From Paramoeba atlantica (taxonomy: Eukaryota > Protista > Discosea), in the NCBI GenBank assembly GCA_977017575.1, contig CDRNVI010000016.1, positions 372,001 to 436,000 on the forward strand: 64,000 nt of DNA, given 5' to 3'. The position numbers were made by a program, and so were the translations under genes. Position 1 is the first letter of the stretch. Each line of letters starts with the position of its first letter. The notes under the pieces were generated by a model. The model saw nothing but the letters and a program-made list of their open reading frames with translations. It did not search any database and was not told where the DNA came from. Below, one piece after another: positions 1-64,000 of the stretch.

Positions 1-661
1 CAAGCCATTTCGTGCGAGTCTCCCAAGCGCTTCTTTATTATAAAGATGTCGGGAAAAACATAAGTAAATACATTAAGTAGATGAATAAATAGATAATATG
101 AAGAAAGTCCAGAAACAAATACAAGACCTTTGTTTTCGTTTACCCACTATAGCTCAATACTTTATCCGTTTAATATTGCGTTTTGTTCTGCGTTCTTCCC
201 GTGTTGTTTGTTCACACTTTCCCGTGTTTTTGCACGAGAACGCCGGGCTTGGGACCGGTATCTAGCGTGTTTATGGAGCTGTGATAATGTATTGTATACG
301 AAAAAAGATACGCAAGCATTTTGCTTTCAAACATACACTGTGCCACTTGAAGGAAGAAGCGCGCGGAAATTAGAATACCTATAGAGGATTTACAACACAC
401 TAAGGAAAACCACAGAAAAACTTAGATACGACGAGTAAAAATATAATATGAAAAACGTTGCTGTGGACGTAGCTCGGGAAGGTGGGGAGCGCTAAACCCC
501 AACATTGCCAAAAAGGAAAATAGGCAATGCCCCTGTCCTATAGCCTTGAACCCACCTTGAAAATAATGATACAAGAATTGTTAAAATGTATGCCGCGCAC
601 ATATAAGAAGATGATTTTCAGTAGTATACTTCAATAATCAAAATTAGCCTAGGAAATAACC

Positions 662-1561
662 TTATTCCTCGTCTTCGGGACGAGCTTCATCCTCCAAAGT
701 TAAAGTTTGCGCCAAAAGAGAAATAAAACCAGTCTCTTCATCGATATCTTGAGTCGTGGCAGTCACAACTAAGGTGTTGGCATGTAACTCTTCAACCGCT
801 GTAATCGGGACGGTCTGCAAATCGCGCTGTAAGGCAGGAACATAAATCTTCCAAAAGGACTTCTCATAAGCTGAAGTCTCGACGGAAGCTAGGGCGCCGG
901 CAACGAACTGAGTGATTAGCCGGCGAGTGGGTGGCCGTTTTTGTGTTCTGGTCGCTGCACGCCAATGAGCGAACAGCTCCTTGTACTTTTTCTTGAACGG
1001 CCGATTGACAGCCAAGTCCATTAGCTGAACCAGCGCTGCGCAGCCTGCACGGACGAAACAAACGTCGATTTCCTGGCGACGAAGAAGGGACAGGGCTACC
1101 TCGGTTCGGTGACTTACGTACATGTCTAGAACCAATAAAGTCTTGCCGGGTGGATACTTTTTTTTGCAGCATGTTGGCTCCGGCCTCATACTGTATACTG
1201 CGGCATTTTGGCGCGGAGGGTGATACTGGTTCATAGAACCGCAGCCAAGGCGCACCAAACGGTCCCACTTTTGCTTTTTTTTATATATTTTTCTGACGGT
1301 GTTTCGATCAAGGTGATACTTTTGAGCAGCCTGTCGTTCTGTTTTTCCTGCATCCAGAGAAGCGCAGATCTGTATCGTAAGCTCTACTCGAGACATGCGC
1401 TCACGCTCGCTTTCCACATGCTGCTCCGTGAGAAGCTGAGCTGTCGGAAGGATGTTGGTAATGTTCTCTGGAGCAGTGACAACAACGACAGGGTCTCGAG
1501 GCATTATAGCACCCCTAACCTGATTTGCGCAAAAAATGAGTGATGGCAATGGCTGACGCAT
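662..1561 (-). mobile_element. pogo/Tigger-like (DDE_1) transposase, internally deleted derivative
   Basis: N-terminal psq-type HTH (ICASLDAGKTERQAAQKYHLDRNTVRKIYKKK) joined directly to the C-terminal half of a DDE_1 domain (LLVLDMYVSH...VQLMDLAVNRPFKK, 35 residues between the two Asp). The CENP-B HTH and first catalytic Asp are missing. No TIRs found. Confidence 0.8.
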
Positions 1562-1757
1562 TTGGTAGTAGTAGAGTTTTAGTATGCAGTGTAGAAATAG
1601 TATAGAAGCATCCGTATTATATGGTGAACAGAAGTTCTTTTGTACATGCGCAAATACATGCGTGTATTTCTATTCTGAAATAAATGTGCACAACTCTGAA
1701 GTTGGAAAAAAATTACCACTGAATGAAATGAAAAAAACCGAAAAAATTATCTGTAAA

Positions 1758-1824
1758 CTAGTACGCTACTTATCCTCTCGTGACCCGGAGGTTTCATCAC
1801 AAAAGAGGATAAGTAGCGTACTAG
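1758..1824. repeat. Perfect 21-bp inverted repeat with 25-nt spacer (possible micro-MITE)
   Basis: CTAGTACGCTACTTATCCTCT (1758-1778) is the exact reverse complement of 1804-1824. It can also be read as an 18-bp TIR pair flanked by TA. Confidence 0.85.
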
Positions 1825-1997
1825 GATATCTAAGGGGGGGTAGCGGTAATTCTTTTTGTTCCACACCGTTGCAGACGGAAACTTTCAATCACATTTCATT
1901 TCTTACCGTAAACGCTTACCGAGTCCGTTTACGCTGTTTTTTCATTTCGACCATAACATTCTTTAACTTACAAATCTTCCCCCCATCTCTCCAAACC

Positions 1998-2942
1998 ATG
2001 CGTTGGGCATTCCTTGCAGGAGGCTGTGTCGCAGGCCTCACAACAGGCTTCGTACACTACAACCCCTCCTCCCCCTCCTCCCCCTCCACCATCGCCTGGG
2101 CCTCCGACCGCTCCTCCTCCCTCTCCCACAGTTTCCACAAATTCCCCGTAACCTCCATCACTGAACTCTCCCACGACACCAAACTCCTCTCCTTCGCGCT
2201 CCCCCACCCCGACGAGCCCTTCCGTCTCACCTGCTCCCAAACCCTCCAGTGCGGCGTGATGGACCCCAACCGCAGCCGACGCATCACCCGGCACTACACC
2301 CCCGTAACCCCCAACGGCACCCCCGGGCACTTCTCCGTCATGGTGAAGCGCTGCCCCGAGGGGCTCCTATCCCCCCGGCTCCACGCCCTCCAGCCCGGCG
2401 ACACCATGGAGTGGGCCACCGTCCCCCCGAGCTTCGTCTACAAGCCCGGCATGTTCGCCCGGGTCTACATGATCGCCGGGGGCGCCGGGATCACCCCGAT
2501 GCTCCAGATGATCCGCACCGTGCTCGGCAACCCCAGCGACACCACCCCGATGCGCCTGCTGTTCTGCAACAAGACCGAGCAGGACATTCTGTTGCGCGGG
2601 GAGCTGGACAAGTTGGCGAAGGAGCACCCCGGGCGGTTCCAGGTGCACTACGCCCTGGACCAGCCCCCCGCGGGGTGGAGCGGGGAGAGCGGGTACGTGA
2701 CCGCGGAGATGGTACGCAGGACATTGAAAGAGGGTGGGCCGGAGAAAGGGGATCGGATGCTGGTGTGCGGCCCGGATGCGATGCTGAGCCATGTGGCCGG
2801 GAACCCGATGGATGTGATGGGGAAGTGGTCCGGGAAGGTGCAACGGATGCAGCCGTTCTTTCCTGGGGTAAACAATCTTCCCGAGGTGGAGGGGGTATTG
2901 GGCTCCATGGGGTGGGATAAGTCGACCACGCATCGGTTTTAG
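1998..2942 (+). CDS. CYB5R: NADH-cytochrome b5 reductase (MCR1-like, N-terminal anchor)
   Basis: RHYTPV FAD motif, GLLSPRLHALQPGD, MIAGGAGITPMLQ, LLFCNKTEQDILL, LVCGP. Start placed at ATG 1998 after a pyrimidine-rich leader; the ORF-track extension to 1584 looks non-coding. Confidence 0.93.
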   Translation: MRWAFLAGGCVAGLTTGFVHYNPSSPSSPSTIAWASDRSSSLSHSFHKFPVTSITELSHDTKLLSFALPHPDEPFRLTCSQTLQCGVMDPNRSRRITRHYTPVTPNGTPGHFSVMVKRCPEGLLSPRLHALQPGDTMEWATVPPSFVYKPGMFARVYMIAGGAGITPMLQMIRTVLGNPSDTTPMRLLFCNKTEQDILLRGELDKLAKEHPGRFQVHYALDQPPAGWSGESGYVTAEMVRRTLKEGGPEKGDRMLVCGPDAMLSHVAGNPMDVMGKWSGKVQRMQPFFPGVNNLPEVEGVLGSMGWDKSTTHRF

Positions 2943-3440
2943 ATAGGGCCATGGGAGTGAGACAGAAGTTTATGTGAGTTTATGAGTTTGTAAAAAAGGC
3001 TTTTGAAAGTTGGTTAAATTTCGTTGTTGAGCAACATGCGCACACATGAACCCTGTACATATTATTGATATTCCCTTTGGAAACTTGTGGGCTACATTTC
3101 AATCTTCGATATGCAACACAACAAATTATTTGTACGGTACAAGAAATTCTTTTGCAAATTGTAAAACAATAAACACATTCTACAGCAATATGGTTAATTT
3201 TCTGTTGAGCACGTTGCATTGTTTTGATCCTCTAAAGCAGACATAATTTTGGGCGCCTTAACCCCGATCTTTCCTGCCTTCGTAAGTTTTTTTCAATTTT
3301 TCTGCGTAAACTGATTTCTTCTTAAGATTCTTCATGAACTTATTTTTGTGATTTCATATTGATTGGTGTATCGTTATGGTGTATGACCACATCTGCATGT
3401 ATTTTTCGGAGTGCAGTATAATCAATTTTGAAGTTTTTTC

Positions 3441-3463
3441 ATTAAGCTTTTGCATACTTTCAG
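3441..3463 (+). promoter_or_regulatory. Putative trans-splice acceptor (pyrimidine tract + AG)
   Basis: ...GCTTTTGCATACTTTCAG ends 2 nt before ATG 3465, the usual kinetoplastid arrangement. Site use is inferred. Confidence 0.45.
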
Positions 3464-3464
3464 A

Positions 3465-3821
3465 ATGTCCAGATTTTCGTCAGATTTTTCGAAAAAATGT
3501 CGGACCTTTCTCGAAGAAAATGCGACAAAGCGCGAAGATCTTCAGAAATGTCTCGAGGAGAATGTGAAATACGACGTGAACAAAATGTGCGCCAAGCCAA
3601 AAAGCGATTACTTATATGCGATTTCTCTGGCGTTCTGTCGTCCGGAATACGAGACCGGTGTGAAATGCCAGAAGGCGGCCGGGGATGAGTGGGCAGACAA
3701 GTGCTTTCAAGAAAACGTCCTGGTGGGGCAGTGCCTTGATACAACGCTAAAGAAATTGTACATGTATGGGGTGCAAACGGACCCCAAGAATCCAAACAAT
3801 CCTAAGACAGTAAGAAGTTAA
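3465..3821 (+). CDS. Small twin-CX9C (CHCH-like) protein, probably mitochondrial intermembrane space
   Basis: CRPEYETGVKC and CFQENVLVGQC are both CX9C, with further upstream cysteines. Confidence 0.7.
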   Translation: MSRFSSDFSKKCRTFLEENATKREDLQKCLEENVKYDVNKMCAKPKSDYLYAISLAFCRPEYETGVKCQKAAGDEWADKCFQENVLVGQCLDTTLKKLYMYGVQTDPKNPNNPKTVRS

Positions 3822-4187
3822 CCGACGTCAGCTAGGTGCTTGGAGCGAGTTTGATACAGCTTAGTGAATTTCGAGTGATAACGAAAAGGAATGCACTGCG
3901 CACCAGTACGTACAGCCGTGCTTCCTTCAGTGTATTATGACTGAGCTGATCCTGTTGATGCAGGTTATGCAGGGTATACCCGCTTGTCAGTGTAGAACGC
4001 GCCATTAGTGGGTTATGCCTTGACGGTCTAGTAAAGCAAAGTAACTGTATCTGATGGCATCCTTTTAATCACAAGGACTATGTGTACCTCACAACAGAGG
4101 GTCTACACTTTCCTTTTTTCATCCACTATTTTCTCACCCTTTTCGCACCCTTTTTCTCCCTCAATACCCCGTTTCCCCCCCCCTCCC

Positions 4188-4832
4188 ATGCCCCGGATCC
4201 CACTTTCCTGGTTCCCCCCCTCCCCCCTCCCTGGTTGGTTCTCTGACCTCGCCCTGGAGCTTCGTCTCCCCGCCCTCGCCGCCCTCTACCACTGCTACCG
4301 CACCACCGCGCACTACTTTGACGCCTGTCGGTACTTTGAGGAGCGCAGCGGGTGGGCCTCCACCCGTGGCACCCTGCTCCAGCTCGAGCGTCACACCTAC
4401 CGCCACCACTACCTCCCGCGGTACAGCGTGGTCTATGAATTTACAGTCAACGGGGAGCGCTACGAAAGCAGGAGATCCGCGACCGGGAGTCTGTACCCCG
4501 GGTGGGTGCTGGAGTGGCTCCCGACCGGCACCGATGTGATCACGGAGGTACAGTACCTCCAGGCCACCCCCCCGATGCGCGTGGGGAGCCCATGCACGGT
4601 TTTCTATCACAAAAAGAATCCCAGGCTGTGTGGGATTGCCCATGATGCGTGCTCGTTTGAGTGTAGTGTGCTAGGGAGTGTGAGTGTGCTGGTACTGATC
4701 TGGGCGACCCTGTTGAAGCGCCAGGTGCGGACGGGGTGGCGAGGGCTGTTTCCGAGAACGTACAAGGTGAGGTTGCCGCGGACGATGCAGACAGGGGGAG
4801 CGGGTTCGAATGGAAAGCAGCTGGATCCGTAG
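4188..4832 (+). CDS. DUF3592-like membrane protein
   Basis: Hydrophobic segment, then GTLLQLE...YSVVYEFTVNGERYES...VGSPCTVFYHKKNPRLC, then a C-terminal TM segment. Confidence 0.65.
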   Translation: MPRIPLSWFPPSPLPGWFSDLALELRLPALAALYHCYRTTAHYFDACRYFEERSGWASTRGTLLQLERHTYRHHYLPRYSVVYEFTVNGERYESRRSATGSLYPGWVLEWLPTGTDVITEVQYLQATPPMRVGSPCTVFYHKKNPRLCGIAHDACSFECSVLGSVSVLVLIWATLLKRQVRTGWRGLFPRTYKVRLPRTMQTGGAGSNGKQLDP

Positions 4833-5433
4833 CGGAGGGAGAGGGATACGGTGGTGCGTAGTTTATGCGACATGGTTGGCCTTTTATGGCTGTTGATCTT
4901 CCGTGCATGCCATAAGCCGTATTTCATGGTAACTCACCTGATGAAGCGGGACTGCAAAGAATGTCGTAGTCCTGTCACTCGCTCGCTTGTCGTATTGGGT
5001 GACCTCCTTTTTCGATTGGTGCTGTATCACCTAATGCCTTGAAGCATAGTTAGTCAGTGAAAGTTGTATTTATCAAATAATTACTCGCTAAAGTTCTATT
5101 TCTCGCCGTATTGATTCAAAACATCTTCTGCTTGGGTAGAGCTGATAATCAATGAAGAGGGATTCTTTTTCACTGTTTCGCCCACTTTTTTGAGGATATG
5201 AGAAGGTATCCACATAATGTGTTGGGGATGTAAAAGACAAAATGAAGTGTGATAAAAGGAAAATACTAAGTATATTGGTGTGAACCCCCTCCCGCTGTGT
5301 ATAAGGGTGACGGTGTCCATAATGTTCGTTTCAATTCAGAAAAATGAAAATCAAAAAGCTCTTCTTTGTAAAACTCGATCTCTGAAAGCAGTATTGATTT
5401 TTGAATGATCAGCACGCTTAACTCATAAATCGA

Positions 5434-6504
5434 ATGCAACGACATGCAGTAAGGATCGCTGAGAAGGTATGGGACAAGAAGAATAAAGAACGCGTACAAG
5501 ATGAGTTAAAAACTGCATGTAGCGCACTAGAGAAGCTTGCTTTAGCTCCATGCCGAGAAAAGGCCACTTCCCGCAACGTTCTCAGCACCTCATCAGTTCA
5601 TGATAAAATTGATCAGAATCGGAGAAATGAGATGTTTCAACACATAGTGATGGGAATCGGAGACCTGCATCTGAAGATGATGAGCGGAAGGCAAGCCATG
5701 CAGATTCTTCGCGCATGCAAAAAATTTCCTGAATACTCAATGTACTTACGGAGGCATACGATGAATCGTGCCTGTTTGTTGGCTGAATCCTTTTCTCCGC
5801 GCGAGGCGCTCGAGTTTCTGCGTTTACTAGTTTCAAAACATTGTAAATACGCTCTGGCAAACGTTGACGAACAATCACCTACGTCAATTCCTCTGTTTTC
5901 TGGTGATTCTTCACTCCGAGCTTCGCTTGTTGATAAGATCCTGACGAGTGTGGAAACGCGCATCAAAGCCCACAATAGTTCTTCACTGAGCCATACACTA
6001 GAAACTATAGTATTTTTAGCAGAAGTCTCCGTTGCCATCATTCACACGCTCCGTGCGAGTCTAGTATCTCGAATCGAATCAGTTTGTAGACATTTCATAT
6101 CCATGTCTATGAAAGCCTCCGATAAAGAGTCGTCGAATGGTAAGCCTTCTCAATTGGAAACTAGTCATTTTTGCTTTACCGCATCTCACATATCCCGTTT
6201 ATTGAAAGTCTTCTGTATTCTTAAATCACACAGTAGCAAAGACCTTTTTATATATTTGTGTGAAGAGAGTATTGTTCGTTGCAGTGAACTACAAGGTCAT
6301 CACATTGCGGATATTTTAGAATCCCTTTGTTACTGCAAAATGTGGAGTTGGGAACTTTTCACGACCCTGGGCGAAGAAGCTCGACGAAAAGCACACAAAA
6401 TATCGGCTAGCGATTCAGGACGAATATTGCTTGCCTTTCAGAAAACCCCAATACAGTGGGAAAGCCTCGCGAGCACTTTATCTATCGGTCCCAATGACCA
6501 GTGA
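5434..6504 (+). CDS. Hypothetical alpha-helical repeat protein (FASTK/OPR-like C-terminus, possibly organellar RNA-binding)
   Basis: 356-aa ORF on the gene strand. The C-terminal pattern DLFIYLCEESIVRCSELQGHHIADILESL...WELFTTLGEEA resembles helical-repeat proteins. Function is a guess. Confidence 0.6.
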   Translation: MQRHAVRIAEKVWDKKNKERVQDELKTACSALEKLALAPCREKATSRNVLSTSSVHDKIDQNRRNEMFQHIVMGIGDLHLKMMSGRQAMQILRACKKFPEYSMYLRRHTMNRACLLAESFSPREALEFLRLLVSKHCKYALANVDEQSPTSIPLFSGDSSLRASLVDKILTSVETRIKAHNSSSLSHTLETIVFLAEVSVAIIHTLRASLVSRIESVCRHFISMSMKASDKESSNGKPSQLETSHFCFTASHISRLLKVFCILKSHSSKDLFIYLCEESIVRCSELQGHHIADILESLCYCKMWSWELFTTLGEEARRKAHKISASDSGRILLAFQKTPIQWESLASTLSIGPNDQ

Positions 6505-7117
6505 GTTTCAACGTAAGGTGTGTTGTGCCCTACGACACTATGAACAAACTCGTCGCAAACTACGCCTGGTCTACGTATGGTCGACTCTAATGCGGCTTTT
6601 GATTTAGAAATACGAAGATTATAATAAATTTCGATTTAGAAATACGTAAAACTGGGGCAAAAACATTTCAAGTGCGTGCTCTTGGAAGAGGAATCTGTAG
6701 CTAACGTGAAGGAAATAAAAACTCATCTGAGATGCAACAGCCTCTTTCTTATCTTATCAACTCGTTTGTTTTTGTGACCATTGTTTTGGTAACGCACGTA
6801 AGAATTTATTTCGCGCGTAAAACGTGTGATAAACTGAACCCTGACCGAATTCGTCAAGAAAATAGGGTGTTAACATTCTCCTTTTGTAAAGAATGTGTTT
6901 GGTAAGAATATTTTCGGCTAAGTACAAATTTTTTGACGTTTTATTCTCCGTTAACCGGTTTTGACGCTTACTAGGGGAACCAAGTAAAGATTTATGAAGT
7001 AATAAAATGTTTGTACCCAATTTTTGTCTTTATTAAGGAATGTGTCGAAGGTGTAAACATTTTTTATTAGTATTAAATATTTTTTACTAGTAGGTCTTTA
7101 TTTGGCCAATCTTACTA

Positions 7118-10100
7118 ATGCGACGACTGAGTCTCTATTCTCCTTTTTTTCGACAACTTGCACAAAAAGCCAAATATTCATCTCCGCCTCTTGAATCTTT
7201 ATCTGCCCGCACGATACAAGACGTAATTTTACCTGTCGTACACGCTTCTGGTGGGAAGTTATCTGTCGAGAATTTGGAATCCGCTCTTGAATGGGATGTA
7301 TGGTACTTGACCACGTGTGGACCACTTCAATCATTCGTAGATAAGCATGGAGCTCAGAAGCTAACAGTTGCTGGAGGGGTAGTATCAATACGGAGTGAAA
7401 CAGGTCGAGAAACTACCAGGAGCCAGAAGAATGATAGTCTCGAGAAAACAGATGATTCGCGAAAAGTAGAGCAATCGACTGTAAGCACGAAATCAGACAC
7501 TAACACCACTGAGCAAGTGACAGTCGACTTGTCTCCAAAATCGAAACAGCGAAAAGGTAACGCGAAGTTGAAAGCTAAAACGCATTCCTTGAAAACTCCT
7601 AAGACCGTGTTAGCTTCGTGCCCTACTGAGCGGCAAATCCATACTACTAAAGAAGCTTCTTCCACTTTACAAAACCATAAAACAGTGGGAAAAGGCGCAA
7701 GACAAAAAAAGGCGTGCGGGGGAGATGCGCGAAGTGCGCTGGTTGAGACCTCCGATGGTCGAAAAGAGAATTATAAAAAAGATGGAAAACGCCATGTATG
7801 CATAGAACGTGAAAAAGACAAAAAGCTGCCCAGAAAAAAGAAAAGCCGGGTGATAACTGAAGCTGATGCCCCCGTAGAGAGCGCAAGGTTAGACGCAGAT
7901 TCAAACGAGAAGTCCGAAACTATCACGCAAGAAATCTCTCAAAATGAGGCTGTGATGCTGAATCCGACAAAAAAGGATGTCCCGAAAACAAAGGATTCAA
8001 GCTTTTGGTCTTGTTACGCACCTCAAGTAGCCGTGAATAGAGGAATATCAATTTACGAGTTTAGCCTACTTGCTAAAAATATCCTTAATAAAGATCGCGA
8101 GGAGTTGAGTGCTGAGGCAAAAGCTCTACTGAAAGACCTTTCAGAACGTAAGTTTCCGAAGTCAGAAAATGGACTTTCTGCCATAAACTGTGAATTGGTG
8201 TGTTTTTCTTCATTCAGTGGTGATGAAATTTCTGCTAGATCGATGACTTACATCTTCCAAAAACCGGTCGGAAACATTCTCAAATCAGCATATGAAAATG
8301 TCCCGGATAATTCTGAAGGGGTTTCCGTTAGTGAACTGCGAAGAAAGCTGTTGATGAACCGCGTTTGCACAGAAGAATACTTGGATGAACATCTAAATAA
8401 TATTTTAGAGGAGAATCCTTTTGTTTTACCACAAAAGCTAATTAACAAAGAAATTCGTGTTTTGCGGGGAATTACCTCGCGAGGTCACATGCGTCCTGTT
8501 TCTCCGGACATAGCCAAAGCAGTGAGATATTTAGAGACATCTTTACGAAACATGTCTTCACGTGACGTACGTTTCAGTTCACTTGCCCATTCGGCGAAAT
8601 GGAACTCCAGCTTTAAGTGTCCTATTCTTTTGTTTTTGAACTCTCATAGCGGCGTCTTTATTGTAAACAGGAAGGGTTTTGTTCGACTGAAGACCGAATC
8701 TAGCTCTCAAAATCTAAGTAGCGGTGTTTCATCATCAGTACGTAGTAGCAGTTGGGATCTTCCACAACAACAGAATAATGCTTCAAATGCGAAGCCTACC
8801 CCTAAAAATACCGAAACGTTGACAGAATCCTCTGAAGCATTGAAGTCGTCGGATTCCGAGCTGACGAGATCCAAGGATATTTCTCGGAGCCTTCTTTTCC
8901 GGGTGCACTCGGGTAATGGAAATTTCGTTCCGAGTCCAACATTAGTGCGTGCGCTCAGCCCATCTCCCTCGACACTGGATGCTGTACCACAGCATTCATA
9001 TGAGTGGGCTATGCGTGTGACCAAGTTTATTACGTTAAAGAAAAATCCTACTTACGGAACGCCATTAGAATGGATTCAATCTCGCATGTGTATCTTCTTT
9101 AGCCAATATGGTTCGAAACTCTCTTTCGATTCGCATCTGTGTGACTCTAGTTACTATCCCGGATTATACACTTCTCTGGATGCACTCTATTCAATATCGC
9201 GCGTACTAACGATATGTTGCACTATTCATCGACTTTTTCTTCCCGAATCATCTCAAATGAATGGAACTGAAGGAGACATGGTGAAGTTACATTTTTCGTC
9301 GCTACCTATCGTGTATCCTATGATACCAGATACTGATGAAGGCGTTTTGGTGCTAGATATTTGCAAAGTCCTACCAGATTTTGACTCGAAGTTGTTTATA
9401 AAAAGGTATAATAGATATGTGTCAGAGTCTAGCGATGGTACACGTCTAATTCGGGTTTATCGCATGGATGGGTCTGCTCGTGAATCTGTTCCTTCGGTCA
9501 ACGCGTATTTTAGAAAGTTGGGTGAAGCATTAGAAACTCAGAAAGTTCACGTCAAAGAACTTCATAAGTATTGTCCATGGAATTGTTCGTGGCGTTCAGC
9601 ACTGGCCCCTCTACTATGTTCCAAAAAGTTCCACGTTCATAACCGTATGATTCGCCTTGGGGAGACAAAAATTCCAGCAGAACTTATTGACTATTTAAAG
9701 CGCGCCAGCGTAGATCAACCTTTTCGAGCTATACCTAAGTCTGAGGTGAGACGTTTCTTGCGTGCCCGGGGTATGAATTCAACTCAGGCAGAAGGGATCT
9801 TTCTTTGTCTCCCTCGAATCGCAATATCATGGAACTTTATGGCCCTTTTTCCCGGGGTTTCAGACGGAAAGGATTGTTCCAGCGAAGTGCTTCTCAAACT
9901 TCGTTTTGACCACTCATGTGAGGAAATGAAACAACCAAAACGGGAATCTTCAGATTCGGAAAAGTTTAAACCTGTAGCGAGCGATACCGCTAGTTCTAAG
10001 CTACCGAACGCGCTAGAGACTGAGAAGGAAGATTCTAAGTTTTCTCCCAGCGAAATAAATAATCTTTGGACAGCATTTTCCTCTTTGTACGGACGTATAC

Positions 10101-11395
10101 CAGATAAAATGCATGAAAACGTATCGATTGAAAAACTTTGTGGTGAAGTCGAAAACGTGGGACATTCTTCATCTCTTCTCCTTGCAATGTCATCCTTACC
10201 TAAGACAGTTATGCAAGAAACGGTTCTGAGGCTTCTTCGAAAATTTTCCGGCTACGTTGATGTTCAATTACAGGAGCATAATGTATGTATTTCACGTAGG
10301 CTGGGCGTTCTGCTACAAAGTAGTGGGGATAACTTGACCTTGCAGTGCCTCTCCAAAACTCAGAGAGCGTTATCGGAGGGTTTGATGCCGTTACCTGTGC
10401 TTAAGAAGAAAACAGAATGGGGATCTAATGCGTTAGAGAACTGCGTGCCAATCTCAATATTTTTGAGTTCATTCCCGAACATGTTTCGACAATATCCGGA
10501 CTTGAGCGAAGGAATGCTCTCATTCCATAAGAACAAAGTATCACATTTGGATAGACGGGCCCACAACATCGCAACGAGGGCCTCACATTCTAGTTGTGGC
10601 CCACTGACAGAGTTATTGAAAGTATATGGTAGTGATTCTATAAGGCTTCATTCTCCTGGTGAATGGTGCTTCGATGTGCTCGGCGTGGCGAGCGGAGCGG
10701 AGCGCGTTAAGGCACGTATCTGGAAGCCTTTTTACTCCGTGAATGTTGGTTTAGATTGTCACGTTCCGTTTAATCTACATAACAATGATTTTTGGGCTAC
10801 AGCCAAGACAGTTCCTTGGGATGTGTTGCTAGACAATATTCCTCCTGGCGATATAGGCATCACTACTGAGCACCTTTACAACAAATTACATCCAATATTT
10901 TCTGCACTGTCCATTGAAACGCTGCGTGAACAAATTTCTTCTGACGAATCCATCCTGTGCCATGATCCGCATACAGGTAATATTCTTCGCTCTGTAAATG
11001 AGAATTCGGAACTTCGCCCCACGGTCCGAGTAACTGATTGTCGCAATCAAATTTCAAAAGCGTTGCAGATGAAACCAAGAGGCATGTCTGTACATGAAAT
11101 GAAAAGTACCATATCTGACAAGCGGCTCCTTGGCTCATATTCACTCTTTAATTTTGTTGTGCTAAGTGGGTCAAAATTTTGTATTGAAAAAGGTGCCATT
11201 TGGGACCTCCATCCCAAGGGAAAGAAGAAAGCCAACGATCAGGGGGGAGCGCCCGAACCCCGCACTCAAACCTTTATTGGATGGTCGGGTAAATGTCATG
11301 TGCACCTTCGCACAGCGCAGAACACTAGCTGGCCGTTGCTGAGATCTTTGTTTTCCCATTCCGAAAAACTAAAGACGAGACAATATCTACAGTAG
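7118..11395 (+). CDS. Large hypothetical protein with repeated winged-helix/LOTUS-like motifs, N-terminal part
   Basis: 1425-aa ORF with a presequence-like start (MRRLSLYSPFFRQLAQK) and a recurring [VI]P-x3-5-G[VIM][ST]-x3-L motif. Probably continues into the next ORF via a frameshift. Confidence 0.75.
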   Translation: MRRLSLYSPFFRQLAQKAKYSSPPLESLSARTIQDVILPVVHASGGKLSVENLESALEWDVWYLTTCGPLQSFVDKHGAQKLTVAGGVVSIRSETGRETTRSQKNDSLEKTDDSRKVEQSTVSTKSDTNTTEQVTVDLSPKSKQRKGNAKLKAKTHSLKTPKTVLASCPTERQIHTTKEASSTLQNHKTVGKGARQKKACGGDARSALVETSDGRKENYKKDGKRHVCIEREKDKKLPRKKKSRVITEADAPVESARLDADSNEKSETITQEISQNEAVMLNPTKKDVPKTKDSSFWSCYAPQVAVNRGISIYEFSLLAKNILNKDREELSAEAKALLKDLSERKFPKSENGLSAINCELVCFSSFSGDEISARSMTYIFQKPVGNILKSAYENVPDNSEGVSVSELRRKLLMNRVCTEEYLDEHLNNILEENPFVLPQKLINKEIRVLRGITSRGHMRPVSPDIAKAVRYLETSLRNMSSRDVRFSSLAHSAKWNSSFKCPILLFLNSHSGVFIVNRKGFVRLKTESSSQNLSSGVSSSVRSSSWDLPQQQNNASNAKPTPKNTETLTESSEALKSSDSELTRSKDISRSLLFRVHSGNGNFVPSPTLVRALSPSPSTLDAVPQHSYEWAMRVTKFITLKKNPTYGTPLEWIQSRMCIFFSQYGSKLSFDSHLCDSSYYPGLYTSLDALYSISRVLTICCTIHRLFLPESSQMNGTEGDMVKLHFSSLPIVYPMIPDTDEGVLVLDICKVLPDFDSKLFIKRYNRYVSESSDGTRLIRVYRMDGSARESVPSVNAYFRKLGEALETQKVHVKELHKYCPWNCSWRSALAPLLCSKKFHVHNRMIRLGETKIPAELIDYLKRASVDQPFRAIPKSEVRRFLRARGMNSTQAEGIFLCLPRIAISWNFMALFPGVSDGKDCSSEVLLKLRFDHSCEEMKQPKRESSDSEKFKPVASDTASSKLPNALETEKEDSKFSPSEINNLWTAFSSLYGRIPDKMHENVSIEKLCGEVENVGHSSSLLLAMSSLPKTVMQETVLRLLRKFSGYVDVQLQEHNVCISRRLGVLLQSSGDNLTLQCLSKTQRALSEGLMPLPVLKKKTEWGSNALENCVPISIFLSSFPNMFRQYPDLSEGMLSFHKNKVSHLDRRAHNIATRASHSSCGPLTELLKVYGSDSIRLHSPGEWCFDVLGVASGAERVKARIWKPFYSVNVGLDCHVPFNLHNNDFWATAKTVPWDVLLDNIPPGDIGITTEHLYNKLHPIFSALSIETLREQISSDESILCHDPHTGNILRSVNENSELRPTVRVTDCRNQISKALQMKPRGMSVHEMKSTISDKRLLGSYSLFNFVVLSGSKFCIEKGAIWDLHPKGKKKANDQGGAPEPRTQTFIGWSGKCHVHLRTAQNTSWPLLRSLFSHSEKLKTRQYLQ

Positions 11396-12834
11396 CTGAT
11401 GTAAAGGAAATCATATTGAACTTGATACCCCAAGCAACAGGGATGAGTATTCTAGGTCTGGAAATTCGGATTATTCAGCAACTGAGTACACCGGCAAACG
11501 CGGAGAATAGCTATCAACGACCGTTGCCACCTCTGCGAGATTGTTTGAAGAATATTGCACTCTCTCACAATCTTAGTCGGAATTCTGTTCGAAAAGCATT
11601 CGAAGAGTTAATTGACTCAAAGCGAATACGTACTTGTGTTCTCAGCGAAACTGAATTGTTGGGTTCACCTTTCGTTTGGTTGTTCCGATCAGATTCTCCG
11701 GATAAAGTTTTTCATCGTATTCTCTGTGATGCATATCAACACATTCCAAGAGATAGCAAAGGAATTTCTATAAAAATGTTGATGTCCCGTCTTCAAGAAT
11801 CTAGTGCACGCGGAGATGGCGAACCTGGACTCTCATACCAAAATCTTCTTCGTGCGTTGAATTTGCTGAACGGCTATATTGTTCATTTAGTAGATTACAG
11901 CTCAGATAAGAACTCCAATGTTGCAAAGAAGTTTGAAAGTTTATATGCGGTGCGATCCCTTGATGACTCCCTGTTCTTTACTAACAGACTCACTGTTCGA
12001 GGAACATGTGCCTATTGGATATCATTCATTCAGAACAACATCGATCCATTTTTTCAAACTTCTGTGGAAATTTCTCCAAACGGTAGTTATGTACGCTCGA
12101 TAGAATCGATATTTAAGCATTGTTCCGAAGCGTGGGAAAGTGAGCCCCTTTCAAAGTGTGTTCCATTCGATATTTTCCTGTCAATTTCCTCTCCTTGCAT
12201 AACCTTCTTTCATAAAATCTCTGATTCAGGACAAGGTGCGAAGGCGACGAATGAGTTTGCGTATGTTCCACATCATCTGTTGGTGTCTACCGTGGAGTTG
12301 CATAGAGGAATTTCATTTTTTGCCCTTTGTAAATTATTTCCACATTTGAGCAAGATAAGAAACTTTGAGTCGTACGTAAAAACCTACTTATCAGATAAAA
12401 TTCAAGTAATTACGACCTATGGGGGTACACTTTTCCTCATTCCAAAATTCATAGCAAAATTTATTCCTCCCGCAAAAGAAGGCAATGGCATTGATTATCA
12501 AACACTCAACCCGCAAATAGATTTTTTGCGTCAATTAGCGCAAGTGAAGAGTCTTATTACAGTGAGGTTTAATCAGAGTAAAATTGATTCAGAACCTGCT
12601 TGGAAAAGAAACGCAAGTTCGCCAGAAATCAATTCTTATCTCATGGAGATATTCTACCTTCAACTGGCCCCGCTGCTGAGAAATGCGCATGTCGTAGAAT
12701 CCCGTGAATTATTACTTGAAGCATGGAAAAAGTACGAAAATAAATTGGGAAGCCTGCCTACGTTTCTTCTTTCACTTTCGAGGGGTGAGGCTGCCAAAAA
12801 CACGGATGAAACAAATGTTATAACCGAGGAATGA
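11329..12834 (+). CDS. Probable frameshifted C-terminal continuation of the 7118 protein
   Basis: Frame is open from 11329, overlapping the upstream ORF by 67 nt, and carries the same motif (IPQATGMSILGL, IPRDSKGISIKML). Confidence 0.65.
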   Translation: MAVAEIFVFPFRKTKDETISTVADVKEIILNLIPQATGMSILGLEIRIIQQLSTPANAENSYQRPLPPLRDCLKNIALSHNLSRNSVRKAFEELIDSKRIRTCVLSETELLGSPFVWLFRSDSPDKVFHRILCDAYQHIPRDSKGISIKMLMSRLQESSARGDGEPGLSYQNLLRALNLLNGYIVHLVDYSSDKNSNVAKKFESLYAVRSLDDSLFFTNRLTVRGTCAYWISFIQNNIDPFFQTSVEISPNGSYVRSIESIFKHCSEAWESEPLSKCVPFDIFLSISSPCITFFHKISDSGQGAKATNEFAYVPHHLLVSTVELHRGISFFALCKLFPHLSKIRNFESYVKTYLSDKIQVITTYGGTLFLIPKFIAKFIPPAKEGNGIDYQTLNPQIDFLRQLAQVKSLITVRFNQSKIDSEPAWKRNASSPEINSYLMEIFYLQLAPLLRNAHVVESRELLLEAWKKYENKLGSLPTFLLSLSRGEAAKNTDETNVITEE

Positions 12835-13431
12835 TTTTCTCCAGAGAAATATGGTCTCGTAAATAGTACAGGATGGGATGTCGTTTTCTAACCGTTAAAA
12901 TAATTTTTTTCACCCTATACATTTGATGTATAGGGCTGGTTTGTGTCTTTTCGATGTATCATAATTTGTCAAACACTATCTAATCAGAGTATCACAGCAC
13001 GTTGCCTATTTGTCGCACCTTTTTTGGTGATCTGAGGTAAACAATTGCGTGTACGTAATAAACGGTATTACATGGTAGGTACCTGCTATCTAAAACAATT
13101 TAATTATCCTTGTCTCTTGTAATTCAGGCTGTTGCGCGTCTAGTGCCATCATGCTAGAAAATAGGGCCGTAGAACTGTACACAGTGTACGGTATGAAGCT
13201 AATGCGACCATTACTCTATATTTTATTATAACAGAAAAATAACATACGACTTGATGTCAGAGTTTCACTTATCGCTCGAGGAGTAGTGCACTAAAGTGAA
13301 TTCTGAGTTACAACAATAGTTTTATTCAATAAAACAATACAATAAAATTTATTGTGTACACTATCCACAATCGAATTCGTACTTAGTATCAACATTACTT
13401 CTGCTAGACTTTGCGTAAGCCTAATACATCG

Positions 13432-14328
13432 ATGTCATCGAATAGCAGCGCCGACATGGAAAACGGAGACTTGTGTTCGAGCCTATTTCTGTGCACTCTC
13501 TGTCGTGAGCTTTTCGACATTCCAATGCTAAACACAGTGTGTGGCCATATTTTTTGTCGTCGTTGCATTTCTCACTGTATTGAGAAAGGCATCCCGCATG
13601 GTCGCCGAGGTCGCATAACAAGGAATTTATGCCCAACTTGTCATGGACCTGCGTTTCTGTGGCAGATGTGTCGTCTGTACGTATTAGAAAATTGTGTCTC
13701 GCTCCTTCGTGCATCTAGAAATTCGCATTCCAAACTAATGCCCGACTTCACTGTGGAGAATGACCGAAACGAACAAAGGGCACCTTCGTACACCAATCAA
13801 GAAAGCTCTCTGGGACCTGAAAGCGGGTCGTTAATAACATCTCCCTTACCCCTGCCACTAAACAGGGAGGATGAAAACTTTATATCACGCTCCACAAACT
13901 TCAGTCCTTTATTCCCTGCTCCAGCAATGGTGACAGGGTTTCACATTGGCCGCACCCCACGTACGATACATAAGCCGTTTCCTCTCCGCACTGATTCGCC
14001 TCCCACAGAGGCACGTTTGTTACGCGCGGGTGAATACGTGATGAAAAAGAGCTCCCCGGCGAGACGTGATGAAGCAAGGAGATGTAGTCAAGAAAAAAAC
14101 CATACATTCGCAAGCCCTTCCTCAGGGAGATACATGTATTTTCCGAAAGATATAGAGGTGGAAAATGGCAGCCAAGCACGCAACACAGCTGCTAAGCGCA
14201 CGACAATACGCAGTGAGCACATGAGAGAGATCCTAAGTGACATATCAAGGGAACTCAAGAGGCAGAGAGCAATGATTCGTCGCATGCGACGTGTTTATGA
14301 GGAGGCGCGGAGTGCAAGCGACACATGA
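13432..14328 (+). CDS. RING-HC (C3HC4) E3 ubiquitin ligase-like protein
   Basis: CTLCRELFDIPMLNTVCGHIFCRRC...CPTC followed by a low-complexity tail and a C-terminal coiled coil. Confidence 0.85.
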   Translation: MSSNSSADMENGDLCSSLFLCTLCRELFDIPMLNTVCGHIFCRRCISHCIEKGIPHGRRGRITRNLCPTCHGPAFLWQMCRLYVLENCVSLLRASRNSHSKLMPDFTVENDRNEQRAPSYTNQESSLGPESGSLITSPLPLPLNREDENFISRSTNFSPLFPAPAMVTGFHIGRTPRTIHKPFPLRTDSPPTEARLLRAGEYVMKKSSPARRDEARRCSQEKNHTFASPSSGRYMYFPKDIEVENGSQARNTAAKRTTIRSEHMREILSDISRELKRQRAMIRRMRRVYEEARSASDT

Positions 14329-14920
14329 TACTGAGACTGTTTTTCTGAACGACTTTTGTTACACACTTTTTCGTGTGTCTGCTCACATTCGACATGATCC
14401 GGCAAAAATATTTCCTGAAATGTGAGATCCAAAAGTAAGTACTGCACTTTTTTTCAATGACTTACTACAGTACGATGTTCGTTTTTCTATGGATACACTT
14501 TTTAAAGTTTCTTTAGACTTGAAGAATAACATGGCCTCTTGCTCTATTTCGCCTGCTCCTCTACTGGAACTACGTGTATTATTCATACTCTGAAGGATCT
14601 GCCTCCTGGTTGCCCTTCTTCATCTCCCACTGCTTAACAGTCTGTAGTAGTTAAAACGTAGCACAATGGTACATACTTTATCCCTTATCGAAGACTTGAT
14701 GCACCAAAAAGCAACAATTTTTGTTTCTCCTTCTTTAAAAGAAGAAATGTGGTCTGCAAAAGACTTTTGCAGACCGTTTCATTTTTTTCGAAAAAAAACA
14801 ATAGCCCTTTCCCCTCTTTCACACAAACCCTTCTCCTCACCGTTTCGCCCTACCTACAACCTACCTCTCCCTAAAACCCACCCATGCCCCCCTTTCGCCT
14901 CCCCCCCTCCCCCCTTCCCC

Positions 14921-16165
14921 ATGTCTGACCCCCACGGCAACCCCCTCCGTACCCCTGAATACCCCCACCCCGGGGACGACCACGACGACCACGACGACCC
15001 CACCCCCTTCGAACCCAGCCACGGCCTGCTGCAGCGCTCTGACCTCTCTGACCCCTCCTGCGACCCCTGCGACGCCCTGCTGACCTGCCCCCCGACCCAC
15101 ACCGCCCCCATCCACAGCCTTGCGGTCCACGCGGCCCGCCCCCGCCTCCTGGCGACCGGGGCCGAGGACGACAGCGTGGTGCTGTGGGACTTAGCCGCGG
15201 AGCCCGGGGTCTCCACCACGGTGCTGCGGGCACATACCGATACCGTACTCGCGCTGGGGTTCCAGCCCGCCCCCGGCGGGGGACGGCTGCTGGCCTCGGG
15301 GGGGATGGACGGGGTGCTGGTGCTGTGGGAGGTAGGCCCCGGGGGGAGGGCGGACGAGGCGGGGGGGGAGGAGGACGGGGAGGAGGAGGAGAAAATAGGA
15401 GCCCAGGAGATCGCACGACGGTGTGATTTTGATGGGGAGGTGCTGTGGTTGCAGTGGCACTCCAGTGGGAGGTTTGTGGTGGCGGGGGGGAGTGGGGGTG
15501 TGGTGGTGTTGTGGAATGTGGAGACGAGGGGAGCGGTGGTGTTTCGTTGTGCGGCCGCGGTGACGAGTGGGATATGGACGGTGAACGAGCGATCGTTGCT
15601 GGTGGCGTGTCAGGATTATGCCGTACACAGGTTGGAGCCACGGAGTCCGGAGGAAAAGGAAAGTTTTTGGATTGGGTCTTACCAGCCGACGGCGTTGTGC
15701 GCGACGGAATGCCACCCGGACGCGTTTATAATTGGTGGGGAGGATGGGTCGATAGATGTCGCGTCCCTCACGAAAGGGAAAATTGTAAACCAGTTGGCTT
15801 CTCCTCACGAACAAGCTATCGAATGTATATGTGCACAACAAACCGTTGGATTACTCGGTTGCGTTAGCTGTGATGGTATTGTCACGATGTGGAATCTGAA
15901 CACACTTCAAATACGCTACGTTGTAAGGGAGGAAGATGGTATCTCGCGAGGCATTTGGATGGGCTACAATTTTGCTGCCGCCACGCTTGCTGGAGATGTC
16001 CTTATTTGGGATGGGAGACGGGAATTCGACCCCAAAAGTGCACGACGATTTAATGCCCATGCATCACTGATACAGAACCTTGCTTCAGTAACAGAAACAC
16101 TATTGGCCACCGTGGGAGACGATGCGCAGCTAAAACTATTTGACGTGCAGGAAATTGAATTCTAA
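14921..16165 (+). CDS. SQT1: WD40 protein, SQT1/AAMP-like ribosome assembly chaperone
   Basis: Acidic N-terminus, LLATGAEDDSVVLWD, AHTDTVLALGF...LLASGGMDG, EVLWLQWHSSGRFVVAGGSGGVVVLWNV match the Sqt1/AAMP repeat pattern. Confidence 0.75.
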   Translation: MSDPHGNPLRTPEYPHPGDDHDDHDDPTPFEPSHGLLQRSDLSDPSCDPCDALLTCPPTHTAPIHSLAVHAARPRLLATGAEDDSVVLWDLAAEPGVSTTVLRAHTDTVLALGFQPAPGGGRLLASGGMDGVLVLWEVGPGGRADEAGGEEDGEEEEKIGAQEIARRCDFDGEVLWLQWHSSGRFVVAGGSGGVVVLWNVETRGAVVFRCAAAVTSGIWTVNERSLLVACQDYAVHRLEPRSPEEKESFWIGSYQPTALCATECHPDAFIIGGEDGSIDVASLTKGKIVNQLASPHEQAIECICAQQTVGLLGCVSCDGIVTMWNLNTLQIRYVVREEDGISRGIWMGYNFAAATLAGDVLIWDGRREFDPKSARRFNAHASLIQNLASVTETLLATVGDDAQLKLFDVQEIEF

Positions 16166-16480
16166 AGTGATGAGTTCGAAATCACCTTGAACGGTTATCA
16201 CTATGCAGTCTGTGTTAGAATGATTCCCATCAGGAAAATAAGTTTCCTCTCCGGCCTACTCATTTTTGTTGGAGTTATCTCGTTCCCCTAGGAACCAGCT
16301 CTAGCCTCAGGTTTCCCTTTTTAATAAGTAAAATACACGTTTTCTAAAAAATCGAAAAATGAAAAAGTGGTTTCTGTAGTACAGTTATGTATTAGCCGAT
16401 ATTTATGTCCTGTTTGTAGTTCATCCTTCCATATTTTTCTTATTTACACTGGTTGCTTTTGATTTATTTGAAAAGAAATC

Positions 16481-16669
16481 ATGGATGATGATACATGTAT
16501 AGATCGCCACCCTGGACCGAAACGTGACGAGGATCAGCAATACTTGAAACTTGTCTCAGATATTTTCGGTGAAGAGCTCGTCAAGATGAAAGATAATATA
16601 GAGGAACACAACATAGAGTTGCTTCGCGAAGCGATCTTGTCTACAAGGTCTACGTATGAACGGAATTAG
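16481..16669 (+). CDS. Small protein resembling the RSA3 ribosome-assembly domain
   Basis: YLKLVSDIFGEELVKMK...ELLREAILSTRSTY follows the RSA3 pattern (YL..T..FGDDLDKLR....L.LL..AL..G..F) as I recall it. Confidence 0.45.
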   Translation: MDDDTCIDRHPGPKRDEDQQYLKLVSDIFGEELVKMKDNIEEHNIELLREAILSTRSTYERN

Positions 16670-17183
16670 TAATACGATGGCCAGCACAACGATTGCGAAA
16701 TTATAATTGAGATTCTTTATAGTGTGACAAATACAGGTAGTCATTAGTCATCCTCTCATCACGCAGAAGTATATTCATTGTTACGAATAATAGGCTTGCT
16801 GAGATGAAGAGTATGAGCAGATACGATATGCAGGTTCTTCTTTGAATAAGAATCAAAATGAGCCATCTTCGCGGACTTGCGATCAGTGTAGTTCTTATGC
16901 GTCTAATGGATACACCTGTAGAATTCAACAAGTAGGCGGACCACATGCACCCACAGGTCCTGCTATCTACTAGCGTACTAAATGTCAGTAACTTAAATTT
17001 CTACATCCCAGAAACGGGTTGTTCCCAGAAACACTAATTGTAGTTTTACTGTCATTTTGTACCGATCTGAATTTTTGAAATATACAGGACATCATTCCTG
17101 TACGTCTTTTTAAAAGAAGCATAGAACACCAATTTTAGTACACTCTACATTCCGGGACTCTCTATCCCCATCCCCGCGGTGCT

Positions 17184-17825
17184 ATGCCAGCCAGCCCCTC
17201 CAGTACCTCCCTGGGGCTCCCCAACGAGTCCTACACCCTTGCTGACCTCTACACCTGGCTTTCCCCCAACAGTGCGTGCTCCTTCCTGTTTCGTGGGCAT
17301 GACCTCTCCACCCTGGGGCTTAACCTCGCGAGCTCCGAGAGCCTCTGCGGCACCTTCTCCTCCCCCTGGTCCGACACCTCCCCCCCGGCGGTGCAGCCCG
17401 AGTTCCGCATACCCTCGTGTTACCTTATGAACCCCCCGCACCTGCGGTTCCCCATGTTCCAGGGGTTCTCGCTAAAAACGCTGTTTTACATTTTCTACAG
17501 CATGCCGCGGGACGTGCTGCAGCTCGCGGCGGCCCAGGAGCTCTACAACCGCGGGTGGCGCTACCACAAGCGAAGACGCCTGTGGGTCGCGGACGGGGCC
17601 TGGGCGGAGGGCTCGAAGGGTTCCCCCCCGAGCGCGAAGAGCACGTCCTACCAGGGGTTTATCCCCGAGCGGTGGGAGGTGGAGGTGTGGGAGAGTGTAG
17701 CGGGGGAGCTCGAGGCGTTGGAGGATCACGCCCCGATCGGTTCGCAGGGAGGGAAAGGGGTGAGGGAGGGCTCGTCGAGAACTTCGCCTTCGGTACGTCA
17801 TAGCAAAACGCGACCCATGGGGTAG
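17184..17825 (+). CDS. NOT2: CCR4-NOT subunit NOT2 (NOT2/3/5 domain)
   Basis: DLSTLGLNLASSESLCGTFSSPW, PEFRIPSCY, KTLFYIFYSMPRDVLQLAAAQELYNRGWRYHK. Confidence 0.9.
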   Translation: MPASPSSTSLGLPNESYTLADLYTWLSPNSACSFLFRGHDLSTLGLNLASSESLCGTFSSPWSDTSPPAVQPEFRIPSCYLMNPPHLRFPMFQGFSLKTLFYIFYSMPRDVLQLAAAQELYNRGWRYHKRRRLWVADGAWAEGSKGSPPSAKSTSYQGFIPERWEVEVWESVAGELEALEDHAPIGSQGGKGVREGSSRTSPSVRHSKTRPMG

Positions 17826-18055
17826 GGTGGGGGAAAGGCGTAAGGGGGTGGAGAATGGGAAATCACAAAGGGAGGGTTATTGCGGGTTCTGTAGTGGATG
17901 TGTGATCTTAAAATTTTAGTTGTATATCTTCCATCAATATTCTCTTATAGCTTGTATAGGCGAAGGGTTTGGCGTACACTGATGCTGAGATTAGAAGAAC
18001 ATAATAAGCTTTACGAGTTGATATCTGTACTTCCTTACGCTTATTATTGATAGCA

Positions 18056-19483
18056 ATGGCTTCAGCTCTGTTCCCCGGGATTGTGTCCAGCGGCACGGGG
18101 CACAGCATATACAAACTCTTTTTAGGACACAAGAAGAGTATCGAACAGAGCATGATTCGTAACTTACAGTCACTTTACCCCTGGATTGCTAGTAGGCGTA
18201 AAGTTAGGGAGGAGAATAGAGAATACTACGAATTGGAACTTGGTGCATCATGCGATGCTGAGATTGTACTACGTTGGTCGCAAACGTACTATGCGCGGCG
18301 AAAACTTTTCGATCATCTCATGGAATATTCGAATGATTACGTAAAACAGCGCATTGCCAAGGAAGGAAATCTTCTAGATCCATCCTTTCATCCAATTTTG
18401 AAAACTATTCGTGATGAACTCGATAAGGAACGTCTGCCCTATGAAAGAAGGAGAATGCTACATGCGCTTCGCACGGCGCAGGTTCCCATGCGTCGCGAAT
18501 TGAACGCCTCACACGCTGAGCTCACGAACCATCATATGCTAATAGCGCGTCGTTACGTGGAGGAAGATACATTGAAGAACCGTTTCGGATTGATTGGTGT
18601 TAATTTGGAGCAAAAAATTAAAACCTACTTTCGACGTGATCAGGTACAAAATACATTGAAACGGTACATGAAAATGCTACTTCCTGAGGAGGGAGCGGAA
18701 TGTACCGTGCGCGAAGAAAAGACATTGGAAAAGATTGTGACACCAGAATATCAGCGATTCGGGTATATCCCCCAATATCGCCCTCTTGACATTCAATTTC
18801 TGTTCAAACACAGAGTTTTAAATTTCATGCGATGTACCGAAATTGTAACTCCCCGTGTTGGCGAAAAATCGCTAGAAAAAAGTAGCGAGTCGTTACCCGA
18901 TGTGGCGGCATGTGACCAGGTATCGGTCTCCACTTTAAATGATAGATACCGTGCCTATGTATATGGCAACGTATTTGCCAAAATAGCCCTTCACCCTGGC
19001 CGACTTCTGAGAGATGCTTCTCCGTGGTACGACAGCTTTGATACGGGAAACAATAACGTGGCACGTGCTGACCTACGGGATACGGATTTATCAACTCTCT
19101 GTATTGCTGCAGAAGCCATGACGAATATTTTGCCAGGATCTCTGCTGGTCCCTTACCTATGTCTGGCGTCTCCCGCACAGAGTGTGTCTTGGATGACGGA
19201 CGCTTTTGCCGTACCACTTCCTCGAGTACTCCCTTTTATTGGGAATGCACTCGCGTTAGATTTATTCTCAAGGCTCAATGTCGAAGGAGCCTGGAGAAAT
19301 CTACGTATTAGCCCAGAAAGTGATCTGGAAGACCCCGACGCACTGCAGAAAATCCGAGCTCTGATTTTGAGCCTTAATACTGTTAATGCGGCTAGCGCTT
19401 CCGCTTCAGCTGTTGAAAATGTAAAGGAACTGTACGGTTCACTATCTGCTGAAGAGAAGAACTGGATGAGTTCTCACAGATAG
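18056..19483 (+). CDS. Hypothetical protein
   Basis: 475-aa ORF on the gene strand with coding-like composition. No motif recognised. Confidence 0.75.
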   Translation: MASALFPGIVSSGTGHSIYKLFLGHKKSIEQSMIRNLQSLYPWIASRRKVREENREYYELELGASCDAEIVLRWSQTYYARRKLFDHLMEYSNDYVKQRIAKEGNLLDPSFHPILKTIRDELDKERLPYERRRMLHALRTAQVPMRRELNASHAELTNHHMLIARRYVEEDTLKNRFGLIGVNLEQKIKTYFRRDQVQNTLKRYMKMLLPEEGAECTVREEKTLEKIVTPEYQRFGYIPQYRPLDIQFLFKHRVLNFMRCTEIVTPRVGEKSLEKSSESLPDVAACDQVSVSTLNDRYRAYVYGNVFAKIALHPGRLLRDASPWYDSFDTGNNNVARADLRDTDLSTLCIAAEAMTNILPGSLLVPYLCLASPAQSVSWMTDAFAVPLPRVLPFIGNALALDLFSRLNVEGAWRNLRISPESDLEDPDALQKIRALILSLNTVNAASASASAVENVKELYGSLSAEEKNWMSSHR

Positions 19484-19608
19484 CGGACAAAATAGTAAAT
19501 TTGTCTGGTATGGGAGGCCACTTTTATTGTTGTAGTCTAGATTTCGCGCAATTTCAAGACACATGTTTGTAAAAGAAAGAATTACTGATTATCAGGGTCG
19601 TTTGTTAC

Positions 19609-19651
19609 GTGGAACATACAAGTCGGAACATAAAAGTGGAACATACAAGTG
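19609..19651. repeat. Short tandem repeat, 3 x 13-14 nt
   Basis: GTGGAACATACAA / GTCGGAACATAAAA / GTGGAACATACAA. Confidence 0.8.
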
Positions 19652-19803
19652 TATTGGTATTAATTGAACATATTATTTTTACTTACGATACCTGTCACTT
19701 GTTACGAAAATAAAAGTCACGTGTAGTCAGAGATGCCGGTCAACGCGAAACGATCCGCCTTATTCCTTATTTATTTCACATTCAGTTTTCTTACCGTTAG
19801 TTT

Positions 19804-20253
19804 ATGAACGGGCCTGAATCTGAAGCACACGAACCAAACGAGATTTCTTGGACCGAGAAAATTCCAATTTATGGTAGATACAAAACAGAGCAACGTCTCG
19901 CATCCAAGTATACCTACGTTGCGCAATCCCTTCAAAAGGACGAATTCTATCTTCGAGGATGTACAATGAATCCTCGCTTGTCCGAGTATCCCCAATGCAA
20001 AGACATTATTAGAGATTACTGGAGATGCCGTGACGAGCATCCGGTATTGTCGTTTCTCAACATATGTTATCCCTTTAAGGAAGAACTTTCAGGATGTCTT
20101 AATCTGGAATTTCTTAGACGTCAAGAGAAAGTTCGTCGCAAACTACCGAAGAATCGGAGGAAAAGTCTTCAACAGACGAAAGAACATTTCGAGAAGTCAG
20201 TGGAAACGAAGAAAATACAAATTAAAGAAATGAACGAAAAATTCATTGACTGA
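19804..20253 (+). CDS. CMC1/CMC2-family COX assembly factor (twin CX9C)
   Basis: MNPRLSEYPQCKDIIRDYWRC and CYPFKEELSGC are both CX9C, with spacing like Cmc2. Confidence 0.75.
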   Translation: MNGPESEAHEPNEISWTEKIPIYGRYKTEQRLASKYTYVAQSLQKDEFYLRGCTMNPRLSEYPQCKDIIRDYWRCRDEHPVLSFLNICYPFKEELSGCLNLEFLRRQEKVRRKLPKNRRKSLQQTKEHFEKSVETKKIQIKEMNEKFID

Positions 20254-20441
20254 AAATATTTGATGGGTGCTAGCGCGCCGTGTCGTCTCATATTGATGCG
20301 ACTTGCAATAATCATGTGGACTTCGGACAAGCGCGGCAATCTTGCCAACGTATAAAAGATCAGGAAGGAAATGTGAAACTTATCCTGTGTGCAATGCGAA
20401 ATGTAAGGATTAGTTTAAAGGTACGATTCTTTATTGCCGTA

Positions 20442-21450
20442 TACCCCCCCCCAGTAAGAGACCCCACACTAATATACACCCATGGACAGAAGTGTGCCCC
20501 CGGCCTGGCAAATGTCAATTTTTTTATCCGTTTTTTCTCATTTTTGCAGCATTCGAGAGATCTCGTTCCCCTAGCGAAGAGCTTTGCCGCCTTTGCTTCA
20601 TAGGGACCCCCTGGTACCCCCTGTTTCCAAAAAACATGGTTTTATTGCCCGTTTTTTTGGAACACAGTCAATTTCTCTAGTATATTATCTTTTTTTCTCC
20701 CTGTTTTTTCTTCATGAGGACCCCGCCTCGTATAAATCATAAACGAAACATCGCTTTGTCGATTTCGGAGCGAACAGAGATAGTCAAACAGCATAAATCC
20801 ACACAACTTTGTAGTTTTAAGCCACACAACTATGTAACCCTGACAAAGGCCATAGAAAAGGCGTTTAATGCTCTAAAACGTGCACGACATATATAGAAAG
20901 TGTTGAATTCCATCAAATCTGTTCCTAAACGTATGCAAATAGCTATTCAGACCAATGGGGACATTGCGGATATTGATACTTCTTCCTTTTTTCTCATTTT
21001 CTCATTGAAAGGGTGTTCTCATTTTCTAGATGTCTAATGTACCATTTTTTGTTTTTGGTCTACTTTGGGGTCACCACCAGAGCACCAGGGGGTCCCTATG
21101 AAAAAAAGGCGGCAAAGCTCTTCGCTAGGGGAACGAGATCTCTCGAATGCTGCAAAAATGAGAAAAAACGAATAAAAAAAATGGCGTTTGCCAGGCCGGG
21201 GGCACACTTCTGTCCATGGGTGTAGATATGGCTCGGGAGTCACACAGGCGGCGTATAGGGAGTAGGGGGTGGGTGCCCGCATGTCTGGGGCCTTGGGGGT
21301 AACCCAAACGAGCATTTTAACACTTTTTCAGAAGAACAAGTAGAACCGTTTCTCAAAAAAGGTTCGGAAAACTGGCCAAAAAATCATACCCCCCAGTAAG
21401 GGAGATTCAAATATTTTCACCAAAAACCCATTTCTCTTACTGGGGGGGTA
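20442..21450 (+). mobile_element. Non-autonomous Tc1/mariner-like element with long internal inverted repeats
   Basis: Termini TA-C9-AGTAAGAG and CTCTTACT-G7-TA. About 145-bp inverted repeats at 20478-20620 and 21087-21228. Relic transposase C-terminus KVLNSIKSVPKRMQIAIQTNG near 20897-20960. Confidence 0.8.
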
Positions 21451-21626
21451 TACGATAGATTAGGGATACGATTAGATTATGGTACCATGCTAAGATACAG
21501 ATCGGTTAAAGATACGTTTCTTGGACAATTCTAATAGTAGATTTGTGTAGGTTTCAGTTAGACAATTGTGTAGATTTTCGCTACGAGAAATTCACTTTCA
21601 TTAGACTTTTAGTATAATAGAGAAAT

Positions 21627-22520
21627 ATGTCAGGGAAACTCCGCTTGTATAAGGACAAGTTGGACGGGTACAAGCGCTTCTACTCTATTGTAAAAACCAT
21701 AAAGATGGTTACGCTTGCAAAGTTTCGTCAAGCAATGGGTCGTGTAAAAACAAGAGATGCAAATTTGCGATACACAGAAAAGTGTTTTGCAGCTATAAAA
21801 GGTCAGAACGCCTCAGCCGAAGAGACCAATCAATTAATTGTTCCGATCACAACGAATCGTGGCTCTTGTGGCCCGTTGAATAGCAACATCTATAAACATA
21901 TAGATGGGGCTATCCGGCCAAAATCCAAGCTTATGGCAGTTGGTAAAAAGGGTAACGATTCCCTGTCTCGTTTATTTCCTAATGAGTATACCTATGCGAT
22001 TATCAATGATATGAAACAGGCTGTTCATTTCGGATTCGCGTCCTACATTTATGAAAATATGAAAACAATTCCGAACCTCAATGAAGTTCATGTTGTCTTT
22101 AATCGCTTTATATCGGCAGGTGTACAACGACAATCGGTTTATACTATACCAGATTTTGGCACCTGGATTGCGAAGCTTACGTTAGCTGGATGTGGTGAAT
22201 CAAATAAAGCAAACTATCAGTTTACCAATGCTGTGTTGAATCTGGATGAATCGGTGGCCAAAGACTTTTACGATTTTCATGCTAGCATGTGTATTTTGAA
22301 TGCTGTTTCAGAAAATGAGCACTCTGAGTACGCAGCTCGCTTGCTGGCTGTGGAATCTCAGATGACGAACATTGCGCAACTGCAAGAACGAACTCGATAT
22401 CTTTATAATAAAACGCGACAAGGGAGTATTACTGCAGCTCTGATTGAATTGCTTAGTGCAATGTCCGCGATGTCTGACTCAGTCAGGCCTATTAATACCA
22501 GAGCTCGTTTCTGGGAGTAA
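21627..22520 (+). CDS. ATP3: Mitochondrial F1-ATP synthase gamma subunit, kinetoplastid type
   Basis: MSGKLRLYKDKLDGYKRFYSIVKTIKMVTLAK, PITTNRGSCG, LYNKTRQGSITAALIELLSAM. Confidence 0.97.
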   Translation: MSGKLRLYKDKLDGYKRFYSIVKTIKMVTLAKFRQAMGRVKTRDANLRYTEKCFAAIKGQNASAEETNQLIVPITTNRGSCGPLNSNIYKHIDGAIRPKSKLMAVGKKGNDSLSRLFPNEYTYAIINDMKQAVHFGFASYIYENMKTIPNLNEVHVVFNRFISAGVQRQSVYTIPDFGTWIAKLTLAGCGESNKANYQFTNAVLNLDESVAKDFYDFHASMCILNAVSENEHSEYAARLLAVESQMTNIAQLQERTRYLYNKTRQGSITAALIELLSAMSAMSDSVRPINTRARFWE

Positions 22521-22952
22521 GCAGCCGATAGGATGGACTTTTTAAGTATCTGTGCACGTCGTAAAATCAAGCGTCATAATATCTTCAGGTTATAAAAGAT
22601 ATTATTCACGCAGAAAATCCTAATACGTTGGTAAAATACATCAATATATACCTTATATTGGTTCCTACTACTTTTTTCATGCAGTTTAAGTAATAAAAAG
22701 CCTTTCTAGTTCTTCAGAAAGCTTTTACGGTAATCTTATCCCTCATCACAAACATTTTTGTGAACATGAGTTTTTCCGAAATTCTTGTTTTGTGCATAAA
22801 ACTGCCTCAGATCGATATTAAAACTGTTTGATACGTGATACGCGGATTATAGACGTAAGAATTGTACCGCATTATGGCGCAACTTCATTTTGAGGGTTTA
22901 CAGCAAATCTCATTCAATGTTTTGGCCGAAGTTCGTGTATGCACGGGCATGC

Positions 22953-23062
22953 GTGTCTATTACATACACTTAGTGTCTACTAACATACACTTAGTGTCTA
23001 TTACATACACTGCGTGTCTATTACATACATATAGAGCATGTATCTGAAATACATGCTCTATA
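22953..23062. repeat. About 4 x 20-nt tandem repeat followed by a perfect 14-bp hairpin
   Basis: GTGTCTATTACATACAC(TTA/TGC) units, then TATAGAGCATGTAT-ctgaa-ATACATGCTCTATA (23030-23062). Confidence 0.85.
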
Positions 23063-23181
23063 TAGTGCACTTTAGTATCTGTACTTATATAAATCAATTT
23101 ACAAACAAGAACAATTTGCTAACACGTTTGCCCCCTGTTATTTTTAAACAATATAGATTCATGTAACTACGGACTCAAATT

Positions 23182-25602
23182 ATGGGGTGCTCATGTTCCA
23201 AACAAAACCGCAAAAAATATCATTCCATTCACCTATCGAAACAGATATCAGGACAGGTTCGACACGATATAGAAAGCTTCGTACGAAGATATGAACTAGG
23301 CGACCTTCCCGTCGTCTTTCGAGATGTTATAGGAACCTTTCTCCTGGGGGGACGAGCCAATGAATGTACTAACATAGAACAGCAAATTGAATTTGACGAA
23401 GAGCAGTACGCGAAGTGCGTGCTTGCTAGTTTTTCGAAGGCCTTACAGGACTTAACAGACGTACAATTGTTGCCGCTTATTACTAAAATTGTGACAGAGC
23501 TGTGGGAGCAATCTAAAAGAAACACAGGAACGGGAATGCCAACTTTGGCTTTTGAGCACGAGGACACTGATTCGTTTACCGTACGTGAACTTCATTTCTG
23601 GATATCTCCCAAAGTTCAATTTCGAAGACCAAAATCTGATGTACTAAGGATTTTACGGCGCGCTAACTCCAAGAACGATGAGTTTGATGCTGTTCATTTG
23701 GGTTCGACTGTAACGTTCAACCAATTCCATCAATTGTACACCAAACTTTTTCATCGACCAGAATTGGATGCGATTTTTTGCACTTTTGCTCGAAGGCATG
23801 TCATGACTTTCACGGAACTTCAAACGTTTTTAGCAAAAATGCAAAATGAAACAGAAAATGTTGCAAAAGACAAAGCAAAAAAAAATCTAAGAGTTACAGG
23901 TCCTCTGACGAAGTATGCTTTCGCTGAATATTTTGGTTCGATCACTACGAATCCGTGCCAATGGCATGAGCCTATTCTTAGCGATGTTGATGTTCGTTGG
24001 GATGAGCACCCTCTTCATCATTATTACATTTCTACTTCGTTCCATACGTTTCTTACCGGAGATCAAATTCATAGTGAAGTCTCGTTGGACATGTACCGAT
24101 ATGTGCTTTTAGAGGGCTGCCGCTGCATCGAACTTGAGATATGGGACGGACCCATGGGTCATCCTGTCGTGTACCATGGAGGGAACAAAAATTCCACTCT
24201 CGCCGTACGTCGCGTGCTAGAAGTAATTCGCCAACACGCTTTTGTATCTTCAAGTTACCCTATTATTCTGTCATTCGACGTATATAACGCATCGGAGGAG
24301 CAACAAAGAATGCTTGCGTATCATCTCCAAAGAATATTTTCCAAGAGTCTTACACTTGGAATGATGTTTAATTCCGGACATCACCCGGAGCGTTCTCTGG
24401 CAACTCTTCGGCAACTGCAGAAAAAAGTATTGGTTAAATGCAAACAACTTCCAATCAAACCTTTTGTGGGGATTCGGGTTGCGAATATGCGGCGCCTCAA
24501 TCAGGGCGTAAAGGTCACGGAAGTTAAACTAGAGAGCGCGGCTTGCTCTGCCGGTCTTCAATCTAATGACTGGATCACTCATGTCAATGGTGAACCCATT
24601 AAAAATGTTCAAGATTTCAAATCCAAAATTGAATTCCTTCGTGTAGGCGATAATCTCACGCTGCGTTGTGAGAATCTCAGTGACATTTCGTTTGTACTTG
24701 GTGGCGTTGATGATGTAGCCCAAGGCGTAGACGCTAGTGATGACGATATTTGCGACGAAGCTCGTGTTCTGCGCAAACAAAATCAAAAGACTTCTTTGGA
24801 GACCGTTGCTGCCGAATTATCCCACCTAGTATTTCTTACCGCAGCTCGCCGTAAATCGTACAATTGCAATCAAACTAAACCGTGGGAAGTGGTTGCAATT
24901 TCCGAAACACGTGCCATTGAGGATGCTGAAATATTGCGCAATCAAATGATTGCACATAATGCAAGACGTTTTTGTCGCGTATACCCGTCTACATTCCGAG
25001 TTGATTCCAGCAATATGAATCCGATAAATTTTTGGGCGATCGGATCTCAAATGGTGGCTCTAAATTGGCAAACGAAGTGTGAATTTATGCGTCTCTACAA
25101 AGCCAAGTTCTACTTTGAAGGCCATAGCTCGGGCTTCGTTTTGAAACCCTCGCATCTTCGTCCATCCGACAAACTTCCCTCAGCACATGAACGATGTAAG
25201 ACGTCCGATTTTTGCATTCGAATCTTAGCAACCCACTGTTTACAGCTTACCATGCGTTCTACTGACCAAGAACCAGTTGTTCGAATCGTTGTCTTTATAA
25301 GAGGCACTGCGGAGGACGACACCTCTCACTTGCCTCAAGTCGCACACCACGGAAAATCTTCTTCGTGGAATACCGAGGTTGCAAGCTCGTTTCAATTTTC
25401 TGTCTCTGATCCTGCTTTAGCATTCCTAGTAATCCGTATTTTTGAGGATATTTCCGGCGATACGATTCTTGGGGAATGTATTTTGCCTGTATCGTGCATC
25501 AGGTTAGGTATACGTGTGCTTCCAATGTGGGATGAAGAAGGCACTCTTCTGGATCACGATACAACCTTGCTGTGTCTTTTTTCAAAATACAGAGCGGTCT
25601 AA
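23182..25602 (+). CDS. PI-PLC: Phosphoinositide phospholipase C (EF-X-PDZ-Y-C2), catalytic residues altered
   Basis: MGCSCSK acylation motif, X box (GCRCIELEIWDG, PVVYHG), PDZ in the X-Y linker (GVKVTEV...GLQSNDWITHVNG), Y box (RVYPSTFRVDSSN, QMVALNWQT) and C2. Confidence 0.93.
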   Translation: MGCSCSKQNRKKYHSIHLSKQISGQVRHDIESFVRRYELGDLPVVFRDVIGTFLLGGRANECTNIEQQIEFDEEQYAKCVLASFSKALQDLTDVQLLPLITKIVTELWEQSKRNTGTGMPTLAFEHEDTDSFTVRELHFWISPKVQFRRPKSDVLRILRRANSKNDEFDAVHLGSTVTFNQFHQLYTKLFHRPELDAIFCTFARRHVMTFTELQTFLAKMQNETENVAKDKAKKNLRVTGPLTKYAFAEYFGSITTNPCQWHEPILSDVDVRWDEHPLHHYYISTSFHTFLTGDQIHSEVSLDMYRYVLLEGCRCIELEIWDGPMGHPVVYHGGNKNSTLAVRRVLEVIRQHAFVSSSYPIILSFDVYNASEEQQRMLAYHLQRIFSKSLTLGMMFNSGHHPERSLATLRQLQKKVLVKCKQLPIKPFVGIRVANMRRLNQGVKVTEVKLESAACSAGLQSNDWITHVNGEPIKNVQDFKSKIEFLRVGDNLTLRCENLSDISFVLGGVDDVAQGVDASDDDICDEARVLRKQNQKTSLETVAAELSHLVFLTAARRKSYNCNQTKPWEVVAISETRAIEDAEILRNQMIAHNARRFCRVYPSTFRVDSSNMNPINFWAIGSQMVALNWQTKCEFMRLYKAKFYFEGHSSGFVLKPSHLRPSDKLPSAHERCKTSDFCIRILATHCLQLTMRSTDQEPVVRIVVFIRGTAEDDTSHLPQVAHHGKSSSWNTEVASSFQFSVSDPALAFLVIRIFEDISGDTILGECILPVSCIRLGIRVLPMWDEEGTLLDHDTTLLCLFSKYRAV

Positions 25603-26885
25603 AGAAGAGTAACTCTAACTCCATCACATGGATTCGCAGTAAAATTTATTTAACAGGGCTTAACTATTATTTGAAATGAGCTTTTATGCCTAAAATCAAT
25701 CTTTCTTTGAGCCAGACAATAAAATTCTCTTTGGAATACTATTGAAATTTCAATAGTATTTGGATTGGCCCTTACTGTAGCAAATGGTTGGCCCTTACTG
25801 CAGCAATATAGAGAATACATTGTTGTATTCTGTATACATTGTTGTATATTGCGGTGGTTGTAACTACCACTCTACCCTCGATTATTGAAAAAAGTGGGCA
25901 AAAACGGTGTAAGCACACATGGGCATTCACGTGTACAGAGAATACTCGTGTATGAAGAGGAACACAGTACACTCCCGCTAATACATTTTTATAAATATAG
26001 ATTATAAACTTTTACTTTTATTTGTATTTATAGTACAAATGAGGGGCTGCGGATGATGTAAAGCGCTGTTTCGCACTGTTTCACGCTGTTTCGCGGCGTT
26101 TCAACACTAGGTAAGTCAAAAAGGAAATAAGTAGCTATTTTTTATTTGAAATAACCTATGAATGAAAGCAGAGTAGGCACTCGAGGGGGGCAAAGTTCGG
26201 GAGTGTGCCGCGGTGATATCCATGCATAAAAAAGATTAAAATATTAATGTACTATACATTTCAAAACTGATCTTCAGCACTCATTCGCAAATATTAAAAA
26301 AGTTGAACACATTTAATACTGAGACATTTAATACTGTGACCCCCTTTAACGTAGAATAATGCGTTTTGTCTCTATGATAGGGGGGTTTGGGGGGGGTGTA
26401 TATTAAAGGCGGGTTGCAGTACTGTACTTAGTGCTGATCTTCTCCACTTTACACTTTCGCACTTCGTATTCCCTTTTTCGCCCCATAGCGTTTTACTCGA
26501 GCTCGGGAAATCGAATGACCCTGCCCGATAGGCCCTTTGCAGGGCTTTCCACTTGGTCACTTTCCACTTGGCTGCTTTCATTGCTTGCTTCGAGGGAAGT
26601 GGAAGCATTTTAAAAAACCATCTTCCTCTTAAACGGGGTTAAGTTTGTCAATTTTCCTTTTCTATTCTCTTTGTTCAACACGGCGGTTGTTTTCAGCGCG
26701 AAGCTATGCTATTAAAAAAAGTTTTAAATTGAATACTACCACCGCTTTTAACGAAGAGACTAAAAAGAATTTGATAAAATGCCATCTTTTAAGTAAGAGG
26801 AATATAATGGGTAATAATATTAGCGGATATATTGGATCTTTCAGAAAACAATAACTTTATCCTTTTCCATAATTCGTTCTTCTTA

Positions 26886-28565
26886 ATGCATGAATGTGAG
26901 ATAACAGAGGGTGAGGCTACAATACGAATCCAACCGACTACCGAAGGAAACGAAAGCCAGGAGCATACCCAGCGCTTGGGAACCTTTTACAACAAAGTTC
27001 AATCTGTCAATCGCGACCTTTCAATTTTAGTAGTACAAAACTATATTGATTCTCTTTTGCCGAAAACGAAATCCCGTCGAAAAGGATTAAAAGACGGTGC
27101 TCGAATACTTGAGGCTTTAAGTGCCACTGGCATCCGTGCGATTCGTTACGCCAAAGAAATAGATGGAATAGAGTATGTAATAGCAAACGACATGGATAAA
27201 AACGCAGTAGACGAAATCCGCCGAAATGTATCTCGTAACGGATTATCTGAGCGTCTAGTTCAGCCGTCGCACGAAGAAGCTAATGCGCTTATGAGGAGAC
27301 TTGGTACTGATACGCAAAATCGCGAAGATTCTACAAAGATAGACATCGTTGACCTTGATCCGTATGGGTCTGCGAGCCCATTTATTGATGCCGCCTTAGG
27401 ATGTGCTGAAGACGGGGGACTCCTCTGCATCACCTGCACGGATGCAGCAGTGTTATGCGGTAAACATATTGGGACATGTTATGCTAAATATGGAGCAACG
27501 CCTTCGCAGGGTCCATTTTGTCATGAAATGGCGCTTCGAATACTGTTGCACGCTATTGAACAAAGCGCGAATCGTCAAGGAAGGTACATACACCCATTAT
27601 TGTCGGTTAAAGTTGATTTTTATTTTAGAGTCTACGTACAAGTGCTCAGTGGTTTAGCAGAAGTTAAGCTTTCGGTTTGCAAACGATCGTACAACATGCT
27701 TTGCACCCGTTGTGGTTTCTTCATGTCGCATCCTTGTGCAAGAACTCGAGCGCGGACTCGAGCAACAAAACGAAATACTGTGTCAGATGCACAAAAAGCA
27801 GATACGCTCGAGGATACAGATTCAGCGGTCGAAAATTCGAACAGCGCCCAAGACTTTGGCATATGCTCGCCACATATTCATCCGAAAGAGCAAAATCCAT
27901 CTCTCCATGTATTTAATTCGACTTACAATTTTTCTTCAACCTCTTCAGCGCATGGATGCCCTTGTTGTAGTGGTTCCATGTGGTGCGCAGGTCCGTTTTA
28001 CAACCAGGCAATGCACGACATTAATTTTGTCAACGAACTTGTTCAACAAGCTGCACTGCGCTCTCAACGTTCCTCACAGACTTTGCCTTCGCTATCACGG
28101 GTATGCGCTCTGCTGAACGGCGTGCGGGATGAACTACATGACGTGCCGCTCTATTATTCTATCCCTCGCATGTGCTCCGTAATTAAAATTCCTGTGCCTC
28201 GCCTGTGTGAACTCACCTCGGCGTTGGGACGGGGCGGCTATCGATGTTCTCAGACTCACTGCAACCCTGATGGGCTAAAAACGGATTGTCCAGGCACAAC
28301 ATTGTACCGTATTTTGCTTGCGTACATGACCCAACGTACTTCCCAGGGTGCAGAAAGAAGAACCATTCTCCATCTAGAGGCTCTCACAAACATTAGTTTT
28401 AAGGCAGATGATCAATACGATATCAGAACACGCAGGAAAAATTGTTTACCAGAGTTGGGGTCCGACATAAATCTTCCCCTGCGCAAATTCTTGCCTAATC
28501 CAGAGCCTAAGTGGGGGCCGAAATCTCGCCATAAAGCTGTGAAAACTAAGGAGAGCGCCCAATAG
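26886..28565 (+). CDS. TRM1: tRNA (guanine-26-N2)-dimethyltransferase
   Basis: FYNKVQSVNRDLS, ILEALSATGIRAIRY, IDIVDLDPYGS, LLCITCTDAAVLCG, HEMALRILL, SQTHC...GLKTD. Confidence 0.96.
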   Translation: MHECEITEGEATIRIQPTTEGNESQEHTQRLGTFYNKVQSVNRDLSILVVQNYIDSLLPKTKSRRKGLKDGARILEALSATGIRAIRYAKEIDGIEYVIANDMDKNAVDEIRRNVSRNGLSERLVQPSHEEANALMRRLGTDTQNREDSTKIDIVDLDPYGSASPFIDAALGCAEDGGLLCITCTDAAVLCGKHIGTCYAKYGATPSQGPFCHEMALRILLHAIEQSANRQGRYIHPLLSVKVDFYFRVYVQVLSGLAEVKLSVCKRSYNMLCTRCGFFMSHPCARTRARTRATKRNTVSDAQKADTLEDTDSAVENSNSAQDFGICSPHIHPKEQNPSLHVFNSTYNFSSTSSAHGCPCCSGSMWCAGPFYNQAMHDINFVNELVQQAALRSQRSSQTLPSLSRVCALLNGVRDELHDVPLYYSIPRMCSVIKIPVPRLCELTSALGRGGYRCSQTHCNPDGLKTDCPGTTLYRILLAYMTQRTSQGAERRTILHLEALTNISFKADDQYDIRTRRKNCLPELGSDINLPLRKFLPNPEPKWGPKSRHKAVKTKESAQ

Positions 28566-28759
28566 ACAGGTTGGAAGGCGTGGTTTATAAGGATTATTAT
28601 TTCTATACCTAACTCGCGATTTCGAAAAAAATGTGTCATTTTCTACGATTTAGCAATTTTCTCCTCAATTGACCTACAAGGTTCGTCTACAAGAACAATC
28701 TGCGCGAATAGAACAAAAAGAGTAAAAAGATGAAGAGCAATACAGTAATACAGTAATGT

Positions 28760-29481
28760 ACGATAGAGTGAGAAAGTTCAGAACACCTCGATACTGATGA
28801 ATGCGTACATTATTGTCAAGCAGTTACGCGACAGCCTTCCGAAGGCCTCACGGTTTAGGATCGATGAATGTAAAATTTATTTTCCTTATATTTATTTTCC
28901 TTATACGCCTTACCCACATTTTCCTTTCATTTGTATCAAACGTAAAACGTAATATCACATGACAAGTAACTCTGTGAGAGCTCTCGAAGCGGTATAAGTG
29001 TAATCCAGGGATGATAAGTCTCTCTGCACAGCTCTTTTTGAAACTTGAGTATTCTTTTTCCGCAATTATGCGCCTCGATGGATTAAATCTCGGTTCGAGA
29101 GGGGTCATTATCGTCATAATTGTCTTTTCATTATTTTTTTGCGCTCAGGACTCAAAGTGTGTACTGGGGTAGTTTTCTTCTCTTACAAATATTTGTTAAC
29201 GATCCTTCTAGAAACGTTAAAATCACGGGATAGCTCTTTTCTGGGTACTCCTTGTCCGTACCTCATCTTTAAAAGAACCTTTCCACTAGAAGTAAGCCCC
29301 CCTCTTGGGAGTCGCTATGGTGATTTTGGCGTTTTCGAAAAAAGTTGAAAAAAACAAATATTATTCTTTACTGAATTTATAAAGAGCTAAAAACAGCGGG
29401 AACGTACAAATCTCATAATTTTAAACGACAACGTGGTATGAACCCCAAGCGACCCCCTGTGCTAAAAATAAGGGGGGTCAC
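28760..29481 (-). mobile_element. Decayed Tc1-like element, same family as 38244-39175
   Basis: Reverse complement of 29130-29481 aligns with 38262-38611 (subterminal sequence and HTH KVLLKMRYGQGVPRKELSRDFNVSRRIV), with stops. It continues into degenerate catalytic-domain-like sequence. The left boundary is approximate. Confidence 0.75.
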
Positions 29482-30304
29482 TAAAAACCTGTGCTAAAAA
29501 TAACGGTTATTTTTATTTACGGTTATTTTTAATTATGGTTATTTTTAATTAAGATTATTTTTAGACCTAAAAAAAATACTTTTTTTCATGTCTATCACCA
29601 TCGACCTCACTTTCATACGAAATAGAAACCTTTATAACATGATCACAGACGAATCCAATGGCTTGGGCGCTTAAAATTTACTCAAAAAGTGTGTTCACAA
29701 ATTATTTTATTTACGAGTGGATGATATTACGGTTAATTTAATTAAGAATAATTTTAGCCAAAAATAACCTTAAAAGCGTAATTGAATAATACCGTAATTA
29801 AATATAACACTGTAGCTTCTTTCCGCCGCAGTCCACTTGGAAGAAGGTCGTCCAACAAAGCTTGAAAATTTTTCAATGGAGCCCGATTCATCTAAATTAG
29901 ATGACTTACAATGTCTTTTTTTGTTCTATGTTGCCCATTAGACTAATGGGTGCTTCTTTTTCAATGACCGAGAAGTCATGGAAAAATAATACGAAAATAC
30001 GGTATAAAACATGAAAATAAGTTGATAATTGTTTAGTTCAAAAAAACGATTTTTTAAAACACAAAAAAATTTGTAAGAAAGGATTTTCTTACATGAAAAT
30101 ATGTTGATAATTTTTTTAAGAGGTTTTACCACATAGAATGATAATTTTTTTTGAGATTATCATTTTTAATGACCCATTTAACGACAGGGGCAGTATTTCT
30201 GCTATCATCGTAGTAGCACATCTTGGATTGAACAACCTTTACGACAAAACTAGTAACCAGATTTTCCCCTTCCCCATACTCGTCCAATAGTCTACGGGCA
30301 CTAA

Positions 30305-30595
30305 CTAATGGCGGCGCGCTAAGCCTTTCATATCCTCACGACTATTCTGGAGGGAACGCTTAACAGTATGCGATGATAGTGTACATGCATGCGCTCCGTG
30401 GCCTCGTTGACCACAGTACCGGCATGACCCCTGTGGCGCGTTCGGATAGTACCAGGGACGAAAACGTTTTTTGGTGGTTTCTCGCTCGGAAAAACCAGTC
30501 CGTTTCGGGTACTGCCCAGGGCGATATATATAGTGTACATCAATACTATATATCCTCCATGTACCCTTCACCCTTATGAAGAAGCGCCCCTTCAC
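30305..30595 (-). pseudogene. Short ORF with a gag-type CCHC zinc knuckle, probably a retroelement fragment
   Basis: CRYCGQRGHGAHAC = CX2CX4HX4C. Antisense to host genes and inside the TE island. Confidence 0.45.
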
Positions 30596-30748
30596 CCCTC
30601 ATTGACGCCCTCCTCCCCCGCCCTCTTCCTCTGCTCTCCTCGCCCTCCCTCCTGGACATGGATTTTACAATTTTGATTTTTTGCCGTATTATGAGTAAAA
30701 AAGGCGCCGCGAAGCGGCGCCAAATTTTTTTTCACACCCCTTTCATCG

Positions 30749-30807
30749 CCCCCCCCCCCTTTATTATGGACAAAAGCCGAAAAAGTGTCCATATTAAAGG
30801 GGGGGGG
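30749..30807. repeat. Collapsed TIR pair (micro-MITE-like)
   Basis: C-run+TTTATTATGGACA and TGTCCATATTAAA+G-run (one mismatch) separated by 13 nt. Confidence 0.75.
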
Positions 30808-31152
30808 TCACAGTACCACAGCTTCTCAAGAAAACGAGACCAGTAAATAATTTGTCTCTGTTAAAAAATGGAATCGACGACTCAGACCAGAGTGTTAACA
30901 ATATAGCCATCAAATTAAATAGTTAAGAAGTTAAAGTTAAATACAGGACTTTTTACCTTTTTAAAAATTATGCTTTTACAGGTTAGAGAAAATGGATAGA
31001 TCAAGTACGTCAGTAAAAGTGATTGGATAATACATGGTTATGTCAAAGTTAAATAGTTAAGAACATTGATCTTCAGAATTGCATCAAACGTGAATTCATT
31101 AATCGAAAAAACAACGCGAAGAACAACGTACGCGATATTCAGGACGTAAAAA

Positions 31153-31269
31153 GCTGGACCAACTCCCTGGTGAGAGCTGGAACTGTTGAGCCATGGGCTT
31201 CCCGGCCGAAAGGCCGCAGTCCTAACTCCCTGTTGGGAGTCGGAACTGTTGAGCCAGAACTCCCCGGCC
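31153..31269. repeat. Two diverged tandem units, 62-63 nt period, each with hairpins
   Basis: Shared blocks AACTCCCTG, GGAACTGTTGAGCCA and CCCGGCC, joined by a GGCC-GAAA-GGCC hairpin. Confidence 0.8.
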
Positions 31270-31339
31270 AAAATATATGGAAATGTAAAAAAGAAATTTT
31301 GATGAAGTTTATACATCAAAGATTACTCACGCTGCATTG

Positions 31340-31499
31340 AGAGGATTGGCGTCCGACCGTCTCTCCCACAGGAAGTGCGCGTGACTGCTTTCCGAGCCGG
31401 GGCTAGCCAAGCTCTACTTCCTCTAGTGAGGTGCAGTCTCCTATAACCCTGCTGGGGCAAAGCCGTAAGACGGTCGGACACCCCCTTTATTTCGCTTCG
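31340..31499. ncRNA. Unidentified structured RNA-like module flanked by 10-bp direct repeats
   Basis: Closing stem GTCCGACCGTCT (31351-62) / AGACGGTCGGAC (31468-79). Inner pairings AGGAAGT/ACTTCCT, GACTGC/GCAGTC and GAGC/GCTC. CGCTGCATTG at 31330-39 and 31500-09. Family not identified. Confidence 0.45.
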
Positions 31500-31521
31500 C
31501 GCTGCATTGCACGTTTCTGAA

Positions 31522-31544
31522 GATACAGTTTCTGTACCTTGTTG
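31522..31544 (+). other. Spliced-leader (mini-exon) 3'-half relic or mimic
   Basis: GATACAGTTTCTGTAC equals nt 17-32 of the T. cruzi SL as I recall it, and is followed by a 7-mer ending TTG like the SL 3' end. No GT donor follows, so this is not an SL RNA gene. Confidence 0.8.
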
Positions 31545-31590
31545 ATTTATTAACTTTGTACTAAACTTATCCTTCGGAGCATGGTCTCCA

Positions 31591-34500
31591 ATGTCACACC
31601 CCCAGCTCCCCACGCGCACTACGGCCTCCCTCGAGGACCTGTCAGCGCGCAGCGACACCCCCAGAACTTTCACTTCATCCGAAGTCGTGCAGTGCCTGTG
31701 AAGATCCGCCCCTCTGATAGCGTTTCATTCTCCCGGTAGAAGGCCCTGTAAGCATACGTGCCGCGACAAGACAAATTGTTTGCACCAGTGCTGCAAAATA
31801 GGAGTCCTCATCACGGGTGCTACAGATAATCCTCGACCAGAACGGCACCTCGGGGAGTCACCACTAACACGGTCACATAGCCCACTGACAGTAGCCACAT
31901 CGATAGAAACCGATCCGCAAGTCTCAACAGATGCCATACCGAGCGAAGAGGCCCAGTATGAGGAACTGTCAACCGGTAATCCGCCGTCGTCCGCCGTAAT
32001 ATCAGCAAACACGGCCAACTATCGCCCGTGTCGGCACATATGCAGCAATAAAACTCAGTGCAAACACCAATGTTGCAAGACAGTGGTCATGATCGTCGAA
32101 GAAAACAGTCAGAATCGAACATGGTCACTTAGGAATTTTTTTACGAGGACATCTCCTGCCGATGCTAGCATAATATCACCAGAGAGTCACCCTAGCTGGC
32201 CATCCGAGACAGGAAACTTGAGCGGTACTCAGGCTGTAAACCACGAACTCTCTCATACACGCACTCCCCCGGAACCTCATGTTAGTAGAGATAGCAATAT
32301 CCCCCCTGAATCAGTCTCTCGCCGTAATTGCGCACATAAATGTAAAGACAAAACCAAATGTAAGCATTCATGTTGTCAAAAAGGAGTTTTCCTCAAAGCT
32401 GGCGAAATCGCATACTCTGCCATAAGCTGGACGGCGCAAAATATTCTATTCCCTGCGCTTGGTGATGCCGAACGCGCTGCAGCTTCTTCACAAGCTTCGG
32501 AACCGCCCGCCCCAGTCGTGGCACCCCGCCTACCAGTTCGCACCAACTCCCTGCCCCGCACGAGTCCACTGTCCAGCCCTCTACGACATTTCCCATCAGC
32601 CCACGAGACGCAACCGGATTCCTCACCTTCTGTACCATGCATGGAATCCGTAGAAGAACCCACGCCCTTGCCTTTACCTTTACCTTTACCTTTACCTCCC
32701 CCACCAGAAGTAAATCGCAGAAGCACGATACTGCAGAGAATCCCTCGAGCCCAGCACGCCCCAGCCCTAACCGTTCAGCCCATTCCTGACCTGCAGAATC
32801 TTCTCGAAATATTTGACACAATAACGGGAGGACGAGTTCTGGTACGTTTTACAGAGGAACAGTGGGGCAATATTATTGAGAAAATTGAGGAACGTTGCAA
32901 TTTGTACGTTCACCCAGCGCGAAGCGATGAGGATGCCCTGTCTCAAGCTAAAACATTATCCGCGATCCTCGCCGTAACCGTCTTTGAAGCCGCACGGGAG
33001 AGCGACCCGACACACGGCTTTCTCCTGCGAACCAGAGCTGGCAGAGCCAGAAGGAACTCACGGCCCTTGGCCATCGAACGTACCACGAAGAGGCTTCGCA
33101 CACATGTTCGTCAACTCAAACGTGCACTTACCTTCATGAAGGGGGCCGCGAGAAACAAGCAGCGAGGAGAAATTAAGGAAGCAGGGATAGCGTTGAAGTT
33201 GTATGTGGAGGAAGCCAATCTACAGAAGAAGGAAATCGATCGACGATCGGCATTAACTCCGTTCCAGAGAAACCCGTGGACAGCTGCGGGCGAATGCCTA
33301 GATCGCACTGACCCAATCCAGGAACCCGAGAGGTCTTACCCTACAGTACCTCTTCAAGAGGTTGAGAACTTCTTCGCGGCATCATTGTCAAAACCTGAAG
33401 AGAATCACAGCATACCCCCCGTCGAGTTCTTGGGACCACGGCCTGACATCGACATGCCGTGGTCGGATATTGACGCCGAAATGATAGCATCTGGTGTATC
33501 TTCCAAGCCCTCGGGCGCCTGCTGCCTGGATCAGACACTGTATCCAACGCTCTGCTCAAGCGTTGTAGCCCTGTCTTTGTCCACATCGCTCAAGTATTCA
33601 ATGATATCCTTAAATTCGGGGTTTGCCCCCCCGCCTGGAAATCTGCCGTAACTCGCCTCATACACAAAGGTGGTCCTACATCAACTATGGAGAATTGGCG
33701 ACCGATAAGCTTAACTAGTTGCATAGGGAAACTTTTCCATTCAATCCTGAGCCACCGAATCCTTCAACATTCCTTGGATTCTCATGCGCTCGATACATCA
33801 GTACAAAAAGGATTTCTACCACACATGAATGGGACCGTCGAGCATACACAAGTCTTATGCGAACTCATTGAACACCAACGACGTCACAAACGGCAATACT
33901 TACTTGCACAGTTCGATATCAAGAACGCTTTCGGATCTATTCCCCACGCAGTACTGTTACAATCCCTAAAATGGGCCCGTGTCTCCCCAATTCTAATTAA
34001 CTATATCAGCGCGCTGTACAAAGGAGCATCTATTCAAATCAAATGTGCTGAAGGCCTTACGAAGTCGATCGAGATCGGCCGTGGAGTATTACAAGGAGAT
34101 ACACTGTCGCCGATCTTATTCAACTTGGCAATGGAATTGGTTTCTTCGCTTCATCTGTTCAAGTTGCCCATAGTACGGAATCACTTGGGATGGAAAGGAA
34201 ACTTTTCTGAAGGCCTTTGCTGACGACCTCAGTATACTCACGAACACACCAAAGGAAATGCAAATTGCCACGAACGTAATGGTCATGACAAGACGACCCC
34301 AGATAATGATTGACGCAACACCTATTCCTCAAATATGCGATAATGGTCGCACATTCCTGGGTGTGACTCTCGGACCTGGTGCCCAGCATGGTAAAATTCT
34401 GTTCCTAAAGCTACGCAATCGACTCCGTACCTGGTTACACAACATATCTTCCAGCTCCCACGACCTACCCGCCCGACTCTGGATATACAATAATGGTATT

Positions 34501-35862
34501 ATCTCCCGCCTTCGCTACTCTTTTGTTGTCAATTCATGTCTGACTTTTAACCACGTTCTGCGCCTCCAGCCATGCGCTACAAATGAAATCAGAAAATGGT
34601 TAAATGTAGCAAAATCCGCGACAAGCGAACTGTTGTACTCCGAGCATGGTTGGAACCTCGTGAGCTTATCCAAACTCTAGCTTCTTTCAACCGCGAGCGC
34701 CGTGGAACAAATGGAGAAATCACGCAATCCCGATGTCCAGCACGCCCTGCGAGAACGCATCAGGAGAGATGAAAACAAGAGAAAAGCGGGGTACATTCGT
34801 CCGCCGACTGACATACTCGGTTCAACTCACAATAACGTACGACGACTTCTCGACAGTGAATATGAGAGGCATCTTTCGGAAGCCGTGCAAAGGCGCACTT
34901 CAGTTGCGGGAAGATGGTTCCGCGTAGCGACGGAAGCAGACCTCGCGAGGGACTTCGCTGCCGCCCTATGAAATCTCAAAAGCGAATCGCTATCACGATT
35001 TACGGCTTCCGTACTCACAGAAAGGCCACTCCCCACTAGAGTGTCTCTCCGCAAATAGGGCGTATCGACACACACAAGCAACAAGTGTCCTATCTGCGAT
35101 ACTGAAACGCAAACCGCGCGACATATTCTCTCCGGGTGTAGAAAAGCACTCGAGCAAGAACGATATACTCTGCGACATAACATGGTGCTACAAGCCCTCG
35201 CAAACTCTGTGCAGAAATTCCAAGGGACCAGTCTATATCACTTTGACCTCCCTCACTTTCCTTCTACCCCTCCGTGGCTCACGGAACTTGACACCGAGCT
35301 GCGACCGGATGGGTGGGTGAAACTGTCCAACGGGGAGGAGTATATTATAGAATTGACGTGCCCCTGGGAGGAAAATTTTGTCTACGCACACGAACGAAAA
35401 ACTGCCAAGTACACAAATTTCTACCATTCCCGCAAGCTCACAAACCCGAGCACTTTCCTACTCGTTTTCGAAGTCGGAGCGAGAGGAAAAATAAGCAGTG
35501 CCGGTCGAACTCTGAACTCTCTATTTATGGGTAATGATGAGCTGGTGGCTGATTGCCGGCGCAATATGACCGTGAAGGCTCTGAGAGGGAGCTTCATAGT
35601 GTATCAAAACCGCAATGACAAAAATTGGATGGAGGAGAACGTTCTTGGCGACGCTGAATAGAAACGGGTGACCAAAACGTGTTTTGTGCGCGTTTTCACC
35701 ATATAAATCTCTGCAGGATTACCTGTATGATACAATATACCTTTCCTACCATCACCTTTCCATATACATTGAATATTTTGGAGCCACATGTACGTGGCTC
35801 CGGGATTTGGACTTGCAAAAGCAGGGTTATAGGAGACCGCACCTTACTAGAGGATTTTTTTT
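31591..35862 (+). mobile_element. HERO-like (R2 superfamily) non-LTR retrotransposon with RT and restriction-like endonuclease, decayed
   Basis: PGSDTVSNALLKRC, ENWRPISLTSCIGKLF, QKGF, QFDIKNAFGSIPH, RGVLQGDTLSPILF, AFADDL, RLWIYNNGIISRL, CPICDTETQTARHILSGC, RYTLRHNMVL, RPDG...IELTCPWE...HERKTAKY. Frameshifts near 33520 and 34140; stops at 31699, 34678, 34969 and 35057. The true 5' end is probably upstream, around 31320. Confidence 0.9.
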
Positions 35863-36569
35863 CTAAATATTTTGGACTCAGAGGGGTGATAGGCAAGGAA
35901 ACGCTCTAGTTTTTGGAGATCCGTTGAATGCCGAAGGAATTGGGTCAAAAGCTCTTACGGTGTGCTCTATGGTTTGGGAGGCAACCAGTACCTGGACTGT
36001 GTATCCTTCCTTAGCCACCCAAAATGAGCTTTCCGAAGAATAGGGTCCTTTGGATGTTCTCATGGGGTTCTGAGCAACCAGGAGGGCACCGGGTTAACGC
36101 AAAGTAGCTGGGGAAAGTTTTCAACGTCATTTTGTGGCGATTCGCCTGTGAAATGCGAAGTTGTCTTGGAGAGTCACCATGTGACTGTTAAGGAGCATAA
36201 ATCGGGCGTGGTCTCTGGCCAGGTAGAAGACTTTCGGCTTCCGGTCATAGGAGTTGAAGTGATTCTTCATAGCAAAAGGGAAAGGTTCACAAGCGAATAC
36301 TGAACAGCAATAAGTTCCTTATACGCGGTGATTGTTTTCCACGTAGAAGTGCCCTGCTGTAAGTGTGGCTTTTTTTCTGTGAATAACACCTAAAATTAAG
36401 GAGGACGAAAATTAAGGAAACTATTTCGTGTCACAAAGGAATCGCCCTTATTTAAAATCTTTCTTAATTTCAGTTTCTGCTTTCCATACACTCGCTGAAT
36501 TAGCTTAGTAAGCGAGTTAAATACTCACCGTGTCTCTTTCAATAACTTATTATTCGATTAACACTTAAA

Positions 36570-37313
36570 ATGAATTACATGCGCTTGCACGGAGCGATTG
36601 CAAAAAAATGGACTTGCCCGCATTTTCAACGCGAACTGCGTAAGACGGTGTCTTCATCCGCATTCTCTGCCCACATGGTTGATAAAATAGGCAAAAGTCT
36701 GTCATGTACTGATCCAAACATTTGTCCTGTCTTGTCTCGCACGCATTCAACAGAGTCATTGTTGTATCAATGTGTTTGCGGAGTTCGATGTAAAACAGCT
36801 AGCCTTCTGAAGCACCATCTTCTTTTACGCCATGCTGTGACCCCTGCACGCCGTGCTGGGCTGGAAAACACAAAAGAAAAAAGAGAAACGAAATATGTAA
36901 ACGATGAGAAATTCAATTTAGGTGAAGTGCAAGACATGGAGAATATTCCGCGGGTAGGTAATATACGTCCCAGGGGGGCACAATTTTTGACGGGTATGCG
37001 TCTTGAACACATTGTTCTCATAGCTTGTCCGTACTGTAAAATGAAGTTCTCACATCGGAGTGTCTTGCAGCAGCATGTTATGGGGGTACACGTTCAAGAA
37101 CTAGAGCTAAAACACCGACAATTGTTGATCTACTCTAGCTCAAAATTTACTTTTCCAAAAACCGTTCATATCACCTATAACGAATCTGCTATAAATCATA
37201 GGGAAGGATGTCTGGCGTCTGATGCGCTATGTACTTATTCAAGACAAACCGCTGTCCGCCGCGTGCAGCCGTTGAATTCAAATGCAGATCAATTCGTTTT
37301 TACGGAAGTGTAG
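36570..37313 (+). CDS. C2H2 zinc-finger protein
   Basis: YQCVCGVRCKTASLLKHHLLLRH and CPYCKMKFSHRSVLQQHVMGVH. Confidence 0.75.
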   Translation: MNYMRLHGAIAKKWTCPHFQRELRKTVSSSAFSAHMVDKIGKSLSCTDPNICPVLSRTHSTESLLYQCVCGVRCKTASLLKHHLLLRHAVTPARRAGLENTKEKRETKYVNDEKFNLGEVQDMENIPRVGNIRPRGAQFLTGMRLEHIVLIACPYCKMKFSHRSVLQQHVMGVHVQELELKHRQLLIYSSSKFTFPKTVHITYNESAINHREGCLASDALCTYSRQTAVRRVQPLNSNADQFVFTEV

Positions 37314-37509
37314 TTCCCGCGAATGTTGAAAAACTGTATCATCGTAGTCAGGCTTCATGAGATATGTTGCGTTGCGCTAAGTTTGTTTCCATTTAACGAA
37401 GGTCGCTTTATTTCTACTACATTTTGTACTTTTGTACTGTGCTTTTCTACTATACTACTCGAGTGCGGTAAAAAAAGTAGCATTTTGTTTTCCATTCGAT
37501 TCTACTGTT

Positions 37510-37833
37510 ATGAACCTAGAGTTTGGCAGTCGAGAATGGCGGCGTTCAGTTTTGGCCGTCTATAAAGCCATATTAGCCACGCATCATTGCGTATTAACCA
37601 GTGAACAGAGGGCCTTGGGCGACAGCATGGTTCGTCGGGAATTCCGCTCTCATCGTGGAATTAATGACGAAACGCAATCTCGAGTTTTTCTGAAAAGCTG
37701 GATCGAGTATTTGAAACATCTTCAGAGTGCGAAGTCGCTTCCTCGAATCGACACCTCTCAATTCTCTGACACGCAATTGAGGCAAGTCCAAAAGTTGCGC
37801 AGACGAATAATAAAACCCATGGAGGAAAGCTGA
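37510..37833 (+). CDS. SDHAF3: Succinate dehydrogenase assembly factor 3 (ACN9/Sdh7, LYR family)
   Basis: VYKAILATHH...QRALGDSMVRREFRSHR...FLKSWIEY. Confidence 0.8.
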   Translation: MNLEFGSREWRRSVLAVYKAILATHHCVLTSEQRALGDSMVRREFRSHRGINDETQSRVFLKSWIEYLKHLQSAKSLPRIDTSQFSDTQLRQVQKLRRRIIKPMEES

Positions 37834-38205
37834 CAATGTTTTACGGTACGCATAGAAGACACGTGAGAACAAAGAAATCTTAGTAAAGCGTGATCCTACA
37901 GAGTGGGAGTAGGACACTTCACAGAGTGACACTACGCAGAGAGTGGAAGTATGACACTACACAGTGAGAGTACACTATCCCCATTCTTAAATCTGGGGTA
38001 AACAGTAAAACACTGCTTTTCGAAGATGTGTCTCACTATGAAGATGTGTATAATTACTGTAATGTAATGCCGAAGTGCATCGAAGAGTAAGTCGCCTTCC
38101 GGGGATCCTCTGGCAATGAAATTACTCCAGCGACAGATTACGCGTCTACTCATCATTTGACTTTGTGCCGCATGATGAGAACTCATTTTACATATGAGAA
38201 CCATA

Positions 38206-39759
38206 GCTGTAAAATTGTTAATAATTTTTTCGTTTAACAATTAAACCCCCGCTCACGAATAAGTGACCCCCCCTTATTTTTAGCACATGGGGGCGTGGGT
38301 GGGTTATCATACCACTGTTTCGTTCAAAATTTCGAGACCTGCACGTTCCCGCTGTTTTTAGCTCATTTTAAAATTTTAAAATTTAGTCAAAAAAAATAAT
38401 TGGCTTTTCAACTTTTTTTTCCAAAAAGTGACCAAATCACCATATCGGCTTCCAAAAGGGGCGCTTACGGATAGTGGTAAGGTTCTTTTGAAGATGAGAC
38501 ATGGAGAAGGTGTTCCGATAAAACAATTATCCCGTGATCTTAACGTCTCTAGAAGGATAATCAAAAAATATCTGAACGAAAAAAAATCTAGCGGGGAATA
38601 CACTTTGAGTCCTGTGGGTGGAGGTATTTGGTTATTCTACCAAATGACACATCTATTACAAGCAAGACGTACATAGAAACATCAAAACAGGTAGATTTCC
38701 CCCCTAATAGTGTATTTCAACAGGATGGGGCAACGGCACATACTGCCCGTGCCTCCAAAGAGTACATTGAGAATCGAATGAGTGATGTTCTAAGAAACTG
38801 GCCCCCCAACTCGCCCGACCTTTCCCCCATAAAAAACGTCTGGTCTATGGTCCAAGAGGCGGTAGACGAACAAACGCCATCGGACAAGCCTTCACTTATC
38901 CGATGTGTACGTAAAGTATGGTCTTCTTTAACTCAAAAAGTGATCGACAAAACAGTATTGAGTTTTGATTCTCGACTTAAGGAGTGTATAAGATTGAAGG
39001 ACGAAAATGTGAAAAAATGATAATTTTTCTCTAAATTGTGCGTATTCGTTTCTTTTTGTCTCATTTCTTCACGCGCAAAGTCCTTGTGTTGAGATCTTCA
39101 AAATGCAACAAAAATCAGCTCAAACGGACATTTGTACGAAAAAAAAGAAGGGGGTCACTTTTGTGAGCGGGGGTTTATTATTATTAAAAAATTATTAATA
39201 ATTATTAATAAGGTCTTAGTAGGCAGATAGGACATAAAAATACCAACGTCAGAATATTTTATTCCCTCATATTTTTCTTTCTAATTCCGCTTCTTGCCAA
39301 GGAAGAATCCTGGGGGGGATCAACTCAGAAAACTTTGGTTCTTAAGATCTTAGAAATCACGTTTTTTGACTATGTATGATGATGTTTTTTGGCTAATGTA
39401 TCCTAAAAAAATAGATAATAAACGTCTAGTTTTAAAAATGAGAATGCGGCTCTGAATGATCCTGTCAACATGCAACTCCATTTAAGCTTGGCAGTATATA
39501 CATGAAGACTTCATGGATGTCCATGAAGACCTACATACAGTAGTATGTAGGTCTAACCAAACTTTCAGAATCTTTTAATGTCTCTTACATGAAGTACGTG
39601 CAACGTGCTTCCACTTTATTTGATCTTGTCTGATCTCACCGATGGTATTAACGCGGACCAAAAACCTAAAATGCAAAAATATTAATAATTATTATTAATT
39701 GACTCTTTCTTTTAGTAATAATTATTAATAATTGTTATTAAAAAAATTATTAATACAGC
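38206..39759. mobile_element. Outer foldback/MITE-like element with AT-rich inverted ends, interrupted by the Tc1 copy
   Basis: GCTGTA...TTAATAATTTTTT...TAACAATTA at the left resembles the reverse complement of 39725-39759. The AT-rich array resumes at 39176-39210 after the Tc1. Confidence 0.4.
38244..39175 (+). mobile_element. Tc1-like DNA transposon, internally deleted
   Basis: TIRs AACCCCCGCTCAC..AAGTGACCCC / GGGGTCACTT..GTGAGCGGGGGTT flanked by TA at both ends. HTH remnant at 38428-38611. Catalytic C-half FQQDGATAHT...WPPNSPDLSPIKNVW (D35E spacing, Glu changed to Lys). Confidence 0.92.
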
Positions 39760-39964
39760 AATGATGAGAACTCATTTTACCAGAAATCTAATTTTCGCTT
39801 CATCTGAAGATACAAGATGTAACTTACCAAAAGGTCAAGAAGCTTTTCCATCGCTACTTTTCCATCGTCATTTCCATCGCTACTTTTCCATCGTACACCG
39901 TATTCTTTGTGATATCATAAGGCTTTCTTTTTGCATTTTTTTGATTAGCTTTGCTAATTTCGGT

Positions 39965-40909
39965 ATGCTTGGACGAGTTTTGCATTTGAGGCACCCTTTG
40001 TTGGACAAAGGAATACGCAGAATGAATCCTACGTACCGTTCACATGCACCTTGCTTTTTCAAATTTTCAGTGAGGCAAAAAGCGACGTCCACGCGAGATT
40101 ATTACTCAACTTTAGGCGTTCGAAGGGAAGCGAATCTTGAGGAGATCAAAAAAGCCTATCGAAAACTGGCTTTGAAGCACCACCCTGATGCGAACCCAGA
40201 AAACAGAAAACAGTCTGAAGAAATTTTTAAGAGCGTGAGTCAAGCTTATCACGTACTTTCAGATCCTACGCAGAGAAAGCAATACGACCTGTCGCTTAAC
40301 ATAAATACAAGTAAGAGCACTGCCCGAAGCGCAAGTACACCACCTCGCGAACACTCGTCTTATTCATATGAAGCGGCCTCTCCAGAAGATGTTTTTCGCT
40401 CAGTTTTCGGAACTAGCGATTTCGCCCATGTGTTCGACGAAATGAATAAAACCATCTATGGACAAGAGCCATTTCTTTCGACAAAGCACCCTTTTCGACA
40501 ACAGTCGCCGTTTCATGACATACCCCAAGAGGAACTAGATGAATTACGGGGTATGTGGCGCACCAAAACTGGGCACTACGTTGCCCCTGATGGAACAAAT
40601 GTGTATTATCGGAGAAGTGTTTTTCATGGCCACGATAATTATCCTTCTGCCCATCGCACCTCAACAAGTGATGCCACAAGAAAGAAAACCTCAAATCGTT
40701 CATCATCGAACGATAGCGCCGCCTATGCCAACCAAAAACCGGAACTGGATACATTTCCCTATAAACTCGATTACGCCAGATATTTTTTGCGTGCCCGACA
40801 ATTCATAGGAATTACATTTGGAACAGTAATTTTACTAAAGCTTTTGGGGCCACTTTCCAAGGTTCTTCTGTTACTTAGCTTGCTGTTTATAGTTTCAAAT
40901 TTATGGTAG
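39965..40909 (+). CDS. DnaJ-domain co-chaperone with a presequence-like N-terminus and C-terminal TM segment
   Basis: DYYSTLGV...[15 protein letters not shown]...[21 protein letters not shown] and a hydrophobic C-terminus. Confidence 0.9.
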
Positions 40910-41098
40910 GTATTTACATGTGTTGCAATAACGCACACTGCTTCGTGGGGATGGTAGTTATACAACTGTTCCAGTAACACTATTTCTTACTCCTTGCAAG
41001 AAATACATCTTTAATTATTTTAGCTATTCGAACAGCATGGTGTTCTACACCGTTTTTACTTCGTCTTCTAGAATCCTTTTGTAAATTAATTTATTTAA

Positions 41099-43021
41099 AT
41101 GTCCCTTTGTAGCTCTGCGTCGTCATTGTTCGAATATTACACCAAGGAGCAGCCCATATTTGCTGACGACGTGGATTCTAATAATTTCTTGCGATGCGTT
41201 CAACTGCCACTTCCCACTACCTTTTGGATTAACGAGATGGACGCGAAAGCTTCCCTTGTTAATGACTTAATAAAAGAATTTCACTCTTTCATCAAGCCAT
41301 TGGAGTGGTACCCCAACCCGAAAAAAGCGTGGAGAGTAGCTGCTTCGCGCTCAGAGTTGAAGGAAGATCCTCTTCTTCGGGAATTACACAAAAGACTCGT
41401 CTTATTTAGTACGTTAGGAGTGATATATCGGCAAGAGGAAGTCAGTATGATACCCGTAGTTCTGTTAAATGTAGAGGGAGGTGAGAAGTGTTTAGACATG
41501 TGTGCTTCTCCGGGGTCGAAAACAGCTCAAATACTGCACATGATGTGGGAGAGGACACAAAATGCGCAGCAATCCAACTTATCAATGAATTACCATTCTT
41601 CGGGACTCGTCATCGCTAATGATAATGATCCGCGCAGGGCGAACATGCTCATACACAGGTTGAAGAGACTCCATTGTATGTATCCCTATACTGTGTTTAC
41701 GACCCATGACGCAAGACGTTTTCCTCATTTTGACTCTGAACTGAGGTTCGATAAAGTTTTATGCGATGTCCCTTGTTCAGGTGATGGTACTCTTCGAAAG
41801 AACACGATTATATTCAAGCAATGGTCCAAATCTCGAGCATACATATTGAATCCGACTCAATTTAAAATTGCTGTTCGCGGCGCACATCTGATGAAAGTGG
41901 GGGGACGTCTCGTGTACAGTACTTGTTCCTTGAATCCAATAGAAAATGAGGCAGTAGTTTATCATTTGCTTCTACACGCCAAAGGAGCGTTGGAGCTTGT
42001 AGAAATGAGGCATCTGCTCTCCAATTTTCGTACAAGAACTGGATTAACTAGGTGGAGCCTACACGCTGAACAGCAGGAAGTAACAGCAGTACGTTTAAGT
42101 GATCTTCCGAACAAGGAAACTGGGACGGGTCAAGGTGGGAAAACAAGTCGTAAGCCGGTACAATATTCTATTCCAAAAACTGCTTATCCTCCTACCGATG
42201 ATAATGATACCGCTCGCCAGCTACATAAGTGTATACGTGTAGCTCCACACGATCAAGACACTGGTGGCTTCTTTATTGCTGTGCTACACAAACTCTGTGA
42301 ACTTCCGGAAACCCCTACTGGGGGTGCAAATGGCGATGTTGAAACCCCACTGCGATCTTATGAGTCGCCTTATTACACTGCGCCACCGTCAACAACAACG
42401 TCTTTGAGAGAATTTCATGGGCTCAACCTCAATAAAGAGAACAACTGGACTTTCGAAAACTTGTTTTTCCGACATCGTGATGCAGAAAGCGCCTCGGATC
42501 GCAACTCTCAAGAAGGAAATACCATTTATCTTGCTAGCAAGCAAGTCAGTAAATTATTAGCGTGTTCCAACATCCCGTATAATATAGTTAACGCTGGCTT
42601 ACGATTGTTTGTGAGGGACAGACAACAAGGTGTAGTTTGTGTGTGGCGACCTTGTAATGAAGGCGCAACGATCATCTATTCCGCGCTTTCGGAGATAACG
42701 AACAATCGTGTGCTTTCACTGTCTTATCTAGAAGGGGACGAAATTCTGAAATTGACGAATAAAACGATTGCAACGAAGGATATTCGTAACCAAGATCTGA
42801 GGCAGAAGGTATGGTCCCTTTCTCCAGGGGGGTTGATCCTGTTAATAGAATCAAAGTTCCGGAATAGGCATCCTATTATTGTTGCAGGGTTGCGTTTGGC
42901 AGGAAGTCTACAAATCTGTGCGGAAAGCGCTGAGATTCCGCTCTTGTTGCTTCAATTGGGCGAAACAACACAGAATGAGAAGACAATTCTTAGTGATGGA
43001 TTGAAACAGTTAAGTTTATGA
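41099..43021 (+). CDS. NSUN2: tRNA (cytosine-5)-methyltransferase NSUN2/Trm4
   Basis: RQEEVSMIP, LDMCASPGSKTAQ, FDKVLCDVPCSGDGT, VYSTCSLNPIENEAVV, PHDQDTGGFFIAVL. Confidence 0.95.
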   Translation: MSLCSSASSLFEYYTKEQPIFADDVDSNNFLRCVQLPLPTTFWINEMDAKASLVNDLIKEFHSFIKPLEWYPNPKKAWRVAASRSELKEDPLLRELHKRLVLFSTLGVIYRQEEVSMIPVVLLNVEGGEKCLDMCASPGSKTAQILHMMWERTQNAQQSNLSMNYHSSGLVIANDNDPRRANMLIHRLKRLHCMYPYTVFTTHDARRFPHFDSELRFDKVLCDVPCSGDGTLRKNTIIFKQWSKSRAYILNPTQFKIAVRGAHLMKVGGRLVYSTCSLNPIENEAVVYHLLLHAKGALELVEMRHLLSNFRTRTGLTRWSLHAEQQEVTAVRLSDLPNKETGTGQGGKTSRKPVQYSIPKTAYPPTDDNDTARQLHKCIRVAPHDQDTGGFFIAVLHKLCELPETPTGGANGDVETPLRSYESPYYTAPPSTTTSLREFHGLNLNKENNWTFENLFFRHRDAESASDRNSQEGNTIYLASKQVSKLLACSNIPYNIVNAGLRLFVRDRQQGVVCVWRPCNEGATIIYSALSEITNNRVLSLSYLEGDEILKLTNKTIATKDIRNQDLRQKVWSLSPGGLILLIESKFRNRHPIIVAGLRLAGSLQICAESAEIPLLLLQLGETTQNEKTILSDGLKQLSL

Positions 43022-43238
43022 TTATTAGACTGCGAAAAAATGAGCCGCATCGCATTCACTCTATAGAAAATACAAAGCACGATATACATGTATGATGTCT
43101 TTGACATTCGAGGAACTACTGTGCATCAAGATGGCGGAAAGAGTAAAAACTTAAGATATTTGTATATTGCAGAACTTATATATACTTATATATACTCCTT
43201 TTTATTCTTTTGTTGTCTTTACCTTCTTTTCGGTTTCA

Positions 43239-43724
43239 ATGGTCAAGTGCACTAAAGTTCGCAAGTCGTTGCAACCAGGGACGGTATGTATTGTTCTCGC
43301 CGGTCCATACAGGGGGAGGCGCGTCGTAAATTTGGGTCCTGTGGGTACTCAAGGCCTGATTGCTGTTACCGGACCCTTTAAGCTTAACGGTGTACCCTTG
43401 CGGCGTGTTGATCCGGCTTACGTAATTGCTACATCCACAAAAGTCGATATCTCAAACGTGGACTGTACCGAAGTGGAAAATAAACTTTTTGGGAAGGCGA
43501 AAAAGGCTATGCGAAAGCGGTCCGAGAAGCAGTTTCTGAAGATGAAGGAGTCAACAAAAGTGGCGGATGAAATGAAAGCCATGTTTGATGTGCGCAAGAA
43601 GCTTCAAATAAAGATTGATGAAAGTATTCTTAAGAATTTGTCGAAGACTCCGAGTATGGCCAAATATATTGCATCACGTTTCACTCTTCGGCGAAATGAA
43701 GCTCCGCACAAGATGAAGTTTTAA
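43239..43724 (+). CDS. RPL6: 60S ribosomal protein L6 (eL6)
   Basis: RKSLQPGTVCIVLAGPYRGRRVV, VTGPFKLNGVPLRRV...YVIATSTKVD, FTLRRNEAPHKMKF. Confidence 0.96.
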   Translation: MVKCTKVRKSLQPGTVCIVLAGPYRGRRVVNLGPVGTQGLIAVTGPFKLNGVPLRRVDPAYVIATSTKVDISNVDCTEVENKLFGKAKKAMRKRSEKQFLKMKESTKVADEMKAMFDVRKKLQIKIDESILKNLSKTPSMAKYIASRFTLRRNEAPHKMKF

Positions 43725-43946
43725 GAGAAAGTTGTAGGTTGGGCATGACAGTAAGCAATAAAGCCATTAATCAGTGTAATTAGATTCCTTAAGATTAGCT
43801 AAGAAATACATGCTTCTGACATAATTCTGAATTAAAAAAAACAAGCACAACTTTAATTCGCGAGAAAATCAACTCATGAGCGAAAATAATTTTGTTTCTA
43901 CTACTGATAATCATATGTATATTCAATACTAATAATTTTACTCAGC

Positions 43947-46046
43947 ATGGGTACTCTTGTTTCGAACGTCGACCTCGGGAGAACAGATGCAGCTGGGCCG
44001 ATGTGTTGCACTGCAAGTTGTGCTCCAGGGCCAATGCATTCCCTGAAAACTACGGATCGACACCATGTTGGTATGTCACACTCCTCACGTTCCCAGGGTC
44101 GTCTCACGGCTCACATAAGCTCCACAGGTTTTACCAGTGTTGAGACGTACTCTTCCAGCGCACAGGCCGAGAGACCCCTTATCGAAACAGAAGGCCTATC
44201 TTCACGAAGTTCTGTAGATCACACCTCCACGAGTGAGACAGAGGAAATCTCGAGTAGTTCTAAATCGCGAATTCGAGTGGTGATTCGTAAACGCCCAATC
44301 AACGCCATGGACCGGCGCTCTGCGGAGAACGTAGAGGACGTCGTGCGGTGCGACAACCAAAGAACAGTTCAGGTCGCGGAGCCCCGCCAGAAGGTGGATT
44401 TAACAAAATACACGAGCCTGCACACCTTTCGGTTTGATGAAGCTTTGTCTGAGGAAACGTCCAACGCAGAGGTGTACCATCGTTGCGTGCGACACCTCGT
44501 GGAGACCGTATTTGAGGGCGGAACGGCCACCTGTTTTGCGTATGGACAAACAGGTAGTGGAAAAACGCACACAATGATTGGGGCAGCCAACAGTCCAGGA
44601 ATGTACTACTTAGCGTGTAGAGACCTCTTTGGCCGTCTTGTTGATAACATGTTTATTACGGCTTCCTTTTATGAAATCTACTCTGGAAAACTGTTTGATC
44701 TGTTGGGCGATCGAAAACCTCTTCGTTGCTTGGAGGATTCGAAGCAGAATGTGAATATTTGTGGACTTACGGAACATCGCATCCCTGATGCCGAAGAACT
44801 GATGCGTGTTATGGTGGTAGGAGAGGGAAACCGTTCGCAAGGTTCGACGGGAGCGAACGACACCAGTAGTCGCTCGCACGCTATCTTGGTCGTAAAGGTG
44901 CGCAGAGATGACCACTCTGTGTTAGGAAAGTTTTCCTTCATTGATCTCGCCGGCTCCGAGAGAGGAGCTGATACAATGCATTCAGAAAGGACCACTCGAT
45001 TGGAAGGAGCACAAATCAACAAATCGCTACTTGCATTAAAGGAATGCATAAGATCGCTCGACCTGGGGCACCGTCATGTACCATTTCGCGGATCTAAGCT
45101 TACTGAGGTGCTTCGGGACAGTTTTATAGGAAATGCCCGCACGGTGATGATAGGCAACGTTTCTCCTGCCTCAACGAGTTGCGAACACACACTGAATACA
45201 CTACGCTACGCGGACCGTGTGAAAGAACTTAGGCACGGGACGCGGGGATCTCCTGCTTGTGAAGCCATGCTGGGACCTACTCCGACAGAGAGTGTGGCAG
45301 TTCTGGAGCCGAAGCGTCCGCCACGAGCATTCTCCGCCTTTTCAGCTGTTAGTCAGAGTCGAACAGTGCAGCAAACCTCAACGAGCACCGTGACGCAAGG
45401 AAGAAAGTCATATTTTGCTGGAAGAACGAAAGTTACACGTCCTGTGGGACTAACAGAACCGTATGTAGCACAAGACAAGGGGCGTCGGTCTAAAAGTGCC
45501 ACCCTGTTAGGCCGGCTGACTAGTAGCGAGCGAAATAGGGATGCATCAATGCCAAGGGACCCACACAGCCATGAAACTAAATCGGACATGGGCTATTTAT
45601 CGGAGCACTCAAGTTACGCTTCGAGTACGACTCCTTTGGAAGAGGCGCTGGATACTGAGGGTTTGTGTGATATGGATGTCGAGTCCTATTTAGAAAGTTC
45701 CGAGTCTCACAGAAGCGGAACCTTTGCGGGAGACTCTAAGGATTATACTGATGAACATGATAACATAGTGTCAAAAATTCTTACTTTAGAAGAAGATCTC
45801 ACATTGTGTCATCGTATGGAAATGGAACAGACACTTGAATCAATGCGTAAGGAAGGTACCCAGCTACAAAACTTTGACAATGGATTGGATACCGATGTAT
45901 GCGGTTTGCTGGCACAGTTGGAAGAATCCGTTCTAGCAAGGCGAAAATTGTGTGACAGGCAGTTAGAAAGGTTATCAACATTGCGCGATCTAGTTCAGCA
46001 AGAGGAAAGAATTGCCCGCCACATGGCGCAACACTCAATAAAATAG
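43947..46046 (+). CDS. KIN13: Kinesin-13 family microtubule depolymerase
   Basis: KVDLTKY loop-2 motif, [44 protein letters not shown] (KEC motif), [10 protein letters not shown]. Confidence 0.95.
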
Positions 46047-46455
46047 AAGTCATTAATGTACGAGGAAATGTTGCATCAATGTCAAGGTGGTAAATAGAAT
46101 GACGTATAAGACAATATCGCACACAAGATGTAGCTTCACCGACACAACGATTTGCAAACAATCTAAGAAAATTCACGCACAAAGTTTGTAGCAATTCATC
46201 ACGCCGAGGATTAGTAAAGTGCCAGAATTTTTATCCAGAGTGTATTCAAAGTGAGTGTTGCATTCCAAGTCAGCAAAAGAGTTGTGTTTTTCGGTGTTAT
46301 GCTTTCATGTAATTACTAATTCTGAATATAAGGAATCGGAGAAAGGTACTAGTTGTACTATTTGGTACTTAATCTAAGAACCGATTGACTATTTCTGTAC
46401 TTATGGAGTGGAACAGTTAAATGCACTTCTCTTCCTCACTTACCGACTCGACAAA

Positions 46456-48237
46456 ATGAAACAATCCGAGCGTCTTGAACAGTTCCTTCAAAAGCGACGA
46501 GCATCGAAAACGCCCCGAAAACGGGATTTTTCTACGAGCAATACAGAAAGAAATTCAAGTACTCCGCACGGGAAGAAAGGATTTTCTCTCACCTCCTCAC
46601 CAGTGGCGTCGGCTCGACCACAAAAACTTCATCTTGCATCACCAATCTCCCCTTCATGCGTCAAAGTCATTATTGAACGCGAAAATCAAAACCGTGATGC
46701 TTCTCCGGAGTATCGAAGAGTATTGTTCTCAGAGGCTCCACGGGAACTTCATAAAAGCATTGAACGAAGCACCAGAAGCGAATCTAAGGTACCAACTACA
46801 GTCACTTCAGAGAACTCTATTTTACCTACGACCACTTTGTTCAACGACGAAGCTGAGAGTGCAAGAACGGATTCTATTTCTAGAAATTTGCTTTCTGATC
46901 TCGATAGCGTTTCTGCGGAAAAATCATTCGTCCCGATGGAAACTCACACACATACGCCATCTCATGTTTCATGGAATAGAGCGAGCAACCCGCCTCATAC
47001 CTCTCCGGCAATCCGCACATTCCTACCGGACTCAAGACCACTGAGCTTAAATTTGTCTAATGAGAGCGTTGCACGGGTCGACACGCCTACAACTCAGAAA
47101 ATCGAGACACCGGAGATCGTCAAAGCCGAGGTTGCTAGCGACAAACACGCTTCGCCCATTCGAGGAATGGAAAATCAGGGAAATCGATGTTACCTCAATT
47201 CGCTGTTGGTCGCTATACGTAGCGATCCTGCACTGTATGCATGGGTAATGGGAGTGCCAAATGATTCCACATTAAGTCCCACGATACGGGGAGAAATAAA
47301 GAAAATTTTCCAGGAGACGTTCGTACCCACCGGCGATCCAGTCAGTCTGCGTGCACTCATCATGTTGCTCGGTAAACAAATGCCCATTTTTCGCTCCCGG
47401 CGTCAGCAGGATGTGCACGAAGCCTTTACTGTACTCCTATCTCTACTCATTGAAGAAGAGGACAAGCTCATGAAAGAGTCCTCTTTACTCGATAAGGCAG
47501 ACGTAGACGGCAGCCATGGTTCGCAGCCCGAAAAAGAGACACCCACGTTGTCACACCTTTTGCAAATGGAGATAGAAAACTCGATTAAATGTGACGAATG
47601 CCACCATCAAGTTGGTGTCGTAGAAAAGTCGACCATGCTGTCTCTCCCTGTGGAACCCGGATATCAGTCGAATGGTAACACTACGGACACCTCCCTCCCC
47701 CCCTTGTGTCTTGTTTTAGAGCAGCTCGTCCGCAAGGTCTTGTGTGAGAAAGAATACATCCAGCACGCCTGCGAGTCATGCGGCGCAACCCGCGCCCTCT
47801 CCACCCTTTCCCCATTGACGCTGCCGCAAGTTCTGGTTCTTCATCTTAAGCGCTTCGACGCGAGTGGTCGAAAAATCGTTCGTGAAGTTTTCACGACCCC
47901 TCGAATTCTGCTCTACACAAAAGCGGATGGCGCCATGTATGAATTTCGTTCCATGATTAGCCACGTGGGAGATCACGTCACCAGTGGGCATTACATTTGT
48001 GATTTCCAAGCGCATCACAGTGACACGGAGGTCTTTCCCACACGCGTGGGCCACGGAGACGACACCATCCTGCTGGACACAATGACACAAGACGATGGAG
48101 AAATCACCTCGGGGTCCGAACGTGGGGTGCCGATGATGGAAACGTTGGGACTTCGTGAACGGAAATCCTATTTAATCTTTTACACAAAAATAGGAAATCT
48201 TCCTCCCCAGGAAGTGATTAGAGAAGTTACGGTTTGA
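46456..48237 (+). CDS. Ubiquitin carboxyl-terminal hydrolase (USP/C19)
   Basis: GMENQGNRCYLNS Cys box, QQDVHEAF, LPQVLVLHLKRF, ISHVGDHVTSGHYICD His box. Confidence 0.92.
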   Translation: MKQSERLEQFLQKRRASKTPRKRDFSTSNTERNSSTPHGKKGFSLTSSPVASARPQKLHLASPISPSCVKVIIERENQNRDASPEYRRVLFSEAPRELHKSIERSTRSESKVPTTVTSENSILPTTTLFNDEAESARTDSISRNLLSDLDSVSAEKSFVPMETHTHTPSHVSWNRASNPPHTSPAIRTFLPDSRPLSLNLSNESVARVDTPTTQKIETPEIVKAEVASDKHASPIRGMENQGNRCYLNSLLVAIRSDPALYAWVMGVPNDSTLSPTIRGEIKKIFQETFVPTGDPVSLRALIMLLGKQMPIFRSRRQQDVHEAFTVLLSLLIEEEDKLMKESSLLDKADVDGSHGSQPEKETPTLSHLLQMEIENSIKCDECHHQVGVVEKSTMLSLPVEPGYQSNGNTTDTSLPPLCLVLEQLVRKVLCEKEYIQHACESCGATRALSTLSPLTLPQVLVLHLKRFDASGRKIVREVFTTPRILLYTKADGAMYEFRSMISHVGDHVTSGHYICDFQAHHSDTEVFPTRVGHGDDTILLDTMTQDDGEITSGSERGVPMMETLGLRERKSYLIFYTKIGNLPPQEVIREVTV

Positions 48238-48381
48238 TCATCTTCATATTGGTTCCGTGAAGTTCAAACTATACAGTGCTCTGAAATGCATTTCACAATT
48301 CTGTAGACGGATGAATGGAACCTTATTTATTATTTAATACATTACTAGATTCCTTTTATTTTTTAGCCTAATTCTGACGAT

Positions 48382-49059
48382 ATGGTGAGCTTGAAATTAC
48401 AAGCACGACTCGCCGCGGATATTCTAGGCTGTGGACGACGACGTGTATGGCTGGACCCGAACGAGGCGAGCAACATTGCGAGCGCAAACTCGCGTGCCAC
48501 AGTTCGTCGGCTCATCAAGGACTTCTTCATTATCCGTAAACCGAAGGAAATTCGTTCTCGCGCGCGCTGGGCCCGTCGAAAGGCAGCCAAGCGCTTGGGG
48601 CGGCACATGGGCATCGGACTCCGCCACGGTACGAAGGAGGCCCGGACTCCCTCGAAGAAGCTTTGGATACAGCGCGTGCGTGTGTTGCGTCGTCTCTTGG
48701 CGAAATATCGTGAGATGAGGAAGATTGACAAATACCTGTACCGCAAGCTGTATATTTCCATCAAAGGGAACGTGTTTCGTAACAAGCGTAATTTGATGGA
48801 ACATATCCACCGTGCCAAGAGTGAGCTTGTACGCGAGAAACAATTGGCCGATCAGTTGGAAGCGAAGAAACTGAAGAACATGCAGAAGCGAGAGAAGCTG
48901 CGGAAGCGAGAGCAACAGCGCCGGGAGAAGGAACGCGAAAAGGCACACGCTGCGAAACTTGAAGTAATTGCTCGACAAAAGGCCGCAAGCAAGCCCCAGA
49001 CGGGGAAGTCAGGGAAGAAAGCAGTCGCGCCTGCCACTAAGAAGACGAAAACAAAGTAA
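48382..49059 (+). CDS. RPL19: 60S ribosomal protein L19 (eL19) with basic C-terminal extension
   Basis: [56 protein letters not shown]. Confidence 0.98.
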
Positions 49060-49245
49060 GGAAAGTTGTTTGTGATAAAGGATCGTAAAAGTACGTAAAG
49101 TTCTTGTGTAACAAAGCGGATATTCGAAACAAATTATCATATCTTTTTATATTCATGCTGGGGTTGGATTGTTCTAGTTAAGGCAAGTTTTCTCTTATTT
49201 ACCTAATCCTAGATTGGTATGCATTTATAGAAGTAACAATGTAAA

Positions 49246-50961
49246 ATGTTTTTCGAGAAGAAGAGCCCGGGGACATGGACCTACCTCTGGTTTCTTTTCA
49301 CAGCTGCTGCGCGTTGTATGCTGAGCTGGAACCTTCCCATAGTAGATTGCGATGAGACGTATAACTATTGGGAACCGCTGCACTTTGTGTTGTATGGCTC
49401 TGGGATGCAGACATGGGAGTACTCGCCTCGTTACGCGCTCCGCAGTTGGCTGTATATTTTACTTCATGCCGGGCTCGCTTATCCAACCTATGCATTAGGG
49501 CTTCCGAAGCCCCTGGTGTTTAGAAGCGTCAGATGCCTGCTTGGAATTTTCGTTACCCTCTCCGAATACTATTTTTACAAGGGAGTGAGACATCGTTTTG
49601 GGTTCTCGATAGCAGCCCTTTCACTTTTGTTTATGTCTCTAAGCCCTGGAATAAATGCAGCTTCAGTTTCCTTCCTTCCCTCATCATTTGTAATGCTGAG
49701 CAACTTGCTAGTCTTTGGGGCCTGGATGAGGTATGGCACATCAAACCCAAAAAATTGGCAAATTGCATGCGCCTTCTCGATTGTTGGTTGCTTTGTGGGA
49801 TGGCCCTTTGGAGGACTTTGCTTGGTACCAATTGCCCTGCATACCCTGCACGTATACGGATGGAAACAACCTTTCGTATTCTGTTCAGTGTTATCTTTGT
49901 TCACATTTACAATGCTTTTTGTTACTGACTGGATGTGGTACTGTGTACCAGTTAGTTCATTTCTACGAATTTTGAGTTATAACGTGTTCTCACAGGATGG
50001 AGGTGGGGCCACTCTGTATGGGACGGAACCTTGGACGTTCTTCGTGAAGAATCTCGCGATGAACTTTTCCGTTGTTTTTCCGTTGTCTCTTATTTTACCC
50101 CTACGCTGGCTGCTGCAAATGATGAGTTTCCTTTATAATAAGGCGCGGAACAAAAAAGTCAAGAAGCACGTTCCATCACTTTCAACACCACTGCTATTCT
50201 GCCTGCCATACTACATATTCTTCGGTTTCTGGTTATTTGTCCCACATAAAGAGGAACGGTTTATGTTTCCTGTGTACCCATTGATATGTCTTTCGGCAGC
50301 AATAGCGTTTCAAAATATTTATTCGGTCTGGCAGCGACGCGGTTTCCACTACCATGTTGCAGCGCACAGAATCCTTATTGTCTTTTATGCCGTACTCTCT
50401 GTCGCTAGAATAGTTTTACTCTGCGTCGAGCACAGAGGTGCTGTGCAGCTGCATGAAAATCTTTTCCGCTCGATTCCTTCGGTCGAAAAGCATTACAAGC
50501 GTTGCGGAACCTTATGTAGCGGACGTTCAGTGACAGTATGTTATGGTAAAGAGTGGTATCGTTACCCCAGCTCTTTTTTTCTTCCAAAGCCTGACGTGAA
50601 TCATACTTACTCAATAGCGTATGTTCCGTCTGAGTTCCACGGACAATTGCCTGCGCCGTTCATGAACAGTTGCACAGACGGTACAAAGTTCAATCACTTG
50701 AATCAACGTATTGGGAACCTATACACATCTCCTGCGTCATGCGATTTTGTAATTGATTCATTAGAAACAGGCAGAGAATCTGATTTTTCGTCTGACCAAT
50801 GGGTGAAACTATATACGGCTTCAATTCTCGATCCTCCTCGCTCACCATTTTGGTCACGCTCCTTCTATATACCGTACTTGAGCCCTCAAGTAAATAATTA
50901 CATCAGTTTGGATCTACTAATACACAAAAAATATTGCTCTACCCATACCTTCCCCGTGTAA
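49246..50961 (+). CDS. ALG9: Alpha-1,2-mannosyltransferase ALG9 (GT22)
   Basis: DCDETYNYWEPLH, QTWEYSP.YALRSW, SFLPSSF, GWPF, PHKEERFMFPVYP, KEWYRYPSSFFLP. Confidence 0.95.
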   Translation: MFFEKKSPGTWTYLWFLFTAAARCMLSWNLPIVDCDETYNYWEPLHFVLYGSGMQTWEYSPRYALRSWLYILLHAGLAYPTYALGLPKPLVFRSVRCLLGIFVTLSEYYFYKGVRHRFGFSIAALSLLFMSLSPGINAASVSFLPSSFVMLSNLLVFGAWMRYGTSNPKNWQIACAFSIVGCFVGWPFGGLCLVPIALHTLHVYGWKQPFVFCSVLSLFTFTMLFVTDWMWYCVPVSSFLRILSYNVFSQDGGGATLYGTEPWTFFVKNLAMNFSVVFPLSLILPLRWLLQMMSFLYNKARNKKVKKHVPSLSTPLLFCLPYYIFFGFWLFVPHKEERFMFPVYPLICLSAAIAFQNIYSVWQRRGFHYHVAAHRILIVFYAVLSVARIVLLCVEHRGAVQLHENLFRSIPSVEKHYKRCGTLCSGRSVTVCYGKEWYRYPSSFFLPKPDVNHTYSIAYVPSEFHGQLPAPFMNSCTDGTKFNHLNQRIGNLYTSPASCDFVIDSLETGRESDFSSDQWVKLYTASILDPPRSPFWSRSFYIPYLSPQVNNYISLDLLIHKKYCSTHTFPV

Positions 50962-51372
50962 GTGTGTACGTACACGTGTAAGTTAGCCACTTACACTTAG
51001 TGTACACACTTTTTTTGTAACACGTTTTGTAAAGGTTGCACAGCGAAAAAATGATAATGTTTACTTACTGAACGAAACTAGTCAAGTTTAGTGTAGTGTT
51101 TCATCTGATTACATCCTTTCGTGACTTTTTTAAACGGTTTTATCTACTTTCTCTTACCATACGTAGTGGTTCACTGAACCACCTTTTGGTTCAATGGTTC
51201 ATCGGGTTCATTGAACCCATTTTTGAACCCACTGAACCCATTTCTAAAGTAAACAAGATTTCGAAAGACTTGGTATTTTAGGCTGCTTTCTCAGCTAAAA
51301 ACTCAGTATTTGCACATGAAGTGTTACAGAAACGGTATCTTTATCTTTAAAAGGATAATTATGCATGCCTTA

Positions 51373-52297
51373 GAGGGGTGACTCTGGGTGGGAGTGACTG
51401 GGAGCGCCTAGGATATCTTTCGTCAAAAATTTATTCCTTAGTTTCTTAATATTTTTTTCTTCAATCGGAAAATACAGAAATCATTTTACTGGAATTCTGC
51501 AGGACTTAAACGAGGGTTTGGGCATGTAATACACGTTAATAATACATTTTGCTAGGATTTTTTCCGACTTTTTTCGTGAAAAAAATCCGAACTTGGCGGG
51601 CCCATCCTGCGGATACCAGGGGGGGTCACCCCCACGTGGGGTTGTAAAATTTGTTCACTTTTTTTAGTAATCGAGGGTACAGCGGTAGTTAAACAACCAC
51701 AGCAATACGCCTAACGTTAGACGCCTAACGTAAGACCGTCGAAGCGGTGGGCTTTTCTTGGTCGAATGAGCAGAGCGTTGTAGGATCGGACTGCGTCAGA
51801 GACTCTGCTAGCTCACCCGCTAAAACTCCACCATCCCAGATTGTTGGTACGGGACGGTCCTGGCTGGAGAAACGAATTTTTTTACGCTTTTGACCACAGC
51901 TTGCGCGAGTGTAGTTCCACCTCCACCGAGGTTACAAGGTTGACACGCGGGAAAAGGTTGTTCTGATAACGTATTCCCGGCGATAGACTTGCCACGCCGT
52001 CTTACAACCCAGGAACGCGTTTAACGACCCCACGAATAGGGGTTAAACAGGAATAGGAATGGACAAATCCCTGCAGCTAACAGGAAGTCCTTACTTCGGA
52101 AAGCTGGGGCCACGCCCCATCAACGACGACAGCCCAACACCAGTCTCCCTTTCTAACTCTTTGTCATGTTAGCCCAGCACGTTCCATCCAAGGGACATTG
52201 AGGATTCTGCACCTCTTTGCGAAAATCATTTCACCAAGTCGGATCTCCGTAGAAGTTTACTGGGAGCGCCTGGGAGCGCCCGGGCAGGAGTCACCCC
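51373..52297. mobile_element. Putative TA-flanked MITE nested in the hAT-like element
   Basis: TA-GAGGGGTGACTC ... GAGTCACCCC-TA (right end 2 nt short) and CTGGGAGCGCC repeats near both ends. Confidence 0.45.
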
Positions 52298-52567
52298 TAA
52301 GTTTTCATCGCCCAAAATATTTTTTTTTATTTTTTTTTGGCCAGCCGAGTGCATCCTCGAGTCTTGGCAAACAAAGAAAAGAGTGAAGATAAATCATAAT
52401 AAAAAAATGTAAATGTATATCGATCACTACATATTACAGTACATAACATTGAGGCGACGCCTAGTTACGCCTCAAGATCAGAAAATTCAGAATTCAAATA
52501 CCGAATGTTACAGTGCACAAAGGCTAACAATGCGATCTTATCTGGCGCCATGCTAGCTTGTCGGCAG

Positions 52568-53149
52568 TTAAATTTGTGTCCCATAGCAGAAAGGACAGAA
52601 TCGTCCCATTACAGCTTTGGGAGTCTGATCGTCACGACTGATTCCTGAACAATGGTGGTTAAGGTGTATGTTGTATGTAGATTCGCAATGTGAATGAAAC
52701 ACCTCTTTGCAGTATCGACACCGAAGATGAAGAGAGTGTCCCGAGGCGTCCTTCAGTGCCTGTTCTTCATATTGGTTACGTACCTCGGCAGCTTTACATA
52801 CTGAATCATTGCTACACATCTCGTCAAGAAAATGAGCCTGAATGCTGGCTTTCTTGAGAAGATTTATACCTCCCCGTATTCGTGTCCTTTTCTTGGCCCG
52901 GTTCGGAGTCGCTTCAGCATCAAGGGAAGACTGGGAGGGAGCTTCCGAAATTCTTTGTGACATTGTAGCAGCTGCTTCTCGGCAGTCTCTATCCGAAGCA
53001 AGTGTTCTAGGAGGTGTTGCATCATCCTCTCCAGGCAAAATGTTCCCCGCGTTTCTTACTAAATTTGTTGGAGCGGTATTCGATGGAGATGGCGCTGGGG
53101 AATCTGAATCCGGTACAGAGCGGCGTGCTCGTGGCTTCTCTTTGGGCAT
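52568..53149 (-). pseudogene. Truncated transposase N-terminus with a BED-like zinc finger
   Basis: LRCRYCKEVFHSHCESTYNIHLNHHC preceded by a low-complexity, NLS-like region. No catalytic domain. Confidence 0.6.
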
Positions 53150-53350
53150 ATACTTTGAGCATATTTCCGATGATGTGGAAGAAACTATAAAAGCGTAGTG
53201 ATACAGGAATCAGAAGAAATACTATATTGGATTCAAACGTTTATAGGAGTAATAGACATATTACATGGAGAAGCAGTAGATAAATATTTGGGTTCAGTGG
53301 GTTCAATGAACCAAGAAATAGGGTTCACTGAACAACTAGGTATGTCTTAC

Positions 53351-54285
53351 CTATTTCCCGCTTCCCGCTTACTCCTTTTCCCCTTACGTGCTTTCGCCTT
53401 TCCTATTGACCCCCTTGAACCACGTACCCCTTACCCATTTTCCCCTGGCCCATTTCCACCTTTCTCACTTTCACCTTACCTCTTACCCTCTTCCCTTCTG
53501 ATCAGCGACCTGCCTCGCCGGACCGCTGCTCACAATTTACAGCGCGTTACGGACCGGGTCTATCGACCCCTCCACGGCCTGACTTGAGAAACCTTCCTTT
53601 GTTATGCGGGAGGGCGCAGGAGCGGGCCTGTGTCGACAGCGACACGGTCTCGAAACCAGGTGTTGATCGGTTGGGTCGGTAGGCTCCGGATCCCTACCTA
53701 CCTCACATTGGGTTACCCCACTCGTGAAAGTGAGGCGTGAGAATAGGCACTGTCGGCCCGACCAGCACCCGTAACGGCCACTTTTCATAGGAAGACATCC
53801 TCGGCCGCGTTCCGCGTGTTGAATGAACAGCTTAGGTCGCTCTTCGGTGGATGCAAGAGAGGATAGAGCTACTTCCATGTCTACTTCCGTGTTCCATGTA
53901 CACCACTTCCATGTCGCCATATCCTATCAGGGCTGGATCAGGTGTCGGTGGGGATCGTAACACCATCATACGTGCTTGCGACCGCATTAGAGTGACGTTC
54001 AGGCCAGCTAGAAGTTGATGTAAGGCTTCTTTTTTCGATAGATTGCCGGAGTGCATCAAGTGTTCAATTGCTACGTCACGGATCACTGCCATGAGCCGTA
54101 TGATTCTACGGCCATAGCCGCAAATCTTAGTTTGGCTGCGGCGGCTTCTCGTTGTTTCGGCTTGTGTTCCGTTGCGCATGTTTCCGCAAACGATCCAGCT
54201 GAAACCACGCTAGCATCACGGACGAGATCCACATATTTTGTTCGCTGGACGTGGGTTACAGCGAAATCCATTTTTTTTCTCACCC
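53351..54285 (-). mobile_element. CRE-clade non-LTR retrotransposon, 5'-truncated copy A (RLE C-terminus + 3' UTR)
   Basis: MDFAVTHVQ...AMAVESYGSW...LNVTLMRSQARM, followed by a 3' UTR homologous to copy B and a purine-rich tail. Ends approximate. Confidence 0.75.
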
Positions 54286-54289
54286 TCTG

Positions 54290-57192
54290 ACTTACTTTTT
54301 TCCAACTTTCTCCCTACTTCCGTACTTTCTCCTACTCAACTTTTCATGTTTTCAGTAAGGTCCCCTCAGCTTCTCCTCCCCGTGCAGGTGACTCCCTAAC
54401 CATTCCCGCGTTCCGGACAGGGTCTTTCCACCTCTCTTCGGCCTGACTTGTGAACCCTTCCCTTGTTATACGTGGGGACCTGTGTCGACAGCGACACGGT
54501 CGCGAAACAGCATGCTGGCCGACGGGGAGGAACAAAGTTCCTGACCTCACTTGGAGTACCTAGCCCGTGAGGGCTAGGCGTGATCATAGACCCTGTCGGC
54601 ATCGACCAGCATACGGACCTGCAGTTTGTGTCCCCGTGACCATCCACACGTTCAGCGTCTTTTTGGATACCATAGCGTATTCGCCATGCAGGACCGGGTA
54701 CGTAGGTAGGGGCCTATGTCGCTACTTTTGGATCCGTTGGGTCTGGCACGCAGATATACGAAACCATCATTCTGGCTTGGAGTCACACTAACGCAACGTT
54801 CAGCTCCGTCCGGAGTTCATTTCGCGCTTGGCTGCGAGACATAAATTCTTATGACGCGTTCGCTCGTTGCGTTCCGATGTCCCATAGGAGCACTAAAACA
54901 CTCTCGCTCCAGGAGCCAGATAATTCCACAACCACTGCTGTGAAAAGGAACCCGGCTTCGGTTGCTTCCTGTCGCTATCTCGCTTTGGTCTGTGTGTAGT
55001 GCTCGGCAAAAGACCCTGAGGCCACCCAGCTAGCATTACGGACTGAGTCCAAATACTTTATTTGCTGTGCGTGGGTGACCGCAAAATCTAGAACTATGCC
55101 TTGCACAGTGCCCTTGGCTAAGAATGCAGTTGGTAGGAAGAGGTCCGCTGGCCTTGTGAGAGCTCCTCCTGGCCCTCGACTTCCCAAACTCTTCTCTCTC
55201 TCTGTGGTTGATGGAAGGCTTTGCTGCAAAAGGACGTTAATTGTTGCACTACAGCATAATGTCGTGAGAGTATACCGTGTCCATTCCTACAGAACAAAGC
55301 GTGCTCTCCGTTTTTGAGTAAGGGAAGGGTGCAGCAATCAGTTGCGCATGGTTGATCCTCCGGCAAGATATTCATCCTGAGCAACCAGCGCGTCAGGCTC
55401 CGAAACTTTTTGTGGGTGAAGCCTCTGCTCTTGTTACAAAAGCCCAGTTTCCGGGCCCCTCCCTGATTGAGAAATCCATCGTGCCCTCGTCCTTGCATCT
55501 CCTTTCATGTACGCAGCCTGAAATTCACTTTCCAATATTGCTCGGCTGAGGTGCCTCTGTCGTGGTATAATGGTTTCCTGTTCGGTGGAGTCGGAGGGGA
55601 GAGTGTTGTTGAGAGATGGGGTGTATTTTCGTTTAGCAGGGCGGACCAGGCGCCTCGTCCCTCATTCTGTTCAGCTGGGGAACTGGGTCCAGTGATCGTA
55701 CCAACTGGATCTGCTCCGACTTCGTTATTTATACATGTATACCGGACGGAATCAGAAAATCCTTCTGCTTCGGTTGGTTCCCGGCTATCCATGTTAGCAG
55801 CAAAAGTGACAGAGGAAGCAAATGCAGCTGACTGGTGGAGCAATGATGAACGAAGTCCGAACCCCCCCGTGGCGTTTCGGTCGTTGGATTTGGTCGCGAG
55901 CGGAGAGGTCTAGGTGGGAAATTGTGTGTTCCACGGCGTTGAGCAAAAGTGAATCACGCTGTTGGCATAATGAGGGCTTGTGGGGTTGTGCGTAGCGCAC
56001 ATAAAGGGGTGTAAATTTGGATGTGGGGGGGGTCTAAAATTTGTAAAACTTGGCCAATTTTGGAAAATAATAGCGCATTCGAGAGCCCTCGAACAGGGCT
56101 CATGAACGTGCATGTACGGCATCTGCGTTAATTAGATTTTCAAGTGCACATAAAAAAACTCATTTTTTTGGGAAACAAAATCTTGCATTTTTCACAGGTT
56201 TTCTGATTTCTCCCCTGATTCGTGCAACAAAGACGGGGTTGTGGGCGATCGCCCGAATACAAAGACTACGAAAGGGCTTATTCTTCGCCTGGGCACGTAA
56301 AAGCAAGCTGGTGCATGGTTTTTGTTGCCGATTACGAAACAACACAATCTTTTTCGCTCTAAAAATTTATTTTCCATAGTGGGCGACTTCAAAAATGGTT
56401 GAGCCCCTCGGAATCGCGCAGATTTGATCATTGCGATCGAAGCAGCGTTTCAAGGCCCCTGAAAATGCCATGCAGAGCTTTCGAAAGCGATGCCGTATTG
56501 TAATTGAGATAAAACGACGATAATGGCAATTAATAATTTTTTTTTTGATATTTGCTATTGCTTTAGAAAGTTGCAAATAGCGTTTGGGGGTTCTTTGTCT
56601 AGGGGGTAATACCCCCTTGTGCCTAGTTCGGTCATGTTACGTTCATGAGCCCTGTTCGAGAGCTCTCGAATGCGCTATTATTTTCCGAAATTGGCCAATT
56701 TTTATAAATTTTAGACCCCCCCACATCCAAATTTACACCCCTGTATCATTTGACAAAATCTTGCGCTTTGCCGTACTAGCGTGAGGCCACTTGCGGGTCT
56801 TCTAACACGACGGTAGCTTCCAATGTGTCCCGGGCTGGCCCAATCGCGTGCATCTCTAGGAATCCACAGTGCTCCGCAGAGCCAACGGGGCTTACAAGGA
56901 TATCAAAGTTCCCATCGTTACGGATTTTCTAGCTCGAGATATCGGGGAAGAAAACGGAGGTGTGGGCTGATGCTGGGGGGGGGGGGGTAATAACCTCACA
57001 CTGGGTGAGGTTTAGAAAAAGTTCCCACTTCGCTTCTATCTCAGCGATGATGTCTAGGGCCTTCCGGACTTCGTTCAGTTCGCCTACAAGTACGCCGTCG
57101 TCAAGATACCAAAACTGTGTTCGTAATATTTCCTTCGTTACCTCTTCTAGAACCAAAGAGAAGAGAAGAGGGCCTAAGGAATCCCCTTGTTC
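54290..57192 (-). mobile_element. CRE-clade non-LTR retrotransposon, 5'-truncated decayed copy B
   Basis: EQGDSLGPLLFSL...WYLDDG, LEDPQVA, ALRTTP, QIQRPKRHGG, C..C...GEHALFC...RHYAV, RPADLFLP...LDFAVTH. Many frameshifts; interrupted by a MITE. Confidence 0.85.
56004..56743. mobile_element. Tc1/mariner-type MITE, about 108-bp TIRs, TA TSD, inserted in the CRE RT
   Basis: 56004-56112 is the near-perfect inverse of 56633-56743. TA at 56002-03 and 56744-45. Removing it restores ...RQSARFCQMICALRTTP on the minus strand. Confidence 0.9.
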
Positions 57193-57354
57193 TTAATTAC
57201 CTCTTGTTTTTAATTTCGAAGACATGTACGGAGTTTTTTTATTTTCGTTTCGCATGTGCATCCGAAATGTGCTGATACTCGCAGTACCTTGCAAAGAATA
57301 TACACCACTGTTTTTATCGTTTTCTCAATCAATTTTAACGTTCTTAACAGGTTC

Positions 57355-58686
57355 ATGACACACTCTCTGCAAACGTCTGAGGTTTCTTCATGCAAAGATT
57401 TACACGAATTTATTCGAAAATGGAAAGAGGCGAAGAAGGAGCAAGGTGAACGCAAATATGAGCTAAATAAGCGGCGAAAGACACTTCGGAATGAACACAA
57501 CCTTGTGGTCGGTTGGAGTAATGTGATCACTCTTAACGTCGGGGGTGTAACCCACACAACTCTACTCAGTACTCTACGAAACGGTAAATCCGCTTTTCTT
57601 ACTCATTTGTTCTATCATGTCGCACCCGCTCATGTTTTCAGAGATGTAAAAGGAAACGTCTATTTTGACCGTGATGGTGAGCTCTTTGCTTTTATTCTTG
57701 ACTACCTACGCGGATACGACCTACAGAAACTACGTCTGTCGCAACAACTCAATATACGCAGACTCGAAGAAGACATTGAATTTTACCAGGTACATGGCAT
57801 GCGGGAAATGCTAGGACTGCAGAAAACTCCACCTACTTTCTTTTTACCTGGCCCAGGAGTCAGTGCCGATGGCGCACAGTACTGTTCCTCAGTCTCAGTA
57901 GTTCGACCTGACGGGGAATGGATGGATCTTTCCCATTGCGCTTGGCAGGAAACGGAGCAGAAGCCACATTCAACACTCCTGGAAATGTCGCAGTCCTTAT
58001 TACACGGCGAGGCCGGTTCTTCAACAAAAGAAATAGAAACACGGGATCGAATCGTATCACACCACCCTCAATCCTGCACAAGTGTTCATATAAAACCAAA
58101 AGACGTGTTTCAGTTCCACGTTCGAGTTCTCCATTCCGAGGGCATTGGGGTCGGTGTGATTAGCCCCGAGCACAGCGGTGGAGGTAAAGATTTTTCCTCC
58201 ACCCGTAACTGTGCGCTCTACTCCCACACGGGTTGTATCCACACCAACTTCCCCGAGCACAAACGAGAGCCCACGTTAGCCCCCCGCATCCAGAATGGGG
58301 ATGTCATCGGGGTCACGCTGCGGCGCCGAACACGTTGTATTGAGTGGACTCGAAATGGTGAGATTGTGAGGTGTCTGCCTTTAGGGTCGGATACGAATAA
58401 ACTGCGATTTGCAATTCGAGCCACAGCTCGTACCTCCGTGGCGCTTTGTGACGAGCGTCAATCTCACGACGCAGCGGGGGACCATACAACTCGCCCACGT
58501 AATAGCTTTCGGAGAGAAACGACCAGAGGGAATCGAAGGTTAAGTCACACCGGGGGCTCGTTTCTGGATGCTACCGTGCTTTCCATGATGCCGAATGCGA
58601 GTGCAATCGGAGATGTATTTAGTCCGAACTTTGAGGATGAAGTGGAAAGGACACGAGCGCAGGATATTTTTATAGTGAACCAGTAG
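57355..58686 (+). CDS. BTB/POZ (KCTD T1-type) protein with a SPRY-like C-terminal domain
   Basis: VITLNVGG.TH.TLLSTL, VYFDRDGELFAFILDYLRG, EEDIEFYQV; then IGVGVI...NGDVIGVTL...IEWTRNG. Confidence 0.85.
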   Translation: MTHSLQTSEVSSCKDLHEFIRKWKEAKKEQGERKYELNKRRKTLRNEHNLVVGWSNVITLNVGGVTHTTLLSTLRNGKSAFLTHLFYHVAPAHVFRDVKGNVYFDRDGELFAFILDYLRGYDLQKLRLSQQLNIRRLEEDIEFYQVHGMREMLGLQKTPPTFFLPGPGVSADGAQYCSSVSVVRPDGEWMDLSHCAWQETEQKPHSTLLEMSQSLLHGEAGSSTKEIETRDRIVSHHPQSCTSVHIKPKDVFQFHVRVLHSEGIGVGVISPEHSGGGKDFSSTRNCALYSHTGCIHTNFPEHKREPTLAPRIQNGDVIGVTLRRRTRCIEWTRNGEIVRCLPLGSDTNKLRFAIRATARTSVALCDERQSHDAAGDHTTRPRNSFRRETTRGNRRLSHTGGSFLDATVLSMMPNASAIGDVFSPNFEDEVERTRAQDIFIVNQ

Positions 58687-59350
58687 TGCATATAAAAGAA
58701 AAGGCAAAGAAAAAAATCAAATACAAAAAAATGATGGAGATTGATATACATGGTGGAGGTTGATGTACGTAAGGATCCAACGCTTAGTGGCGCATGGCTC
58801 TAGAGTCTTTCTTCTACTCCCATCCTTTTGACGGTATTGTCACTATGGGGGGTATTCCCTAGACTGCACATTTTGCTATCTTTACATGAATCTATCCGTG
58901 TATACCTGGACAAACCACCGTGATCTCACTATACTTCTTAACGAATTTCAATAGAGTCCGGGTTTTGTGTATGAAGTCTCCAACGCGTACTTAAGAACCC
59001 TTCCTTCACAAAATCATAATGAAAGACTGGGTGTCATAATACGCGAAGATTATGAGTGCCGTGCGTGTGCGTGGTAATGCATTATTTTCCCTCGTTACTG
59101 AAATGTAACCTCCATTGTCTGAAAACATTTCTATTGAATGATACTTTTCAATTCAGTTTGTTTCCAGCCATTTCGTATCAAAGCGCTCCATAGTGAATGT
59201 AGAAAGTGTTCTAATAGAAAAATTTTAATGTGATTTTCCACAATAATCCTACGGCAAACAGTATAGTCGTATAGTTAATTTTTCTGAAGTGAATGTTCAA
59301 TGATTTCTCCCGGAACCAGATGTCTTCTGGATAGCCCCTAGATAGAGCGA

Positions 59351-60367
59351 ATGAGTGCGACATCTTCCATTGGAGCCAGTGTCTGTCATTTTGAGAACCT
59401 GGTAGCAAAAGAGTGCCTTGAAAGCAAAGAAAACGGGAGAGAGGTATCTCCCGTTGTCAAGAACACCTCGAATCCTGTCCCCTGGAGACGAGCCCTGTAC
59501 TATCAGCAGCCCTTTTCAGATAACTACGTACCCCCTATCTTTTTACGCGACATGAAAATGAACGAGAATGTGCGGTACTATCATTACTGGCAAATTGTTC
59601 GGAATACAGGTGTTATCGTGCAGCAACTTTCCCTTCTAGTGGTTTTTGCCACTGTTTTTCAGCACCTTATTGTTGGAACGATTTCCGCCGATCTATTAGT
59701 TATTATTAATGTGATCTTTATCTCATTGTGGATGCTATGGCTCCTTTTAACGTACGGAAAGGCTGCTGTTCACCTGTATGAGCAACTTCGCGTTCTCACT
59801 GTGTTCACTGTGGTTTTGCTGTATCTCAGTCCTGTGATACATACCCTTACGTTAACTTACAGTGGTGATACAATTTGGGCACTTTCTTTATTGTTTCTTG
59901 TGGTCCATATGATATGCTTTGATTACTCAGCAGTGGGTGTGGATACGGAGAATCGTCACCCCCGCACAACGATGATGGCAGTTTCCACTAATTCTGCTGT
60001 ATTCGCTGCGGTGGTAATGGCATCTCGCCTTCCTACTTTCGCCCACACCTTTTCATTTTTAGGTTTTTCAATGATTCTTTTTGCTATGACGCCAACAATG
60101 CGACGTGTCCTTCACCAAACGAGTCGGGAGGGCTTTATTGGCGTTAGCTACTTACTGTGTGGCCTTTCCTTAGGATTCTTATTAGATATCAGACCAGCGC
60201 TAGCGGCCATTTATTTTGCAGTGGTGATGGGGATAACGTTTCTTTTGCCCCAATGTCTAATGCTAATGCAGGGTTTAAAGGCTCAAATCAATGGGCCGTG
60301 GGATGAAGCAGTGCCGCGAAATAGCGCATCAGCCGAAGAATTTAGGAACGTCGGATTCTTCGATTAA
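59351..60367 (+). CDS. PIGC: GPI-GlcNAc transferase subunit PIG-C/GPI2
   Basis: PWRRALYYQQPFSDNYV, LSPVIHTLT.TYSGDTIWA, STNSAVFAAVVMASRL, KAQINGPWDEA. Confidence 0.95.
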   Translation: MSATSSIGASVCHFENLVAKECLESKENGREVSPVVKNTSNPVPWRRALYYQQPFSDNYVPPIFLRDMKMNENVRYYHYWQIVRNTGVIVQQLSLLVVFATVFQHLIVGTISADLLVIINVIFISLWMLWLLLTYGKAAVHLYEQLRVLTVFTVVLLYLSPVIHTLTLTYSGDTIWALSLLFLVVHMICFDYSAVGVDTENRHPRTTMMAVSTNSAVFAAVVMASRLPTFAHTFSFLGFSMILFAMTPTMRRVLHQTSREGFIGVSYLLCGLSLGFLLDIRPALAAIYFAVVMGITFLLPQCLMLMQGLKAQINGPWDEAVPRNSASAEEFRNVGFFD

Positions 60368-60599
60368 TAATTATATAGTTCGAAACTATTGCATAAAGTA
60401 TTTCATGTCTGTCAAAGTATTTTATACAGTTGTATAAAGTATTAGGTGTCATATTACAAGCATGTATTTTCTTCAAGCAGAGTAACCTGCTGAAAAAAAT
60501 CGAAATTATTGCTGTACAGATTTTCCCGTACAACTAGAATTCACTCAGAATTCCTCTGTACTTAGAATTCACATAGAACCTTTAAGGTAGAGTAAATAG

Positions 60600-61715
60600 A
60601 TGACTAAGATGAAGCGAAAGGTGAGCAGCACAAATTCTCGAAGCAAAAAAAGAAACAGCGATGCAGTTACAAAAAGCACAGAGCCCGAATCTACCAACCT
60701 TCTTGCCGAGTATCTTACACCCTCTTTTTCTTCTGAAGTGCACATAAAAAGGAGCGAATTTGTTTTACGTGTTACGTTACACCGTATTCCACATCAGTAC
60801 ATTGAAGTAGAAGTAGACGCTAATCAAGGTATTCACGTTTCCACGGCGAAGTACACCAAGAAGTACGATCTAAAGGTTCCCTTTCCGAGTGACGTTAAAG
60901 TTGGAAGCGTAGATCAAAGCACCTCTGAACATGACCGATGCGGAGTCCTGACGATTCGTGTTCCTTTGTCTAACATAGGAGAATCGCATTTGAAAAAGCA
61001 TCAGGATATAAGAGATAAAATGCGACAAGCGCGTTTCCTCAGATTTCAAGAAACCGATGAAGGGGGGATGCATATGCGCACTAGACTTGTAAATCTGAAG
61101 AAACAGATGCGTAGTCGGAAACCGCTTCAGAACGATCTTGAAGGAAAGGATGTCGATTCATCTTCTGTCCATAATGATAAAAAGCACATTTTGAGTCATA
61201 CTGTGCAGCTCTCGAATGATTTACCCCTTGCGGGGCCTGCCGAACAGGGTACGTGGGAATTTTCTACCGCGACTCCTTTCAATGCTGAATCATCCAATGC
61301 TGAAGTGAAGACAAACCATGCTGATAAAACTTCTACACCTCTGGACTCTCGTCGCAAGGAATTCGTCGTTGACAAAGAACAAACAATTGCGTTAATGAAC
61401 GAAGTAAATCAGAATACTGAACTGACCCGTGAAAAAAAGGTGCAAAAAATGGAAGAAATGAGACGTAAACGAAGAGAACTATTGGAATTACGCTCCGATC
61501 GCAAACAGAAACAGTCAAACGCAGCACGTGATGCCTACCAAAAAGTTATTGAAGAAAAGAAGGCACACTTACAAAAAATGATGAACTATGTAAAACCGAA
61601 GGCAAAAGTTCAGGAGAACAACCCTCCTCCTACCGCATCTCTGTCGACGGACACGAGCACTACGAAAAAGAAAAAACGAGTTTCCTTTCGCATTGACAAC
61701 GAAGATACTCAATAA
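60600..61715 (+). CDS. Hypothetical protein with an HSP20/alpha-crystallin-like domain and basic coiled-coil C-terminus
   Basis: Beta-rich segment ending ...KVPFPSDVKV....GVLTIRVPL, K/R-rich helices and a terminal KKKKRVSF. Confidence 0.6.
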   Translation: MTKMKRKVSSTNSRSKKRNSDAVTKSTEPESTNLLAEYLTPSFSSEVHIKRSEFVLRVTLHRIPHQYIEVEVDANQGIHVSTAKYTKKYDLKVPFPSDVKVGSVDQSTSEHDRCGVLTIRVPLSNIGESHLKKHQDIRDKMRQARFLRFQETDEGGMHMRTRLVNLKKQMRSRKPLQNDLEGKDVDSSSVHNDKKHILSHTVQLSNDLPLAGPAEQGTWEFSTATPFNAESSNAEVKTNHADKTSTPLDSRRKEFVVDKEQTIALMNEVNQNTELTREKKVQKMEEMRRKRRELLELRSDRKQKQSNAARDAYQKVIEEKKAHLQKMMNYVKPKAKVQENNPPPTASLSTDTSTTKKKKRVSFRIDNEDTQ

Positions 61716-61936
61716 CGGGCATCACTTATCGGTACTACCTTCATAGTACGGTTCACCAAAATTTAAAAGAATAAATTCGAACAAAACAATTTCACCACAG
61801 GAACTAACGCCTTAGAAACTCCTAAAATCTTTGATTTCTATTCAATTTTCCAGTTATCAACTCATACCCCTCTAGGTATCACTCTAATTACCACTCTCCT
61901 CTCTCCTTCAATCGATAGTTCTCAAAATGAATTCAA

Positions 61937-61984
61937 CCCCCTTTTTTTTCCCTTTTGTCAAAAATCCCTTGTTGTTTTCTGTAG
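61937..61984 (+). promoter_or_regulatory. Putative trans-splice acceptor for fibrillarin
   Basis: Long pyrimidine tract ending TTTTCTGTAG, 74 nt upstream of ATG 62059. Confidence 0.45.
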
Positions 61985-62058
61985 ATTCATCTCTTTATCT
62001 TGTTCATCTTATTTGACTATTTTCTACTCCTCCACATACAAATCGATCATCTTCTTTT

Positions 62059-62952
62059 ATGCGCGGCGGATTCCAAAGTCGAGGCGGTCCTCCACGGGGG
62101 GGAGGCCGTGGGGGTCGAGGCGGTGGAGGTCGAGGCGGGGGTCGGGGCTCGGGCTTCGGAGGTCGTGGAGGCCGTGGGGGTGGACGCGGGGGTGTAGGCT
62201 TCAAAGGGGGTGCCCAGACAGTCGTCGTCCCCCACCTTCGTCACCCTGGCATCTTTATTGTCAAAGGCAAACAGGACGTGCTGGCGACGCTGAACTACGT
62301 CCCCGGGGTGGCGGTGTATGGGGAGAAACGGGTTGATGTGTCCACCCAAGACCCGGATGGGGAGACAGTGAAGAAGGAGTACCGTATGTGGAATCCGTAC
62401 CGTAGTAAACTCGCCGCAGCGATTTACAATGGCGTGGAGCGGGCGTATATCGCGCCAGGCTCGTCGGTGCTATACTTGGGTGCCGCCAGCGGGACGACAG
62501 TCTCGCATGTAAGTGATATTGTAGGGACGGAGGGAATGGTCTACGCGGTGGAGTTCTCCCAACGGGTGGGCCGTGATCTAGTGGAGATGTGTAAGAAGCG
62601 GCCCAATGTGGTACCTATTATTGAGGACGCACGACACCCCTGGAAGTATCGTATGTTGGTGAATATGGTGGATTGTATCTTCATGGATGTGGCTCAACCG
62701 GATCAGGCGCGGATTCTAGCGCTGAATGCGCAGTATTTTCTAAGGAATGAAGGTCATTACGTTATCTCTATTAAGGCGAATTGCATCGACTCAACACTCG
62801 CGGCACCGGTAGTATTTGCTAAGGAAGTTGAGTCTCTGAAGAAGGATGGGCTGAAACCAAAAGAGCAAGTCACCCTAGAGCCCTTCGAGAGGGATCACGC
62901 TGTAGTTTGTGGTAAATACCGGGTTCTTAAGAAGGATAAAAAGGCTGTGTAA
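62059..62952 (+). CDS. NOP1: Fibrillarin, rRNA 2'-O-methyltransferase
   Basis: GAR domain, [54 protein letters not shown]. Confidence 0.99.
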
Positions 62953-63263
62953 TGAATGTTTCGATTTTGCATAAACTTTTTTCTTCACACTAAATGTTAC
63001 GTACAGGAGCGAGACGTGTTCAAGTTATATTACATACAACGCTTGGTGGTGTTATGTGCTACAACTTCCGAATTCATTAAAAATGTAGAATAAGTGCCAC
63101 AGATGCTGCTATTTTCTTTTTATACTTTTCGTGTACAGTAGATGTTGGAACCGTTATTTGGTGTCAACAGTCACTCCTGAAACTACTGGTATGGTCATCA
63201 ATGCGGCTAATTTATGGAGTTTCACATCTGGTATATCATTTTTTTAAAGAAATTTTTCCTTGA

Positions 63264-64000
63264 ATGTCTATCGATACAATTGTACTTCCTTCACCCAGCG
63301 ACTGGAATCTCTACGCGGTGAATGTGACTGGAGAGGTAGCTACAGCTGCGGTTCCTGTAGATACTCGAACACTTCCCACTGATTCACATGAACCATTTTC
63401 TTCTCCTTCCTGGAATCCACACTATACACGTGATTCTTCCGATGATACAAAGTTTAACCTTTCAAGCGGATTTGCAACGGGGTTAGAGAACGCCATTCGT
63501 AGAAGTAATAGCATCCATGATGTGTCCCCGTTCCTTTCTACGGTACCAACTGTTTCATTGCCTTCTTCGTTGTGCAAAGTGACTTACGCTATACTTTGTG
63601 ATGTTTGGGCATGCGATAAAGCGCGTTATTTTCATTCTGCATTTCGTACCATACGTGCAACTCTCATATTGGGAGTAAATTTTGATGTCGGCTGTGGATC
63701 AAACAATATTGAAAAGGGCGATGAAAAGAGCTCGCAAACCATGGAGTTGAAACTTGCGTGGCTTGAAAATGCAATTATCTACGTTCTAGAGCAAGCACTG
63801 CTGACCAATTACTTGTCTACAGATATCGCAACTAGCGCGCGTCAAATTTGGCAGAGCATGCCGGAGATTTGGCACAAGCATGGCATAACTCCACAGCGTC
63901 CGTACTTAAGACACGGAAACTCAATCACAGAGCTAGAAAAAATACACCAGACTCTTAGTCCTCCTGTCGAGGAGGATAAATATTCACCTAAACGCCTCTA
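63264..64000 (+). CDS. Hypothetical protein, 3'-truncated by the window end
   Basis: My translation from ATG 63264 (MSIDTIVLPSPSDWNLYAV...) stays open for 245 codons to the window edge. It is absent from the ORF track because there is no stop. Confidence 0.75.
   Translation, partial: MSIDTIVLPSPSDWNLYAVNVTGEVATAAVPVDTRTLPTDSHEPFSSPSWNPHYTRDSSDDTKFNLSSGFATGLENAIRRSNSIHDVSPFLSTVPTVSLPSSLCKVTYAILCDVWACDKARYFHSAFRTIRATLILGVNFDVGCGSNNIEKGDEKSSQTMELKLAWLENAIIYVLEQALLTNYLSTDIATSARQIWQSMPEIWHKHGITPQRPYLRHGNSITELEKIHQTLSPPVEEDKYSPKRL

Follow-up and report, generated by a model that had tools for sequence, protein, structure and literature searches.

A piece of the host spliced leader heads an R2-superfamily retrotransposon and its relatives

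The stretch of DNA analyzed here (the window, 64,000 nucleotides) contains an R2-type retrotransposon whose 5' terminus is a piece of the host's own spliced leader (SL), and the same head recurs throughout the element's family and in other families of the genome. We consider that the window element is probably a retrocopy of an SL-carrying RNA and that its 5' boundary was set at integration by microhomology between an A-run and SL nt 13-15. The head is identical to the host SL and stands at the terminus of all copies that keep the family 5' UTR, relics stacked on other relics occur, and one insertion site can be restored in frame to its empty state. The origin of the head from a leader-carrying RNA is well supported; from the same observations, we infer that trans-splicing supplied the leader and that a microhomology step fixed where the copy begins. 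The window locus genuinely exemplifies a habit seen across the genome and, as far as we found, undescribed.

The leader piece and the element behind it

The host SL exon, defined from the SL RNA genes of the 45.7-Mb assembly, is 38 nt long and of the kinetoplastid type. Approximately 40 places represent true SL RNA genes, reading ..AACTTTAACGATAAAGATACAGTTTCTGTACCTTGTTG|GTATGAGAAGC with conserved sequence upstream and with GTATGAGAAG as the intron. These genes lie in ~2.56-kb tandem arrays (C97, C107) and in smaller groups, and an Rfam scan of one SL-gene stretch (L066, C3) found 5S rRNA genes adjoining them. The SL gene, its intron, and the linkage to 5S rRNA genes point to a kinetoplastid host, probably a free-living bodonid. 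A literature search found no match to the exact 3' end of this leader.

The SL RNA genes also show irregularities. At C74:104184-121534, they are spaced by 2.7, 7.3, and 7.3 kb, compared with 2.56 kb in the regular arrays, and this irregular spacing may reflect insertions of ~4.7 kb inside the array. Second gene copies lie 297 nt downstream of regular ones at C11:3818 and 6711 and at C24:267158/267455, and in the C11 pair the exon has C in place of A (GTCCCTTG). This variant SL (GTCCC) is absent from the relics of the genome, and the variant gene therefore says nothing on renewal of the head.

Within the window, the SL 16-mer GATACAGTTTCTGTAC occupies positions 31522-31537 on the forward strand, followed by CTTGTTG to 31544 and then by ATTTATT, with no GT. 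Positions 31522-31544 match nt 16-38 of the host SL exon, as read in the SL RNA genes, without a difference and end at its exact last base, after which the element's own untranslated region (UTR) begins and the GTATGAGAAG intron is absent. The two A's at 31520-31521 derive either from SL nt 14-15 or from the target. An initial annotation of this DNA had pointed out the lack of a GT donor behind the motif, which holds, and had identified the 16-mer as nt 17-32 of the Trypanosoma cruzi SL, in agreement with a published T. cruzi-type SL in which the 16-mer takes up those positions (PMC3795323).

Other statements of that annotation required revision. The first ATG, placed there at 31591 and 46 nt on, is in fact at 31581, 36 nt downstream of the SL, and this ATG is the start of the open reading frame (ORF) in longer copies. 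The 16-mer has a single exact copy in the window, where 0.02 matches are expected at two or fewer mismatches; a two-mismatch match at 51324-51339 on the reverse strand lacks SL-like surroundings. The earlier chance estimate for an exact 16-mer is moot because the motif is the host SL, with ~895 genomic occurrences at one mismatch or fewer (reversed control, 1). We also rejected the suggestion of a second, degenerate SL copy at 31500-31521, which has GTTTCTG alone in common with the SL. Its local alignment score of 7 is equaled by 45% of random 62-nt window pieces, and after removal of a 159-bp module from the upstream flank, the score of 9 is equaled by 11%; neither alignment is above chance.

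The features of the locus are as follows.

31331-31521, no strand assigned: upstream flank, outside the element, with the 159-bp module (31341-31499) between 10-bp direct repeats and then 12 nt (31510-31521, with GTTTCTG); the same flank is found at C29 (L004, L100).
31522-31544, forward strand: SL head, nt 16-38 of the host SL and 5' terminus of the element, by identity with the SL exon and by its presence in 20 of 20 family copies.
31545-31580, forward strand: 5' UTR, with an A/T-rich spacer that varies among copies, followed by the conserved TTTGTACTAA..CGGAG block, whose final AG directly precedes the ATG (18 copies aligned by eye).
31581-31729, forward strand: ORF start, from the ATG at 31581 to the TAG at 31727-31729, by comparison with L002 and L003.
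31780-33651, forward strand: ORF fragment of the N-terminal region, which in translation contains recurring Cys/His motifs as well as a linker; no Pfam match.
33687-34223, forward strand: ORF fragment with the reverse transcriptase core (Pfam RVT_1, E 3.6e-19).
34258-34971, forward strand: two ORF fragments of the thumb/linker region (34258-34680 and 34702-34971), the frame being broken between them.
35182-35661, forward strand: ORF fragment with a putative restriction-like endonuclease motif, RPD .. ELT .. ERK, read by eye in the translation; no Pfam endonuclease model matches.
35662-35739, forward strand: 3' UTR and 3' terminus, ending GATACAATATA without poly(A); seven other copies end at the same base.
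35813-35854, no strand assigned: downstream flank, outside the element (3' end at 35739), the inverted partner of 31419-31460.

The element is a non-LTR retrotransposon of the R2 superfamily, the restriction-like endonuclease group that comprises R2, R4, CRE, NeSL, and HERO, and is 4.2 kb long (31520/31522-35739). Its reverse transcriptase belongs to this superfamily, as evidenced by the Pfam match in the window and by a longer fragment from the copy at C99, which matches RVT_1 with an E of 9.5e-32 and has R2 proteins as its best Protein Data Bank (PDB) matches (E 2e-36), followed by LINE-1 ORF2p (1e-23). A tblastn search with the C99 fragment covers window positions 34141-35655 at 89% identity. 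The zinc finger model zf-RVT matches this fragment weakly, below the cut-off, and Pfam gave no match to Exo_endo_phos, the N-terminal AP endonuclease. Moreover, the element has no LTRs, inserts with a site preference, and has a defined 3' end: eight copies, the window copy included, stop at the same base (35739) without poly(A), and their flanks diverge after it. Relatives from outside the species share 24 to 29% identity and are either unnamed or R2-named animal sequences. These comparisons support membership in the R2 superfamily as a whole rather than in a finer clade, so that the HERO-like label of the initial annotation would be a candidate assignment.

The window copy is old and decayed. 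Its frame lies in at least five pieces and ~625 nt are missing; it is dead. Compared with L002 and L003, the missing stretch was deleted at 31728/31730, which is why the frame stops at 31727-31729. Two near-full-length copies that we examined are broken as well, into three to four frames. Both flanks of the window copy are found together with the element at C29:441400-448100, at 95 to 98% identity, and this locus is therefore a duplicate of the same insertion. The C29 copy has lost the head and the first ~475 nt and has an extra 1.26 kb; on its left side, the deletion begins 12 nt before the head, where it is bounded by two short words that resemble each other, TGCAT(C)TTG. An Rfam scan of the whole window returned nothing at gathering score, and a scan of 31250-31950 returned nothing up to an E of 5; neither a hammerhead or HDV-like ribozyme nor any other known RNA was recognized at the 5' end.

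The element sits at the center of a palindromic host repeat, the arms of which (31419-31460 and 35813-35854) are both outside it. Long inverted repeats at 29146-29457 and 38291-38614, 77 to 78% complementary, bracket the whole region, and the two inverted pairs suggest a foldback or DNA-transposon-like host into whose center the retrotransposon inserted. In the upstream flank, a 10-bp direct repeat, CGCTGCATTG, at 31331-31340 and 31500-31509 brackets the 159-bp module, which resembles a small insertion that duplicated its target and has partial copies at L018, L030, C7, C65, and C20. Downstream, positions 35857-36004 hold a MITE-like dispersed repeat of ~150 nt with ~50 copies at 76 to 88% identity, often in inverted pairs ~600 bp apart.

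Leader heads across the family and the genome

Two expectations had been set beforehand, namely, that the host SL contain the core of the motif and that other copies of the element carry it. The core is present in the host SL, and the SL head lies directly upstream in all 20 copies that keep the family's 5' UTR block (TTTGTACTAA .. CGGAGCATG). After removal of evident duplicates, these copies have at least 16 different, unrelated 5' flanks. No SL-less source copy with an AG at the junction was found among the 20. At 12 further places, which have other UTR variants, a short spacer separates the end of the SL from TTTGTACTAA. Copies of the family differ pairwise by a mean of 1.5% in the 23-nt head versus 9.7% in the next 40 nt, and subfamilies that are 14 to 23% apart over the first 200 nt show zero fixed difference in the head.

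The habit extends beyond this family. Two more R2-type families, with ~50% protein identity and unrelated UTRs, have the same SL head. A second, abundant family, in which the SL is followed by GTACATTTT, makes up most of the 237 matches to SL plus GGTA. In addition, SL nt 3-38 were found at 469 loci, commonly directly after a poly(A) run (poly(A)-type units). Of 10 ORFs scanned behind near-full SLs, one encodes a reverse transcriptase domain, and another two match LsmAD weakly, below the threshold; on sequence evidence of this kind, we would not claim that cellular retrogenes lie behind the poly(A)-plus-SL loci. Relatives of the element in assembly ERZ24900291, at 48 to 71% identity, carry the same SL and therefore come from the same species or a near strain. 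A relative at 29% identity (ERZ26222911) adjoins an animal-type gene and has no SL core. Our literature search, which was not exhaustive, found no report of leader-headed retrotransposons in kinetoplastids.

In the abundant family, GTACATTTT (L061-L090, e.g., L061:1500 on the reverse strand) imitates the exon/intron junction of an SL RNA gene, G|GTA, with an AUUUUG word inside, and long stem-forming sequences follow the leader piece. This family may be an SL-RNA-like noncoding partner of an R2-type element.

The variety of flanks bears on the idea that the element inserts into SL RNA genes in the manner of CRE, SLACS, and CZAR, so that the SL piece would be target sequence. The insertion site of SLACS and CZAR is SL nt 11/12, which the head boundary at nt 11-16 recalls; the endonuclease superfamily is the same, and the uneven spacing of the C74 SL genes (2.7 and 7.3 kb) hints at insertions into an array. 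However, the upstream flanks, at least 16 of them different, are unrelated to SL genes or their promoter; the copies examined are located in LRR genes or in other repeats; and what comes after the SL piece is element UTR rather than the GTATGAGAAG intron. A CRE-type insertion leaves SL nt 1-11 upstream and the rest downstream, the reverse of what is seen here, and SLACS-type proteins are absent from the 120 best database matches. We therefore rejected a remnant of SL-gene targeting, one of three origins offered by the initial annotation, on account of the flanks and of an SL piece on the wrong side, and we regard it as highly improbable.

Integration, splicing, and the origin of the head

The point at which the SL-like sequence begins depends on the kind of unit. 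In the R2-type families it starts at nt 11-16, most commonly with ATAAAG, and none of ~45 copies convincingly extends to SL nt 9 or 10; in poly(A)-type units it starts at nt 3. The copy at C99 shows what such a site looked like when empty. Its flanks join in frame into one leucine-rich repeat (LRR) ORF (..DIGVIK|ISCNKFTGG..). The joined frame has the correct repeat length, and nothing was duplicated or lost at the site. Here, the A-run before GATACAG belongs to the target, and therefore only nt 16-38 are certainly element-derived. Three other copies, two of which are mutual duplicates, lie in sense orientation at the same point of the LRR unit, just upstream of NK(F/L)xG codons, with ATAAA or TATAAA at the end of the flank. 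On the 3' side, the motif coding for NK(F/L)xG is common to three insertions (four copies, two being duplicates). The window flank reads ..CTGAA before GATACAG, consistent with an A-run model. From one clean empty-site reconstruction and three less clean ones, we infer that the boundary is set at integration, when an upstream DNA end in A's pairs with the complement of SL A13-A15.

In the 5' flanks of L005 and L006, a 15- to 16-nt target word (TATGGYTTCTATAAA) is present twice. At L006, the word follows the 3' end of another R2-type copy, and at L005, the two occurrences are separated by GATAT alone. This doubling indicates that one site was used more than once and that the first insert was subsequently lost.

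Evidence for splicing comes from relics that carry a second leader. The end of the SL is joined to TTTCTGTACCTTGTTG at 17 loci (control, 0), right after the ACAG of a relic, and to ATACAGTTTCTG (ATACAG..) at two loci (control, 0), right after the AAAG of a relic. The search covered these two joints, and within it stacked relics are rare (19 versus ~895 relics, ~2%). As they are cut after AG, SL-headed copies must have been re-transcribed, trans-spliced inside the relic, and reverse-transcribed again. One example (L017) belongs to the window family, and another stands behind a full SL (C16:34322-34373). L017 again begins at ATAAAG, and the C16 locus, which is of the poly(A) type, begins at nt 3; the same kind of RNA therefore yields different boundaries with different integration machineries, which supports a boundary made at integration.

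These observations can be assembled into the following sequence of events, which we hold to be the probable one. The element RNA would receive the SL at its 5' end by trans-splicing, and the element's reverse transcriptase would copy the SL-bearing RNA into the genome by target-primed reverse transcription, so that the SL joins the new copy. The start of the copy inside the SL (the A-run of nt 11-15, then G16) would be fixed at integration. Targets would be opened by the family directly behind an A-run (..AAA|TT), which for several copies is a fixed LRR codon position, in sense orientation; the upstream DNA end would pair with the complement of SL A13-A15 and prime the second strand, with loss of the first 10 to 15 SL bases. 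SL-headed copies could then be transcribed anew and trans-spliced at the ACAG of the relic, giving stacked relics. The window copy was duplicated together with its flanks (C29). A retrocopy of trans-spliced element RNA was the first origin named in the initial annotation, and it is the best supported of the three: the head runs to the exact end of the SL exon without intron, it stands before all 5'-complete copies behind different flanks, and the stacked relics are joined at AG.

Several observations count against this account. The limit on the head start, at nt 11, would also fit an RNA that itself starts near nt 11-16. Directly after the SL, AATTATTTT or ATTTAT recurs in unrelated families, and the common AATTATTTT start would not be predicted by trans-splicing alone. 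The junction in all SL-headed family copies reads TTG|UTR, that is, TG and not AG, and so the same junction cannot be remade through an AG acceptor. The attachment point in the UTR varies among subfamilies, as does the spacer length (1 to 15 nt before TTTGTACTAA), and no AG is available there; an SL fused at the AG just before the ATG has 0 matches in the genome. The absence of an SL-less AG source copy, the ~2% share of stacked relics, and the absence of these ATG-proximal AG fusions would thus all weigh against trans-splicing as the source. With a TTG|UTR junction and no SL-less source copy, the identity of the head with the host SL across subfamily divergence is therefore left unexplained.

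None of the sequencing runs that hold the element is recorded as RNA, and three of unrecorded kind look like genome data. Read depth in the SL bins is ~60x that of the element, as expected of a multi-copy word. The single candidate RNA run holds one 226-nt contig, which is another transcript and overlaps the locus in the SL plus 18 nt.

The variable junction could instead arise by template jumping. End-to-end template jumping by the R2 reverse transcriptase is established biochemistry, and the enzyme, on completing an unspliced element RNA at its 5' end, might pass to the SL exon at its 3' end, either the free exon (the intermediate of the first step of trans-splicing) or another SL-bearing RNA. 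The last base of the SL would then be fused to a variable UTR point without any acceptor site, which accommodates an SL 3' end that is always complete, an attachment point that varies, and the missing AG. Repeated jumps would be expected to produce the short duplications of flank plus partial SL found at several 5' junctions (L088; L102 at 2752). Nevertheless, the 19 stacked relics from the two joints searched lie exactly after AG and fit splicing, a rare RNA species would be needed as acceptor, and the common AATTATTTT start would go unexplained. We judge template jumping to be quite unlikely.

A possible, though doubtful, alternative is that the SL was captured once or a few times and has since been inherited in cis as a functional head kept by selection. 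Such a head might act as a portable internal promoter or initiator, as a translation or stability signal resembling the end of a trans-spliced mRNA, or as homology at the 5' junction, and the element RNA would have no need of trans-splicing. All 20 of the 5'-complete copies are headed, with zero SL-less source copies; the TG junction prevents renewal in place; the head is ~6x better conserved than the adjacent UTR; its 5' boundary is nearly constant, at nt 11-16, over ~45 R2-type copies; and splicing at the AG before the ATG has left no copies. A precedent is the Pr77 head found on trypanosomatid LINEs (PMC1874656, PMC8190864). However, the same 23 nt equal the host SL in families that are ~50% identical in protein and have unrelated UTRs, which renewal from the host explains more easily; poly(A)-type families carry nearly the whole SL; and the stacked relics show real trans-splicing feeding retrotransposition. 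The cis-encoded SL mimic, the third origin in the initial annotation, is likewise possible though doubtful, and fits the lack of an SL-less source copy and the TG junction. The more specific version, in which R2-type elements depend on the head as a heritable module that provides A-run junction homology and maybe a start signal or an imitation of a trans-spliced end, is unlikely. If it were true, the elements would bypass the host rule that a leader is added to every mRNA by trans-splicing.

Comparison with known systems and further arrangements of relics

The closest parallel to the retrocopy reading is found in dinoflagellates, in which retrogenes carry relic spliced leaders, DinoSL or DinoRL (PMC5585692, PMC6050394, PMC12014239). 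As in that system, the host SL exon is here written in DNA to its last base, directly 5' of a retrocopied unit and genome-wide, and stacked, 5'-truncated relics arise via renewed trans-splicing at an acceptor (AG) inside the relic. The differences are that the host here has a 38-nt kinetoplastid-type SL; that the tagged units examined are mainly retrotransposons, including R2-type elements without poly(A), rather than cellular retrogenes; that R2-type copies start inside the SL at nt 11-16; and that stacked relics amount to ~2%.

SLACS, CZAR, and CRE1/2 of kinetoplastids and NeSL-1 of nematodes, like the window element, are placed in the restriction-like endonuclease group of non-LTR elements and are joined to SL sequence in trans-splicing hosts. 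In those elements, the SL sequence is the target, with insertion in SL RNA genes, whereas in the present family the SL piece belongs to the element, as its 5' terminus, the flanks are not SL genes, and the preferred target is an A-run site in LRR genes. Within its superfamily, the element resembles R2 in inserting in sense orientation at a fixed site of a transcribed host gene, in having a 3' end without poly(A), and, by our proposal, in a 5' junction helped by homology between the cDNA end and the upstream target. R2, however, is co-transcribed with 28S rRNA, its 5' end is freed by an HDV-like ribozyme, and the homology is 28S sequence; here, Rfam found no ribozyme, and the homology would be the A-run common to the SL and the target.

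In kinetoplastids, polycistronic transcripts are cut, and a capped leader is added to every mRNA. To our knowledge, a usable heritable retrotransposon 5' end under this rule takes two known forms, the Pr77 head and the SL-gene parasitism of SLACS/CZAR. If our reading is true, the leader itself as element head would be a third solution. It would also mean that, with ~900 relics in a genome of 45.7 Mb, ordinary trans-spliced RNAs of a kinetoplastid feed retrotransposition extensively and that retrotransposition events bear a built-in tag by which they could be dated and counted, as with DinoSL in dinoflagellates. It would be relevant as well to the reverse-transcriptase-mediated intron loss proposed for kinetoplastids. 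The puzzle it poses is a head that destroys its own acceptor, yet is kept identical to the host leader.

Kinetoplastid elements described so far are SL-gene specific (SLACS, CZAR, CRE) or have the Pr77 promoter/ribozyme head (PMC1874656, PMC3185411, PMC8190864), and for Bodo saltans, the genome publication names ingi, SLACS/CZAR, VIPER, and TATE but makes no reference to leader heads (PMC4728078). Pr77 acts as a Pol II promoter inside the element; its transcripts are unspliced, and transcription factors of the SL genes bind to it (PMC1874656, PMC8190864). Like the Pr77 of L1Tc/ingi/SIDER, the head found here is short, common to several retroelement families, and linked to the SL-gene machinery. 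Unlike Pr77, which is not the SL exon and gives unspliced transcripts, it is the SL exon itself, and a promoter role would be hypothetical.

Finally, individual relics show further arrangements. Unrelated units with AATTATTT or ATTTAT directly after the leader (e.g., L035, L037, L045-L047, and L101:288) are often pyrimidine rich and AG ended up to the ATG, resembling a trans-splice acceptor region downstream of the relic. At L037:1475 and at L040:1465 (reverse strand), SL 5' fragments (nt 3-13 and nt 3-16) lie upstream of a complete relic, after poly(A); they could be abortive copies or leaders split by later insertion. At L031-L034 (C1:9752-25065), a 5.09-kb tandem repeat contains a full relic with the same 33-nt flank on both sides (ACTTTTCTTATTTG..AAAAGT). 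At L058-L060 (C2:553054-553104), two relics joined head to head form an almost perfect palindrome centered on CTTTAACGATAAAG; divergent units flank it, and a reverse transcriptase is encoded in one of the two.
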